A stretch of 47,548 nt of DNA from Parcubacteria group bacterium (lineage in GTDB: Bacteria; Patescibacteriota; Minisyncoccia; Phycocordibacterales; 21-14-all-47-15). The position numbers and the translations under genes are program-made. Positions 1-47,548 of the stretch are shown one piece after another (position 1 is the first letter of the stretch; every line of letters starts with the position of its first letter). The notes below the pieces were generated by a model that was not told the origin of the DNA, did no database searches, and saw only the letters and a list, made by a program, of their open reading frames with translations. The stretch is from contig JACOYO010000007.1 in assembly GCA_016181845.1 (NCBI GenBank), positions 1 to 47,548 of the forward strand, written 5' to 3'.

Positions 1-1
1 A

Positions 2-184
2 ACCACATCTACCACCACCACTCCGATGGTTGACACATCAACACCAACCACTGCCACTTCAACAACAACCACTGTTACCACCACGCCGGAGACTGCCACC
101 TCAACGCCGGAAACTATACAGGCAACCACTTCAACCACTACAACGTCTACCACAACTACATCAACCGCAACCTCTACAGAATAG
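2..184 (+). CDS. 3' end of a gene with a Thr/Ser-rich low-complexity tail (partial)
   Basis: Open frame from base 2 reads TTSTTTTPMVDTSTPTTATSTTT...TATSTE and stops at TAG 182-184; the start lies outside the window. Confidence 0.75.
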   Translation, partial: TTSTTTTPMVDTSTPTTATSTTTTVTTTPETATSTPETIQATTSTTTTSTTTTSTATSTE

Positions 185-213
185 TAAGTTGTTATAACAG
201 CTAACTAACCACT

Positions 214-951
214 TTGGAAGAATTCAATACAAACATAGAAAAATTTCTTCCGTATTTGGAAGATTTACGTCGCCGATTGTTTCGCGTAGTAATCATATTC
301 GCCATATTCTTCGTGGTCGGTTTTTTCTTTGCCGGAACGATTCTTAAAAAAATATTGAGCTTTATTCACATCGATCAGGTCACCATCGCCGCCTCTTCAC
401 CGTTTCAATTTATCGATGTGGCGATGAATTTCGGATTTTTCTCTGCGATTATAGTTTGTATTCCATATATAATTTATAGCTTTTATGTCTTCATCATACC
501 CGCTTTAACTAAAACCGAGCGGATAAAATTATTAAGATCAATTCCTTTAAGTATCGGTCTTTTCATCGTCGGATTTTCTTATGGGTTTTTTGTTCTTAAC
601 TATGCTTTAGAATTATTGGCGTCCATCAACATCAGTTTAGGGGTTGCCAATTTTTGGAATATCGGTCAATTTTTGTCACAAATATTTATCACTTCCGCGT
701 TGTTGGGATTGGTCTTTGAATTTCCCGCCCTCTTGACCCTACTTATAAAGTTGGGTATAATTACTCCTCAAACCCTCAAGGACTATCGGCGTGTAGCTTA
801 TTTATTAATGTTTTTTTTGACTGCTTTACTTCCGCCAACGGACATTTTATCATTAATAGCAATGGTATTACCGCTTGTGTTGTTGTATGAAGCGACTATA
901 TTATTAAATAAGGATAAATATCATGTTTGGACATTAGAATCTCATAAGTAG
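214..951 (+). CDS. tatC: Twin-arginine translocase subunit TatC
   Basis: About six hydrophobic segments; TatC-like motifs YLEDLRRRL, FIIPALTKTER, FEFP, LKDYRR and PPTD..S; lies next to two tatA genes. Confidence 0.9.
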   Translation: MEEFNTNIEKFLPYLEDLRRRLFRVVIIFAIFFVVGFFFAGTILKKILSFIHIDQVTIAASSPFQFIDVAMNFGFFSAIIVCIPYIIYSFYVFIIPALTKTERIKLLRSIPLSIGLFIVGFSYGFFVLNYALELLASINISLGVANFWNIGQFLSQIFITSALLGLVFEFPALLTLLIKLGIITPQTLKDYRRVAYLLMFFLTALLPPTDILSLIAMVLPLVLLYEATILLNKDKYHVWTLESHK

Positions 952-1056
952 CAATTCTCATTTATCCACAATTGCTTTATAGACGAATAGAGCTCAACAA
1001 TGCTATTATACAAAGTGACGATTATTATTCAATAAGAATAAATACCATGTTTGGAC
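899..1056 (+). repeat. 34-bp imperfect direct repeat (899-932 / 1023-1056) of the tatC-end/tatA-start junction
   Basis: tattattaaataaggataaatatcatgtttggac vs tattattcaataagaataaataccatgtttggac (3 mismatches). Confidence 0.75.
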
Positions 1057-1220
1057 TAGGCACTAACGAAATAATCATTTTAGCCATTATCTTTGTTTTT
1101 CTTTTTGGTGCGAAAAAGATTCCGGAACTTGCTCGCAGTATTGGTGAGGCTGGAAAACAGCTAAGAAAAGGTTTTTCAGATGATGATGGAAAAGATAAAA
1201 AAGTGGACAAAACAAATTAA
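1047..1220 (+). CDS. tatA: TatA/E family translocase subunit (57 aa)
   Basis: MFGLGTNEIIILAIIFVFLFGAKKIPELARSIG: N-terminal TM helix, FG hinge and amphipathic helix. Start reassigned to ATG 1047. Confidence 0.92.
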   Translation: MFGLGTNEIIILAIIFVFLFGAKKIPELARSIGEAGKQLRKGFSDDDGKDKKVDKTN

Positions 1221-1279
1221 ATACCATATCATTAATTAAAAGGTCGACATCTTATTAAAGAATAAATAAATAAAATATT

Positions 1280-1429
1280 ATGTTTGGACTAGGAACTACT
1301 GAAATAATTGTTGTGGCCGGAATTCTCGTTTTGCTTTTTGGCTCAAAGAAGATTGCAGACCTTGCTCGTAGCGTCGCGGAGGCTGTGAAAATACTTAGGG
1401 GTAGTTTTTCTGATGATGAAAAAAAATAA
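1280..1429 (+). CDS. tatA: Second TatA/E family subunit (49 aa, below the ORF-track cutoff)
   Basis: Hand translation gives MFGLGTTEIIVVAGILVLLFGSKKIADLARSVAEAVKILRGSFSDDEKK*. Confidence 0.88.
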   Translation: MFGLGTTEIIVVAGILVLLFGSKKIADLARSVAEAVKILRGSFSDDEKK

Positions 1430-1471
1430 CGAAGACAAAGCTTCTCAAGCTTAAGTTTTAATTGATGAGGT

Positions 1472-2098
1472 ATGCAGGATTGGAAGCGTATTCTTTTGGT
1501 TGTTTTCGTATTGATTGGCGGCACGACGTCGTTTGCTTTTTGGTCATTCCAACAGTTTGATCATGTTTTTGATAATACTTTTGAAAACTTAAGCGCCTTT
1601 TACGTCGCAATTTCTCCACGTGTTCATGAACCATCATCCATTGCTACCACCACGACGGAGATTGCCACCTCAACACCAACCACTTCCTCCGATCAAGACA
1701 ATGAGCAAGACAATATAGATCCAAAGTTTCAGCTTGTTTTTTTACCGAAACCAAAAGGAGAGGATGTTTATATTGGTTGTACCTACGAAATTTCCTGGTT
1801 AGCCTCAACAACAATAAAGTCTCTAGAAACCGTTCTCATTGACGCCGGCACGCGTAAACCGACCGGCCCAATAACAAGCGGATTGGACAAGGAAAACAAT
1901 ATAGAAGCTGATTCACAAAGTTTGCAATGGAAAGTGGGGGTAGCTTGGCCGGGTGAATATTTTATTTCAATATCAAATGTAAATGGCACGACAACAGATG
2001 AAAGAAGTCGGAAATTTATAATAAACGAGATGCCTAATGGAGCGAATAAAAAAGAACAAAAAATCTTATGTAAAGAAACTGGTGGTAATTTATTTTGA
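1472..2098 (+). CDS. Membrane-anchored hypothetical protein with Thr-rich linker and beta-rich C-terminal domain
   Basis: N-terminal TM helix, IATTTTEIATSTPTT linker, then YEISW...WKVG..PGEYFISI. Confidence 0.7.
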   Translation: MQDWKRILLVVFVLIGGTTSFAFWSFQQFDHVFDNTFENLSAFYVAISPRVHEPSSIATTTTEIATSTPTTSSDQDNEQDNIDPKFQLVFLPKPKGEDVYIGCTYEISWLASTTIKSLETVLIDAGTRKPTGPITSGLDKENNIEADSQSLQWKVGVAWPGEYFISISNVNGTTTDERSRKFIINEMPNGANKKEQKILCKETGGNLF

Positions 2099-2170
2099 TT
2101 AACATTTAAATAAAGTAGAATTTTTACCAGCTTGTTACTATTCTGATTTATAGCCCGCCCTGAAAAATTT

Positions 2171-2205
2171 CCGTCAGCTCCGCGTTGCGCGGCGCGGCGG
2201 TTTTT
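2171..2205 (+). terminator. Probable intrinsic terminator
   Basis: GC-rich hairpin (core ccgcg-ttg-cgcgg) followed by a T run. Confidence 0.5.
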
Positions 2206-2331
2206 ATTGGCATTGGTTATGAATTTTTGATAAAGTAAGTTTGAGTGAAGTTGAAAGATACTCCAAAATATAAAGACTTGCCAAAACGCACCAATACGTT
2301 GTGCGTTATTTTTGTGTTATAATAAAAGTAT

Positions 2332-5070
2332 ATGGAACACATTCCCCAGAAAGTGTTCAAGGCAAGTGTTTTTGCCATAGATGTAATCGCAGAAGGAATT
2401 AAAAAAATCACTTTTAAGATAAACGGGCCGTTTTCTTTTTTGGCTGGACAGTATGTGTGGGTTGAGATTCCGGAATTAAAAGTGAAAGACGCGAGAGGCA
2501 ATCGAAGAGCGTTTTCAATCTGCAATATCAAAAATCAAGAAAACACTGTCTCCATTGTTACGAGAATCAGTACGAGCGGTTTCAAGCAAACATTATTTGC
2601 GCTTGACCCGGGCGATGAAGTGAACATACACGGGCCGTTTGGCAGTGCTTTTGTTCTCCGCAATCACAAAGCAAAAGAAAGAAATATTATCATGGTGGCG
2701 GAGGGCTCCTGCATAACCCCGTTTTTGGCGACTATTGAGAGGATTAAAGCGGATGCTTTGCAGGTCAATATTTTTTTAGCGTATCTCAATACTAAAAAAG
2801 AAACGGCACCTTTCCTGAAAGAACTTGAAGCGTTTAAGAACAGCAATAGTTTTTTTGATTATCTGGTGATATATGAGCCATTTTCTTGGGATTGCGTGAA
2901 AGGAGCGTATGGCAAGCTTGGCCACCATACGGAATGGTGGATTTCCGGTTTGCAGACAACGGTGGATTTTGTGTATGAGATTTTGGAAAAACACGGCGTC
3001 TCTATGCTTGATATGGCGTTTGAGCATTATTATCCGACTCACAAAGATACTCTGACTCTCGGGCAAATAAAAGAACAGCTTGAAAGCGGAGGATTATGCG
3101 CGCAGGTGATTCAAAATGCAAACAACCATACGATTATCACCGATGTGAACGGCGTCATATTGTTTGCCAACAAAGCGGCAGAGCTCGCGACCGGCTATTC
3201 GCAGGAGGAACTTTTGGGGCATACCCCGCGGCTTTGGGGCGGATTGATGAGCCCCGAATTTTATAAAGATTTTTGGTCTCGGAAAAAATCGGAGCGGTTT
3301 TTTGAGACAGAGCTTGTCAATCGGCATAAAAGCGGGAAACTCTACTACGCAACCGTGTATATTACGCAGATTGTAAATGACGCAAAAGAGCTTATCGGAT
3401 ACATCGGCATGGAAAAAGATATTTCCAAGAAAGTTGAAATGGAAGAAAGAATTCTCCTCCAATATGATTTGATATCAAAACTTTCTCTGGGAACATTTGG
3501 TCTGGCGTCGGTTAAAACAATGATTGAAATGATTGCGAAAGGGCTCCATTGGGATTTTTGCTCAATATGGATTCCGTCCTCCGACGGCAACAATGTGCGC
3601 AATATACATACGTGGAGCCGCGCGCCGGAGAAGCATGTCTCTTTTGAAAAATGCACTAAAAATGAAGTATTAAAAAAAGGAATCGGGTTGCCCGGCAGAG
3701 TATACGCGAATTGCACATCAGAGTGGATACTTGATGTGGTGTCTGATAAAAATTTTCCGAGAGCAAAATGCGCCAAAGAGGCCGGGCTACGCACCGGATT
3801 TGCTTTCCCCGTGTATGAAGGCGAACGCGTATACGCGATTTTTGAATTTTTTTCCGAAGAGATGTCGCCCGAGGATGAATATTTGCTCAAGACATACTAT
3901 CTCATCGGGCATCAGATCGGTCAGCATTTTCTCAAGGAAGAACAAGATGTGGAATTGAAATCGCTTCTGAAACGTTTTAATTTGGCGACAAAGTCAGCGC
4001 ATATCGGCGTGTGGGAGTGGAACTTTGAAAAAGACAAGTTGTACTGGGATGACAACATGTACCTTTTGTTTGGTATTGATAAAAAAGATATTGGCGAGGA
4101 TGCGCCTCTCTCGGCTCTTAGAAAAAAGGCGATTCATCCGGCAGATTTTGAAAGAGTTGAGAAAGAAGAAGCGCTGGGGGTTGAAGAGAATAAAAATCTT
4201 GATACGACATTTCGGGTGATATGGAAAGACGGCTCACTGCACTACCTGCGCGCGTTTGGGCTCGTGGAAAAAGATAGTTTTGGCAAGCCCGCAAACTTTA
4301 TCGGCGTAAATTGGGATGTGACCAAAGAAAAAGAAGCCGACCGCATAAAGTCTGAATTTATTTCACTCGCCAGCCATCAGCTGCGCACGCCGCTCACCGG
4401 CATTGAGTGGACCGCCGAACTCTTTTCAAAGAAAGAAACATTGACGGAGACTGGGAAAAAGTATCTCCGCGACATATCTTTTTCCGCCAAGCGGCTTTCA
4501 ACTCTCGTGCGGCTACTTTTGGATGTATCGCGCATAGAGGGCGGGAATATCGGTGTTTCTCCGGAGCCGATTGAATTGGTCTCATTTATAAAAGAACATC
4601 TTGAGCATATGCAAGTACTTTGCGCGAAAAAAGGGCTCACCTGTTTTTTTGCAAAAGAGAAACCTGAAAAGTGTCTGATTACCACCGATAAAAATCTTCT
4701 GGGATACATTGTGCAAAATATCATTTCAAACGGCGTTGAATACACGAACGCTGGAGGAAATGTAGTCGTTTCTCTGGAAGCAAAGCCGGATAGAGTATGT
4801 ATCAAGGTGCAAGATACCGGTATCGGGATACCAAAAAAAGAGCTCGGGCGTGTTTTTGAAAAGTTTTTCCGCGCGTCAAATGCGACCGCCGTGAAGCCGG
4901 ACGGCACCGGACTCGGTCTCTACATTGTTTCTGAAGCGGTAAAATTGCTTGGCGGCGCGGTACGAGCTGAATCGGAGGAGGGGAAAGGGTCCATATTTTT
5001 TGTAGAGCTCCCTTGGGCGATAGCGTCTCATGCCGGAGAAAAGAAACTCACACAAGAATTTCCATTGTAG
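2332..5070 (+). CDS. Cytoplasmic sensor histidine kinase: ferredoxin-reductase-like FAD/NAD(P) domain + PAS + GAF + PAS + HisKA/HATPase
   Basis: FLAGQYVWV, RAFSI, GPFG (FNR family); IITDVNGVILFANKA (PAS); GIGLPGRVY...GFAFPV (GAF); GVWEWN...IHPADF (PAS_3); SHQLRTPL, NGVEYT, DTGIGIP, GTGLGL (kinase boxes). Confidence 0.9.
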   Translation: MEHIPQKVFKASVFAIDVIAEGIKKITFKINGPFSFLAGQYVWVEIPELKVKDARGNRRAFSICNIKNQENTVSIVTRISTSGFKQTLFALDPGDEVNIHGPFGSAFVLRNHKAKERNIIMVAEGSCITPFLATIERIKADALQVNIFLAYLNTKKETAPFLKELEAFKNSNSFFDYLVIYEPFSWDCVKGAYGKLGHHTEWWISGLQTTVDFVYEILEKHGVSMLDMAFEHYYPTHKDTLTLGQIKEQLESGGLCAQVIQNANNHTIITDVNGVILFANKAAELATGYSQEELLGHTPRLWGGLMSPEFYKDFWSRKKSERFFETELVNRHKSGKLYYATVYITQIVNDAKELIGYIGMEKDISKKVEMEERILLQYDLISKLSLGTFGLASVKTMIEMIAKGLHWDFCSIWIPSSDGNNVRNIHTWSRAPEKHVSFEKCTKNEVLKKGIGLPGRVYANCTSEWILDVVSDKNFPRAKCAKEAGLRTGFAFPVYEGERVYAIFEFFSEEMSPEDEYLLKTYYLIGHQIGQHFLKEEQDVELKSLLKRFNLATKSAHIGVWEWNFEKDKLYWDDNMYLLFGIDKKDIGEDAPLSALRKKAIHPADFERVEKEEALGVEENKNLDTTFRVIWKDGSLHYLRAFGLVEKDSFGKPANFIGVNWDVTKEKEADRIKSEFISLASHQLRTPLTGIEWTAELFSKKETLTETGKKYLRDISFSAKRLSTLVRLLLDVSRIEGGNIGVSPEPIELVSFIKEHLEHMQVLCAKKGLTCFFAKEKPEKCLITTDKNLLGYIVQNIISNGVEYTNAGGNVVVSLEAKPDRVCIKVQDTGIGIPKKELGRVFEKFFRASNATAVKPDGTGLGLYIVSEAVKLLGGAVRAESEEGKGSIFFVELPWAIASHAGEKKLTQEFPL

Positions 5071-5147
5071 GCATGAGCGGGTGTTGTTTGGTTCCTTTTT
5101 TATAAAAATCATTGTAGAATTAGAATTATAGAATAAAGAAAACTAAT

Positions 5148-5534
5148 ATGAATTACGCTCGCCACTTGATAGCCCTCATTGAAGACGACAGAGTGCTTTC
5201 AGATGCCATATATACAGGATTAACTGATGCAGGTTTTACGGTTGAAAGAGCTTTTGACGGGGAAAGCGGGCTTGCAATGGTATTATCAAAAAAGCCGTCG
5301 CTTGTATTGCTTGATATTTTAATGCCGAAAATGGACGGTCTCGCGGTAGCGGAGAAGATTAAAAATAATCCGGAAACAAAAAAAATTCCCATCATCATTC
5401 TCACCGTTCTTGAAAATGCAAAGCCAGTCGCAAAGGCGCTTGATTTGGGCGTACATGAATATTTTATAAAATCAGATTTCAAGGTTGATGATATTGTAAA
5501 CCGTGTCAAGGAACATTTTAACGAAAGCAATTAG
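5148..5534 (+). CDS. Single-domain response regulator (CheY-like)
   Basis: IEDD, LLDILMP, IIILT and FIKS receiver motifs; no output domain. Confidence 0.92.
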   Translation: MNYARHLIALIEDDRVLSDAIYTGLTDAGFTVERAFDGESGLAMVLSKKPSLVLLDILMPKMDGLAVAEKIKNNPETKKIPIIILTVLENAKPVAKALDLGVHEYFIKSDFKVDDIVNRVKEHFNESN

Positions 5535-5538
5535 CCCC

Positions 5539-5934
5539 ATGAACAAACAAAAAATAATCATCATAGAGGATGATGAAATCCTCTCCAAGGCTCTCTCTAC
5601 CGACCTTGCCGATGCTGGCTTTGACGTTTTGCCGGCATTTGACGGCGAATCGGGTTTAAAATTGGTCCGCTCTGAAAAGCCGGATTTGGTTTTGCTTGAC
5701 CTCGTGCTTCCAAAAAAACATGGATTGGAAATACTTGAAGAAATGAAAAAAATGCCCGATACGCGCGGCATTCCGGTCATCATTCTCACTTTTCTTGGGG
5801 ATGATGAGACTATCAAAAAGAGTCTCCGTCTCGGGGCGGAAGATTATTTGGTCAAATCAAGCCATGCGCTCGCGGAGATTGTGGAGCGGGTCAAGAATTT
5901 TTTTGCGCAAGAAGGGCATTCAAAGGTTCAGTAA
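5539..5934 (+). CDS. Second single-domain response regulator (CheY-like)
   Basis: IEDD, LLDLVLP, VIILT and LVKS motifs. Start reassigned to ATG 5539. Confidence 0.92.
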   Translation: MNKQKIIIIEDDEILSKALSTDLADAGFDVLPAFDGESGLKLVRSEKPDLVLLDLVLPKKHGLEILEEMKKMPDTRGIPVIILTFLGDDETIKKSLRLGAEDYLVKSSHALAEIVERVKNFFAQEGHSKVQ

Positions 5935-5937
5935 ATA

Positions 5938-6100
5938 ACTTTGAATTTTGTGAATTATAAACTCTTCCTCATCATGGTTTTTGATAGACGCGCATAATCC
6001 CGCTTGCGAGCGGGATTTGCTATGCTCCCCCGACAGTATCGTCGGGGTCCGCAATGTCTCTCAAAAACCATGATTCAGAAGGAGCCACATAATTCAAAGT
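5938..6100. mobile_element. MITE-like structured repeat, copy 1
   Basis: Terminal IR actttgaatt(t/a)tgtg; long inner stem atcatggtttttgatagac/gtctctcaaaaaccatgat; core gctcccccgac-N6-gtcggggtccgc shared with the copies at 12612 and 28578. Confidence 0.7.
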
Positions 6101-6102
6101 AG

Positions 6103-8769
6103 ATGAATACAAAACCAATAATTTTATTACTGCTTTTGGTCATTCTGCCTATGAGCGTTTTTGCCGCGGAAGCGACGATTGACGCGTCTATTCATACCAC
6201 GCTCACTTCTCACAACGGCAGTTCGCCGACATCGGTATTCATTTCGGACCAAGTTGGTTATGCGTTTTTTCGCGACTCTGCAGGTTCGTGCGCGTATAGC
6301 AAAACCACTGACGGCGGCGGCACTTGGGGAGCGGCAGTTACGGTAGATGCCCAGACCGACTGCTTGAAAATTGCCGTTTGGTACGACCGGTGGACTCCAG
6401 ATGACAGCACCGGCACTAACATTCATATCGCAACTCTGGATACGGGAGATTTATGGTACACAAAACTTGATACTTCAAACGATACGCTTACTGCCACGGT
6501 GAATGCGAGCGGAGCAAATCAAGGGGGCGGGTTTGTCGTGGGGGCAAATATTCCTTCAATTACCAAAGGGACAGACGGCGACCTCTATATGGGGGTGCAA
6601 GATGCCGGAGATTCTTTTGTGATAAAGTGCCTCACTTCAGCAGATTGCACGCAAGCGGTTAATTGGGCTGAAGCCGGCACGAATCCTTTTGACCTCGCTA
6701 TTGATTGGCTGATACTCATGCCGCTCTCGGGAGGAAATATATTGGCTATTCGCTCTGATATATCTGCGGATGATGTCCAGTCAAAAGTATATACTGATTC
6801 ATCAAATACTTGGGATGTGGCTTGGACAACTATTGATGTAAATGCCATAGAAAATGGCACATACGACGCGCATTTCGGTGCGACCATTAGAAAAGGAACG
6901 GGAGATATTTATCTGGCATACGCGACTGATGTTGCCACGTTCGGCACTGATGACGATATCCGCACCGCTGTATATTCAGCAGGCGCGTGGACGTCTAAGA
7001 CCGATGTTTTGACGAACGATACCAAAGGTATCACCGGTGTAAAAATCAGCTTTGATGAAAATACAAATGAGATTTACGCGGTGTACACTGCGCGCACTAC
7101 GCCGGGCACGGCGGTAAGCGGCAATGTATATTGGAAAAAATCCGCAGATGGCATGGCTTCGTGGGGGTCAGAACAAGGACCGATAAACACTACCGCCGGT
7201 GATATTTACGGAGCGCGAGTGAATGCTATGTCTGATGAACGAATTTATGCGACTTGGGATTTGGCTTCTCTTGACGACCTTATCGGAAATACTATTGCTG
7301 ACATTTCACCATCTGACACTACCGCGCCTGCAGCCGTTTCCGACCTGGCTCTTTCTAGTCCTTCAAACAGCGCAATGACGGTTTCCTGGACAGCCACCGG
7401 AGATGACGGCTCTACCGGCACGGCTACGAGCTATGATTTGAGATATTCTACTTCGGCGATTACTTCCGATAATTTTAGTTCCGCGACGCAAGTTTCCGGA
7501 GAGCCAGCGCCGTCATCATCCGGCAGTGCAGAATCCATGAGCGTTACCGGGCTATCGCCTTCTACGACATATTTTTTTGCTATCAAAACATCCGATGAGG
7601 TTCCGAACACTTCCGCGATTTCAAATGTGCCGAGTTTGGCGACGACGGCAACTCCCGACACAACTGCTCCTGCGGCGGTCAGTGATTTAGCGGCTTCAAG
7701 CCCGACTGCATCATCTCTGGCGGTTTCATGGACTGCTCCAGGCGATGATAATAATATAGGCACCGCGACTTCTTACGATTTGCGTTATTCCACTGCCGCT
7801 ATTACCGATGGCAATTTCTCTTCCGCAACACAAGTTTCCGGTGAGCCAGCGCCATTAGTGGCCGGCGCAAGCCAATCAATGACGGTTACCGGGCTTTCCG
7901 CAAACACTACATATTATTTCGCCCTTAAAACATCCGATGAGGTTCCGAACACTTCCGCGATTTCAAATGTGCCGAGCGGCACCACGAGTGACGGGTCATC
8001 AATTTCAATTCCAGTAAGCGCGAGCGGGGGTTCCAGAGTTGACCCGACAAGAGTCGTGTTTTCAGGTCAAGCATATCCTGGGGCAACTATTGAAGTTTTG
8101 CGTAAAAGCGCGATTGATTTGATTTATAAGAATACTCCGATTAAAACTTCAGAAATAAAAGCTGACGGGAGTTTCATGATTACATCCACGGCGCTTCTTC
8201 AGGGAGAGTATCTTTTTGCATTGCTTGCGAAAGACAAAGACGGCAGAAAGACAGGAGTGGTCGCGTTTAACGTGGATTTGGCGGCAAATAATATATTGGA
8301 AGCAAAAGATATTTTTTTGCCCCCCACGCTTGATTTTGGAAAAACGGTCATTGTCTTGGGGAAAGACCTAAAGATTCTTGGATATGCTACGCCGGAAAAA
8401 AAGATTGAAATTGAAATTGATGGTATACTAAAAGGAGAGGCAACATCAGATGCAAATGGTTTCTGGTCTTTTGCAACAAGCACCGCGTCTTTCAGAACAG
8501 GAAATCATTACGCGAGAGCAAGACAAATAAAAGAAAACGGCAAAGAAAGCGAATTTTCACCGTCGCGCGCGTTCCGTGTTTCTATTCTTCTGTCGCCGAA
8601 GTCAGATTTAAACAATGACGATAAAATTACCATTGCCGATTGGAGTATTTTTCTTTTCCGGTGGGGCTCAAAAGACAGCATGTTGAGAGGAAAAATTGAC
8701 ATGAACGATGACGGGAACATTGATATTAGAGACTTAAGCATTTTTTTAAAAACATTAAAAACGCTGTAA
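6103..8769 (+). CDS. Secreted surface protein: BNR/Asp-box-like N-terminal region, two FN3 repeats, Ig-like domains, C-terminal dockerin-like domain
   Basis: Signal peptide; KTTDGGGTW and KSADGMASW Asp-boxes; two 114-aa DTTAPAAVSDL...YDLRYST repeats; DLNNDDKITIAD and DMNDDGNIDIRD dockerin/EF-hand loops. Confidence 0.8.
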   Translation: MNTKPIILLLLLVILPMSVFAAEATIDASIHTTLTSHNGSSPTSVFISDQVGYAFFRDSAGSCAYSKTTDGGGTWGAAVTVDAQTDCLKIAVWYDRWTPDDSTGTNIHIATLDTGDLWYTKLDTSNDTLTATVNASGANQGGGFVVGANIPSITKGTDGDLYMGVQDAGDSFVIKCLTSADCTQAVNWAEAGTNPFDLAIDWLILMPLSGGNILAIRSDISADDVQSKVYTDSSNTWDVAWTTIDVNAIENGTYDAHFGATIRKGTGDIYLAYATDVATFGTDDDIRTAVYSAGAWTSKTDVLTNDTKGITGVKISFDENTNEIYAVYTARTTPGTAVSGNVYWKKSADGMASWGSEQGPINTTAGDIYGARVNAMSDERIYATWDLASLDDLIGNTIADISPSDTTAPAAVSDLALSSPSNSAMTVSWTATGDDGSTGTATSYDLRYSTSAITSDNFSSATQVSGEPAPSSSGSAESMSVTGLSPSTTYFFAIKTSDEVPNTSAISNVPSLATTATPDTTAPAAVSDLAASSPTASSLAVSWTAPGDDNNIGTATSYDLRYSTAAITDGNFSSATQVSGEPAPLVAGASQSMTVTGLSANTTYYFALKTSDEVPNTSAISNVPSGTTSDGSSISIPVSASGGSRVDPTRVVFSGQAYPGATIEVLRKSAIDLIYKNTPIKTSEIKADGSFMITSTALLQGEYLFALLAKDKDGRKTGVVAFNVDLAANNILEAKDIFLPPTLDFGKTVIVLGKDLKILGYATPEKKIEIEIDGILKGEATSDANGFWSFATSTASFRTGNHYARARQIKENGKESEFSPSRAFRVSILLSPKSDLNNDDKITIADWSIFLFRWGSKDSMLRGKIDMNDDGNIDIRDLSIFLKTLKTL
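7585..7976 (+). repeat. 50-bp identical segment in the two FN3 repeats (7585-7634 / 7927-7976)
   Basis: aaaacatccgatgaggttccgaacacttccgcgatttcaaatgtgccgag occurs twice, 342 bp apart. Confidence 0.85.
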
Positions 8770-8773
8770 CTAT

Positions 8774-10540
8774 ATGGCAAAAAAATTTTTAATAATTCCT
8801 CTCTCGTTTCTCGCTTTTTTCTCATATGCTTTTTCGGCAGACGCGGCGGTCATTTCTCTTTTGCCGCAAGCAAGAACGTTTGGTGTCGGGCAAGAATTCA
8901 ATGTTGATATAAAAATTGACACCGAAGAAACGCATATCAACGCAGGTCAAGCAACAGTTCGATTCCCAATTGGGATGCTTGAATTGATGAGTGTTGATAA
9001 ATCAGGCTCTGCTTTTGGTTTTTGGGTTGAGGAGCCGAAAATCTCAAACGAAGACGGTACGCTTATGTTTACCGGTGGTACGACCAGCGGCGTATCTGGC
9101 GGTTCTTTGCAAATTTTGAAAATGAAATTTAAGGCGAAGGACGCGGGTCTTGTAGATATTCTCTTGCAAGACGCGGCGGTTACGGCTTCTGACGGCAAAG
9201 GCACGAATGTTTTGTCCGCGCTCAAGGGGACGAGTGTTTCAGTGGGAACGCAAGTTATTCCTCCAGTTACTCCTACGATTTCTGTGCCGTCTACTGCCAG
9301 GCAGGTCATTCCCGTCGTTTCAGTTCCGGCACCAGAGCCGCAAAAAGTAGTCCGTGAGGCGATTGTGGCGCAAAAATTACCTGGGAAACCGCTGCTTCGA
9401 GTTCCTTTGTATGGTGATTCAACCCGTTGGTATAATCACCAAGGCGAAGCGGTCGTCTTTTGGGATGTCCCGCCGGATGCGGTTACAGTTGCGGTAGCTG
9501 TTGACCGTAGCCCGCGAACGATTCCGCAAAAACCTGAAGCGGAATTATTTACCGGAAAAAATCTTGGAGTATTGAAAGAAGGCGTGTCGTACGTGCATGT
9601 ACGGTTTAGAAATAATGTCGGATGGGGAGAGACAGCTCACTTCAAAATTGCCATTGATGTTACGCCGCCGTTGCCGTTTGAGATTAACGACTCGCTCACG
9701 AGCGATAATCCGACGCCAAAAATTCAGTATGAGGCGCACGACGCTTTATCTGGAGTTTCCCACACCGTTCTTTTTCTTGATGGCAAAGAATTTTTAAGGT
9801 CAACTTCAACATCGGTGGTATTGCCGCCACAGCCGCCGGGTCCTCACACTATTCTTGCCAGGGTGTTTGATTTTTCAGGGAATAGCGCCGAGAGCGAAAT
9901 GAAGTTTGAAATTCTGCCGCTCCAGACACCAGTGGTTGATTTTATATCGGCTTCAATAACCGTAGGCGAGCCATTCTTTGCCTCGGGTACCTCAATCCCA
10001 AATGCTTTTATTGATATGCGCGTATTAGATGCGTCAGAGCGGGAGGTGATTGCTGATAGCGCCGCAAGTGATGCACGGGGGAATTGGAAAATTTCCATCA
10101 CCAAACCTCTGCCAGCCGGAATGTATACCGTCTCTATTGTCGCGCGCGATGAGCGCGGGGCAAGGAGTTTCCCTGTGGATGGAGTAAAGCCGCTCAAAGT
10201 GCATCCGAAGACCGTGTTGTCGTTCGGAGGATTTATTGACTTTGGCTGGCTTGAAATTTTGATTATGTTGGTATTGCTTATTACATCGGGGGCTGGGTTC
10301 TTCGCGTCGCGGTATGTTTTAAAAAACAAAACGCGCGAGGCGTACAAAACGATTGTCGGCAGAGACGTGAATAAATTCGCAGACATGCTCTTTTCTTTTT
10401 TGAAAGAGTTTGAGGATGCGGGCGGGTTAAACGAAGATAGCCGTCGTGTCAAACAAAAAGCGCTCATTGAACAAGCAAAGGAAACTGTGGCAAAAATGAA
10501 AAAATATATCTGCGAAGAAGTAAACAAATTGGGAAAGTAA
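8774..10540 (+). CDS. Cohesin-domain surface protein with Ig-like domains and C-terminal membrane anchor
   Basis: Signal peptide; VGQEFNVDIKID...INAGQATVRF...FWVEEP...VTASDGKGTNVL cohesin-like domain; Pro-rich linker; C-terminal TM helix. Confidence 0.75.
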   Translation: MAKKFLIIPLSFLAFFSYAFSADAAVISLLPQARTFGVGQEFNVDIKIDTEETHINAGQATVRFPIGMLELMSVDKSGSAFGFWVEEPKISNEDGTLMFTGGTTSGVSGGSLQILKMKFKAKDAGLVDILLQDAAVTASDGKGTNVLSALKGTSVSVGTQVIPPVTPTISVPSTARQVIPVVSVPAPEPQKVVREAIVAQKLPGKPLLRVPLYGDSTRWYNHQGEAVVFWDVPPDAVTVAVAVDRSPRTIPQKPEAELFTGKNLGVLKEGVSYVHVRFRNNVGWGETAHFKIAIDVTPPLPFEINDSLTSDNPTPKIQYEAHDALSGVSHTVLFLDGKEFLRSTSTSVVLPPQPPGPHTILARVFDFSGNSAESEMKFEILPLQTPVVDFISASITVGEPFFASGTSIPNAFIDMRVLDASEREVIADSAASDARGNWKISITKPLPAGMYTVSIVARDERGARSFPVDGVKPLKVHPKTVLSFGGFIDFGWLEILIMLVLLITSGAGFFASRYVLKNKTREAYKTIVGRDVNKFADMLFSFLKEFEDAGGLNEDSRRVKQKALIEQAKETVAKMKKYICEEVNKLGK

Positions 10541-10545
10541 ATCAG

Positions 10546-10584
10546 AAAAACCCAGTGTGGAGTCGGTCTCCGCATGGGGTTTTT
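10546..10584 (+). terminator. Intrinsic terminator
   Basis: aaaaaccc...ggggttttt hairpin directly after the stop codon. Confidence 0.6.
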
Positions 10585-10618
10585 GTTTTCCTCGTCTTTT
10601 TCCCGTATACTATTTTGT

Positions 10619-11002
10619 ATGGAAAAAGATTTTGACAAATGGAATGGAGCAAAGAAAAAAACAAATGCTGAACCAACACGCTTCTATACTGTCCGTGAGA
10701 TATGGTGGTGTCGTCTTGGTGTAAATATCGGTTCTGAACAGGATGGAAATGGCCAAGCATTTCTTCGTCCAGTTGTAATAGTTCGTGCGTTTGGACCAGA
10801 AACATGCGTTGTTATTCCTCTCACGACGTCAGAGCGGAAACATCCACTCCGTATTCCTGTGGGGACGATACAAGAAAAGAACGCGTCAGCACTGCTTTCA
10901 CAGGTGCGTGTGATTGACACCCGCCGTCTTGTTGAAAAGGTAGGATTCCTTGATAATGGAATATTCGTGCAATTAAGAAAAGCCGTCAGAAATTTGTTCT
11001 GA
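10619..11002 (+). CDS. PemK/MazF-family endoribonuclease toxin-like protein 1
   Basis: REIWWCRLGVNIGSEQDG...RPVVIV...IPLTT...SQVRVIDTRRL. Start reassigned to ATG 10619, 7 nt after TATACT. Confidence 0.88.
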   Translation: MEKDFDKWNGAKKKTNAEPTRFYTVREIWWCRLGVNIGSEQDGNGQAFLRPVVIVRAFGPETCVVIPLTTSERKHPLRIPVGTIQEKNASALLSQVRVIDTRRLVEKVGFLDNGIFVQLRKAVRNLF

Positions 11003-11056
11003 CGGCTTTTCTTTTTCTGTTCTCCCTCTTGCGAGGGTAAGGCCGAAGCCACTTGT
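10975..11056 (-). ncRNA. Candidate convergent small RNA 1 overlapping the toxin 3' end
   Basis: Minus strand reads GGC-UUCG-GCC (11041-50), CCCUC-GCAA-GAGGG (11024-37) and a 17-bp stem (10975-11013) spanning the toxin stop. Ends are inferred from the promoter and hairpin. Confidence 0.6.
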
Positions 11057-11062
11057 ATTTAT

Positions 11063-11092
11063 ATGGTATATTATGCGAGTATCGGATGTCAA
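11063..11092 (-). promoter_or_regulatory. Sigma70-like promoter for candidate sRNA 1
   Basis: Minus strand TTGACA-N18-TACCAT; same geometry as the promoter at 11785-11814. Confidence 0.55.
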
Positions 11093-11176
11093 CCATGTGT
11101 ACCAGCGCATCAAAGATTGTAAAAACAAAAAGCACATTAATTTTCCTTTGGGTGGAATTTTCGCTATACTGACGAC

Positions 11177-11308
11177 ATGACTGACAGCGTGGAGAAAAAA
11201 GGGCGTTTGCATCCGCTGACGCATGTTATCCGCCACATGGTGGGTATTTTTCGCGAGCTTGGATTTGCTGTTGCCGAGGGACCGGAAATAGTTGAGGTCA
11301 AACTTTAA
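11177..11308 (+). pseudogene. Truncated duplicate of the pheS 5' end (43 codons)
   Basis: [43 protein letters not shown]; 11201-11289 is identical to 11890-11978 (89 bp). Confidence 0.85.
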
Positions 11309-11343
11309 CAGTCATATTTGAATAAAGTAATTTGAAAAAATAC

Positions 11344-11736
11344 ATGAAAAAGGATTTTGATAATTGGCACAAAGAAAAAAGTAATTTACATCAAGAAAAA
11401 ATACGTCCATTTTTCCACGAAAGAGAAATTTGGTTCGCTTCGGTTGGAATAAATATCGGTTTTGAGCAGGATGGCAGGGGGGATCAATTTCTGCGTCCTG
11501 TTATTATCCTTAAAAAATTTAATAATGAAGTATTGTGGGGGATACCACTTACAAAAAATCAAAAGAAAGGGGAATATTATTTTCAGTTTAAGTTTTTAAG
11601 TGAGGAAAAAATGAGTACCGCCATTCTTTCTCAAATTCGTTTGATAGATTCAAAGAGACTGCAGTATAAGATTGGTGACGTGAAAGAAGATAATTTTATT
11701 GAACTAAAAAGAAAAATCATGCAATTGCTTGCATGA
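11344..11736 (+). CDS. PemK/MazF-family endoribonuclease toxin-like protein 2
   Basis: REIWFASVGINIGFEQDG...RPVIIL...IPLT...SQIRLIDSKRL. Start at ATG 11344. Confidence 0.88.
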   Translation: MKKDFDNWHKEKSNLHQEKIRPFFHEREIWFASVGINIGFEQDGRGDQFLRPVIILKKFNNEVLWGIPLTKNQKKGEYYFQFKFLSEEKMSTAILSQIRLIDSKRLQYKIGDVKEDNFIELKRKIMQLLA

Positions 11737-11780
11737 TTTTTCTTTTTACCCTCTTGCGAGGGAGGGCCGAAGCCGTTTGT
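11705..11780 (-). ncRNA. Candidate convergent small RNA 2 overlapping the toxin 3' end
   Basis: Same GGC-UUCG-GCC (11765-74) and CCCUC-GCAA-GAGGG (11749-62) hairpins, plus a 20-bp stem (11705-48) with a GCAA loop on the minus strand. Confidence 0.6.
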
Positions 11781-11784
11781 GTTT

Positions 11785-11814
11785 ATACTATATATCCCAG
11801 AGATTGAAAGTCAA
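11785..11814 (-). promoter_or_regulatory. Sigma70-like promoter for candidate sRNA 2
   Basis: Minus strand TTGACT-N18-TAGTAT (alternatively N16-TATAGT). Confidence 0.55.
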
Positions 11815-11856
11815 GCAAATTTTTATTTTACGTCTTTTTGATTTATACTGTTTTGT

Positions 11857-12606
11857 ATGGGAATGAAACAGGATACGAAGCAGGAGAAGGGGCGTTTGCA
11901 TCCGCTGACGCATGTTATCCGCCACATGGTGGGTATTTTTCGCGAGCTTGGATTTGCTGTTGCCGAGGGACCGGAAATTGAGACGGAACACTACAATTTT
12001 GACGCGCTGAACATTCCAAAAGACCATCCGGCTCGCGATATGTGGGATACGTTTTGGCTTAAGCCGCGAAACGCAGGCAAGCTTTTGCGCACCCATACCT
12101 CGCCGATGCAGATTCGGTATATGGAAACGCACAAGCCGCCGATTCGGATTATTGTGCCCGGAAAAGTGTTTCGCTATGAAGCGACAGACAGCACTCATGA
12201 AGCGCAATTTTATCAACTTGAAGGGCTTTTGATAGACAAAAACATTTCGCTTGCGCATTTGAAAGGAGTGCTTGGAAAATTTTTTGAAGGGCTTTTCGGC
12301 AAGCATACGGCAGTGCGGCTGCGCCCGAGTTATTTTCCGTTTGTTGAGCCCGGAGTGGAGGTTGATGTGTCGTGTTTTAAGTGCGCGGGGAAAGGGTGCG
12401 GACTTTGCAAGCAAAGCGGATGGATTGAAATCATGGGCGCGGGCATGGTGCATCCAAACGTTTTACGTGGGGTAGGCATAGACGAGCGGGAGTGGCAGGG
12501 ATTTGCTTTTGGCATCGGCATTGACCGCGTGGCGATGTTGAAATACGGTATAGACGACATTCGTCTTTTGTATCAGGGGGATTTGCGTTTGGTAAACCAG
12601 TTTTAG
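11857..12606 (+). CDS. pheS: Phenylalanine--tRNA ligase alpha subunit (short form lacking the N-terminal coiled coil)
   Basis: [35 protein letters not shown] and GFAFG motifs; CxxC-x3-CxxC insert. Confidence 0.97.
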
Positions 12607-12611
12607 ATGGA

Positions 12612-12759
12612 TTTGAATTATGAAACTCTTCACTCGGCAATTATTTTGATGAGCACACATAAAATTCTCTGGAATTTTTGCTCCGCTCCCCCGACGATAC
12701 TGTCGGGGTCCGCGAGGCTCCTCAAAACAATCGCCATCGTTCGAGTTTCATAATTCAAA
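12612..12759. mobile_element. MITE-like structured repeat, copy 2 (pheS-pheT spacer)
   Basis: Perfect 17-bp terminal IR tttgaattatgaaactc/gagtttcataattcaaa; core gctcccccgacgatactgtcggggtccgc. Confidence 0.75.
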
Positions 12760-12766
12760 AACAATT

Positions 12767-15178
12767 ATGGTAATTTCATACAATTGGCTACAATCTTTTT
12801 TTGAAGAACCATTGCCCGCGCCTGAAAAGGTGGCGGAGCTTTTAACGACGCATAGTTTTGAAGTGGAATCGTTTGAGAAGAAAGACGGCGATACTATTTT
12901 TGAAATTGATATTTTGCCCAATCGCGCGCACGATTGTCTTTCTCATCGCGGTGTGGCGAAAGAACTCGGCGCTCTTTTGAAATTAAATCTCAAATCTCAA
13001 ATTTCAAATGTATCGTCCAAATCTCAAATTTTAAAAAACAATTTAATAATCAACATTGAAGACGAAAAATTGTGCCGCCGATATATCGGGCGGGTGATTG
13101 AAAATGTAGAGGTCGGTCCTTCGCCGGATTGGCTACGTGATCATCTTCTATCCATCGGACAAAAGTCTATCAACAATGTGGTGGACGCGACAAATTATGT
13201 GATGTTTCACTTGGGACAGCCGATGCATGCCTTTGACGCGGACAAGCTCGTTTCACCCGACATTTTGGTGCGCAAAGCACGCGAGGGAGAGCGCATCACT
13301 ACGCTTGATAAAAAAGAAGTAATGCTTGATAGCGGAACGCTTGTTATTGCCGACAAAGAAAGTCCGCTTGCAATCGCTGGTATTAAAGGCGGCATGAAAG
13401 CAGATGTGAATGAGTCAACAAAAAATATCATTTTAGAATCGGCAAATTTTGAGCCGTCAAATATCAGACTAACAGTACAGAAAACAGGCATCCGCACCGA
13501 TTCTTCCAAGCGGTTTGAGCAGGGGATTGCTCCGGAGCTTGCGCTTGAGGCGATGGAGCTTGCCACCAAAGTTATTCTTGAAATAGCCGGAGGAGAAGAA
13601 ACAGCGGTTGGGGATATCGTGGATGTTTATCCACGCCCGGGCGCTCCATACAAAATCGGCGTGTCGCTTGAAGAAATAAATTCTTTATTAGGATTAATCC
13701 TTCGTGAAAATGATGTGAAAGACATTTTTGACCGTCTCGGCTTTCCATATGAAATACTTGACCCGATTAAAAAAGTGCTTGAAATGGCGCCAACATTTTT
13801 AGGAGTGCCATACCGGCACGGAGCGAGCGTTGTCTATGACGCGCCGCGCGCGTTTGATTGCTCCTCTTTTACCGCGTATCTTTTTGCACAAGCCGGAGTC
13901 GCCATTCCGCGAATGTCAGTCGACCAATACGTATTTGGCAGAGAAGTGCCGCTTGAAGAGATGAAGCCCGGTGATATTGTTTTTTCAAATGGACATCATG
14001 GAAAGCAACACACGGCAAGCATAGAATTTTTATCCGGAACGTTCGTCAAAGAAGGCATTGACCATTGCGGGCTCTATCTGGGCGGCGGAAAAATCATCCA
14101 CGCCTTACGGCACAATGGCGCAGGAGCGGTGTTGATTGAAGCATTGGAGGCAAGCAAAGCATTTGCTGATGTTGTCGGCGCGCGGCGTATGTATGAAGGA
14201 GAAAAGCGTTTCGTAGTGACCGTACCGCATGAGCGGCTTGATATCCGCATCGCGTATGACTTGATTGAAGAAATCGGTAGAATACATGGATATGTAGATA
14301 TCCCTGAAGATTTGCCGAATCGTTCTCAACAAAATGAAATTGAATCGCCCATTTTTTATCAGAACGTTATTCGTGAAATCTTGGCGAACGAAGGATTTTC
14401 GGAAGTGTATACCTACACCTTTGTAGACAAACAAGACGGGCAAAAACAAATTGAACTTGAAAACCCGCTTGCGGCGGACAAAGCATTTTTGCGCCCGACG
14501 CTCGCGACCGAATTTTTTGAAAAATTTGAAACCAATGCGTACTATGCGGATTTTCTCGGCATTGATACTGTGAAGATTTTTGAAATCGGCAGAGTATTTT
14601 CTGCTCAAGACGGAGGAGAAAGAGATGTGCTTGGCATTGGCGTCAAACGTGTCAAAAAAGGAAAGAAGGGAATAGAAGCAGATGAATTGCTTTTGCAAAC
14701 TCTCCGCACCCTTTTCAGTACGCTTGGCCTTGATGCGCCGTCTTTGTCAGTATTAGATAGCATAAAAAAAGATCCGCAAACGATGAGCGCGTTTATAGAA
14801 TTACCGTTTGAAGATATCGTCGCGAAGATTGACAAAGACGCGGTACGGAAATTTTTTGACGAGCAAACAATTTTTTCCCGTTCGCCAGAAGTTTCTTATC
14901 AGCCGCTTTCAAAATATCCATTTGTCATACGCGATATCGCATTTTTTGTGCCCGAGCAGGTTTCGTCTGAAGAAGCTGAGCGTGTTATTCGCGAAACGAC
15001 AGGACCGCTTTTGGCGCGGCTGTATCTTTTTGACACCTTTTTGAAAGACGGCAAAAAATCTTTTGCGTTCCGTCTTGTTTTCCAATCACACGAGAAAACG
15101 CTTTCCGATGACGAAGTGAACGAACAAATGTCGGTTGTATCTCAAGCGGTGGACATGCGCGGATGGGATGTACGATAG
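12767..15178 (+). CDS. pheT: Phenylalanine--tRNA ligase beta subunit lacking the B2 OB domain and carrying an internal NlpC/P60 domain
   Basis: ISYNWL, ILPNRAHDCLSHRG, INNVVDATNYVM, TDSSKRFE, DLIEEIGRIHGY, RDIAF and FDX-ACB motifs; inserted FDCSS...DHCGLY..IIHA. Confidence 0.95.
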   Translation: MVISYNWLQSFFEEPLPAPEKVAELLTTHSFEVESFEKKDGDTIFEIDILPNRAHDCLSHRGVAKELGALLKLNLKSQISNVSSKSQILKNNLIINIEDEKLCRRYIGRVIENVEVGPSPDWLRDHLLSIGQKSINNVVDATNYVMFHLGQPMHAFDADKLVSPDILVRKAREGERITTLDKKEVMLDSGTLVIADKESPLAIAGIKGGMKADVNESTKNIILESANFEPSNIRLTVQKTGIRTDSSKRFEQGIAPELALEAMELATKVILEIAGGEETAVGDIVDVYPRPGAPYKIGVSLEEINSLLGLILRENDVKDIFDRLGFPYEILDPIKKVLEMAPTFLGVPYRHGASVVYDAPRAFDCSSFTAYLFAQAGVAIPRMSVDQYVFGREVPLEEMKPGDIVFSNGHHGKQHTASIEFLSGTFVKEGIDHCGLYLGGGKIIHALRHNGAGAVLIEALEASKAFADVVGARRMYEGEKRFVVTVPHERLDIRIAYDLIEEIGRIHGYVDIPEDLPNRSQQNEIESPIFYQNVIREILANEGFSEVYTYTFVDKQDGQKQIELENPLAADKAFLRPTLATEFFEKFETNAYYADFLGIDTVKIFEIGRVFSAQDGGERDVLGIGVKRVKKGKKGIEADELLLQTLRTLFSTLGLDAPSLSVLDSIKKDPQTMSAFIELPFEDIVAKIDKDAVRKFFDEQTIFSRSPEVSYQPLSKYPFVIRDIAFFVPEQVSSEEAERVIRETTGPLLARLYLFDTFLKDGKKSFAFRLVFQSHEKTLSDDEVNEQMSVVSQAVDMRGWDVR
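13755..14200 (+). other. NlpC/P60 cysteine peptidase domain inserted in the PheT B5 domain
   Basis: LGVPYRHG...FDCSSFT...GVAIPR.SVDQ...MKPGDIVF...DHCGLYLGGGKIIHA...GARR; putative triad Cys365/His433/His445. Confidence 0.88.
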
Positions 15179-15245
15179 GACGTATTTTTGGTAGGATATG
15201 TGTATATTTGTTTTTTCATCCATTACCAGCTAATTATTATTGATT

Positions 15246-15830
15246 ATGGATAGTATTCAAACGACGCATCAAGACAAGAAACAATCGCGCTGGCTCAAGT
15301 GGCTCCTTATTGTAGGCACGGTGATTATTTTGAATCTATTTATAAACAGCCTCATTAAGGTTGTTTATCATGAGCCGCTCTATACTAATTTTTGCGAGGA
15401 AAAACAAGTGAAAATTATTCCTGACACGAAAGACTCATGTCTTGCCATAGACGGGCAGTGGACTGATGACCTTTTTGTGCAAAAACGATTGCTTTCCGGC
15501 GAGCCGGTTGCGATGCCGGTGATTGAACAACAGCGTGCCGGATATTGCGACCCCGATTTTACTTGCCGCAAGGGATACGATACAGCATTAAATGTATATG
15601 AACGCAATGTATTCGTGGCGTGGGTGGTTGCCGGCGTGCTCGCTTTGATTGCCGGATTTTTCTTGAAACTTGAAGTTGTGTCGCTTTCGCTTTCTCTCGG
15701 AGGCGTCGTTTCTCTCGTTATAGGATCAATGCGCTATTGGTCGCGGATGGATGATACGCTCCGTCTCGTTGTCCTCGGTGTTGCGCTCGCGGTGCTTATA
15801 TGGGTCGGGATTAAAAAGATACGGGAATAA
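15246..15830 (+). CDS. Hypothetical membrane protein (4 TM, Cys-containing extracytoplasmic loop)
   Basis: One N-terminal TM, a loop with 4 Cys, then three TM segments. Confidence 0.75.
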   Translation: MDSIQTTHQDKKQSRWLKWLLIVGTVIILNLFINSLIKVVYHEPLYTNFCEEKQVKIIPDTKDSCLAIDGQWTDDLFVQKRLLSGEPVAMPVIEQQRAGYCDPDFTCRKGYDTALNVYERNVFVAWVVAGVLALIAGFFLKLEVVSLSLSLGGVVSLVIGSMRYWSRMDDTLRLVVLGVALAVLIWVGIKKIRE

Positions 15831-15850
15831 TTTTTCAACAGCAATAGAAA

Positions 15851-15882
15851 AAGCCCCGCGCAAAAATACGCTGGGCTTTTTT
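15851..15882 (+). terminator. Probable intrinsic terminator
   Basis: aaagccc...gggctttttt hairpin. Confidence 0.5.
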
Positions 15883-15983
15883 GTGTCTGATTTTGTTATT
15901 GTGAGAAAAATAATTAATAAATCTCACGGATTATATGCAAATGTTGAAATAGGCAATTGGCATAATTTTTACCACCAAAAATA

Positions 15984-16013
15984 AAAAACCTTGCGATATA
16001 TCGCAAGGTTTTT
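15984..16013. promoter_or_regulatory. 30-bp perfect palindrome (candidate operator), copy 1
   Basis: aaaaaccttgcgata|tatcgcaaggttttt; related copies at about 16100-16121 and 16527-16552. Confidence 0.65.
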
Positions 16014-16126
16014 GAGAGGTACATAAAAAATGATGGTCAATGTGCTAGATACAAAACGGAATATTTGCAAGAATGTTGATTTTTATCAACTTCCAAATTC
16101 TTTCGATATATCGTAAGGTTTATTAT

Positions 16127-16528
16127 ATGCCGCATCTTTCAAATAAAAAATTAAATAAAAAAGTTCTTAAAGACCTTGATAAATATATTTTTTCTATTAT
16201 TCATGATGCGGGGGCAAAAACTCGTGTTAACATTTTTCGTGAATTACTCACTAAAACTGAAAAAATTATGATTGCAAAACGTATCGGTATGTTATTTCTT
16301 TTGAGAAAAGGGCTATCGTTGTATGAGATTAGCAAGGCTTTAGGAGTGAGCTCTTCTACCGTTGAGAGATTTGCCAGAGCGCAGGAATTTCAAAAATATC
16401 GTCACACAACTGATTGGGTATGGAAGCACAGCGAGGACGGCTCGTTTGATGCTTTCATGGAAGCACTTGTCAGACTCGCTTTTACAGGACGCGCTCAATC
16501 GTTTAAAAAATTTGTAGATGAATATTAA
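16127..16528 (+). CDS. TrpR/YerC-YecD-like helix-turn-helix protein
   Basis: ELLTKTEKIMIAKRI..L.LL.KG.S..EISKALGVSSSTV pattern. Start reassigned to ATG 16127. Confidence 0.78.
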   Translation: MPHLSNKKLNKKVLKDLDKYIFSIIHDAGAKTRVNIFRELLTKTEKIMIAKRIGMLFLLRKGLSLYEISKALGVSSSTVERFARAQEFQKYRHTTDWVWKHSEDGSFDAFMEALVRLAFTGRAQSFKKFVDEY

Positions 16529-16552
16529 ACCTTTCGATATATCGAAAGGTTT
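16527..16552. repeat. 26-bp perfect palindrome overlapping the HTH-gene stop codon
   Basis: aaacctttcgata|tatcgaaaggttt. Confidence 0.75.
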
Positions 16553-16617
16553 TTATAAATGATTTATTATTTTTCTAATTTGTTTAATGTGTATTTTTGT
16601 GGTTTTATATATATAAG

Positions 16618-19080
16618 ATGAATGAATACGACCACAAAGAAATAGAAAAAAAGTGGCAGAAAAAGTGGGCGGAAGAAGAGCTCTATAAAACAAGTGAAAG
16701 CTCGGACAAACCGAAAGAGTATGTGCTTGATATGTTTCCGTATCCTTCAGGCGAAGGACTTCATGTGGGGCATCCAAAAGGATACATCGCCACTGATATT
16801 TATTCGCGTTACAAAACGATGCGCGGGTTTAATGTGCTTCATCCGATGGGGTGGGATGCGTTTGGATTGCCTGCTGAAAATTACGCGCTCAAAAACAAAG
16901 TACATCCGCGGCAGGCGGTAGAAAAAAATATCGCGCGCTACAAAGAACAGCTTTCAATCATCGGTTTTAATTATGATTGGGATAGGGAAATCAACACGAC
17001 CGACCCCGCGTATTATAAATGGACGCAGTGGATTTTTTTGCAGTTGTTTAAGCACGGGCTTGCGTATGAATCAAATGAGCCGATTAACTGGTGTCCGTCG
17101 TGCAAAACAGGGCTTGCGAATGAAGATTTGGATAACGGGGCGTGCGAGCGGTGCGGAAGTACTGTGGAGAAAAAACGCATCAGGCAGTGGGTGCTTCGCA
17201 TTACCGATTATGCCGAGCGGCTTTTGAATGATTTAGATGAACTGAAAGAATGGCCGGAGCATATCAAAGAATTGCAGAGAAACTGGATTGGTAAAAGCGA
17301 GGGGGCTGAAATAGATTTTAAGATAAAAACGCAAAACGCAAAACGCAAAACAACAACTCAAAATTTAAAATTTACGGTATTTACGACTAGACCAGACACT
17401 TTGTTTGGCGCAACGTATGCTGTTTTATCTCCAGAACATACCATTTTAGAATCTTTGGAAGATGTTATTGATAACTGGGGCGATGTTAAACATTATATTG
17501 ATGAATCAAGTCACAAAACAGAAATTGAGCGGACGGCGGAAGGGAAGGAAAAGACGGGAGTTGAGTTGAAAGGTGTCAAAGCAATCAATCCGACTAACAA
17601 AGAAGAAATTCCTATTTTTATTGCCGATTACGTGCTCGCTGATTACGGCACGGGCGCCATTATGGCGGTGCCCGCGCATGATGAGCGTGATTTTCAATTT
17701 GCTAAAAAATATGAGTTACCAATTCGGATGGTAATTTGTCCGCACTATCCAGCGCCAACGTGCCCGATTTTGGATGAGGCGTATACGGGAGCGGGGCACC
17801 TTGTAGTATCCGGAAAATTTGACGGCCTTTCAAACGAAGAAGCAAAACAAAAAATCACGGAATTTGTCGGAGGAAAAATGAAGACGACGTACAAACTTCG
17901 TGACTGGGTGTTTTCGCGCCAGAGATATTGGGGTGAGCCTATACCGCTCATTCATTGCGAAAAGTGCGGCGTGGTGCCGGTGTCGGAAAAAGATTTGCCG
18001 GTTGTGTTACCTGAAGTGGAAAGTTATGAACCAACAGGCACTGGAGAATCTCCGCTCGCGAATATCTCGGAGTGGGTGAATATCGCGTGTCCAAAGTGCG
18101 GTGGGAAAGGGAAGCGCGAGACGAACACGATGCCGCAGTGGGCGGGCTCGTCGTGGTATTACCTCGCTTATACGCTCGGAACTAAAAAATTAAAACGAAA
18201 AACGCAAAATTATTTAGATGATAAAAATATTAAAAAATTATTAAATTTTTGGATACCCGTTGATATGTATGTCGGCGGGGCGGAACACGCCACGCGCCAT
18301 CTTATCTACGCGCGCTTTTGGCATAAGTTTTTATACGACCAAGGATTTGTGTCGCATAGCGAGCCGTTTCGGCGCTTGAAAAGTCCCGGGCTCATCGCCG
18401 GCGCTGACGGCAGGAAAATGAGCAAGCGTTTCGGCAACGTTATAAATCCAGACGATGTGGTCGCCACCTACGGCGCCGACACGCTTCGTCTGCATGAGAT
18501 GTTCATGGGTCCCTTTGAGCAGGGGGCGGCGTGGAGCGAGGAAAGCATCATCGGCCCTCGGAGGTTTGTGGAAAAAGTCTGGAGATTGAGCAAGCATATA
18601 GGAAGCGAAACCGACGCTCGCGATGAATCAAAACTGCATCAAACAATCAAAAAAGTTACTGAAGACATTGAACAATTTAAATTTAATACGGCAATCAGCG
18701 CTTTGATGATATTGGCAAATGAAATGGAGAGAAAAGAAAAAATATCCGCGATTCATTATTCGCAGTTCTTGATTCTTTTGAGCCCGTTCGCGCCGCATGT
18801 CGCAGAAGAATTGTGGCGCGAAACGCTTGGTCATAAAACATCAATTCACCTTGAGCCATGGCCGAGCCATGATGAATCAAAAATTATTTCAGAGGGGTTT
18901 GTTATCACCGTGCAGATGAACGGCAAAGTGCGCGACACATTCACGACTGAAACCGAGCTTTCGGAAGACGAAATAAAAGAGAAAGCGCTTGCGCTGGAAA
19001 AAATCAAAAAGTGGATTGACGGACAGTCAATCAAAAAAATCATTTACGTGAAAAATAAAATCGTAAATATCGTCATATAA
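16618..19080 (+). CDS. leuS: Leucine--tRNA ligase
   Basis: MFPYPSG.GLHVGH (HIGH), FTTRPDT, SRQRYWGEPIP and KMSKR motifs. Confidence 0.98.
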   Translation: MNEYDHKEIEKKWQKKWAEEELYKTSESSDKPKEYVLDMFPYPSGEGLHVGHPKGYIATDIYSRYKTMRGFNVLHPMGWDAFGLPAENYALKNKVHPRQAVEKNIARYKEQLSIIGFNYDWDREINTTDPAYYKWTQWIFLQLFKHGLAYESNEPINWCPSCKTGLANEDLDNGACERCGSTVEKKRIRQWVLRITDYAERLLNDLDELKEWPEHIKELQRNWIGKSEGAEIDFKIKTQNAKRKTTTQNLKFTVFTTRPDTLFGATYAVLSPEHTILESLEDVIDNWGDVKHYIDESSHKTEIERTAEGKEKTGVELKGVKAINPTNKEEIPIFIADYVLADYGTGAIMAVPAHDERDFQFAKKYELPIRMVICPHYPAPTCPILDEAYTGAGHLVVSGKFDGLSNEEAKQKITEFVGGKMKTTYKLRDWVFSRQRYWGEPIPLIHCEKCGVVPVSEKDLPVVLPEVESYEPTGTGESPLANISEWVNIACPKCGGKGKRETNTMPQWAGSSWYYLAYTLGTKKLKRKTQNYLDDKNIKKLLNFWIPVDMYVGGAEHATRHLIYARFWHKFLYDQGFVSHSEPFRRLKSPGLIAGADGRKMSKRFGNVINPDDVVATYGADTLRLHEMFMGPFEQGAAWSEESIIGPRRFVEKVWRLSKHIGSETDARDESKLHQTIKKVTEDIEQFKFNTAISALMILANEMERKEKISAIHYSQFLILLSPFAPHVAEELWRETLGHKTSIHLEPWPSHDESKIISEGFVITVQMNGKVRDTFTTETELSEDEIKEKALALEKIKKWIDGQSIKKIIYVKNKIVNIVI

Positions 19081-19165
19081 GCGCTGTTTCTGAAATACCG
19101 CGCAAGAGCGCTCTTTTGCGCGGTTGACATTTTGGGGCGAGTTATTTAGGATACGGGCATCAAGT

Positions 19166-19702
19166 ATGCTGGAAAACAACGAACAACAGAACCGAGCGGA
19201 TTGTGGCAAACATGTTTTTATTTTTTTACTCGGTTTTGCCGTGGGCTTTGGAAGTTTTTGGCTGTGGGATAAAAATAATACCGACTCTGCGGACAAAAAT
19301 TTAGATGAATCAAAAGAAATTTCGGCTTCCGCAGAAGAAGACGGCTCCAATGGCGCAAACCCAAAAGAGCGCAATCGCGTCGTCGTAGTTTCCCAAGAAG
19401 CGGGTAGTTTGGTTGTGGTTACGGAGGTAGAGGTAGAAGCGCCGACCTGGGTGGCTATACACGAAGACGTGGACGGCAAACCGGCAAACATTCTAGGCGC
19501 GCAGTTGTTTGACGCAGGTATTCATTCGGGCACGGTTGCTCTTCTGCGCAATACGGAACCAGGCAACACATACCACGCGTTTCTCTACAAAGACAACGGA
19601 GATAGGGCATTTGATTATGTTATTGATTTGCCGGTTGAAGGCGTTTCAGAAACAGTTGTTTCCTCATCATTCGTCGCTGTTTCACCATCAGTACCGTTAT
19701 AA
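19166..19702 (+). CDS. Membrane-anchored hypothetical protein
   Basis: N-terminal TM; beta-rich domain WVAIHED...ILGA...LYKDNGDRAFD. Confidence 0.7.
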   Translation: MLENNEQQNRADCGKHVFIFLLGFAVGFGSFWLWDKNNTDSADKNLDESKEISASAEEDGSNGANPKERNRVVVVSQEAGSLVVVTEVEVEAPTWVAIHEDVDGKPANILGAQLFDAGIHSGTVALLRNTEPGNTYHAFLYKDNGDRAFDYVIDLPVEGVSETVVSSSFVAVSPSVPL

Positions 19703-19739
19703 AAACCCGCTCCTTTCAGGAAGACGGGTTTCTTTTTTA
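19702..19739 (+). terminator. Probable intrinsic terminator
   Basis: aaacccg...cgggttt hairpin followed by a T run. Confidence 0.5.
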
Positions 19740-19756
19740 TAAAATTGCTATGGGTG

Positions 19757-19785
19757 TTGACAAATAAAACCAAAATCTATATAGT
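19757..19785 (+). promoter_or_regulatory. Sigma70 promoter
   Basis: TTGACA-N17-TATAGT. Confidence 0.7.
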
Positions 19786-19807
19786 ATTAATAATAATTAA
19801 TATACGT

Positions 19808-20839
19808 ATGTCAATTATCATTTTTAAGCCAAAGCAGGTAACCAAGAAGTTTTTAACCGTTTTGCCGGAGCGCATTCGTGTTGTGGTTTCTGAACGATTT
19901 GGATTAGGGCCCGACGGTACGCGGAAAACCCTTGAATCTATTGGCCAAAAATATGGCGTTACCAGGGAGCGTATACGCCAAATTGAAGACTTTGGACTTA
20001 AAAACATACAAAAATCAGATGTGTATAAAAACGAGCAAGCTGTATTTGACAACTTGAAAGAGGCGCTCATGACATACAGCGGGGGAGTCGCGCCGGAAAG
20101 CGATTTTTTCAACCACATTACCAAAGATGAAGCGACTCAAAATCATCTCCACTTGCTCTTGGTGCTTGGCGAGCCGTTTGAAAAAAATAAAGAGGATGAA
20201 AAATTTGTGCATCGGTGGGTGGTTGAGAAGTCAATTTCTGAAGCGGTGCATGACGCGCTTGAACGGCTTGTCGCTGATTTGAAGGAAGATGATTTAATCA
20301 CTGAAGAAGAATTGCTTGAGCGTTTTTTCGGCCATTTAGAATCAGTACCAAAGGAATATCGCAATGAAACCATTGCGCGCCGATGGCTCCAGCTTTCAAA
20401 AATGATTGATACAAATCCGCTTGGAGAATGGGGTGTTGCTTCATCACCAAATGTTAACGCGCGCGGTATGCGTGATTATGCGTTTTTAGTTATTCGCCGG
20501 CATGGTTCGCCGATGCACTTTACCGAAGTGGCAAAAGCAATCACCAAACTTTTTGGCAAACAAGCTCATACGGCAACATGCCACAACGAATTGATTAAAG
20601 ATGAACGGTTTGTGCTCGTCGGGCGCGGACTATACGCGCTCTCTGAATGGGGATACGCGCGCGGCATTGTGCGCGATGTCATCAGCGATATTCTCAAAGA
20701 ACACGGAGCGCTCTCCAAAGAAGACATTATTGACAAGGTGACGCAAGAGAGATACGTAAAACCAAATACGATTTTGGTAAACCTTCAAAATGGAAACTAT
20801 TTCAAAAAGACCGATGAAGGGGATTACACATTAGCTTAA
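19808..20839 (+). CDS. Sigma70 region-4-like HTH protein with C-terminal winged-helix (HARE-HTH/RNAP-delta-like) domains
   Basis: RFGL...TLESIGQKYGVTRERIRQIE; PMHFTEVA...TCHNELIKDERFVLVGRGLYALSEWG. Confidence 0.8.
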   Translation: MSIIIFKPKQVTKKFLTVLPERIRVVVSERFGLGPDGTRKTLESIGQKYGVTRERIRQIEDFGLKNIQKSDVYKNEQAVFDNLKEALMTYSGGVAPESDFFNHITKDEATQNHLHLLLVLGEPFEKNKEDEKFVHRWVVEKSISEAVHDALERLVADLKEDDLITEEELLERFFGHLESVPKEYRNETIARRWLQLSKMIDTNPLGEWGVASSPNVNARGMRDYAFLVIRRHGSPMHFTEVAKAITKLFGKQAHTATCHNELIKDERFVLVGRGLYALSEWGYARGIVRDVISDILKEHGALSKEDIIDKVTQERYVKPNTILVNLQNGNYFKKTDEGDYTLA

Positions 20840-20860
20840 ATATGAATCTATTTGTTGACA

Positions 20861-20905
20861 AAAAGCCCCGCTTTTTCTTTCGCTAAAGAATAAACGGGGT
20901 TTTTT
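20861..20905 (+). terminator. Probable intrinsic terminator
   Basis: ccccg...cggggttttttt hairpin. Confidence 0.5.
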
Positions 20906-20947
20906 GGTTGCTACATTTTTAGCCGCCAATCTGCTATACTTTTGTTA

Positions 20948-22180
20948 ATGGATGTATTTATTCAAGAAACTTTTGCGCGGATTATTATCGCATCTTTCCA
21001 AACAGCTCCGTATTGGCTTACGATTGTGCTCGGGATTGCTTTTTGGCGAATGTGGATGTCGTATATTCACGCAAGAAACATCGCCAATCTCCAATGGACG
21101 ATGCTTGAGATAAAGATACCGCGGGAGATTTCAAAATCGCCGCTTGCGATGGAGCTTGTGTTAAACGCGCTGTATCAGCGCGGGATGATAAATAACGCGA
21201 TTGATGTTTATTGGAATGGGAATCTCTCGCCGGTGTTTTCTTTGGAGCTGGTTTCCATTGAAGGAAAAGTGCATTTTTTTATACGAACTCAAAAATTTTA
21301 CAAACAGCTTATTGAAGCGCAAATTTACGCGCAGTATCCCACAGTGGAGGTGAGCGAAGTTGAAGATTACGCGATGAAGGTTCCATATGGACATCCGGAC
21401 TCTGATTGGCAGATGTGGGGCGCTGAATTTATTTTAACAAAACCCGACCCATACCCAATCAAAACATACATTGATTACGGTTTGAATAAAGACCCGAAAG
21501 AAGAATTTAAAATTGACCCGCTTACCGCCGTGTTGGAATATTTGGGCTCAATAGGAAAAGGCGAGCAAATATGGATTCAGATTATGATACAGAGAACTCA
21601 AGAACGATTCCGTACGCCTGGCACATGGCTTGCAAAACGCGGATGGAAAGAAGAAACAAAAGATTTGATCGATAAACTCTTGAAAGATATATCAAAAAAA
21701 TCAAAACAACGAACCGACAGCGAAAAACAATTTAGTTTTACCGTGCAGACAAAAGGCGAGGAAGAAATGGTGACTGCGGTTGAAAGAAGCATTACCAAAC
21801 TCGGTTTTGATTGTGGCATCAGAGGTATTTATTTGGCGAGAGAAGGTGTTTTCAACGCGATTAATGTTGTTGGGCTGATTGGTTCCATGCGTCAGTATAG
21901 CTCGGAAAATCTAAATGGTTTCAAACACGCTAATAGCACGAGTGTTGATTATCCGTGGCAAGATTTCAAAAAAATTAGAATTGGTAATATCAAAGCGCGG
22001 ATGTTTGACGCGTATATTCGGCGCAGTTACCACTATCCGCCTTATAGCCGCAAGCCGATTATTTTAAATAGCGAAGAATTAGCCACGATATTTCACTTCC
22101 CTGGCAAAGTGGCAGAAACCCCGACCTTTGAGCGCATTGAATCGCGCCGGGCGGAGCCGCCGCACGATCTTCCTGTATAA
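20948..22180 (+). CDS. Conserved hypothetical membrane-anchored protein
   Basis: N-terminal TM; LEIKIPREI.KSP.AME, FSLELVSIEG, IYAQYP, YPIKTY and LNSEELATIFHFP motifs. Function not assignable. Confidence 0.75.
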   Translation: MDVFIQETFARIIIASFQTAPYWLTIVLGIAFWRMWMSYIHARNIANLQWTMLEIKIPREISKSPLAMELVLNALYQRGMINNAIDVYWNGNLSPVFSLELVSIEGKVHFFIRTQKFYKQLIEAQIYAQYPTVEVSEVEDYAMKVPYGHPDSDWQMWGAEFILTKPDPYPIKTYIDYGLNKDPKEEFKIDPLTAVLEYLGSIGKGEQIWIQIMIQRTQERFRTPGTWLAKRGWKEETKDLIDKLLKDISKKSKQRTDSEKQFSFTVQTKGEEEMVTAVERSITKLGFDCGIRGIYLAREGVFNAINVVGLIGSMRQYSSENLNGFKHANSTSVDYPWQDFKKIRIGNIKARMFDAYIRRSYHYPPYSRKPIILNSEELATIFHFPGKVAETPTFERIESRRAEPPHDLPV

Positions 22181-22182
22181 AT

Positions 22183-23169
22183 ATGCCGCCAGAGCTGATT
22201 ATCGCACAGGAGAAAAAGAATTTTTATCAAACGCGTATTGCGTGGATAGTGCTTTTTTTTATTGCCGCAGTATTTCTTTTTTACGCAGTCTCGTTTGCTC
22301 CTCCAAAAACATTCCCGTCTGATTTTATTATCGCGATCCATAGCGGGGATACCATAAGTGAAACCGCGACGCAATTTAAGAAGGCGGGCCTGGTGCGTTC
22401 AGAGTTTTATTTCAAATTGCTCGCGCATTTTTTTGGCGGTTCCACCGGTGTCATTGCTGGCAAATACTATTTCAATGAACCGTTGTCCATATTTAGCGTT
22501 ATCAATCGTGTGCTCACAGGAGCGTATGAAATCAAAACACAAAAAGTGCTTATTCCGGAGGGGTTCACAGCAAAAGATATTGCCTCAAAAATTTTGTTGG
22601 TTTTCCACGACTTTGACAGTGAATTATTTTTGCGGCTCGCTAAAGAAAAGGAAGGGTATTTGTTCCCCGATACGTATTTTTGGCGGCCTGATATTTTGCC
22701 GACGCAGGCGCTCTCGGATATGCAGAAAAATTTTCATAAAAAAATCGCGCCGCTTGCACAAACGATTGCCGCATTTGGGAAGTCAGAGAAAGAAATAATC
22801 ATCATGGCGTCGCTTATTGAAAAAGAAGCTCGACAAATGGAGACGCGCAGGATAGTCGCTGGGATTTTATGGAAACGCCTCGCGCTCGGCATGCCTCTTC
22901 AGGTTGACGCGGTATTTCCGTATATAAACGGCAAGAATACCTTTCAGTTGACTACGGAGGATTTGAAAGTTGACCATCCGTATAATACCTATACTAGAAA
23001 AGGTCTTCCGCCAGGACCTATTTCAAATCCCGGGCTTGACGCGATTTTGGCTGCAATCACACCGACTGTTTCGCCATATCTCTATTATCTGTCCGATAAA
23101 AACGGCAACATGCACTACGCGCGCACTTTTCCAGAGCATGTGGCGAATAAAGAGCGGTATTTGAGATAA
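22183..23169 (+). CDS. mltG: Endolytic transglycosylase MltG
   Basis: IPEG, EGYLFPDTY, ASLIEKE, MPLQVDA and YNTY...GLPPGPISNPG motifs. Confidence 0.95.
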   Translation: MPPELIIAQEKKNFYQTRIAWIVLFFIAAVFLFYAVSFAPPKTFPSDFIIAIHSGDTISETATQFKKAGLVRSEFYFKLLAHFFGGSTGVIAGKYYFNEPLSIFSVINRVLTGAYEIKTQKVLIPEGFTAKDIASKILLVFHDFDSELFLRLAKEKEGYLFPDTYFWRPDILPTQALSDMQKNFHKKIAPLAQTIAAFGKSEKEIIIMASLIEKEARQMETRRIVAGILWKRLALGMPLQVDAVFPYINGKNTFQLTTEDLKVDHPYNTYTRKGLPPGPISNPGLDAILAAITPTVSPYLYYLSDKNGNMHYARTFPEHVANKERYLR

Positions 23170-23207
23170 GGAAACGAAAAACTAAAAATTAAAAATGCGA
23201 AACAACT

Positions 23208-24575
23208 ATGATAAAAACAATCCATTGTATTGGCATCGGAGGAATTGGCGTGTCAGCGCTTGCGCGGTTTTTCTTGTCGCGCGGAGCGCGGGTGAGCGGT
23301 TCGGATGGCAGAGATGGCGCGTGGCGGAAACCGCTTGAAGATGAGGGAGCGCGTATTTTTATCGGGCATGATTCAAAAAATATTCCCGCTGATTGCGATT
23401 TGGTTATTTATTCGTCGGCGGTGCCTGAAGACAATCCTGAACGAAGAGAAGTGTCGCGCCGCGGCATTGCGCAAAAGACATACGCGGAAGGATTAGGCGA
23501 AGCAATGAAAGAATATCCAGTGCGGATTGCCGTATCTGGGACACATGGGAAAACGACCACGACGGCACTTATCGGGCTTATATTTGAAGAAGCAAAAAAA
23601 GACCCTATGGTAATTGTCGGCGGGAAAGTCCCTTCGTGGGGGAGCAATTTTAGAAACGGGCAGGGGGATATCGCGGTTGCAGAAGCGTGTGAATATGAGC
23701 GCGCGTTTGACGCGCTTTCTCCAACGGTTGCGATTGTAAATAATATTGAAGCCGACCACCTTGATTACTATCGTGATATTTCGGATATTGAAAACGCATT
23801 TGGAGATTTTGTCTCAAGATTGCCCAAAAACGGGTTGCTTATCTATAACGCTGACGATGAGCGGGCGCGAAAAATCGCCCTTCGGTCGCCATGCAAAAAA
23901 ATTTCTTTCAGCGTTGATGGCGACGCGGGTATTATTGCGAGAAATAGGACGATAGAAAATGGCGGGCAGAGTTTTGAGGTGTGGAAAGAGGGCGTATTGC
24001 TTGGACGTGTGACGCTCCATGTTCCCGGGACTTTCAATATCTCAAACGCGCTCGCGGCGCTTTCGTGCGCGCTTGCATACGGCGTGTCGTTTTCGGAAGC
24101 AAAAAAAACGCTTGAAGCTTTTCTCGGCAGTTGGCGGCGATTTGAAAAAGTGGGCGAGATTGATGGCAAGCCGATTATTTCCGATTATGCGCATCACCCG
24201 ACGGCGGTGCGCGAGACGATTGCCGCGGCAAAAGAATTCTTCCCAGGTAAAAAAATACTCGCGGTGTTTCAGCCGCACCAGCGCGACCGGACGCTCAAAC
24301 TTTTTGATGAGTTTACTTCCGCTTTTGACGGCGCGGAAGGCGTTATTCTTTCTGAAATTTATGATGTTGCCGGAAGGAATGAAACCGAAAAAGAAATAAG
24401 TTCAAAAGAGCTTGCGGGAGCTCTCCAAAAAAGAAATCCGAAGCAGGATATTGTATATGCCCGCGATTTAGCAGAAACAAAAAAAATGATACAAGAAAAA
24501 ATCGGCGATTTTGACGCGCTCGTCATTATGGGCGCGGGGGATATTGATACCATAGCGCGAGATGTGATACGTTGA
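23208..24575 (+). CDS. murC: UDP-N-acetylmuramate--L-alanine ligase
   Basis: IGIGGIGVSALA, GTHGKTTT, EACEY, DHLD, DYAHHP, FQPH and MGAGDI motifs. Confidence 0.95.
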   Translation: MIKTIHCIGIGGIGVSALARFFLSRGARVSGSDGRDGAWRKPLEDEGARIFIGHDSKNIPADCDLVIYSSAVPEDNPERREVSRRGIAQKTYAEGLGEAMKEYPVRIAVSGTHGKTTTTALIGLIFEEAKKDPMVIVGGKVPSWGSNFRNGQGDIAVAEACEYERAFDALSPTVAIVNNIEADHLDYYRDISDIENAFGDFVSRLPKNGLLIYNADDERARKIALRSPCKKISFSVDGDAGIIARNRTIENGGQSFEVWKEGVLLGRVTLHVPGTFNISNALAALSCALAYGVSFSEAKKTLEAFLGSWRRFEKVGEIDGKPIISDYAHHPTAVRETIAAAKEFFPGKKILAVFQPHQRDRTLKLFDEFTSAFDGAEGVILSEIYDVAGRNETEKEISSKELAGALQKRNPKQDIVYARDLAETKKMIQEKIGDFDALVIMGAGDIDTIARDVIR

Positions 24576-24579
24576 TTAT

Positions 24580-25131
24580 ATGAAAAAGCATAATTTAGCG
24601 TTTATTGATTTGGAAACAACTGGCTTTTCTACGGAGAAGCATGAGATTATTGAAATCGGATGCGTGGTGGCAAAGCAAATTTTGCGCGATGGAAAAGGCC
24701 CCGAGCTTGAAAAAATTTTGGAATTTGATATCAAGGTGAAACCCATGCGATTGAAAGATGCAGACCCGGAAGCGCTTGATGTGAATGGCTACAATGACGC
24801 CGATTGGCTCTTTGCCACAGATTTGAAATCTGCAATGCAGGCGTTGTCCGACAAAACCGAAAATGCAAACATGGTTGCGCAGAACGTGTGGTTTGATGCC
24901 GGTTTTCTTGATAAGGCGTTTTTCCTGACCGGAATTGAAAATAAAATGCGGCGTTTCAGAATAGACCTGCTTTCTATGTTTTTTGCAAAATATTACGATG
25001 ACCCGACGGTTCAGCAATATTCACTTAAATATATGTGCGAACGTTTCGGGGTTGAGAATCCAAAAGCGCATACCGCGCTCTCTGACGCGCGCGCGACTTT
25101 TGAAGTCTATAAAAAATTGATGGGGGCATAA
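24580..25131 (+). CDS. DEDDh 3'-5' exonuclease (DnaQ-like)
   Basis: DLETTG, IIEIG, QNVWFD and HTALSD motifs. Confidence 0.88.
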   Translation: MKKHNLAFIDLETTGFSTEKHEIIEIGCVVAKQILRDGKGPELEKILEFDIKVKPMRLKDADPEALDVNGYNDADWLFATDLKSAMQALSDKTENANMVAQNVWFDAGFLDKAFFLTGIENKMRRFRIDLLSMFFAKYYDDPTVQQYSLKYMCERFGVENPKAHTALSDARATFEVYKKLMGA

Positions 25132-25194
25132 ATTGGTGGCGTAAATAAAAAAACTCGCCGCATGATAACACGGCGAGTGCGGAAACGGAGGATG

Positions 25195-25500
25195 TTATTT
25201 CTCATCATCTACAAATAGCGTTAACTCTACACGCTCCGGCCAGTTTTTCCAAGCCGGCACTGGTAATCCAACTTCTGCCCCATTGGTGGGGAACTCAATG
25301 TTCTTTTCTCCAGCTTGGTCAATTATCACCCATGGAACCCCATCTTTTACATATGGATTTTTTATGACATGGCCAGTATAATTACCAACCGGCAAGGTGA
25401 AATTCTGTTCTTGGGTTTTAACGTTGTAAAGCCAAACCTCTTTTTCTTTGACGTGTATCAAACAAGTATCACCAATCAAAAAAAAGTTGTCATGAAGCAT
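25195..25500 (-). CDS. Hypothetical protein (101 aa)
   Basis: Fills the gap between genes; upstream AGGAG, promoter TTGACA-N17-TACAAT (25557-85) and downstream hairpin (25153-78). Confidence 0.65.
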   Translation of the reverse strand: MLHDNFFLIGDTCLIHVKEKEVWLYNVKTQEQNFTLPVGNYTGHVIKNPYVKDGVPWVIIDQAGEKNIEFPTNGAEVGLPVPAWKNWPERVELTLFVDDEK

Positions 25501-25578
25501 AGCTTCTTTCTCCTAGCAAGGTTATTTTTAAGACCGTTTATATTTTCTCTAATTTAATTGTATAGTATAATACTTATT

Positions 25579-26685
25579 ATGTCAAGTAGGCAAGTAAAAA
25601 CAAAAAAGAGCGTATTCGTCGGGCTTTCTGGCGGAGTTGATTCGTCGGTTGCGGCGGCGCTCTTAAAAAAAGAAGGCTACGACGTGACGGGTGTGTTTAT
25701 CAAAACATGGCATCCGGATTTTTTGCAGTGCACATGGAAAGAAGAGCGGCTTGATGCGATGCGTGTCGCCGCGCATTTAGATATTCCATTTCTTACTTTT
25801 GATTTTGAAAAAGAATACAAAAAAAATGTTGCTGATTATTTTATCAATGAGTATAAATCGGGGCGGACGCCGAATCCCGATGTGATGTGCAACAAAGAAA
25901 TTAAATTTGGCGCGTTTTTGAAAAAAGCGAGAGCGATGGGCGCCGAGTTTATCGCGACGGGGCACTATGCCAGAAGATCTCAAATCTCAAATCTCAAATC
26001 TCAAAAATTATTGAAAGCGCGAGATACAAACAAAGACCAAGCGTATTTTTTGTGGACGCTTTCGCAAGAACAATTGAAGCACGCTTTGTTTCCAATCGGC
26101 AAATATAAAAAAGATGTCGTGCGAAAGCTCGCAAAAAAATTTGGGCTTTCAACCGCGCAAAAAAAAGACAGCCAGGGAATTTGTTTTTTGGGCAAGACCG
26201 ACATGAAAGAATTTTTGGCACGCTACATGACGTCGCGTGTCGGGGCTGTTGTGAACGAAAAAGGCGAAGTCATAGGCACGCACCGAGGAGCCTTCTTTTA
26301 TACATTGGGGGAACGACATGGATTTATCATTACTGCGCACGATGACCAGGCAAAACCGTACTATATAATCAAAAAAAACTTGAAAAACAACACGATTATG
26401 GTTTCACACGTTATCCACAACAAAGGCCCCGCCTTTTATTACGAAGGAGGAACCTTTGTGCAGAGGGAAATATATTTGGAGAATGTCAATTGGATTTCAG
26501 GCTCGGCGCCAGACGGCGGCAAGCCATACACTGCGCAAATCCGATATCACGGTGAGTTTCTGCCGTGTCGCATCAAAGACGTGGAGACGATTATTTTTGC
26601 CAAACCGCAAACGACAGCCGCATCCGGGCAATCGGTTGTTCTCTACGACGGAGAGATTTGTCTTGGCGGCGGTGTCATTAAATAA
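25579..26685 (+). CDS. mnmA: tRNA 2-thiouridylase MnmA
   Basis: SGGVDSS, TPNPDVMCNKEIKF, ATGHYA, KDQAYFL and KKDSQGICF motifs. Confidence 0.97.
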   Translation: MSSRQVKTKKSVFVGLSGGVDSSVAAALLKKEGYDVTGVFIKTWHPDFLQCTWKEERLDAMRVAAHLDIPFLTFDFEKEYKKNVADYFINEYKSGRTPNPDVMCNKEIKFGAFLKKARAMGAEFIATGHYARRSQISNLKSQKLLKARDTNKDQAYFLWTLSQEQLKHALFPIGKYKKDVVRKLAKKFGLSTAQKKDSQGICFLGKTDMKEFLARYMTSRVGAVVNEKGEVIGTHRGAFFYTLGERHGFIITAHDDQAKPYYIIKKNLKNNTIMVSHVIHNKGPAFYYEGGTFVQREIYLENVNWISGSAPDGGKPYTAQIRYHGEFLPCRIKDVETIIFAKPQTTAASGQSVVLYDGEICLGGGVIK

Positions 26686-26765
26686 TTTGAGAAAAGAGAA
26701 CCTTAATTTTGTTTTCTCTCTTTTTTGGTATAGTATTTTAAGAGCCCGTTCAACGTGCTCTAAAT

Positions 26766-28574
26766 ATGCAATCGGAAGAAATACGAAAGCGATTTTTGGA
26801 ATTTTTTAAAGCGCGGGGACACGCAATAATTCCCTCGGCTTCTTTGGTGCCCGAAAACGACCCATCGGTGCTTTTTACCACTGCCGGTATGCAGCCGCTT
26901 GTGCCGTATCTTTTGGGAGAGCCGCATCCGGCAGGAAAACGATTGGTGAATGTGCAGAAGTGTGTCCGCACGCAAGACATTGATGAAGTTGGCGACGCGA
27001 CGCACGACACTTTTTTTGAAATGCTCGGCAACTGGTCGCTTGGCGACAAAGCCGCGCCTGACGGCGTCGGCGAGGCGGGTTACTTCAAGGAAGAAACGAT
27101 TAAATGGAGTTACGAATTTTTAACTTCAAAAGAAGAGGGGCTCGGACTTGACCCGTCGCGGCTCTTCATTACGGTCTTCGGAGGAAATGATTCGGTGAAA
27201 GAAGCAGATGAAGAATCAAAAAAAATCTGGATGTCCTTGGGCATTCCCGAACATCGGATTTATATCATGGAAGGAGATTCAAACTGGTGGAGTCCGGGCG
27301 ACAACGGCCCCTGCGGACCGGATACCGAAATGTTTTACGATGTGACCGAAAAAGGGCTTGGCGATTTGACCAAAGAAGCGTTTAAGCAGGCCGACAAAGA
27401 GCAAAAAGCGGTTGAAATCTGGAATGATGTTTTTATGGAATATGAGAAGAAAGATGGGCGGATTATCGGCAAATTGAAGAATAAAAACGTTGATACAGGC
27501 GCTGGGCTTGAGCGGCTTGCTATGGTGATGCAGGGGAAAGACAATATTTTTGAGACGGATTTGTTTACGCCGCTTATGAACGCGATTGATATGCGGGCGG
27601 CATCTCAAGACCTCTGCGCGAAGCGCATCGTTGCCGACCACATACGAACGGCGGTTTTCATGATTGCCGATGGAGTGCTTCCATCAAACACCGACCGCGG
27701 ATACATTTTGCGGCGGCTCATTCGCCGCGCGGTGCGGTATGTTGACGTGCTTAAGATGAAAGAAGGAACACTCGCGGCGCTTTCCGATGTGGTGGTTCTA
27801 AAATACGAAAGCGTGTATAAAAATCTCTCTTCGGAGAAAGAGCATATTGGGCAGACTATTGCCGACGAATCGGCAAAGTTTCGCCAGACGCTTGAACGTG
27901 GGATGAAAGAGTTCGAAAAAATAAGCAGGCATGGTATTTCAGGAAAAGAAGCATTCGCGCTTTTTTCAACATACGGGTTTCCTTTGGAGTTGACTCTTGA
28001 GCTTGCTGTTGAACAACATATTACAGTTAATAAAAAAGAATTTGAAGAAGAACTAAAAAAACACCAAGTCCTCTCGCGTGCCGGCGCCGAACAAAAATTC
28101 AAAGGAGGGTTGTCCGGGCATGGAGAAATGGAAACCAAGTATCACACCGCGACACATCTCTTGCATCAGGCGCTGCGGCAAGTGTTGGGAGAGCACGTCA
28201 TTCAAAAGGGGAGCAACATCACGCCGGAGCGGCTGCGCTTTGACTTCTCACATTCAGAGAAATTGACTGATGAACAAAAGAAAAAAGCGGAGAATATCGT
28301 AAACGAACAAATCAAACGCGCCCTGCCGGTATCATACGAAGAATTGCCGATTGAAGAAGCGCGGGCTCGCGGCGCCATCGGCGCGTTTGGTGATAAGTAT
28401 GGCGAGCGAGTGAAGGTTTACACGATTGGGAACGACAAAACGGGCATCTTTAGCGCTGAGTTTTGCGGCGGCCCGCATGTTAAAAATACAGAAGAGCTCG
28501 GGCATTTCAAAATAACCAAAGAAGAAGCGGTGGCGCAGGGGATACGGCGCATCAAAGCGCTTTTAGAATCATAA
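26766..28574 (+). CDS. alaS: Alanine--tRNA ligase (short form with editing domain, no C-Ala domain)
   Basis: FTTAGMQP, TFFEMLGNWS, EIWNDVF, DTGAGLER, HTATHLLH and FCGGPHV motifs. Confidence 0.96.
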   Translation: MQSEEIRKRFLEFFKARGHAIIPSASLVPENDPSVLFTTAGMQPLVPYLLGEPHPAGKRLVNVQKCVRTQDIDEVGDATHDTFFEMLGNWSLGDKAAPDGVGEAGYFKEETIKWSYEFLTSKEEGLGLDPSRLFITVFGGNDSVKEADEESKKIWMSLGIPEHRIYIMEGDSNWWSPGDNGPCGPDTEMFYDVTEKGLGDLTKEAFKQADKEQKAVEIWNDVFMEYEKKDGRIIGKLKNKNVDTGAGLERLAMVMQGKDNIFETDLFTPLMNAIDMRAASQDLCAKRIVADHIRTAVFMIADGVLPSNTDRGYILRRLIRRAVRYVDVLKMKEGTLAALSDVVVLKYESVYKNLSSEKEHIGQTIADESAKFRQTLERGMKEFEKISRHGISGKEAFALFSTYGFPLELTLELAVEQHITVNKKEFEEELKKHQVLSRAGAEQKFKGGLSGHGEMETKYHTATHLLHQALRQVLGEHVIQKGSNITPERLRFDFSHSEKLTDEQKKKAENIVNEQIKRALPVSYEELPIEEARARGAIGAFGDKYGERVKVYTIGNDKTGIFSAEFCGGPHVKNTEELGHFKITKEEAVAQGIRRIKALLES

Positions 28575-28577
28575 CTT

Positions 28578-28726
28578 CTATAAATTACGAAACTCAATGA
28601 AATCATAGTTTTTGAGAGACATTGCGGACCCCGACAGTATCGTCGGGGGAGCATAGCAAAAATTCAAGAGAATTTTATGCGTGTCTGTCAAAAACTCATG
28701 ATAAAGAAGAGTTTCGTGATTCACAG
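28578..28726. mobile_element. MITE-like structured repeat, copy 3 (opposite orientation to copies 1 and 2)
   Basis: IR ctataaattacgaaactc/gagtttcgtgattcacag; reverse complement closely matches copy 1; flanked by TAACTT direct repeats (28572-77, 28727-32). Confidence 0.75.
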
Positions 28727-28819
28727 TAACTTCATAAAAAGACGTTTTTCGTTCTTGCAATCCACACAGCATAGCGGATATATTGGCGCATGCGTGCTAT
28801 ACTTCTTTATATATTATAT

Positions 28820-30043
28820 ATGCCGTTTTTTTCTTTTGCTAAACAGAAAAAAGATGCCACTATCGCTCTTTTTGATATCGGAAGCGCAAGTGTCGGCGGA
28901 GCCCTGGCAAGTATTCCGTTGACAAAAATAAAAGAAAAGAGACTCACCCCGACAATACGCTGGAGCAGGAGAAAAGAAATTCCTTTTCAGAGCGCCGTTG
29001 ATATTGGAAATTTCCCACAGCAGATATTCAACGCGCTGAAAGAAATTATACAAATGATGTCAATTGCGTCGCCGGAACATCCGTCAATGCTTTTATGCAC
29101 TTTTTCATCGCCTTGGTATACGGCGCAAACACGCATTGCGCGGAGTGTACTGCCAAAGCCATCAATAATATCACCTCAAATTATTGAGGCATTGGCCGAT
29201 GCAGAAACCGCGGCTTTTCGGACTGCGCGCATGCCACCCGACGCGCGCAAAGAAGCGTCTGACTATCTGACACCTTTGGAACAAAAAATTATGCGCATTC
29301 GTCTCAATGGGTACGCTACTGCAAAACCATACGCAAAACGCGCGCAGGATATTGATATTGCAATGTATGTGAGTATGAGTCCGCGCGTTTTCATAGATAC
29401 CGTGCGCGAGCTTCTTCTTGGGGCGTTTCATCGTGCGATTGACCATGAGCACTCGCTTGCGTTTATTTCATTTTCAGCGCTTCGTGATATATATCCGGAA
29501 CGCGACCATTTTCTTATGTGCGATATTGGCGGAGAAATCACCGAAGTGTCTCTGATACGGGACGGCTACTTGGTGGAGACTGTTTCTTTTCCAAAAGGGA
29601 GAATGACGCTCTTGCGCGATATGGTTTCCTCGCTCGGGCGTCCCCCGGAGGAAGTGATGTCAATGCTCTCACTTTCTTTGGGCGGCTTGCACAAAGAAGG
29701 GGCGTCTTCGCCGCTGACTAATCTAATTGCAGAAGGACGCAATGCGTGGCTCGCTTTATTCCGTGAAGCTCTAATGCAATTGGGCAGCCGCAACGCGCTT
29801 GCCGATGAAATTGAGATAACCGCGCACCCGATAATGCGGCGATTTATAGAACCAGTGTTTACCGACAATGCATTTGATTTTGGCGCCGGAGCCGGAGCGC
29901 GCAAACTGAAACCGCATTTTATTGATGCGTCATTTCTGCGCGCGCATGTCTCGTTTGCGCACGCTGAACAATTTGACCCCTTTCTTGCGCTTGAGGCGCT
30001 CTTTGCGGATAAACTATTGAATCTTGCATCAGAAACTATATAA
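28820..30043 (+). CDS. FtsA/actin-like ATPase-fold protein (divergent)
   Basis: FDIGSASVG and CDIGGEITEV phosphate-loop-like motifs. Confidence 0.65.
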   Translation: MPFFSFAKQKKDATIALFDIGSASVGGALASIPLTKIKEKRLTPTIRWSRRKEIPFQSAVDIGNFPQQIFNALKEIIQMMSIASPEHPSMLLCTFSSPWYTAQTRIARSVLPKPSIISPQIIEALADAETAAFRTARMPPDARKEASDYLTPLEQKIMRIRLNGYATAKPYAKRAQDIDIAMYVSMSPRVFIDTVRELLLGAFHRAIDHEHSLAFISFSALRDIYPERDHFLMCDIGGEITEVSLIRDGYLVETVSFPKGRMTLLRDMVSSLGRPPEEVMSMLSLSLGGLHKEGASSPLTNLIAEGRNAWLALFREALMQLGSRNALADEIEITAHPIMRRFIEPVFTDNAFDFGAGAGARKLKPHFIDASFLRAHVSFAHAEQFDPFLALEALFADKLLNLASETI

Positions 30044-30085
30044 TATAATTATTATTATTCCTCTAATTCTATTTAATAAACACCT

Positions 30086-31360
30086 ATGCCTAAAAATATT
30101 CTCCAAGATGTCATTGCGTCCAGAAGAAAAGGCGGTTTTATCGCGAATGCCGAAATGAGCAACGCGGCCGGAGGACCGTATGCTGAAGAAAGTTCAGTAA
30201 AAAAATATATCCTGTGGCTTATTGTTGCCGCACTGGTCGTATTTCTTCTCTTCTCTTTCGCGGTTATTTTTTCCGGCGCGACAATCACGGTAACTCCGCG
30301 GCATCAAGATGTTTCTCTTAACGCTACCTTTTCTGCGCACAAACGCGCGCTTGATAATCAAACTACATTACCTTTTGATATCATGAACATAGAAGAAATT
30401 GCCGAGAAAACAGTGCCCGCAACCGGCTCCGAAACTATTCACGAGAAAGCATACGGTGATATTATCATTTATAATAATTACAGTTCGCAAAGCCAAAAAT
30501 TGATAAAAAATACGCGTTTTGAAACTCCCGATGGTAAAATTTTCCGTATCCAAAAATCAATCACTGTCCCTGGAAAAACCGGCGCCGGTGCGAATGCCGC
30601 TCCTGGCTCTGTCGTGACTACGGTCTATGCTAATGAAGAGGGGCCCGCTTTTAATGTTGGTCTGGTTGATTTTACCATCCCCGGATTAAAGGGCTCGCCT
30701 ATGTATAGCGGTTTTTACGCGCGCTCCAAGACACCTATGGCGGGCGGATTTTCAGGCGTGCGAAAGATTGTATCTGAAACAGACCGTCAAGCGGCTGAAA
30801 CCGAACTCAAAAAAATAGCTCAAGATAAACTCATGCAACGCGTGAATCAAGAGAAGCCAGAAGGATTTATCCTGTATGAAGATGGTGTGTCTGTTGATTT
30901 CATAAACGAAAGCGATAAGGTGGTTGCCTCAAGTGTTGCGGCATCTAACAATACCGCTACGATGCGGGTGCGTGCAGTCTTGCATAGTATCATTTTCAAT
31001 AAACAGGATTTGAGCCGTCATATTGCCGAAAAAGCAATAGATAATTTTGATGGCAGTGCCGTAACTATCTCGAATCTTGATACTCTGCATTTTACTCTGC
31101 TCAATAAAGAAAACACTCCTTTCACCGATGTGGAGTCCATATCATTTATGCTCGCCGGTCCCACAAGTGTCGTATGGGTGGTTGATGAGAATGGCTTAAA
31201 AGACAAACTCGCCGGTACGCCAAAAAGCGAATTTCAGAAAATCATGGGCGGATTCTTGAATATTGAGCGCGCGGAAGTTTCCATTAAGCCATTTTGGAAA
31301 ACCAATTTCCCGGTCAATGGCGACACAATAAAAATAACGGTGATAAAGCCCGCTTCTTAA
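30086..31360 (+). CDS. Membrane-anchored protein with baseplate J/gp47-like domain
   Basis: TM helix; KAYGDIIIYN...TRFET.DGKIFRI...VPG...VYA...G.AFN...GG motif string. Confidence 0.6.
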   Translation: MPKNILQDVIASRRKGGFIANAEMSNAAGGPYAEESSVKKYILWLIVAALVVFLLFSFAVIFSGATITVTPRHQDVSLNATFSAHKRALDNQTTLPFDIMNIEEIAEKTVPATGSETIHEKAYGDIIIYNNYSSQSQKLIKNTRFETPDGKIFRIQKSITVPGKTGAGANAAPGSVVTTVYANEEGPAFNVGLVDFTIPGLKGSPMYSGFYARSKTPMAGGFSGVRKIVSETDRQAAETELKKIAQDKLMQRVNQEKPEGFILYEDGVSVDFINESDKVVASSVAASNNTATMRVRAVLHSIIFNKQDLSRHIAEKAIDNFDGSAVTISNLDTLHFTLLNKENTPFTDVESISFMLAGPTSVVWVVDENGLKDKLAGTPKSEFQKIMGGFLNIERAEVSIKPFWKTNFPVNGDTIKITVIKPAS

Positions 31361-31514
31361 AAATGCCGTGTGTTTTTAACACGACATTCGCGGACATCAT
31401 GAGGCGCCGTGCCGATTTCAGGCAGTGTGTTGACGTCAAAGGCGTCTTTTGCTATAGTCTTTGGAGCGGCGTTGTCCGCAGTCTTTTGTTTTTGCACATA
31501 GTTTTTATACAAAC

Positions 31515-31727
31515 TTGAGTACACAAAAAAACAACGAAGAAAAGGGCACAGTCATTGAAGCATTGCCAAACGCATTGTTTAAGGTGGTGCTTGCAAATAA
31601 ACAAGAAATGCTGGCATATTTGTCGGGCAAAATGCGTATGCATAGAATCAAGGTTATGATTGGAGACACGGTAACGGTGCTTGTTGACCAATATGGCGGA
31701 AAGGGGAGGATTACCAGACGAGAGTAA
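31515..31727 (+). CDS. infA: Translation initiation factor IF-1
   Basis: GTVIEALPNALFKV...LSGKMRMHRIKVMIGD.V; probable TTG start. Confidence 0.93.
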   Translation: MSTQKNNEEKGTVIEALPNALFKVVLANKQEMLAYLSGKMRMHRIKVMIGDTVTVLVDQYGGKGRITRRE

Positions 31728-31969
31728 TCAACAGGGCTTTAATATAGGTCCCTGCTACAGAGACCACGCGGTATTGGCCTATATTAGCTCCTTACAGGAG
31801 CAGTACACCTTTTGGACTTTTTACTTCGCACGGCTTGTAAAAATTCTCAAAAGGTTTTGAAAAGCTCCAAGTATTCGCTTTTCAACCTCGGCTCGGAAAA
31901 GAAAAAGTGCGCTTTTTCTTTTCACTCGCCCTACGTCGTTAATAAAGAACGTTAAAGATTTTTTTATAT

Positions 31970-32083
31970 ATGAAAGTCAGAGCATCGGTAAAAAAAATAT
32001 GCGCGCAATGCAAGATTATCCGGCGCCGAGGAAGCGTGCGGATTATTTGTACCAACCCGAAGCATAAGCAAAAACAGGGATAA
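31970..32083 (+). CDS. rpmJ: 50S ribosomal protein L36
   Basis: Hand translation gives [37 protein letters not shown]. Confidence 0.97.
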
Positions 32084-32166
32084 AACAGCTTGTTAGGGGA
32101 TTAGCTTTTAGCTTATTAGGAAAATTCCTAAAAATTTAAAAATCTAACAACCTAAAAAACTAACGT

Positions 32167-32547
32167 ATGAGAATACTTGGCATCACCATTCCAGAAAATA
32201 AAAGGTTAGAAATAGGATTAACCGCTTTGTACGGCATCGGTCGTTCTCGCGCGCAAAAAATTCTCAATTCGGTTCGCGTTGAATACGGAGCAAGACCGAA
32301 AGACGTGTCTACCGATATTGAAAATCAAATCCGCAAAGAGATAGAAGCGCTCAAGCTTGAAGGAGACCTCAAACGTGAAATAGCGGGGAATATCAAGCGC
32401 TTAAAAGATATTAAAAGTTATCGCGGAACGCGGCACTTAAAACGCTTGCCGGCGCACGGACAGCGAACCAAGACAAACTCGCGCACGGTACGAGGAAATG
32501 TCCGAAAGACAATGGGTTCGGGGCGCAAGAAGGCAGAAAAGACATAA
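32167..32547 (+). CDS. rpsM: 30S ribosomal protein S13
   Basis: LTALYGIG, EGDLKRE, YRG.RH and GQRTKTNSRT motifs. Confidence 0.98.
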   Translation: MRILGITIPENKRLEIGLTALYGIGRSRAQKILNSVRVEYGARPKDVSTDIENQIRKEIEALKLEGDLKREIAGNIKRLKDIKSYRGTRHLKRLPAHGQRTKTNSRTVRGNVRKTMGSGRKKAEKT

Positions 32548-32637
32548 TTAGCTTGTTAGGTTTTAGCTTCCTATCTTATTAGGAAAGTCAATTATCTAAA
32601 AAGCTAGGAAGCTAAGTAGATGATAAGCTGAAAAATT

Positions 32638-33072
32638 ATGGGTAAAAAACGTATTGTAAAAAAAGGAGGAGAGGGGTTGAACAGCGAACTAAAAAATCGT
32701 TCGCTTTCACGCGTGCCAAAAAAGAAAATAATCAGCGGCGTGTTGCACGTGCAAGCAACCTATAACAACACAAAACTCCTGCTTGCCGATGAAAATGGAA
32801 ACACTCTTGCGTGGTCCACAAGCGGCGCGCTGGGATTTAAGGGAGCCAAAAAGGGGACACCGTTTGCCGCGGCGAAAATCGGCGAGCTTATTGGTGAAAA
32901 AGCGGCGCTCATGGGAATGAAAGAAGTGAACGTGATTGTCAAAGGCGTAGGTTCTGGGAGAGAATCGGCGGTGCGCGCTTTTGCCACCAAAGGAATCGGT
33001 ATTGTGTCGTTGAAAGATACGACACCGGTGCCTTTTAATGGTCCAAAACCCAAGAAACCTCGCCGCGTATAA
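32638..33072 (+). CDS. rpsK: 30S ribosomal protein S11
   Basis: TYNNT, GFKGAKKGTPFAA and DTTPVPFNG motifs. Confidence 0.98.
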   Translation: MGKKRIVKKGGEGLNSELKNRSLSRVPKKKIISGVLHVQATYNNTKLLLADENGNTLAWSTSGALGFKGAKKGTPFAAAKIGELIGEKAALMGMKEVNVIVKGVGSGRESAVRAFATKGIGIVSLKDTTPVPFNGPKPKKPRRV

Positions 33073-33113
33073 ACGCATGGCAGAGATATTGGTAAACATA
33101 AAATAGTATTATT

Positions 33114-33758
33114 ATGGCACAACAAACATCACAAGCAGTATGCAGAAAATGCCGGCGAGCCGGAGAAAAACTTTTCCTGAAAGGCGAGAAGTGTTTTACG
33201 CACAAGTGTATTTTTGAAAGGCGCCCACATCCTCCCGGCGCTTTGGAATCTCAGCGGAAACATCGCTCAACTGTTTCTGAATACGGTTCACAACTGCGCG
33301 AAAAACAAAAAATAAAAAATTCTTACGGATTGCGCGAACAGCAATTTGTGAATTATGTGAGAAGCGCGTCAGGCAAGCGCGGAGCGGACCCCGCAAAAGA
33401 ATTATTTTCTTCTCTTGAGTCGCGCCTTGACCGCGTGGTATACCGATTGGGGCTTGCTTCATCGCAAGCCATGGCGCGTCAGATGGTTGGACACGGACAT
33501 GTTATGGTCAACGGGCGGCGGACGACCATTCCTTCCCGTCGGTTGCATAGCGGAGACATTGTCAGCGTTCGTGAAGGGAGCAGACAAAAAGGATTTTTTG
33601 GAGATGAGTCAAAAAATCGAATTGAAAAGCAAATGTTGCCGTCATGGCTTGTTTTTGACCCAAAAAAATTTGAAGGAACGGTGCGGGCGAATCCGTTGCT
33701 TGATGCGCGCGTGATGCCGTATGATTTGAAGGCAGTTATTGAATTTTATAGTCGATAA
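33114..33758 (+). CDS. rpsD: 30S ribosomal protein S4
   Basis: CRKCRR.GEKLFLKG.KC, QLREKQK, LESRLD and IEFYSR motifs. Confidence 0.98.
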   Translation: MAQQTSQAVCRKCRRAGEKLFLKGEKCFTHKCIFERRPHPPGALESQRKHRSTVSEYGSQLREKQKIKNSYGLREQQFVNYVRSASGKRGADPAKELFSSLESRLDRVVYRLGLASSQAMARQMVGHGHVMVNGRRTTIPSRRLHSGDIVSVREGSRQKGFFGDESKNRIEKQMLPSWLVFDPKKFEGTVRANPLLDARVMPYDLKAVIEFYSR

Positions 33759-33812
33759 ACCATACAATTATAAAAATATAACCACACTTTCAATACCACT
33801 AATACCACTATT

Positions 33813-34811
33813 ATGTCAGAGCACAACATTATTTTACCATCAAAACCGAAGATTATTTCCGAAGAAGCGTTTGCTGGAGTATACGAAATAGACGGCCTCT
33901 ATCCCGGATACGGGCACACGCTCGGGAATTCTCTTAGACGGATTATTCTTTCATCTTTGCCTGGAGCCGCGATTACCTCGGTCAAAATTGATGGTGTGAG
34001 CCACGAGTTTTCAACACTGGAAGGAATGAAAGAAGATGTTATCCTACTCCTGCTTCATTTGAAAAAAGTCCGCTTCAAAATGCATTCCCTTGAGCCGCAA
34101 ACAGCGACTATTTCCGCAAAAGGAGCACAGACAATCACTGCCGGAGATATTAAAACTCCGGGTCAGCTTGAGGTGTTGAACCCAGATTTACTTATCGCGA
34201 CGTTAACCGATAAAAAATCAGAGTTACATGTTGAACTTCGGATTGAAAAAGGATTGGGATACGTGCCGAAAGAAATTCTGCAAGAGGGCAAGGTGGATGT
34301 GGGCATGATTGCCGTTGATGCTTCATTTACGCCTATTCGCCGCGTCAGTTATGAAGTGGAAAATATGCGCGTCGGCGACAGGACAGACTACAACCGTCTG
34401 CGCATTTCCATTGAAACGGATGGTACGCTTACTCCGCACGAAGCGTTGGAAAAATCAATCGGTATCATGATAAACCAGCTCAAAGCCATTGTCGGATTTC
34501 AGGAGGATGAACCGCCAATTGCGGTATCTGAAGAACAAACGGCAGATGCCGCGCAAAAAGCCGATACCAATGAGCAAAAGGAGACAAAAAAGCCGGCAAA
34601 AATGGCAGATACCGAATTTTTGAAAACACGCATTGAAAAATTGCCGTTCGGAACACGCACGATGCATGCTCTTGATACGGCAAATATCAGAACGGTAGGC
34701 GGCTTGGTGCGCAAAAAAGAAGCCGACTTGAAAACAATAGACGGACTTGGCGCCAAAGGCATTGAAGAAATTAAAGAAGTGCTCGGCGCTTACGGTATAA
34801 CGCTCAAATAA
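33813..34811 (+). CDS. rpoA: RNA polymerase subunit alpha
   Basis: GYGHTLGNSLRRIILSSLPG, HEFST and VENMRVG.RTDY motifs. Confidence 0.98.
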   Translation: MSEHNIILPSKPKIISEEAFAGVYEIDGLYPGYGHTLGNSLRRIILSSLPGAAITSVKIDGVSHEFSTLEGMKEDVILLLLHLKKVRFKMHSLEPQTATISAKGAQTITAGDIKTPGQLEVLNPDLLIATLTDKKSELHVELRIEKGLGYVPKEILQEGKVDVGMIAVDASFTPIRRVSYEVENMRVGDRTDYNRLRISIETDGTLTPHEALEKSIGIMINQLKAIVGFQEDEPPIAVSEEQTADAAQKADTNEQKETKKPAKMADTEFLKTRIEKLPFGTRTMHALDTANIRTVGGLVRKKEADLKTIDGLGAKGIEEIKEVLGAYGITLK

Positions 34812-34827
34812 ACGAGCCTGAAAAATC

Positions 34828-35187
34828 ATGAGACACCACAAAACGATACGAAAATTTGGACGAGTAAAAAAGGTGCGGGAAGCATTGCTCCGTTCTCTTG
34901 CGCGCGCGCTTGTTACGAATGGGAAAATCACTACCACTGAAGCAAAAGCGAAAGAATTGCGTCCATTTATAGAAAAACTTGTAACCAAAGCAAAACACGA
35001 AACCGTCGCTTCGCGGCGGATTGTCGCCGCGCGGCTCGGCGGAGTGGGGGAGATAAATTCCGCAAAAATGCTTTTTGATACCATTGCTCCAAAATATAAA
35101 AATCGCGCCGGAGGTTATACGCGCATTATCAAAATGGCGCCGCGCAAGAGCGATGCAAGCAAGATGGCGGTTATTGAATTTGTATAA
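34828..35187 (+). CDS. rplQ: 50S ribosomal protein L17
   Basis: MRHHK, ITTTEAKAKELR and GGYTRIIK motifs. Confidence 0.98.
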   Translation: MRHHKTIRKFGRVKKVREALLRSLARALVTNGKITTTEAKAKELRPFIEKLVTKAKHETVASRRIVAARLGGVGEINSAKMLFDTIAPKYKNRAGGYTRIIKMAPRKSDASKMAVIEFV

Positions 35188-35194
35188 TTTTTAT

Positions 35195-35545
35195 ATGGAA
35201 ACATCTCACACATTAGACGCAACAGAAAAATCAATCGGACGCGTGGCAAGTACTGCCGCGGCGATTTTAATTGGCAAACACACCGCAGCATTCAAAAAAA
35301 ATGCTGTGTCAAAAGAACGGGTACATATTATCAATGCTTCAAAAGCGCGGTTTGCGCAGAAGAAATTAAAAGAAAAGGTGTATATTCACTACACTGGCAA
35401 TCCTGGCGGTTTGAAAATGCGTCACGCCGAGAAAATCGTTGAACAAAAAGGATATTCCGAATTATTTAAAAAGGCGGTCTACGGGATGCTTCCTTCAAAT
35501 AAATTGCGCGCTGAACGCATGAAACTTTTACGCGTAAGCGAGTAA
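35195..35545 (+). CDS. rplM: 50S ribosomal protein L13 (short form)
   Basis: DA...GRVAS..A.IL.GK, YTGNPGGLK and AVYGMLP motifs. Start reassigned to ATG 35195. Confidence 0.93.
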   Translation: METSHTLDATEKSIGRVASTAAAILIGKHTAAFKKNAVSKERVHIINASKARFAQKKLKEKVYIHYTGNPGGLKMRHAEKIVEQKGYSELFKKAVYGMLPSNKLRAERMKLLRVSE

Positions 35546-35559
35546 TCATACTGACATTT

Positions 35560-35970
35560 ATGACAACAAAAGCAAAAAAAGAAACAATCGCATACATAGA
35601 AACAGTCGGCAGACGAAAAATGGCAACAGCGCGGGTGCGCCTTACGGTTGCCGTCAAACAATCCATAATGGTAAATGGCGTATCTATAGATGCGTATTTC
35701 AAAACAAAAGATTTGCAAAACACGATAGAGGATGCTTTGAGCAAAGCAAAAGAATTGTTTTCTGTTGCCGCGCGCGTGACCGGCGGAGGGATGACCGGAC
35801 AAGCAGAAGCGGTACGGCACGGGATTGCGCGCGCGCTAGTTGTGCATAGTGAAGAATTGCGTAAGAAACTCAAACGGGCGGGTTATCTCAAACGCGACCC
35901 GCGTGTAAAAGAACGCCGCAAGTTCGGACTTAAAAAAGCGCGCAAGAGTCCGCAGTGGAGCAAGCGATAG
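35560..35970 (+). CDS. rpsI: 30S ribosomal protein S9
   Basis: GRRK.ATARV, GGG..GQA.A.RHGIARAL, RDPR.KERRK.GLKKARK.PQWSKR motifs. Confidence 0.98.
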   Translation: MTTKAKKETIAYIETVGRRKMATARVRLTVAVKQSIMVNGVSIDAYFKTKDLQNTIEDALSKAKELFSVAARVTGGGMTGQAEAVRHGIARALVVHSEELRKKLKRAGYLKRDPRVKERRKFGLKKARKSPQWSKR

Positions 35971-36091
35971 ATTGCGACACGGCGAGGAAGGGGGTCGGGG
36001 GAACACCCCGTTCCCCCGTGGAGGAAGGCAGGGCGAAGCCCGTTGGAAAACCGAGGGTTTCCCAAGCCCGCAATGGAGCAAGCGGTAGATT
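35947..36091 (+). repeat. GC-rich structured insert flanked by a duplicated rpsI 3' end
   Basis: agtccgcagtggagcaagcgatagatt (35947-73) vs agcccgcaatggagcaagcggtagatt (36065-91); inner hairpins gggggaac..gttccccc, gggcgaagccc and ggaaa..tttcc. Confidence 0.8.
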
Positions 36092-36114
36092 TCTAATAAA
36101 TATCCAAGGATATA

Positions 36115-36148
36115 AAAAACCCACAAGCCGCGCGGCTTGTGGGTTTTT
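36115..36148 (+). terminator. Terminator of the ribosomal protein operon
   Basis: aaaaacccacaagccg-cg-cggcttgtgggttttt. Confidence 0.75.
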
Positions 36149-36195
36149 GCTACTCACTCTAAACATTCTGTGAAGGACGGTCCTTCACAGAATGT

Positions 36196-36447
36196 TTATT
36201 CTTTCAGTTCAGAGAAGGCGACGGGGCGATACGAACCGCCCTCTTCTTCCGGTTTGCCGTGACTTTGCCGACTGGTTTCTATCCGCCGAAACGATTCGGC
36301 GGTATCCGCGCACTTTTTACACGCTCCAGCGACTTGCGGGTCTTTTGCCAGCATACGCGGCGTGGCCTTTCTGCATGAAGGACAAAATTGGTCCAAAATG
36401 TTTACTTCTGGTTTTTCTTTTGCCACGGGAGCCACTTTTCGTTTCAT
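36196..36447 (-). CDS. Small hypothetical protein with CxxC...CxxC motif
   Basis: CPSC...CKKC; upstream AGGAG and TG-n-TAAAAT; downstream hairpin attctgtgaagga/tccttcacagaat. Confidence 0.6.
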   Translation of the reverse strand: MKRKVAPVAKEKPEVNILDQFCPSCRKATPRMLAKDPQVAGACKKCADTAESFRRIETSRQSHGKPEEEGGSYRPVAFSELKE

Positions 36448-36553
36448 ACGCCTTCTCCTTTTTTATTTTATTTAACAACCAACCAATTCCCTGATTAATA
36501 TTTTAACACATACATCAAAAAAAGCAAGTCTTTTTGTTTACATGTATGTTATA

Positions 36554-37168
36554 TCAAAATTCGTGCGCGTCTGGGAAAGGGAAAGGGAAAGGAAACCTGT
36601 TGCGATAATTTGGCGAAAGCGGTGACTCCAGCGCTTCTTCTTGCTTGAAAAAAATCTCAAAAAACCGCTTCAATTCCGGCAGGAATTGTTTTTGTTGTTC
36701 TGTGAGGTTTTCGTTCCCAAAACGTTTTTCTGGAGGGAGATGCTCAAGTATGGCATGGGCTTTTGCGCACCACGCGATAAGCGCTTTGACGTGTTGGTTC
36801 ACTTGCCCTTTTTTTGTTTCTGTCTGTTTTCCGCATACTCTCACGTGCTTGTTTACCAGGCCGATAATATCTCTGCATCGTTCTGCCAAAGCACCAATGG
36901 CGAATAGGTCAAACGAAATATCCGTCTGTTTGGGGTATATGGCATTGTGCCAGTACATGATAAGCGGAGGGAAAAACTCCAAAAGAGCAAGGTACACACC
37001 ATATTTCAGTTGTGTATCTTGTGGATCTGAAGAGCGCTCGTCACTTTTTACGATAGAAATTATTTTACCGGTCTCAAGCATGCGCTCAATTGCTTGGTAC
37101 GCGCAAAATGAACCATACCTTCCAAGTGTCGGAGTTTTATAATATGTCGGTTGTTCGTTCAGTTCCAT
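36554..37168 (-). CDS. Hypothetical protein (204 aa)
   Basis: Long ORF with GAGG upstream of ATG 37168; no family recognised. Confidence 0.65.
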   Translation of the reverse strand: MELNEQPTYYKTPTLGRYGSFCAYQAIERMLETGKIISIVKSDERSSDPQDTQLKYGVYLALLEFFPPLIMYWHNAIYPKQTDISFDLFAIGALAERCRDIIGLVNKHVRVCGKQTETKKGQVNQHVKALIAWCAKAHAILEHLPPEKRFGNENLTEQQKQFLPELKRFFEIFFKQEEALESPLSPNYRNRFPFPFPFPDAHEF

Positions 37169-37218
37169 GATTAACCTCTTTATAATAGGGTTTTTTGTCA
37201 ACGAAAGTATGTATTGTA

Positions 37219-37367
37219 CTTTGAATTACGAAACGCAAAGACGTCCGACCTCTGCAATGGTAAAACATCGGCAGTGGCCATAAATAAAGGAATTACAACA
37301 TCAGAGATCGGACGTCTCGTTACCACATCAGAGGTCGGACGTCTCGTTGGCGTTTCGTAATTCACAG
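37219..37367. mobile_element. MITE-like element with the same termini but a different interior (copy 4)
   Basis: IR ctttgaattacgaaacgc/gcgtttcgtaattcacag; flanked by TATTGTA direct repeats (37212-18, 37368-74); internal 27-bp tandem repeat at 37293-37346. Confidence 0.72.
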
Positions 37368-37406
37368 TATTGTATCTTTGAGCAATCATACGATATTATG
37401 CTAAAT

Positions 37407-37934
37407 ATGCAATCGCGCCGTGTACTCAATGAAAAATTTTTTTGTCGTGATACGCGCGTGGTGGCGCGGGAACTTTTGGGCAAATTTTTAGTGCGTCGTG
37501 TCGGCAAAAAAGAGAAAGCGCTCATGATTACCGAAACCGAAGCGTATGACGGACCGGACGACAAAGCAAGCCACGCGCATCGGGGCAAGACAGCGCGCAA
37601 CGCGGTGATGTTTGGCAAAGCCGGACGCTTTTATGTGTATTTGGTATACGGCGTGCATCAGATGTTGAATATCGTTACAGATAAAAACGGCTACCCTGCG
37701 GCCGTGCTTATCCGTAGCGCGGGTGAGTACGACGGTCCCGGGAAACTTTCAAAAATTCTGCGTATTAATCGGCAGTTGAATGAAAAAAAAGCAATGCGGA
37801 CAAGCGGGCTTTGGATTGAGGACCGCGGCATGATTATTCCAAAAAAAGAAATAAAAAAAACACCACGTATAGGCGTGGCGTATGCGGGCGAGTGGGCAAA
37901 GAAGCCGTATCGGTTTGTGTATCGTGGGGTGTAA
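37407..37934 (+). CDS. mpg: DNA-3-methyladenine glycosylase (MPG/AAG family)
   Basis: VARELLGK, ITETEAY.G..D.ASHA, YVYLVYG, AAVLIR, GPGKL and PRIGV motifs. Confidence 0.93.
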   Translation: MQSRRVLNEKFFCRDTRVVARELLGKFLVRRVGKKEKALMITETEAYDGPDDKASHAHRGKTARNAVMFGKAGRFYVYLVYGVHQMLNIVTDKNGYPAAVLIRSAGEYDGPGKLSKILRINRQLNEKKAMRTSGLWIEDRGMIIPKKEIKKTPRIGVAYAGEWAKKPYRFVYRGV

Positions 37935-37939
37935 AAAAG

Positions 37940-37968
37940 AGGATTGCCAATACTTATTGGCAATCCTC
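37940..37968. terminator. Hairpin between convergent genes (probable terminator)
   Basis: aggattgccaata-ct-tattggcaatcct. Confidence 0.65.
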
Positions 37969-38299
37969 ACGGGTCTGGAAGCAGTTCGTCGTGTCGTAGA
38001 CTAGACATCTCTTCCGCCTCTTTTATCTGTTGCGCGAGCTTTTTTTCCGCGGCAGAAATGCACCAGTAGATGCTGTGATGAGAATGAGCGCGCGCTCTTG
38101 TTTGTGCCGCCGCTCCGCGTCTTCCTAATTCTCTGCAAACTGCCAGAAAATAAGCAGTATTGAGATATTCTGTTACTGTTTTGAGCACTTGTGATACCGC
38201 TTCCGGTACAGGCAATCCGTTTTTTTTCATGATGACAGAAGCGGCGTCTGCAAGTTTTTTCACCACTGCCTTTTTTATTTTTGGATTCCGTGATTTCAC
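37967..38299 (-). CDS. Hypothetical protein (110 aa)
   Basis: AGGAGG before the GTG start; promoter TTGACA-N16-TATGAT (38339-66). Confidence 0.62.
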   Translation of the reverse strand: MKSRNPKIKKAVVKKLADAASVIMKKNGLPVPEAVSQVLKTVTEYLNTAYFLAVCRELGRRGAAAQTRARAHSHHSIYWCISAAEKKLAQQIKEAEEMSSLRHDELLPDP

Positions 38300-38604
38300 G
38301 GCGCCCTCCTTTTTTATATTGCGTGATTATCTAGGATAATCATAACTTATATATTTATTTTGTCAAATAAAATAAAGGTTCCTCGGTGCAAAGCCCCGAG
38401 GTATTTCGGGGACTCGCTTTGCTCGTACAATATCGCTAGCCTAGCTACGAGGTATTAACCTGTGTTTCGTCTTCGCTCGGACGAAATGAGAATTGTGATT
38501 CTCATTTCGCTCCTCGCTAGACGAAATAAAAGTTACGATGTATATTCCATTAATTAAAATGCGCGTTTGTTCAAAAAAGTTGCACGATGATATTTAGAGA
38601 CGAA

Positions 38605-39054
38605 TTAAAAGAGAGAATCAACAACTTCTTTTACAGCACTGCCGTCCGCTTTGCCTTGCGTTTCTTTCATAATGGCACCCATGAGGATACCTTTTTTTGA
38701 AGGGTCGGTAATGCCAAGCGACACTTTTTTTGCTTCGGCGATTTTTTTAATTTCATCTCGGCTCATCATTTGTGGAAGGTATGTCTCAATGATATGCAAT
38801 TCTATTTCTTCCGCTTTTGCCAGGTCTTCGCGATTTCCATTTCTAAATTGCTCAATAGAATCTTTTCGCTGTTTGGCTTGTCGTTTGATGACCGCAAGCA
38901 CGTCGGCATCGGAGATAGCTTCTTGAGGCGGTTTGCCTTTCGCGACAAGCTCATTGGTAAATGCCGCAAGCAAGCCGCGAAGCGTGTCTCGTTTCGCGCT
39001 GTCTTTGGCAAGCATGGCCTGTTTCATCTCTTCTTTTATTTGCGTTTGAAGCAT
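38605..39054 (-). CDS. GatB/YqeY domain protein
   Basis: MKQAMLAKD...KQRKDSIEQF..GNREDLA..EE.EL.II..YLP...G.LMG.IMK...GKADG. Confidence 0.93.
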   Translation of the reverse strand: MLQTQIKEEMKQAMLAKDSAKRDTLRGLLAAFTNELVAKGKPPQEAISDADVLAVIKRQAKQRKDSIEQFRNGNREDLAKAEEIELHIIETYLPQMMSRDEIKKIAEAKKVSLGITDPSKKGILMGAIMKETQGKADGSAVKEVVDSLF

Positions 39055-39319
39055 ATTGATTATTATAGCACACGATGCAGATGTATTTGTGTAGATTCAA
39101 ATCAAGAATATATTGTAACACCTGTTTCCGTAAAGAATACTTCAACCAGTATTAGTCCGCCAAATATGTTGGACATCCGATGTCCAACAAGACTATTCCA
39201 GTATACTGGAATACAATCTGACCTATATCATGCTTCAGAATAAACAAAGGGCTACTATTTGTACAAAGTGTACAAAAAGTAGCCCTTTGCAAGACCCCTC
39301 ATAAGACATTTGATGCGAT

Positions 39320-39347
39320 TTGCCTTTTTATTTTTTCGTAGTATAAT
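39320..39347 (+). promoter_or_regulatory. Promoter of rnpB
   Basis: TTGCCT-N16-TATAAT ending 8 nt before the P1 helix. Confidence 0.6.
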
Positions 39348-39355
39348 TCTAGCAG

Positions 39356-40009
39356 GGTTTTGTGTCGGGTAGTTGCCCTCTTACCACTTTTGTTGCTAAA
39401 TGTTACGTTATTTCTAAATATTTGCATCAAAACAAACATAAACACAAAAAGATTTGACAATAAAAGTGGTAAGGGGGAGGAAAGTCCGAACACGGGCGCG
39501 TTGGAAGACGCGCGAGCAGGGTAGCAGGTAACGCCTGTCGCACTCTAGAAACTGGATACTGGATACTAGATGCTGGAACATATGTTCCAGTCTCCAGCTT
39601 CCAGTCTCCAGTTTCTAGAGTCAGAGGTGCGAGCAGAGACGCTTTGATTTGAAAGGGTCAAAGCTCCGACAGTAACGTCGGAGAGTCCCGATGGCAACAT
39701 CGGGGGTGAAACGGCTAAATCCTTACCTCCGTGCAAGGCCGTACTCTGGATTGTCAGAAGCTGGAAACCGGATACTGGAATATTTCCAGTTTCCAGTTTC
39801 TAGTTTCTAGTTTCCAGCTTCTGGCGTCTAGTTTGTGCCGCTCGAGGCGTTTGGCGACAAACGTCCCAGATAAATAACTATCGTCCAGCACCTATTTTGT
39901 ACACGAACGGTGATATGCAGAGAAAAAAATGCATATTAACATTGTTTATTTGTGAGTTTGTGTACAAAATAGGTGCTGGATACAGAATTCGGCTTATAGA
40001 CATAAAACC
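39356..40009 (+). ncRNA. rnpB: RNase P RNA, expanded (about 654 nt)
   Basis: GAGGAAAGTCC (39477-87), P8 caggtaacgcctg, GGTGAAACGG, AGATAAAT and ACAGAATTCGGCTTA; P1 ggttttgtgtc/gacataaaacc. Confidence 0.92.
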
Positions 40010-40018
40010 ATGGATTAT

Positions 40019-40055
40019 GAAAATCCGCGGCCGGGTATACCTGCCGCGGATTTTC
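40019..40055 (+). terminator. Hairpin after rnpB (probable terminator)
   Basis: gaaaatccgcggc...gccgcggattttc. Confidence 0.65.
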
Positions 40056-40167
40056 GCGTCATTTTTTGCATCTTGTCCACATTATACGGATATTGAATAA
40101 AAAGAATAATTTCTTTATACTAATGATACCTTGCATCTTGGCAAAGCCCGGAAAAACATTTATTTTT

Positions 40168-42588
40168 ATGGATATTAAAATTCCAATTTCAAAATCCGAA
40201 TCATATAGCGGCGTTGGCGTTTCTCAACAAAAAAATACTTTTACGTCCAGTGTTGAAACCGCACCCAAAGAAGATATACTTGACACCCTTGCGTTCTGGA
40301 TACTTCTTGGTTTGGTTTTTTTGTTGCCGACCTTTTTTCTACCTATCGGCAATCTCTCTATTTTCTTGAGCAAAAATGTGGTCCTTTCAGCGGCTGTATG
40401 TGTCGTTGCATTATTGTGGCTCATCGCTCGTCTGAAAAAAGGCGAGATGGTCATTCCAAAAACTTCTCTTTTGATTACAGGAGCATTGCTCCCGGTTGTT
40501 TTTTTGATTGCAAGTTTGCTGTCTCCTTCGCCGCGCGTTTCTTTAATCGGAATCGGTTCTGAAATCGGCACTTTTTTTTCAATCACGATTCTCTTTTTGC
40601 TAATGTTTTTTTCATCCATCTTTTTCCAGTCAAAAAAACGCGTTTTCTGGCTCTATACGGCTCTCGCGGCGTCTGCTTTGGTAGTCGCTTTATTTCAAAT
40701 GGCGCGTCTTTTTGGTGCTCAACACATATTATCGTTTGGTTTTTTTTCAACCCAAACGTCAAATCTTCTTGGCAGATGGAATGAGCTCGGCGTGTTTTTC
40801 GGAATGACCGCCTTGTGGTCGCTTATTTCCCTCGCTTTATTTTCATCGCATAAACTTGTGCGGGGTTTTCTATATTTTTTGCTCGCCGTCTCTCTCTTTT
40901 TTGTGCTCATAGTTAATTTTACGCTGGTGTGGATAGTGCTTGGTCTTTTTGCTCTCATATCATTAGTATACGCATTCTCACTAAATAAAAATACAGAATC
41001 TGTTGATACGACGAATAGGACGCGTGTCATGCCAATAGCATCACTGGCGCTTTTGGTGCTTGCTATCTTTGCCATTTTCGGCTCGTCTGTTATCGGGAAC
41101 GCGGTATCTTCTACGCTTCGGATTGAACATTTTGAAGCGCGTCCGACTTTTGCGACAACCTACACTCTGTTCAAAGACACTATCGCCGCGCATCCTTTTT
41201 TTGGTGTCGGACCAAACCGGTTCACCAATCAATGGCTTTTGCTCAAACCTGACGCGGTGAACACGTCTCCGTTTTGGAATGTTGATTTTGCTTTTGGCAT
41301 CAGTGTCATTGCAACGTTTGCAATTACGGCAGGCATTGTCGGTCTTTTGGTTTGGATTATATTTTTGACACAAGTGCTCTATGTCGGTTTTCGGAAATCG
41401 TTTGCCTTTTCATCAGACCGATTTTCGCATTATTTAGCCGTTTCTTCTTTCCTCGTTTCTGTGTATCTTTGGATTTTTATGCTGGTGTATGTGCCAAGCA
41501 ACGCGCTGGTCGGACTCGCTTTTCTTATGACGGGAGCATGGATTGGGCTACTCGTCTCGCTTGGCGGATATAAACAAATTCGTTTTTCTTTTTCAAAAAA
41601 TCCCCAGCGGAGTTTTGTTTCCGTGCTGATTATTCTGGTGCTCGGTATTGGATGTATTGCCGGCATATATATGATATGGCAAAAAATGGACGCGGCCATA
41701 TCGTTTGAAAAAAGCTCTGCCTTGTTTGCGGCTGGGGATATTTCAAACGCATCAATAGCAATGGAACGCGCGGCGCGTTTGGGTGGGAATGCTCTTTATT
41801 ACCGCTCATTGGCCGATATTCACATTGCCGCGCTTAGCGGAATAAAAGAGAAGGTCAATCTTTCAATAGATGAAGCGCGGTCTCAATTTCAGACGGTTCT
41901 CGGGGCGGCTATTGAGAATGCGCGGCAGGCAATCGGCTATGATGCCACCGATTATCTCAATCTTATGTCGCTTGCGCGCGTGTACGAATCGGTCGTGCCG
42001 CTCGGTATTTCCGGAGCGTATGAGAATGCGAAACGCGCCTATGAAGAAGCATTGCTCTATAATCCCAAAAATCCCGTGCTCCCGCTTTCTCTTGCACGTC
42101 TCGCGCTATTGCAAGGAAATCACGATGAGGCGCGGGTTCAGATTTCGCGAGCTCTCACGTTGAAAAATAACTATACCGATGCCATCTTTTTATTGTCTCG
42201 GATTGAGGCGGACGAAGGGAAGATTGCCGATGCTATCGCTTCCGCGGAAATCGCGTCGTTAATCTCGCCTAACGATACCGGTCTCTTTTTTCATCTTGGA
42301 TTATTGCGGTACACAAACAAAGATTATGGCGGAGCCATTTCGGCTTTTGAACGCGCTGTGCTGTTGCAGTCAAATTACGCAAACGCCAAGTATTTTCTTG
42401 GGTTGAGCTACCAACAAATGGGAGAAACTGCCAACTCTATAATTCAGTTTGAAGATATCGCACGGCTTAACCCAGACAACAGCGATGTCAAAAAAATTCT
42501 TGCCAATCTTAAGGCTGGAAAATCTCCTTTTGGCAGTGGGCAAGCGTCTTCACCGGAAAAAAGCAAAACCCCGCCGATCAGAGAGTAG
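40168..42588 (+). CDS. Polytopic membrane protein (O-antigen ligase-like) with C-terminal TPR repeats
   Basis: More than 12 TM segments, a PFFGVGPNRF loop, and TPR-like repeats (YANAKYFLGLSY, LNPDN). Confidence 0.8.
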   Translation: MDIKIPISKSESYSGVGVSQQKNTFTSSVETAPKEDILDTLAFWILLGLVFLLPTFFLPIGNLSIFLSKNVVLSAAVCVVALLWLIARLKKGEMVIPKTSLLITGALLPVVFLIASLLSPSPRVSLIGIGSEIGTFFSITILFLLMFFSSIFFQSKKRVFWLYTALAASALVVALFQMARLFGAQHILSFGFFSTQTSNLLGRWNELGVFFGMTALWSLISLALFSSHKLVRGFLYFLLAVSLFFVLIVNFTLVWIVLGLFALISLVYAFSLNKNTESVDTTNRTRVMPIASLALLVLAIFAIFGSSVIGNAVSSTLRIEHFEARPTFATTYTLFKDTIAAHPFFGVGPNRFTNQWLLLKPDAVNTSPFWNVDFAFGISVIATFAITAGIVGLLVWIIFLTQVLYVGFRKSFAFSSDRFSHYLAVSSFLVSVYLWIFMLVYVPSNALVGLAFLMTGAWIGLLVSLGGYKQIRFSFSKNPQRSFVSVLIILVLGIGCIAGIYMIWQKMDAAISFEKSSALFAAGDISNASIAMERAARLGGNALYYRSLADIHIAALSGIKEKVNLSIDEARSQFQTVLGAAIENARQAIGYDATDYLNLMSLARVYESVVPLGISGAYENAKRAYEEALLYNPKNPVLPLSLARLALLQGNHDEARVQISRALTLKNNYTDAIFLLSRIEADEGKIADAIASAEIASLISPNDTGLFFHLGLLRYTNKDYGGAISAFERAVLLQSNYANAKYFLGLSYQQMGETANSIIQFEDIARLNPDNSDVKKILANLKAGKSPFGSGQASSPEKSKTPPIRE

Positions 42589-42643
42589 AGGTTTTGGAGA
42601 ATGTGTGTTTCTACTCGCGTTGCATTATTGAATAGACATCCAA

Positions 42644-44323
42644 ATGGTCAAAAGAATTTTTAGCGTTTTTCATAAAGAATGGAGCGGCCTTCACGAGGCC
42701 GCTTATCTTCTTGGGCTTTTTGCCTTTTTGTCGCAAGTGCTTGCGCTGTTTCGCGACCGATTGCTCGCGGGGCTATTTGGCGCGGGAGCCGACCTTGATA
42801 TCTACTACACCGCTTTTCGTATTCCCGATTTTTTGTATATTGCAGTTGCTTCGCTTGTGTCGGTGACGGTTTTGGTGCCGTTTTTTATCAAACATCTTGA
42901 GACGGAGAATACGGACTCCGCGCGGAAATTTATCAATGATGTGTTTACCATGTTTTTTCTCGCGCTCGTCGCGGTGAGTGTCGCAACATTTCTTTTGATG
43001 CCATGGATAGTGAAAGTGATTGCCCCGGGATTTCTTTCATCTCAACATGAAACATTGATTTTCCTTTCGCGCGTACTGCTTCTCTCACCGTTTTTACTCG
43101 GTCTTTCAAACTTGTTTGGGTCAATTACGCAATCATACCGCCAATTTTTTGTCTATGCTTTAAGTCCTGTGCTGTATAATGTCGGGATTATCGCTGGGAT
43201 TGTTTTTTTGGCGCCGAAGTACGGCGTTGCCGGCGTGGTATACGGGGTTCTTTTGGGGGCTCTTCTTCACTTGCTGGTGCAAATTCCAGCAGTGGCAAAA
43301 AAAGGACTGCTCCCATCGTTCTCATTCAGCGTCAATATGCTGGAAATGAAAGAAGTCGCGCTATTATCTTTACCAAGGACGTTTGTGCTTTCAACACAAC
43401 AACTCGTCATGGTTGTTTTTTTGGCGCTCGCGTCGCTTTTGGGAGAGGGGGCTATTTCAGTCCTTAAATTTTCGTTTAACCTCCAATCAGTGCCGCTTTC
43501 AATTATCGGGGTGAGTTACTCCGTGGCGGCATTTCCGACGCTTGCGGCGCTTTTTTCCAACGGAGAAAAAGAAGCGTTCGCGAAACAAATCATGGTGGCG
43601 GCAAAGCATATTATTTTTTGGTCATTCCCGATGCTCGTGCTCTTTATCGTGCTTCGCGCGCAAATCGTGAGAAGTATTCTTGGAACAGGCGCGTTCGGCT
43701 GGACCGAGACGCGGCTCACTGCCGCGGCGCTCGCGTTGTTTGCCGTTTCCATTGTCGCGCAGAGTCTCGTGTTTCTTTTTGTTCGCGGATATTACGCGTC
43801 AAACTATACAAAAAAACCGGTCATTATCAACAGCATTGCCGCGATTATTACAATCGCTCTGGCATTTATCTTGCTTAATTTTTTTGCCGCAAATAATACG
43901 TTTCGTTTTTTTGTTGAAGATTTATTTCGTGTTTCAGATGTAGCGCACACGTCAGTGCTTATGCTCCCGCTTGCCTTTTCTATCGGCTCGCTTGCAAACG
44001 CGCTGTTGTTTTGGATAGTGTTCAAAAAAGATTTTCCCGCGTTTTCAATGTCTATCGCGAGCTCCATGTATCATAGTTTTGCCGGTTCAATCGTGATGGG
44101 CTTTGTGGCGCACCAGATGCTTGATGTGCTTGATAACATTTTTGATATCACTACTTTTTGGGGCATATTTTCACAAGGGTTTTTTGCCGGTGTCGTCGGT
44201 CTTATTGCCGGCATATGTCTCTTGTATCTTCTTGAAAACAAAGAAATCAGAGAAATTTGGGATTCTTTCCACCACAAATTTTGGAAAGCGAAAGCGGTTG
44301 CGCCGGAACAGGCGGAGCTTTAG
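42644..44323 (+). CDS. murJ: Lipid II flippase MurJ (MviN)
   Basis: RDRLLA..FGAG..LD.YY.AFRIPD, P.LYN.GII, P.SIIGVS...AAFP and RGYYA motifs. Confidence 0.93.
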   Translation: MVKRIFSVFHKEWSGLHEAAYLLGLFAFLSQVLALFRDRLLAGLFGAGADLDIYYTAFRIPDFLYIAVASLVSVTVLVPFFIKHLETENTDSARKFINDVFTMFFLALVAVSVATFLLMPWIVKVIAPGFLSSQHETLIFLSRVLLLSPFLLGLSNLFGSITQSYRQFFVYALSPVLYNVGIIAGIVFLAPKYGVAGVVYGVLLGALLHLLVQIPAVAKKGLLPSFSFSVNMLEMKEVALLSLPRTFVLSTQQLVMVVFLALASLLGEGAISVLKFSFNLQSVPLSIIGVSYSVAAFPTLAALFSNGEKEAFAKQIMVAAKHIIFWSFPMLVLFIVLRAQIVRSILGTGAFGWTETRLTAAALALFAVSIVAQSLVFLFVRGYYASNYTKKPVIINSIAAIITIALAFILLNFFAANNTFRFFVEDLFRVSDVAHTSVLMLPLAFSIGSLANALLFWIVFKKDFPAFSMSIASSMYHSFAGSIVMGFVAHQMLDVLDNIFDITTFWGIFSQGFFAGVVGLIAGICLLYLLENKEIREIWDSFHHKFWKAKAVAPEQAEL

Positions 44324-44335
44324 TATTGGAACGGT

Positions 44336-46144
44336 ATGCAAAACACTATCCGAAATTTTACAATCATCGCGCATATTGACCACGGCAAATCAACGCTTGC
44401 CGACCGCATGCTTGAGGTGACAAAAACGATTGAAAAGCGAAAAATGAAAGCGCAGGTCTTGGACAGCATGGAATTGGAGCGCGAGCGTGGAATTACGATT
44501 AAAATGCAGCCTGTTAAAATGCGCTGGCGCGCTTCTCTTGGTTCTGGACCGGAATATACACTGAATCTTATTGATACCCCAGGGCATATTGATTTTTCGT
44601 ATGAAGTGTCGCGCGCGCTCCGCGCTGTGGAAGGGGCGCTACTTTTGGTTGACGCGACGCAGGGAATCCAGGCGCAAACTATCACCGTGCTTGAAATGGC
44701 GCGCGCGGCGGGGCTCTCCATTATTCCGGCAGTCACGAAGATAGACATGCCAAATGCCCGCACGGAAGAAGTGAAACAAAATGTCGCGGCGCTTCTTGAG
44801 ATAGATCCGAACACAATTCTTGAAGTGTCGGGGAAAACTGGGCAAGGTGTGTCAGAGCTTTTGTCTGAGATGGTTTCGCGCGTACCGCCGCCGCGCTCCT
44901 CTTTTCAGGAAGAGGCTCTTCGCGGAAGCGGGCGCGCGCTCATTTTTGATTTTGAATATTCCACGCACCGAGGAGTGATTTTATACGTTCGGGTAACCGA
45001 TGGAGAATTTAAGAAAGGGGATTCGCTTATGTTTATCGCCGCAAAAAAAACATTTCAAGCGATTGAAGTTGGTGTTTTTACTCCCGAAAAAGAAACGGCT
45101 GGCGCGCTATCGTCCGGAAATATCGGATATATTGTCACGGGTATTAAACAACCCAATATCGCATCGGTGGGTGATACGGTTACCTACGCCAGGAATCCGC
45201 TTCCGCCCATTGCGGGCTACACCGTGCCAGTACCGGTCGTGTGGGCTTCGGTCTATCCCGAAAGCCAAGATGATTTTACTTCGCTCAAAGGAGCGCTTGA
45301 ACGGCTGAAACTTTCTGATTCCTCGCTTTCGTTTGAAGAAGAATCATCGGGCACGCTTGGACGCGGTTTCCGCCTCGGTCTTTTGGGGATGCTTCATTTG
45401 GAAATTATCACAGAGCGTTTGCGGCGAGAATTTCAATTGGAGCTCGTCGTAACATCTCCGACCATTACGTATAAAATAATTTTTGCAAAAGAAAAAGAAT
45501 CAATGGTCTATTCGCCTTCGCTTTTTCCAGATGACGGCGCGTATGAAGAAGCGTTTGAACCGTGGGTGCGCGCGCGAATCATCACGCCGTCTGAATACGT
45601 GAGCGCGATGATGCCGATACTGCATGACCACGAAGCGACGCTTGAAACATCGGAAAGTTTTTTGGGAGATCGGGTTTCTTTTGAAATCAAGATGCCGCTC
45701 CGCGAGCTTATGCGTAATTTTTTTGACGAAATTAAAAGTGCTTCTTCCGGATTTGCGTCTCTTTCATACACTATTGAAGAATTACGCAAAGCAGATGTCG
45801 CGCGGCTTGATATATTGGTTGCCGATGAGGTAGTGTCTGCTTTTTCTCAAGTGGTTGCGCACAGACGAGTGGAAGAGGAAGCAAGGAAAAGCGTTGAAAA
45901 ACTGCACGCTATTCTTCCGCGCCAGCTTTTCGTGGTGAAGATTCAGGCGCGCGCTTTGGGCAGAATCATTGCTTCTGAAACTCTGTCGGCCATGCGGAAA
46001 GATGTGACCGGCTATCTATATGGCGGCGATATTACCCGCAAAATGAAATTGCTTGAAAAGCAAAAACGTGGGAAGAAAAAAATGAAATCGCGCGGAAAAG
46101 TGAATATACCGCACGATGTGTTTTTGAAAATGTTAAAACGTTAA
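44336..46144 (+). CDS. lepA: Elongation factor 4
   Basis: IRNF.IIAHIDHGKSTLADR, ERERGITIK, DTPGH and YGGDITRK.KLLEKQK motifs. Confidence 0.98.
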   Translation: MQNTIRNFTIIAHIDHGKSTLADRMLEVTKTIEKRKMKAQVLDSMELERERGITIKMQPVKMRWRASLGSGPEYTLNLIDTPGHIDFSYEVSRALRAVEGALLLVDATQGIQAQTITVLEMARAAGLSIIPAVTKIDMPNARTEEVKQNVAALLEIDPNTILEVSGKTGQGVSELLSEMVSRVPPPRSSFQEEALRGSGRALIFDFEYSTHRGVILYVRVTDGEFKKGDSLMFIAAKKTFQAIEVGVFTPEKETAGALSSGNIGYIVTGIKQPNIASVGDTVTYARNPLPPIAGYTVPVPVVWASVYPESQDDFTSLKGALERLKLSDSSLSFEEESSGTLGRGFRLGLLGMLHLEIITERLRREFQLELVVTSPTITYKIIFAKEKESMVYSPSLFPDDGAYEEAFEPWVRARIITPSEYVSAMMPILHDHEATLETSESFLGDRVSFEIKMPLRELMRNFFDEIKSASSGFASLSYTIEELRKADVARLDILVADEVVSAFSQVVAHRRVEEEARKSVEKLHAILPRQLFVVKIQARALGRIIASETLSAMRKDVTGYLYGGDITRKMKLLEKQKRGKKKMKSRGKVNIPHDVFLKMLKR

Positions 46145-46353
46145 CGGCTGGCAATGCTAAAAAAAGATAGGCATGTACAAGAAAATCATTCCGAAAATGA
46201 CGATAACTCCGACAACAATCCATACCGCGTGCATTATTTTTTTGTATTTTTTATGAAACATATATTGAGAAATTTTTTTTGAGCTTGAGCTTGTGTATCA
46301 GTGTGCTATACTATAGCACACTATTACAATAATTTTCCACTCGTCATACTCGC

Positions 46354-46731
46354 ATGGCAATAAACGATTTTAGAAAAAAAAGACAGTTAAAAAGAATGTT
46401 TTACTCAACCGGAGCGATTGTCGTTCTTGGGATTATCGTGTTTTTTCTTGGGCATGCAACATGGGATGTATACCAAAAAGCAAAAGTAACCGATGAGAAA
46501 CGCCAAGAAGTATTGAGTGAGCTCACGCGTCTACAAAAGCAACGCACTTCTTTGGAAGACGCGCTGGAGCGTCTGCAAACCGACCGAGGCATAGAAGAAG
46601 AAGTGCGGACGAAATTTAATGTTGCCAAAGAAGGAGAAAAAGTCATAACAATTGTTTCGCCGCAAAAAGAGGATGGGAGTGATACCCCGCAAGCGACCTC
46701 ATGGTGGAAGCGCATTTTTGGCATTGAATAA
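46354..46731 (+). CDS. Septum formation initiator (FtsB/DivIC family)
   Basis: TM helix, coiled coil and IEEEVRTKFNVAKEGEKVI. Confidence 0.85.
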   Translation: MAINDFRKKRQLKRMFYSTGAIVVLGIIVFFLGHATWDVYQKAKVTDEKRQEVLSELTRLQKQRTSLEDALERLQTDRGIEEEVRTKFNVAKEGEKVITIVSPQKEDGSDTPQATSWWKRIFGIE

Positions 46732-46762
46732 TAGATATTTTTGCTGGCGGGAATAAAAATAC

Positions 46763-46833
46763 GCGGGTATAGTTTAGTGGCAGAATGGTTGCTTCCCAAG
46801 CAACAGATCGGAGTTCGATTCTCCGTACCCGCA
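46763..46833 (+). tRNA. tRNA-Gly (CCC), CCA not encoded
   Basis: Acceptor gcgggta/tacccgc+a; anticodon arm gttgc-ttCCCaa-gcaac; T arm cggag-ttcgatt-ctccg. Confidence 0.96.
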
Positions 46834-47002
46834 CAGAATTTCATTTTGGATGCTCATTTGGCGTCTAGACTGTTGCCTGATCATAATTTCCGCGGGTTCT
46901 AACATTGTTGTTTTCTCCGAAATTGAGAAAAGCACTGGAATGCGCCAAGAAAAAGTTGAGAAGCCTTTTCAAAACCAGACAAATTTATTACCATGACCGT
47001 AT

Positions 47003-47548
47003 ATGGAATTATTTAACGATTTAATTGCAAAAATTTTTTTTCAGCAACTCTTTTCGTCATCTGTCAAAATACTCGTTATTCTTATCGTGGCATTTTTGCT
47101 ACGAACATTCAGTAGAATTTTTATAGAAAAATTAATAAGAAAGATTATTGTTTCCAAACATTTTTTGACAAAAGAGGCTGAAAAGAAACGAGAAGACACT
47201 CTGGCGAGGATTATCAATGGCTCTATCAGCATAATTGTTTTGCTGATTGCTGGCTTGATGATATTGTCGGAGCTTGGCATTGCTATCGGACCGCTTTTGA
47301 CTGCCGCTGGAATTGCTGGTCTTGCCTTCGGTTTTGGGGGACAATATCTTATTCGCGATGTGATTTCTGGCCTTTTTATCATTTTGGAAAATCAGTACCG
47401 TGTTGGAGATGTCGTTTGTTTTGACGGTACTTGTGGATTGGTTGAAGATGTCAGCTTGCGGATGACTTCATTGAGAGACCTTGATGGTACAGTACACCAT
47501 GTTCCACACGGTGAGATTAAAAAAGTTTCTAACCTTTCTAAATATTAC
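47003..47548 (+). CDS. mscS: Small-conductance mechanosensitive channel (partial, runs off the window)
   Basis: Hand translation shows GPLLTAAGIAGLAFGFGGQYLIRDVISGLFIILENQYRVGDVV...LRDLDGTVHHVPHG. Confidence 0.9.
   Translation, partial: MELFNDLIAKIFFQQLFSSSVKILVILIVAFLLRTFSRIFIEKLIRKIIVSKHFLTKEAEKKREDTLARIINGSISIIVLLIAGLMILSELGIAIGPLLTAAGIAGLAFGFGGQYLIRDVISGLFIILENQYRVGDVVCFDGTCGLVEDVSLRMTSLRDLDGTVHHVPHGEIKKVSNLSKYY

Follow-up and report, generated by a model that had tools for sequence, protein, structure and literature searches.

MazF and PemK are textbook type II toxins, a type that is defined by its protein partner, and the locus described here raises the question of what could control two toxins of this kind that seem to be accompanied by a small RNA instead. 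The analysis was performed on a stretch of 47,548 nt (contig JACOYO010000007.1, assembly GCA_016181845.1, Parcubacteria group bacterium), called the window below, and on the 742-kb genome to which it belongs. A preliminary description of this DNA had proposed that each of two PemK/MazF-like genes faces a structured RNA encoded on the opposite strand. That proposal is partly supported, all of its predictions open to computation having been borne out. On the sequence data, we consider it likely that each locus is an RNA-antitoxin cassette in which the small RNA (sRNA) controls the toxin. Our literature search returned no description of this RNA, or of an RNA-controlled MazF in Patescibacteria.

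Toxin genes and the search for a protein antitoxin

Toxin 1 (10619-11002, plus strand, 127 aa) and toxin 2 (11344-11736, plus strand, 130 aa), with stop codons at 11000-11002 and 11734-11736, respectively, were predicted to be MazF/PemK-fold endoribonuclease genes. Both score above the curated cut-off of 23.1 bits of the PF02452 (PemK_toxin) family (60 bits and E 3e-16 for toxin 1; 39 bits and E 1e-9 for toxin 2), and a scan of the whole genome with PF02452 retrieved the same two genes. Together with the 41% identity (52/128) between the two proteins, these matches confirm the earlier reading of the genes as diverged members of the PemK/MazF family. A promoter-like -10 box, TATACT, can be read from the sequence 7 nt ahead of the toxin 1 start codon, ATG (10606-10621, plus strand), and a -10-like box is located 5-8 nt ahead of the ATG in most homologous loci; the toxin 1 mRNA looks leaderless. 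The homologue search of genome contigs confirmed 582 stretches, and a toxin homologue is present in 77 of the 401 sampled genomes of the class, with up to seven toxin matches in genomes of about 0.7 Mb.

The AF2 model of toxin 1 (pLDDT 85.3, pTM 0.79) displays the SH3-like barrel fold of MazF/Kid, and the top matches in a Foldseek search against the PDB are all MazF proteins (e.g. 4mdx; E ~3e-7, TM 0.6-0.7). The sequence matches in the PDB span residues 27-123 of toxin 1 only, and ahead of them lies an additional N-terminal helix with the motif KDFDxWNxxKK, in which K3, W8 and K12 are invariant among 29 homologues. In the same set P51 is invariant and R50 and T69 are nearly so, their proposed equivalence to the residues that are catalytic in solved MazF structures being based on a loose alignment of loops. 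The RP, (P)LT and SQxRxxDxxR motifs are conserved in the toxin family. With a modelled MazF fold and with R50-P51 and T69 conserved, the toxin looks active.

The absence of an adjacent antitoxin ORF, already mentioned in the preliminary description, was borne out, as the gene upstream of toxin 1 encodes a 588-aa surface protein and the one upstream of toxin 2 is a 43-aa pheS remnant. A conserved upstream antitoxin ORF was likewise not found in 29 loci, where the upstream genes are unrelated housekeeping genes, and a search of the own genome, for which marker genes indicate 100% completeness, gave no match to the MazE family (PF04014). The adjacent, co-transcribed protein antitoxin gene of a type II system was thus found neither in the window nor in the 29 loci, nor was a PF04014 candidate found genome-wide.

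The predicted convergent sRNA modules and their conservation

Downstream of each toxin gene, the minus strand contains a module that was analyzed with the covariance model R2, our search model for the sRNA. The predicted sRNA 1, of about 89 nt (10968-11056, minus strand; R2 63.2 bits, E 4e-17; MFE -39.5 kcal/mol, z -6.8), consists of 5'-ACAAGU, hairpin H1 (GGC-UUCG-GCC, 11050-11041), UUA, hairpin H2 (CCCUC-GCAA-GAGGG, 11037-11024), an A-rich spacer and a terminator; its 5' end was deduced from the promoter spacing and its 3' end from the terminator. The predicted sRNA 2, of about 81 nt (11700-11780, minus strand; R2 54.1 bits, E 5e-14; MFE -36.7 kcal/mol, z -8.8), follows the same order, with 5'-ACAAAC, H1 (11774-11765), CU, H2 (11762-11749) and a terminator. 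The promoter scan placed a sigma-70-like site ahead of each, TTGACA-N18-TACCAT (11063-11092, minus strand) for sRNA 1 and TTGACT-N18-TAGTAT, alternatively N16-TATAGT (11785-11814, minus strand), for sRNA 2, so that the minus-strand promoters proposed earlier were found where they had been placed. The further observation that H1 and H2 are identical in both copies also held, and the two terminators are unrelated. The window contains exactly two copies of the combination GGCTTCGGCC-N2/3-CCCTCGCAAGAGGG (11024-11050 and 11749-11774, both on the minus strand), with no match in any of 100 shuffled sequences, and these are also the only two in the whole 742-kb genome.

The terminators contain the perfect stems, formed with the final codons of the toxins, that had been noted before. 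A 17-bp stem with a loop of 5 (10975-10991/10997-11013) is common to the toxin 1 mRNA and sRNA 1, and a 20-bp stem with a loop of 4 (11705-11724/11729-11748) is common to the toxin 2 mRNA and sRNA 2; in both, the arms show 100% complementarity. In each, the far arm corresponds to the last codons of the toxin and the near arm contains the stop codon. The region 10975-11013 is also listed as an intrinsic terminator on the plus strand, and the long stems would hence terminate the toxin mRNAs as well, acting as bidirectional terminators. The predicted sRNAs overlap the toxin ORFs by 30 and 34 nt. Since the plus strand also folds well (z -5.5 and -5.8), the assignment of the strand is based on the tetraloops and on the conserved promoter, and not on folding energy.

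A small-ORF reading of the module was rejected. A 122-aa antisense ORF (10684-11052, minus strand) has a GTG start just before H1, but the corresponding triplet is ACG in module 2, the third codon is TAG in one homologous locus (L016), and the differences in H2 length are not multiples of three. A permissive Rfam scan of 10400-12000 returned only chance terminator-like matches, and a scan of 20 related loci at the gathering thresholds returned nothing at the module. With the pemK motif (RF02913) included, the module matches no Rfam family, and the match to a characterised family that the preliminary description had named as a refutation was not found.

In 78 of 80 Patescibacteria loci, R2 detects the module immediately past the 3' end of the toxin gene and on the other strand. 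It matches 49 of the 77 toxin-bearing genomes compared with 1 of 80 toxin-less genomes, this single match being weak. Among 80 genome-wide RNA matches, 66 are convergent to a toxin gene, at -6 to +189 nt past its 3' end, so that the module can be regarded as conserved with the toxin homologues, as the proposal had required. In the alignment 99.8% of 643 cells are paired, with double changes in five of eight pairs, and none of 500 shuffles reached the score; both hairpins covary, and a second covariation analysis agreed with this result. H2 varies from 5 to 11 bp across loci, with many different sequences, and the sequence of H1 differs in other classes of the phylum. A promoter-like site can be observed in 70 of 78 homologous modules, at a fixed spacing to an invariant A, and DnaA-box-like sites are located upstream of 19 of the 78 sRNA promoters, compared with 1.7% of random windows.

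A terminator was called for 93 modules, and in 88 of them the predicted sRNA extends 24-38 nt into the toxin ORF. Across 105 modules, the distance between the end of the sRNA core and the stop codon is mostly 2-15 nt. In the other five of the 93, as in many loci of other classes, the role of terminator falls to H2 itself, leaving an ORF overlap of only 0-10 nt. The most conserved parts of the sRNA are the leader ACAnnU, H1, the linker and H2, all of which are located outside the overlap with the toxin mRNA. In the class sample an R2 match was found for only 64 of 150 toxin matches, and it is possible that toxins at a greater distance rely on diverged RNAs or on something different.

Fourteen of the 80 RNA matches are not beside a listed toxin, one of them in the own genome. 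Some of these orphan RNAs face unrelated genes in convergent orientation (AbiEii, DUF3800, an AAA_14/DUF4143 ATPase, atpA and others), and 4 of 13 orphan sRNAs adjoin decayed C-terminal fragments of the toxin, as would be expected if an antidote outlives its toxin.

Campylobacterota relatives and comparison with known systems

Full-length toxin homologues that combine the FDxWNxxKK helix with a similar minus-strand hairpin RNA were also found on Campylobacterota plasmids. Plasmid pVir (NC_008770) carries at 30634-31038 a solo PemK/MazF-family gene with no annotated antitoxin gene adjoining it; its product and toxin 1 have 32% identity across 86% of the length and share the N-terminal FDxWNxxKK motif. 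On the minus strand downstream of this gene, a TTGATT-17-TATAAT site and a GC hairpin by the stop codon can be observed. The likeness of the Campylobacterota RNAs is architectural, judged by eye and by folding with modest z values (-2.3 to -3.5), and R2 gave no meaningful match (10.5 bits at most) on three Campylobacterota loci, including the pVir module. The sRNA region of pVir alone is 93% conserved on four Campylobacter plasmids of 3.8-5.2 kb that lack the toxin, with a shorter match of 91.5% on a fifth.

A cjrA/cjpT pair of Campylobacter jejuni pVir was reportedly described by Shen et al. in 2016 (Mol Microbiol 101:909). In two papers, the pair is called type I, with cjrA presented as an antisense sRNA acting as the antitoxin (PMC10470494, PMC7826846), and matches to cjrA without the toxin are reported (PMC7826846). 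We infer that cjpT is the PemK-family gene at 30634-31038 and that cjrA is the RNA downstream of it, which is indirectly supported by the occurrence of the pVir RNA region, and of cjrA matches, in the absence of the toxin. The cjrA/cjpT pair probably belongs to the same family as the loci analyzed here. The novelty of the present loci is therefore tempered by a published pair and by plasmid homologues with the same layout. The pVir RNA sequence is, however, not alignable with the Patescibacteria module, and it lies on a plasmid whose host is of the proteobacterial type, the present loci being chromosomal in Patescibacteria genomes of 0.7 Mb. The pVir pair also lacks a defined structural RNA family (no Rfam match).

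Type I systems with a 3' overlap or shared terminator include par/Fst-RNAII of pAD1, and bsrG/SR4 and txpA/RatA of B. subtilis. The present loci resemble them in the convergent arrangement of toxin mRNA and small RNA, the bidirectional terminator and a separate, constitutive-looking sRNA promoter. An RNA antisense to and overlapping the toxin transcript, which characterises type I, is encoded here at the DNA level by the convergent promoter and the shared terminator. The differences are that the toxins are predicted to be soluble MazF-fold proteins of 127 and 130 aa and not hydrophobic peptides of <60 aa (SymE and RalR are among the exceptions to this in type I), that the overlap is short (~45 nt) and wholly within a hairpin, and that a conserved structured 5' domain lies outside the overlap. 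The complementarity to the mRNA 5' end that is seen in par was not found. When par-like pairing of the sRNA core with the 5' region of the mRNA was evaluated, cognate pairs gave -16.4 kcal/mol compared with -15.6 for non-cognate pairs, with a median rank of 25 among 58, and it was rejected; 58 of the 78 loci were usable for this comparison, the 20 others having been dropped because their start codon could not be placed.

The type III systems ToxIN, CptIN and TenpIN are similar in combining an RNA antitoxin, which here is predicted, with an endoribonuclease toxin whose fold belongs to the wider Kid/MazF-like class. The comparison with ToxN made in the preliminary description fails on the defining repeat array, which is lacking at the loci; the sole repeat detected by TRF, 21 nt long and in two copies, lies within the toxin 2 ORF. 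Moreover, the RNA gene is downstream and convergent instead of upstream on the same strand, and the toxin matches PemK_toxin and not the ToxN, CptN or TenpN families. With type II MazEF/PemIK the loci share the toxin fold and family and the RP, (P)LT and SQxRxxDxxR motifs, but they differ in lacking an upstream mazE/pemI, in the extra N-terminal helix and in the monocistronic toxin gene. The pemK RNA motif RF02913 is also a structured RNA named for its association with a pemK gene, and is said to be described in the supplement to Weinberg et al. 2017, the term "pemK" being absent from the main text of that paper. RF02913 has no match at the loci, and its best match in the own genome (13 bits at most, located elsewhere) compares with a gathering score of 34.8.

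It is important to mention that a large conserved MazF-fold subfamily here comes with an RNA partner instead of a protein, and that the structure of this RNA is supported by covariation and is without an Rfam entry. As an antitoxin, the RNA would offer a tractable case of an RNA replacing MazE, would account for many "orphan" MazF annotations in the ~0.7-Mb Patescibacteria genomes, and would make the one Campylobacter RNA-antitoxin pair studied so far a member of a far larger family.

Possible modes of action and cassette mobility

Transcription, toxicity, and neutralisation together with its mode are what we infer in proposing an RNA antitoxin. A solo MazF/PemK-fold endoribonuclease would be expressed from its own promoter on a probably leaderless mRNA, and a convergent sRNA of ~80-90 nt, transcribed from a sigma-70-like promoter, would be the antitoxin. 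This sRNA would start at the invariant A (5'-ACAnnU), followed by two small stable hairpins with a UUCG and a GNRA loop. As the far arm of its terminator corresponds to the last 8-10 codons of the toxin, the 3' ends of the sRNA and of the mRNA would be perfectly complementary over ~45 nt. The sRNA could then act as type I systems with a 3' overlap do, by annealing to the 3' end of the toxin mRNA. Toxin synthesis would be kept low because the mRNA would lose the terminator hairpin that protects it, or because the duplex would become a substrate for RNase III, while the conserved 5' domain would confer stability and recognition properties on the sRNA. We give this antisense mode slightly less than an even chance. 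Easy pairing is made less likely by the perfect hairpin in which each of the two RNAs holds its complementary region, and pure antisense action does not explain the conservation of the leader, H1, the linker and H2 outside the overlap.

That same conservation favours direct binding of the toxin by the sRNA, in a type III-like manner, as a pseudo-substrate or inhibitor, the convergent overlap then reflecting compact gene packing; we regard this as a tentative alternative. The single-stranded 5'-ACAnnU and the linker would fill the RNA groove of the toxin dimer, and the hairpins and the N-terminal helix (K3, W8, K12) would add contacts. Such binding would fit the identity of H1 and H2 in the window copies despite the 41% identity of the toxins and the unrelated terminators. 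It would also fit the co-occurrence of the helix, with its three invariant residues, and the RNA module from Patescibacteria to Campylobacterota, a helix that is absent from solved MazF proteins. The minimal ORF overlap in many loci points in the same direction, as does the natural binding of single-stranded RNA by MazF proteins (according to the structure titles of 4mdx and 5hjz), and the persistence of orphan sRNAs, one in the own genome and the pVir RNA region on small toxin-less plasmids, would be consistent with action in trans on a protein. However, there is no tandem repeat array and no sign of processing sites or pseudoknots, the strict convergent overlapping layout is kept across phyla although binding does not require it, and the published relative is called type I. 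In its broad form, this reading would describe a phylum-spanning MazF family without MazE, in which each toxin is bound directly by a non-repetitive ~80-nt RNA whose 5'-ACAnnU pseudo-substrate and two hairpins are read by the N-terminal helix, and we hold it possible but doubtful. If true, it would constitute a new repeat-free class of protein-binding RNA antitoxin, common in Patescibacteria and present on Campylobacterota plasmids, and would connect the toxins of type II with the logic of type III.

The orphan matches also bear on a rather improbable reading in which the sRNA gene is linked to the toxin without being its antitoxin, for example as the edge of a mobile cassette, formed by a bidirectional terminator and a promoter that points outward, as an insulator guarding against read-through and convergent transcription, or as a carried-along trans-acting regulator. 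This would agree with the 14 of 80 RNA matches away from listed toxins, some of them convergent to unrelated genes, with the DnaA-box-like sites upstream of 19 of 78 sRNA promoters (1.7% in random windows), and with the arrays and mobility of the cassettes, exemplified by the orphan module of locus L053 and by cassette 2 in the pheS duplication (see below). However, a terminator or insulator needs no conserved promoter, invariant start or two covarying hairpins, the linkage to one toxin family is very tight, and decay of a cassette accounts for at least 4 of the 13 orphans. As for a trans-acting regulator, no target stood out, since a short-word BLAST of the sRNA cores for a trans target or decoy in the own genome returned only the two modules and chance 10-12-mers. 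Control at the protein level, with the RNA incidental, appears very unlikely to us. It would involve an unlinked or unrecognised protein antitoxin, or the N-terminal helix as a built-in inhibitor, and would be in line with the usual pairing of MazF/PemK toxins with protein antitoxins, with the otherwise unexplained 25-residue N-terminal extension and its conserved Trp, and with a genome-wide antitoxin search that covered the MazE type (PF04014) only. On the other hand, the 29 loci have no conserved neighbour ORF, genomes of ~0.7 Mb with up to seven toxin matches each make an unlinked antidote per toxin unlikely, and a tightly linked, covarying sRNA would be left unexplained.

The surroundings of cassette 2 contain traces of a duplication. 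A 43-aa 5' remnant of pheS with its own -10 box (11177-11308, plus strand; PF01409, E 1.6e-4) precedes toxin 2, and 11193-11289 duplicates 11882-11978 at 97%, so that cassette 2 lies within the pheS duplication. The intact pheS (11857-12606) has a promoter-like region and new first codons (11820-11881, plus strand) that resemble the promoter and start of toxin 1, with 75% identity between 10582-10625 (toxin 1) and 11820-11863 (pheS). Cassettes also occur in arrays. They seem to move and to rebuild host genes, as in the duplication of the pheS 5' region, and such movement bears on genome plasticity in reduced genomes. In locus L053, an orphan module is located ahead of a toxin 1 orthologue.

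Toxin genes and minus-strand modules of the window

The window is one of the 11 contigs (C5) of a genome of 741,763 bases with a completeness rating of 100%, whose closest relatives at the protein level are labelled Candidatus Lloydbacteria, Kaiserbacteria and other Patescibacteria. A genome-wide search found only two PemK_toxin genes, toxin 1 (10619-11002, plus strand, 127 aa; Pfam PemK_toxin, E 3e-16) and toxin 2 (11344-11736, plus strand, 130 aa; E 1e-9), which share 41% identity. The AF2 model of toxin 1 (pLDDT 85.3) best matches solved MazF proteins (E ~3e-7), including those of B. subtilis (4mdx) and S. aureus and M. tuberculosis MazF-mt1 and -mt9. The MazF/PemK chains of the PDB align by sequence to residues 27-123 only, and the N-terminal 25 residues are modelled as an extra helix at 5-16. 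Across 29 toxin homologues, K3, W8, K12 and P51 are invariant, R50 and T69 are nearly so, and the SQxRxxDxxR motif is kept. Additionally, a -10-like box precedes the toxin ATG by just 5-8 nt, both in the window (10606-10621) and in the 29 related loci; this spacing leaves no room for a Shine-Dalgarno site, and the toxin mRNAs look leaderless.

No conserved upstream antitoxin gene was found in the 29 loci, where the neighbours are unrelated (e.g. GAPDH-like, EF-G C-terminal, atpA). PF04014 (MazE) had no match in the same genome as the window, and scored above the cut-off in 9 of 14 control genomes.

Past each toxin gene, the minus strand carries a promoter-like site identified by sequence (11092..11063 for sRNA 1 and 11814..11785 for sRNA 2), GGCUUCGGCC, a 2-3-nt linker and CCCUCGCAAGAGGG, followed by a perfect stem of 17 or 20 bp whose far arm is formed by the last codons of the toxin. 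This anatomy of two toxins, each with a repeated minus-strand module, was confirmed from the window sequence as the preliminary description had stated it. The hairpin pair matches twice in the window, only twice in the whole genome and never in 100 shuffles. The predicted RNAs of 89 and 81 nt fold as exactly three hairpins (z -6.8 and -8.8); folding is good on the opposite strand as well (z -5.5 and -5.8). The long stems double as plus-strand terminators, which would make them bidirectional.

A coding function of the module was considered and rejected. The 122-aa ORF antisense to toxin 1 (10684-11052, minus strand), which begins at a GTG right before hairpin 1, is most likely spurious and is not kept as an ORF in other modules: the NUG ahead of hairpin 1 (H1) is ACG in module 2, the third codon in locus L016 is TAG, and the differences in hairpin length are not multiples of three.

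Conservation, structure and promoter of the module

Inspected by eye, the strand opposite the toxin in the 29 fetched loci shows TTGAC-N17/18-TAnnnT, about 12 nt, a UUCG-type hairpin and a short linker, followed by a GC-rich hairpin (H2) of variable length and sequence; the module ends in a terminator overlapping the toxin 3' end, or in a U-run. A covariance model built on 11 same-length copies (R1, alignment A1) detected the module in 28 of the 29 loci, and L022 has it by eye. A second model, R2, was built on 33 matches. Of 401 genomes sampled from the same class, 77 carry toxin homologues, often in several copies. R2 matched in 49 of these 77 genomes versus 1 of 80 toxin-less genomes of the class (E 0.0075), counts in which the genomes are related rather than independent samples and absences are soft, as the searches used strict filters and scored a limited set of candidates. 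The matches lie on the opposite strand, -6 to +189 nt past the listed toxin 3' end, in 66 of 80 cases. Among the listed toxins of the class sample, 64 of 150 have a match, including nearly all of the closest relatives and few distant ones. A scan of named genomes confirmed 582 of 599 candidate stretches, and 78 of the best 80 of these 582 have a match in the same convergent place (exceptions, L089 and L097). R2 also matched 13 of 26 loci in other classes of the phylum; by eye, nine of the 13 negative loci show the same layout with other H1 sequences (e.g. UGCC-ACUA-GGCA, CGAC-GUUA-GUCG), one shows nothing and three were read out of register.

In the 84 R2 matches of the best-80 locus set, 99.8% of 643 cells are paired, with changes on both sides in five of eight pairs (68 cells) and a covariation score reached by none of 500 shuffles; slid controls fall to 32-68% paired, and the first match set gives the same picture. 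Because these alignments were fitted to the model, a model-independent parse is the stronger evidence: the H2 stems, 5-11 bp long, are of many unrelated sequences and pair perfectly throughout, and H1 occurs as either GGC/GCC or GCC/GGC. Of 78 modules, 70 have a promoter-like site, and in 44 its -10 box ends 12 nt before H1. The start predicted from promoter spacing is an A (5'-ACAnnU), invariant in 51 same-length copies. Separately, in 19 of 78 modules (e.g. L005, L018, L020, L022, L024) the 55 nt upstream of the sRNA -35 box contain a DnaA-box-like 9-mer (TTATCCACA, at most one mismatch), versus 1.7% of random 55-nt windows from the same loci; both window modules lack it.

A toxin ORF was assignable for 105 of the 108 modules, the sRNA core usually ending 2-15 nt from the stop codon. 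Among the 93 modules with a called terminator, 88 reach 24-38 nt into the ORF (30 and 34 nt for the two window modules) and five have no overlap. In other classes H2 is itself the terminator, with the stop codon beside it or within its loop.

The module as a putative RNA antitoxin

The best reading, already proposed in the preliminary description, is that the sRNA is probably the RNA antitoxin of the solo toxin. The tight linkage, fixed convergent orientation, conserved promoter and covarying structure point to it, as do a solo toxin that appears to be active and the orphan RNAs next to decayed toxins. Such a system lacks the protein partner of classical type II, its toxin is not the small peptide of classical type I, there is no repeat array as in type III, and at these loci the module did not qualify as a member of the Rfam pemK motif.

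Relatives were found on plasmids outside the phylum. Full-length toxin homologues with an N-terminal FDxWNxxKK occur in Nitratiruptor (39% identity), Helicobacter and C. jejuni 81-176 pVir (32% over 86%), and on all three plasmids the minus strand beside the stop codon has a -10-like box and then two or three hairpins, the last of CCCCG...CGGGG type and a few nt from the stop. R2 detects none of these modules, so the likeness is architectural. Passages in PMC10470494 and PMC7826846 call the published pVir pair cjrA (RNA antitoxin) and cjpT (protein toxin) type I. We infer that cjpT is the pVir PemK-family gene, on the grounds that this gene has no annotated neighbour antitoxin and that the RNA region recurs without the toxin: the candidate sRNA region downstream (~100 nt) is 91-93% conserved on 3.8-5.2-kb Campylobacter plasmids without a toxin gene (NC_004997, NZ_CP084081, NZ_CP048773, NZ_OY754861, NZ_CP017864), in agreement with a remark in PMC7826846 on cjrA matches without the toxin.

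As to mechanism, we tentatively prefer antisense action at the 3' end of the toxin mRNA, which is favoured by the invariant convergent overlap and by the type I label that those passages give to the probable relative cjrA/cjpT; the sRNA core showed no cognate-specific complementarity to the 5' end of the toxin mRNA. Direct binding of the sRNA to the toxin protein seems only somewhat less likely; it would be consistent with the strongest RNA conservation lying outside the overlap, the family-specific N-terminal helix of the toxin, the minimal overlap in many lineages and the persistence of orphan sRNAs. Antisense action and direct binding are not mutually exclusive.

Orphan modules and apparent cassette mobility

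No listed toxin adjoins 14 of the 80 R2 matches. One of these orphans lies on another contig of the same genome (C7:77898-77941, plus strand; L042:1499-1600; E 2.8e-6) and is its third complete module, with promoter, both hairpins and terminator but lacking a PemK gene in its vicinity. A 120-aa ORF that matches nothing in Pfam and carries a hydrophobic stretch at the C-terminus runs convergent to it. Decayed toxin C-terminal fragments adjoin four of 13 examined orphans (L035, L038, L040, L041), others are convergent to AbiEii, DUF3800, AAA_14/DUF4143 ATPase, Yip1 or housekeeping genes, and the fourteenth lies upstream of the L032 toxin, convergent to atpA. The cassettes, each a toxin gene with its own sRNA module, seem to be located in variable defence or TA islands. 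Orphans L035, L036, L037 and L040 are near defence-type genes (AbiEii nucleotidyltransferase toxin, DUF3800, a weak HEPN_AbiU2 match and AAA_14/DUF4143 ATPase).

Judging from the loci compared, cassettes are probably gained, lost and shuffled among close relatives. L053 (1371-1435, 1501-1942), the closest relative (85% toxin identity), is syntenic with the window: the same surface-protein gene is followed by an orphan toxin-2-type sRNA module without a toxin, a toxin 1 orthologue with its own sRNA and a different, non-pheS gene. In the window, cassette 2 (11290-11881) is flanked by a 43-aa pheS remnant (11177-11308), which has a -10 box of its own, and by intact pheS (11857-12606); the initial ~97 nt of pheS occur twice, with 97% identity (11193-11289 and 11882-11978). 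Intact pheS has different first codons, and its promoter region (11820-11863) shares 75% identity with the toxin 1 promoter region (10582-10625). The 5' end of this essential gene looks as if it was rebuilt by cassette insertion or recombination in recent times. Both the remnant and pheS share the close -10 box and start arrangement of the toxin genes. In another Patescibacteria genome, a LOOT RNA (RF03000, 74 bits; L138:2153-2270, plus strand) and two tRNAs lie less than 1 kb from a toxin-sRNA cassette.
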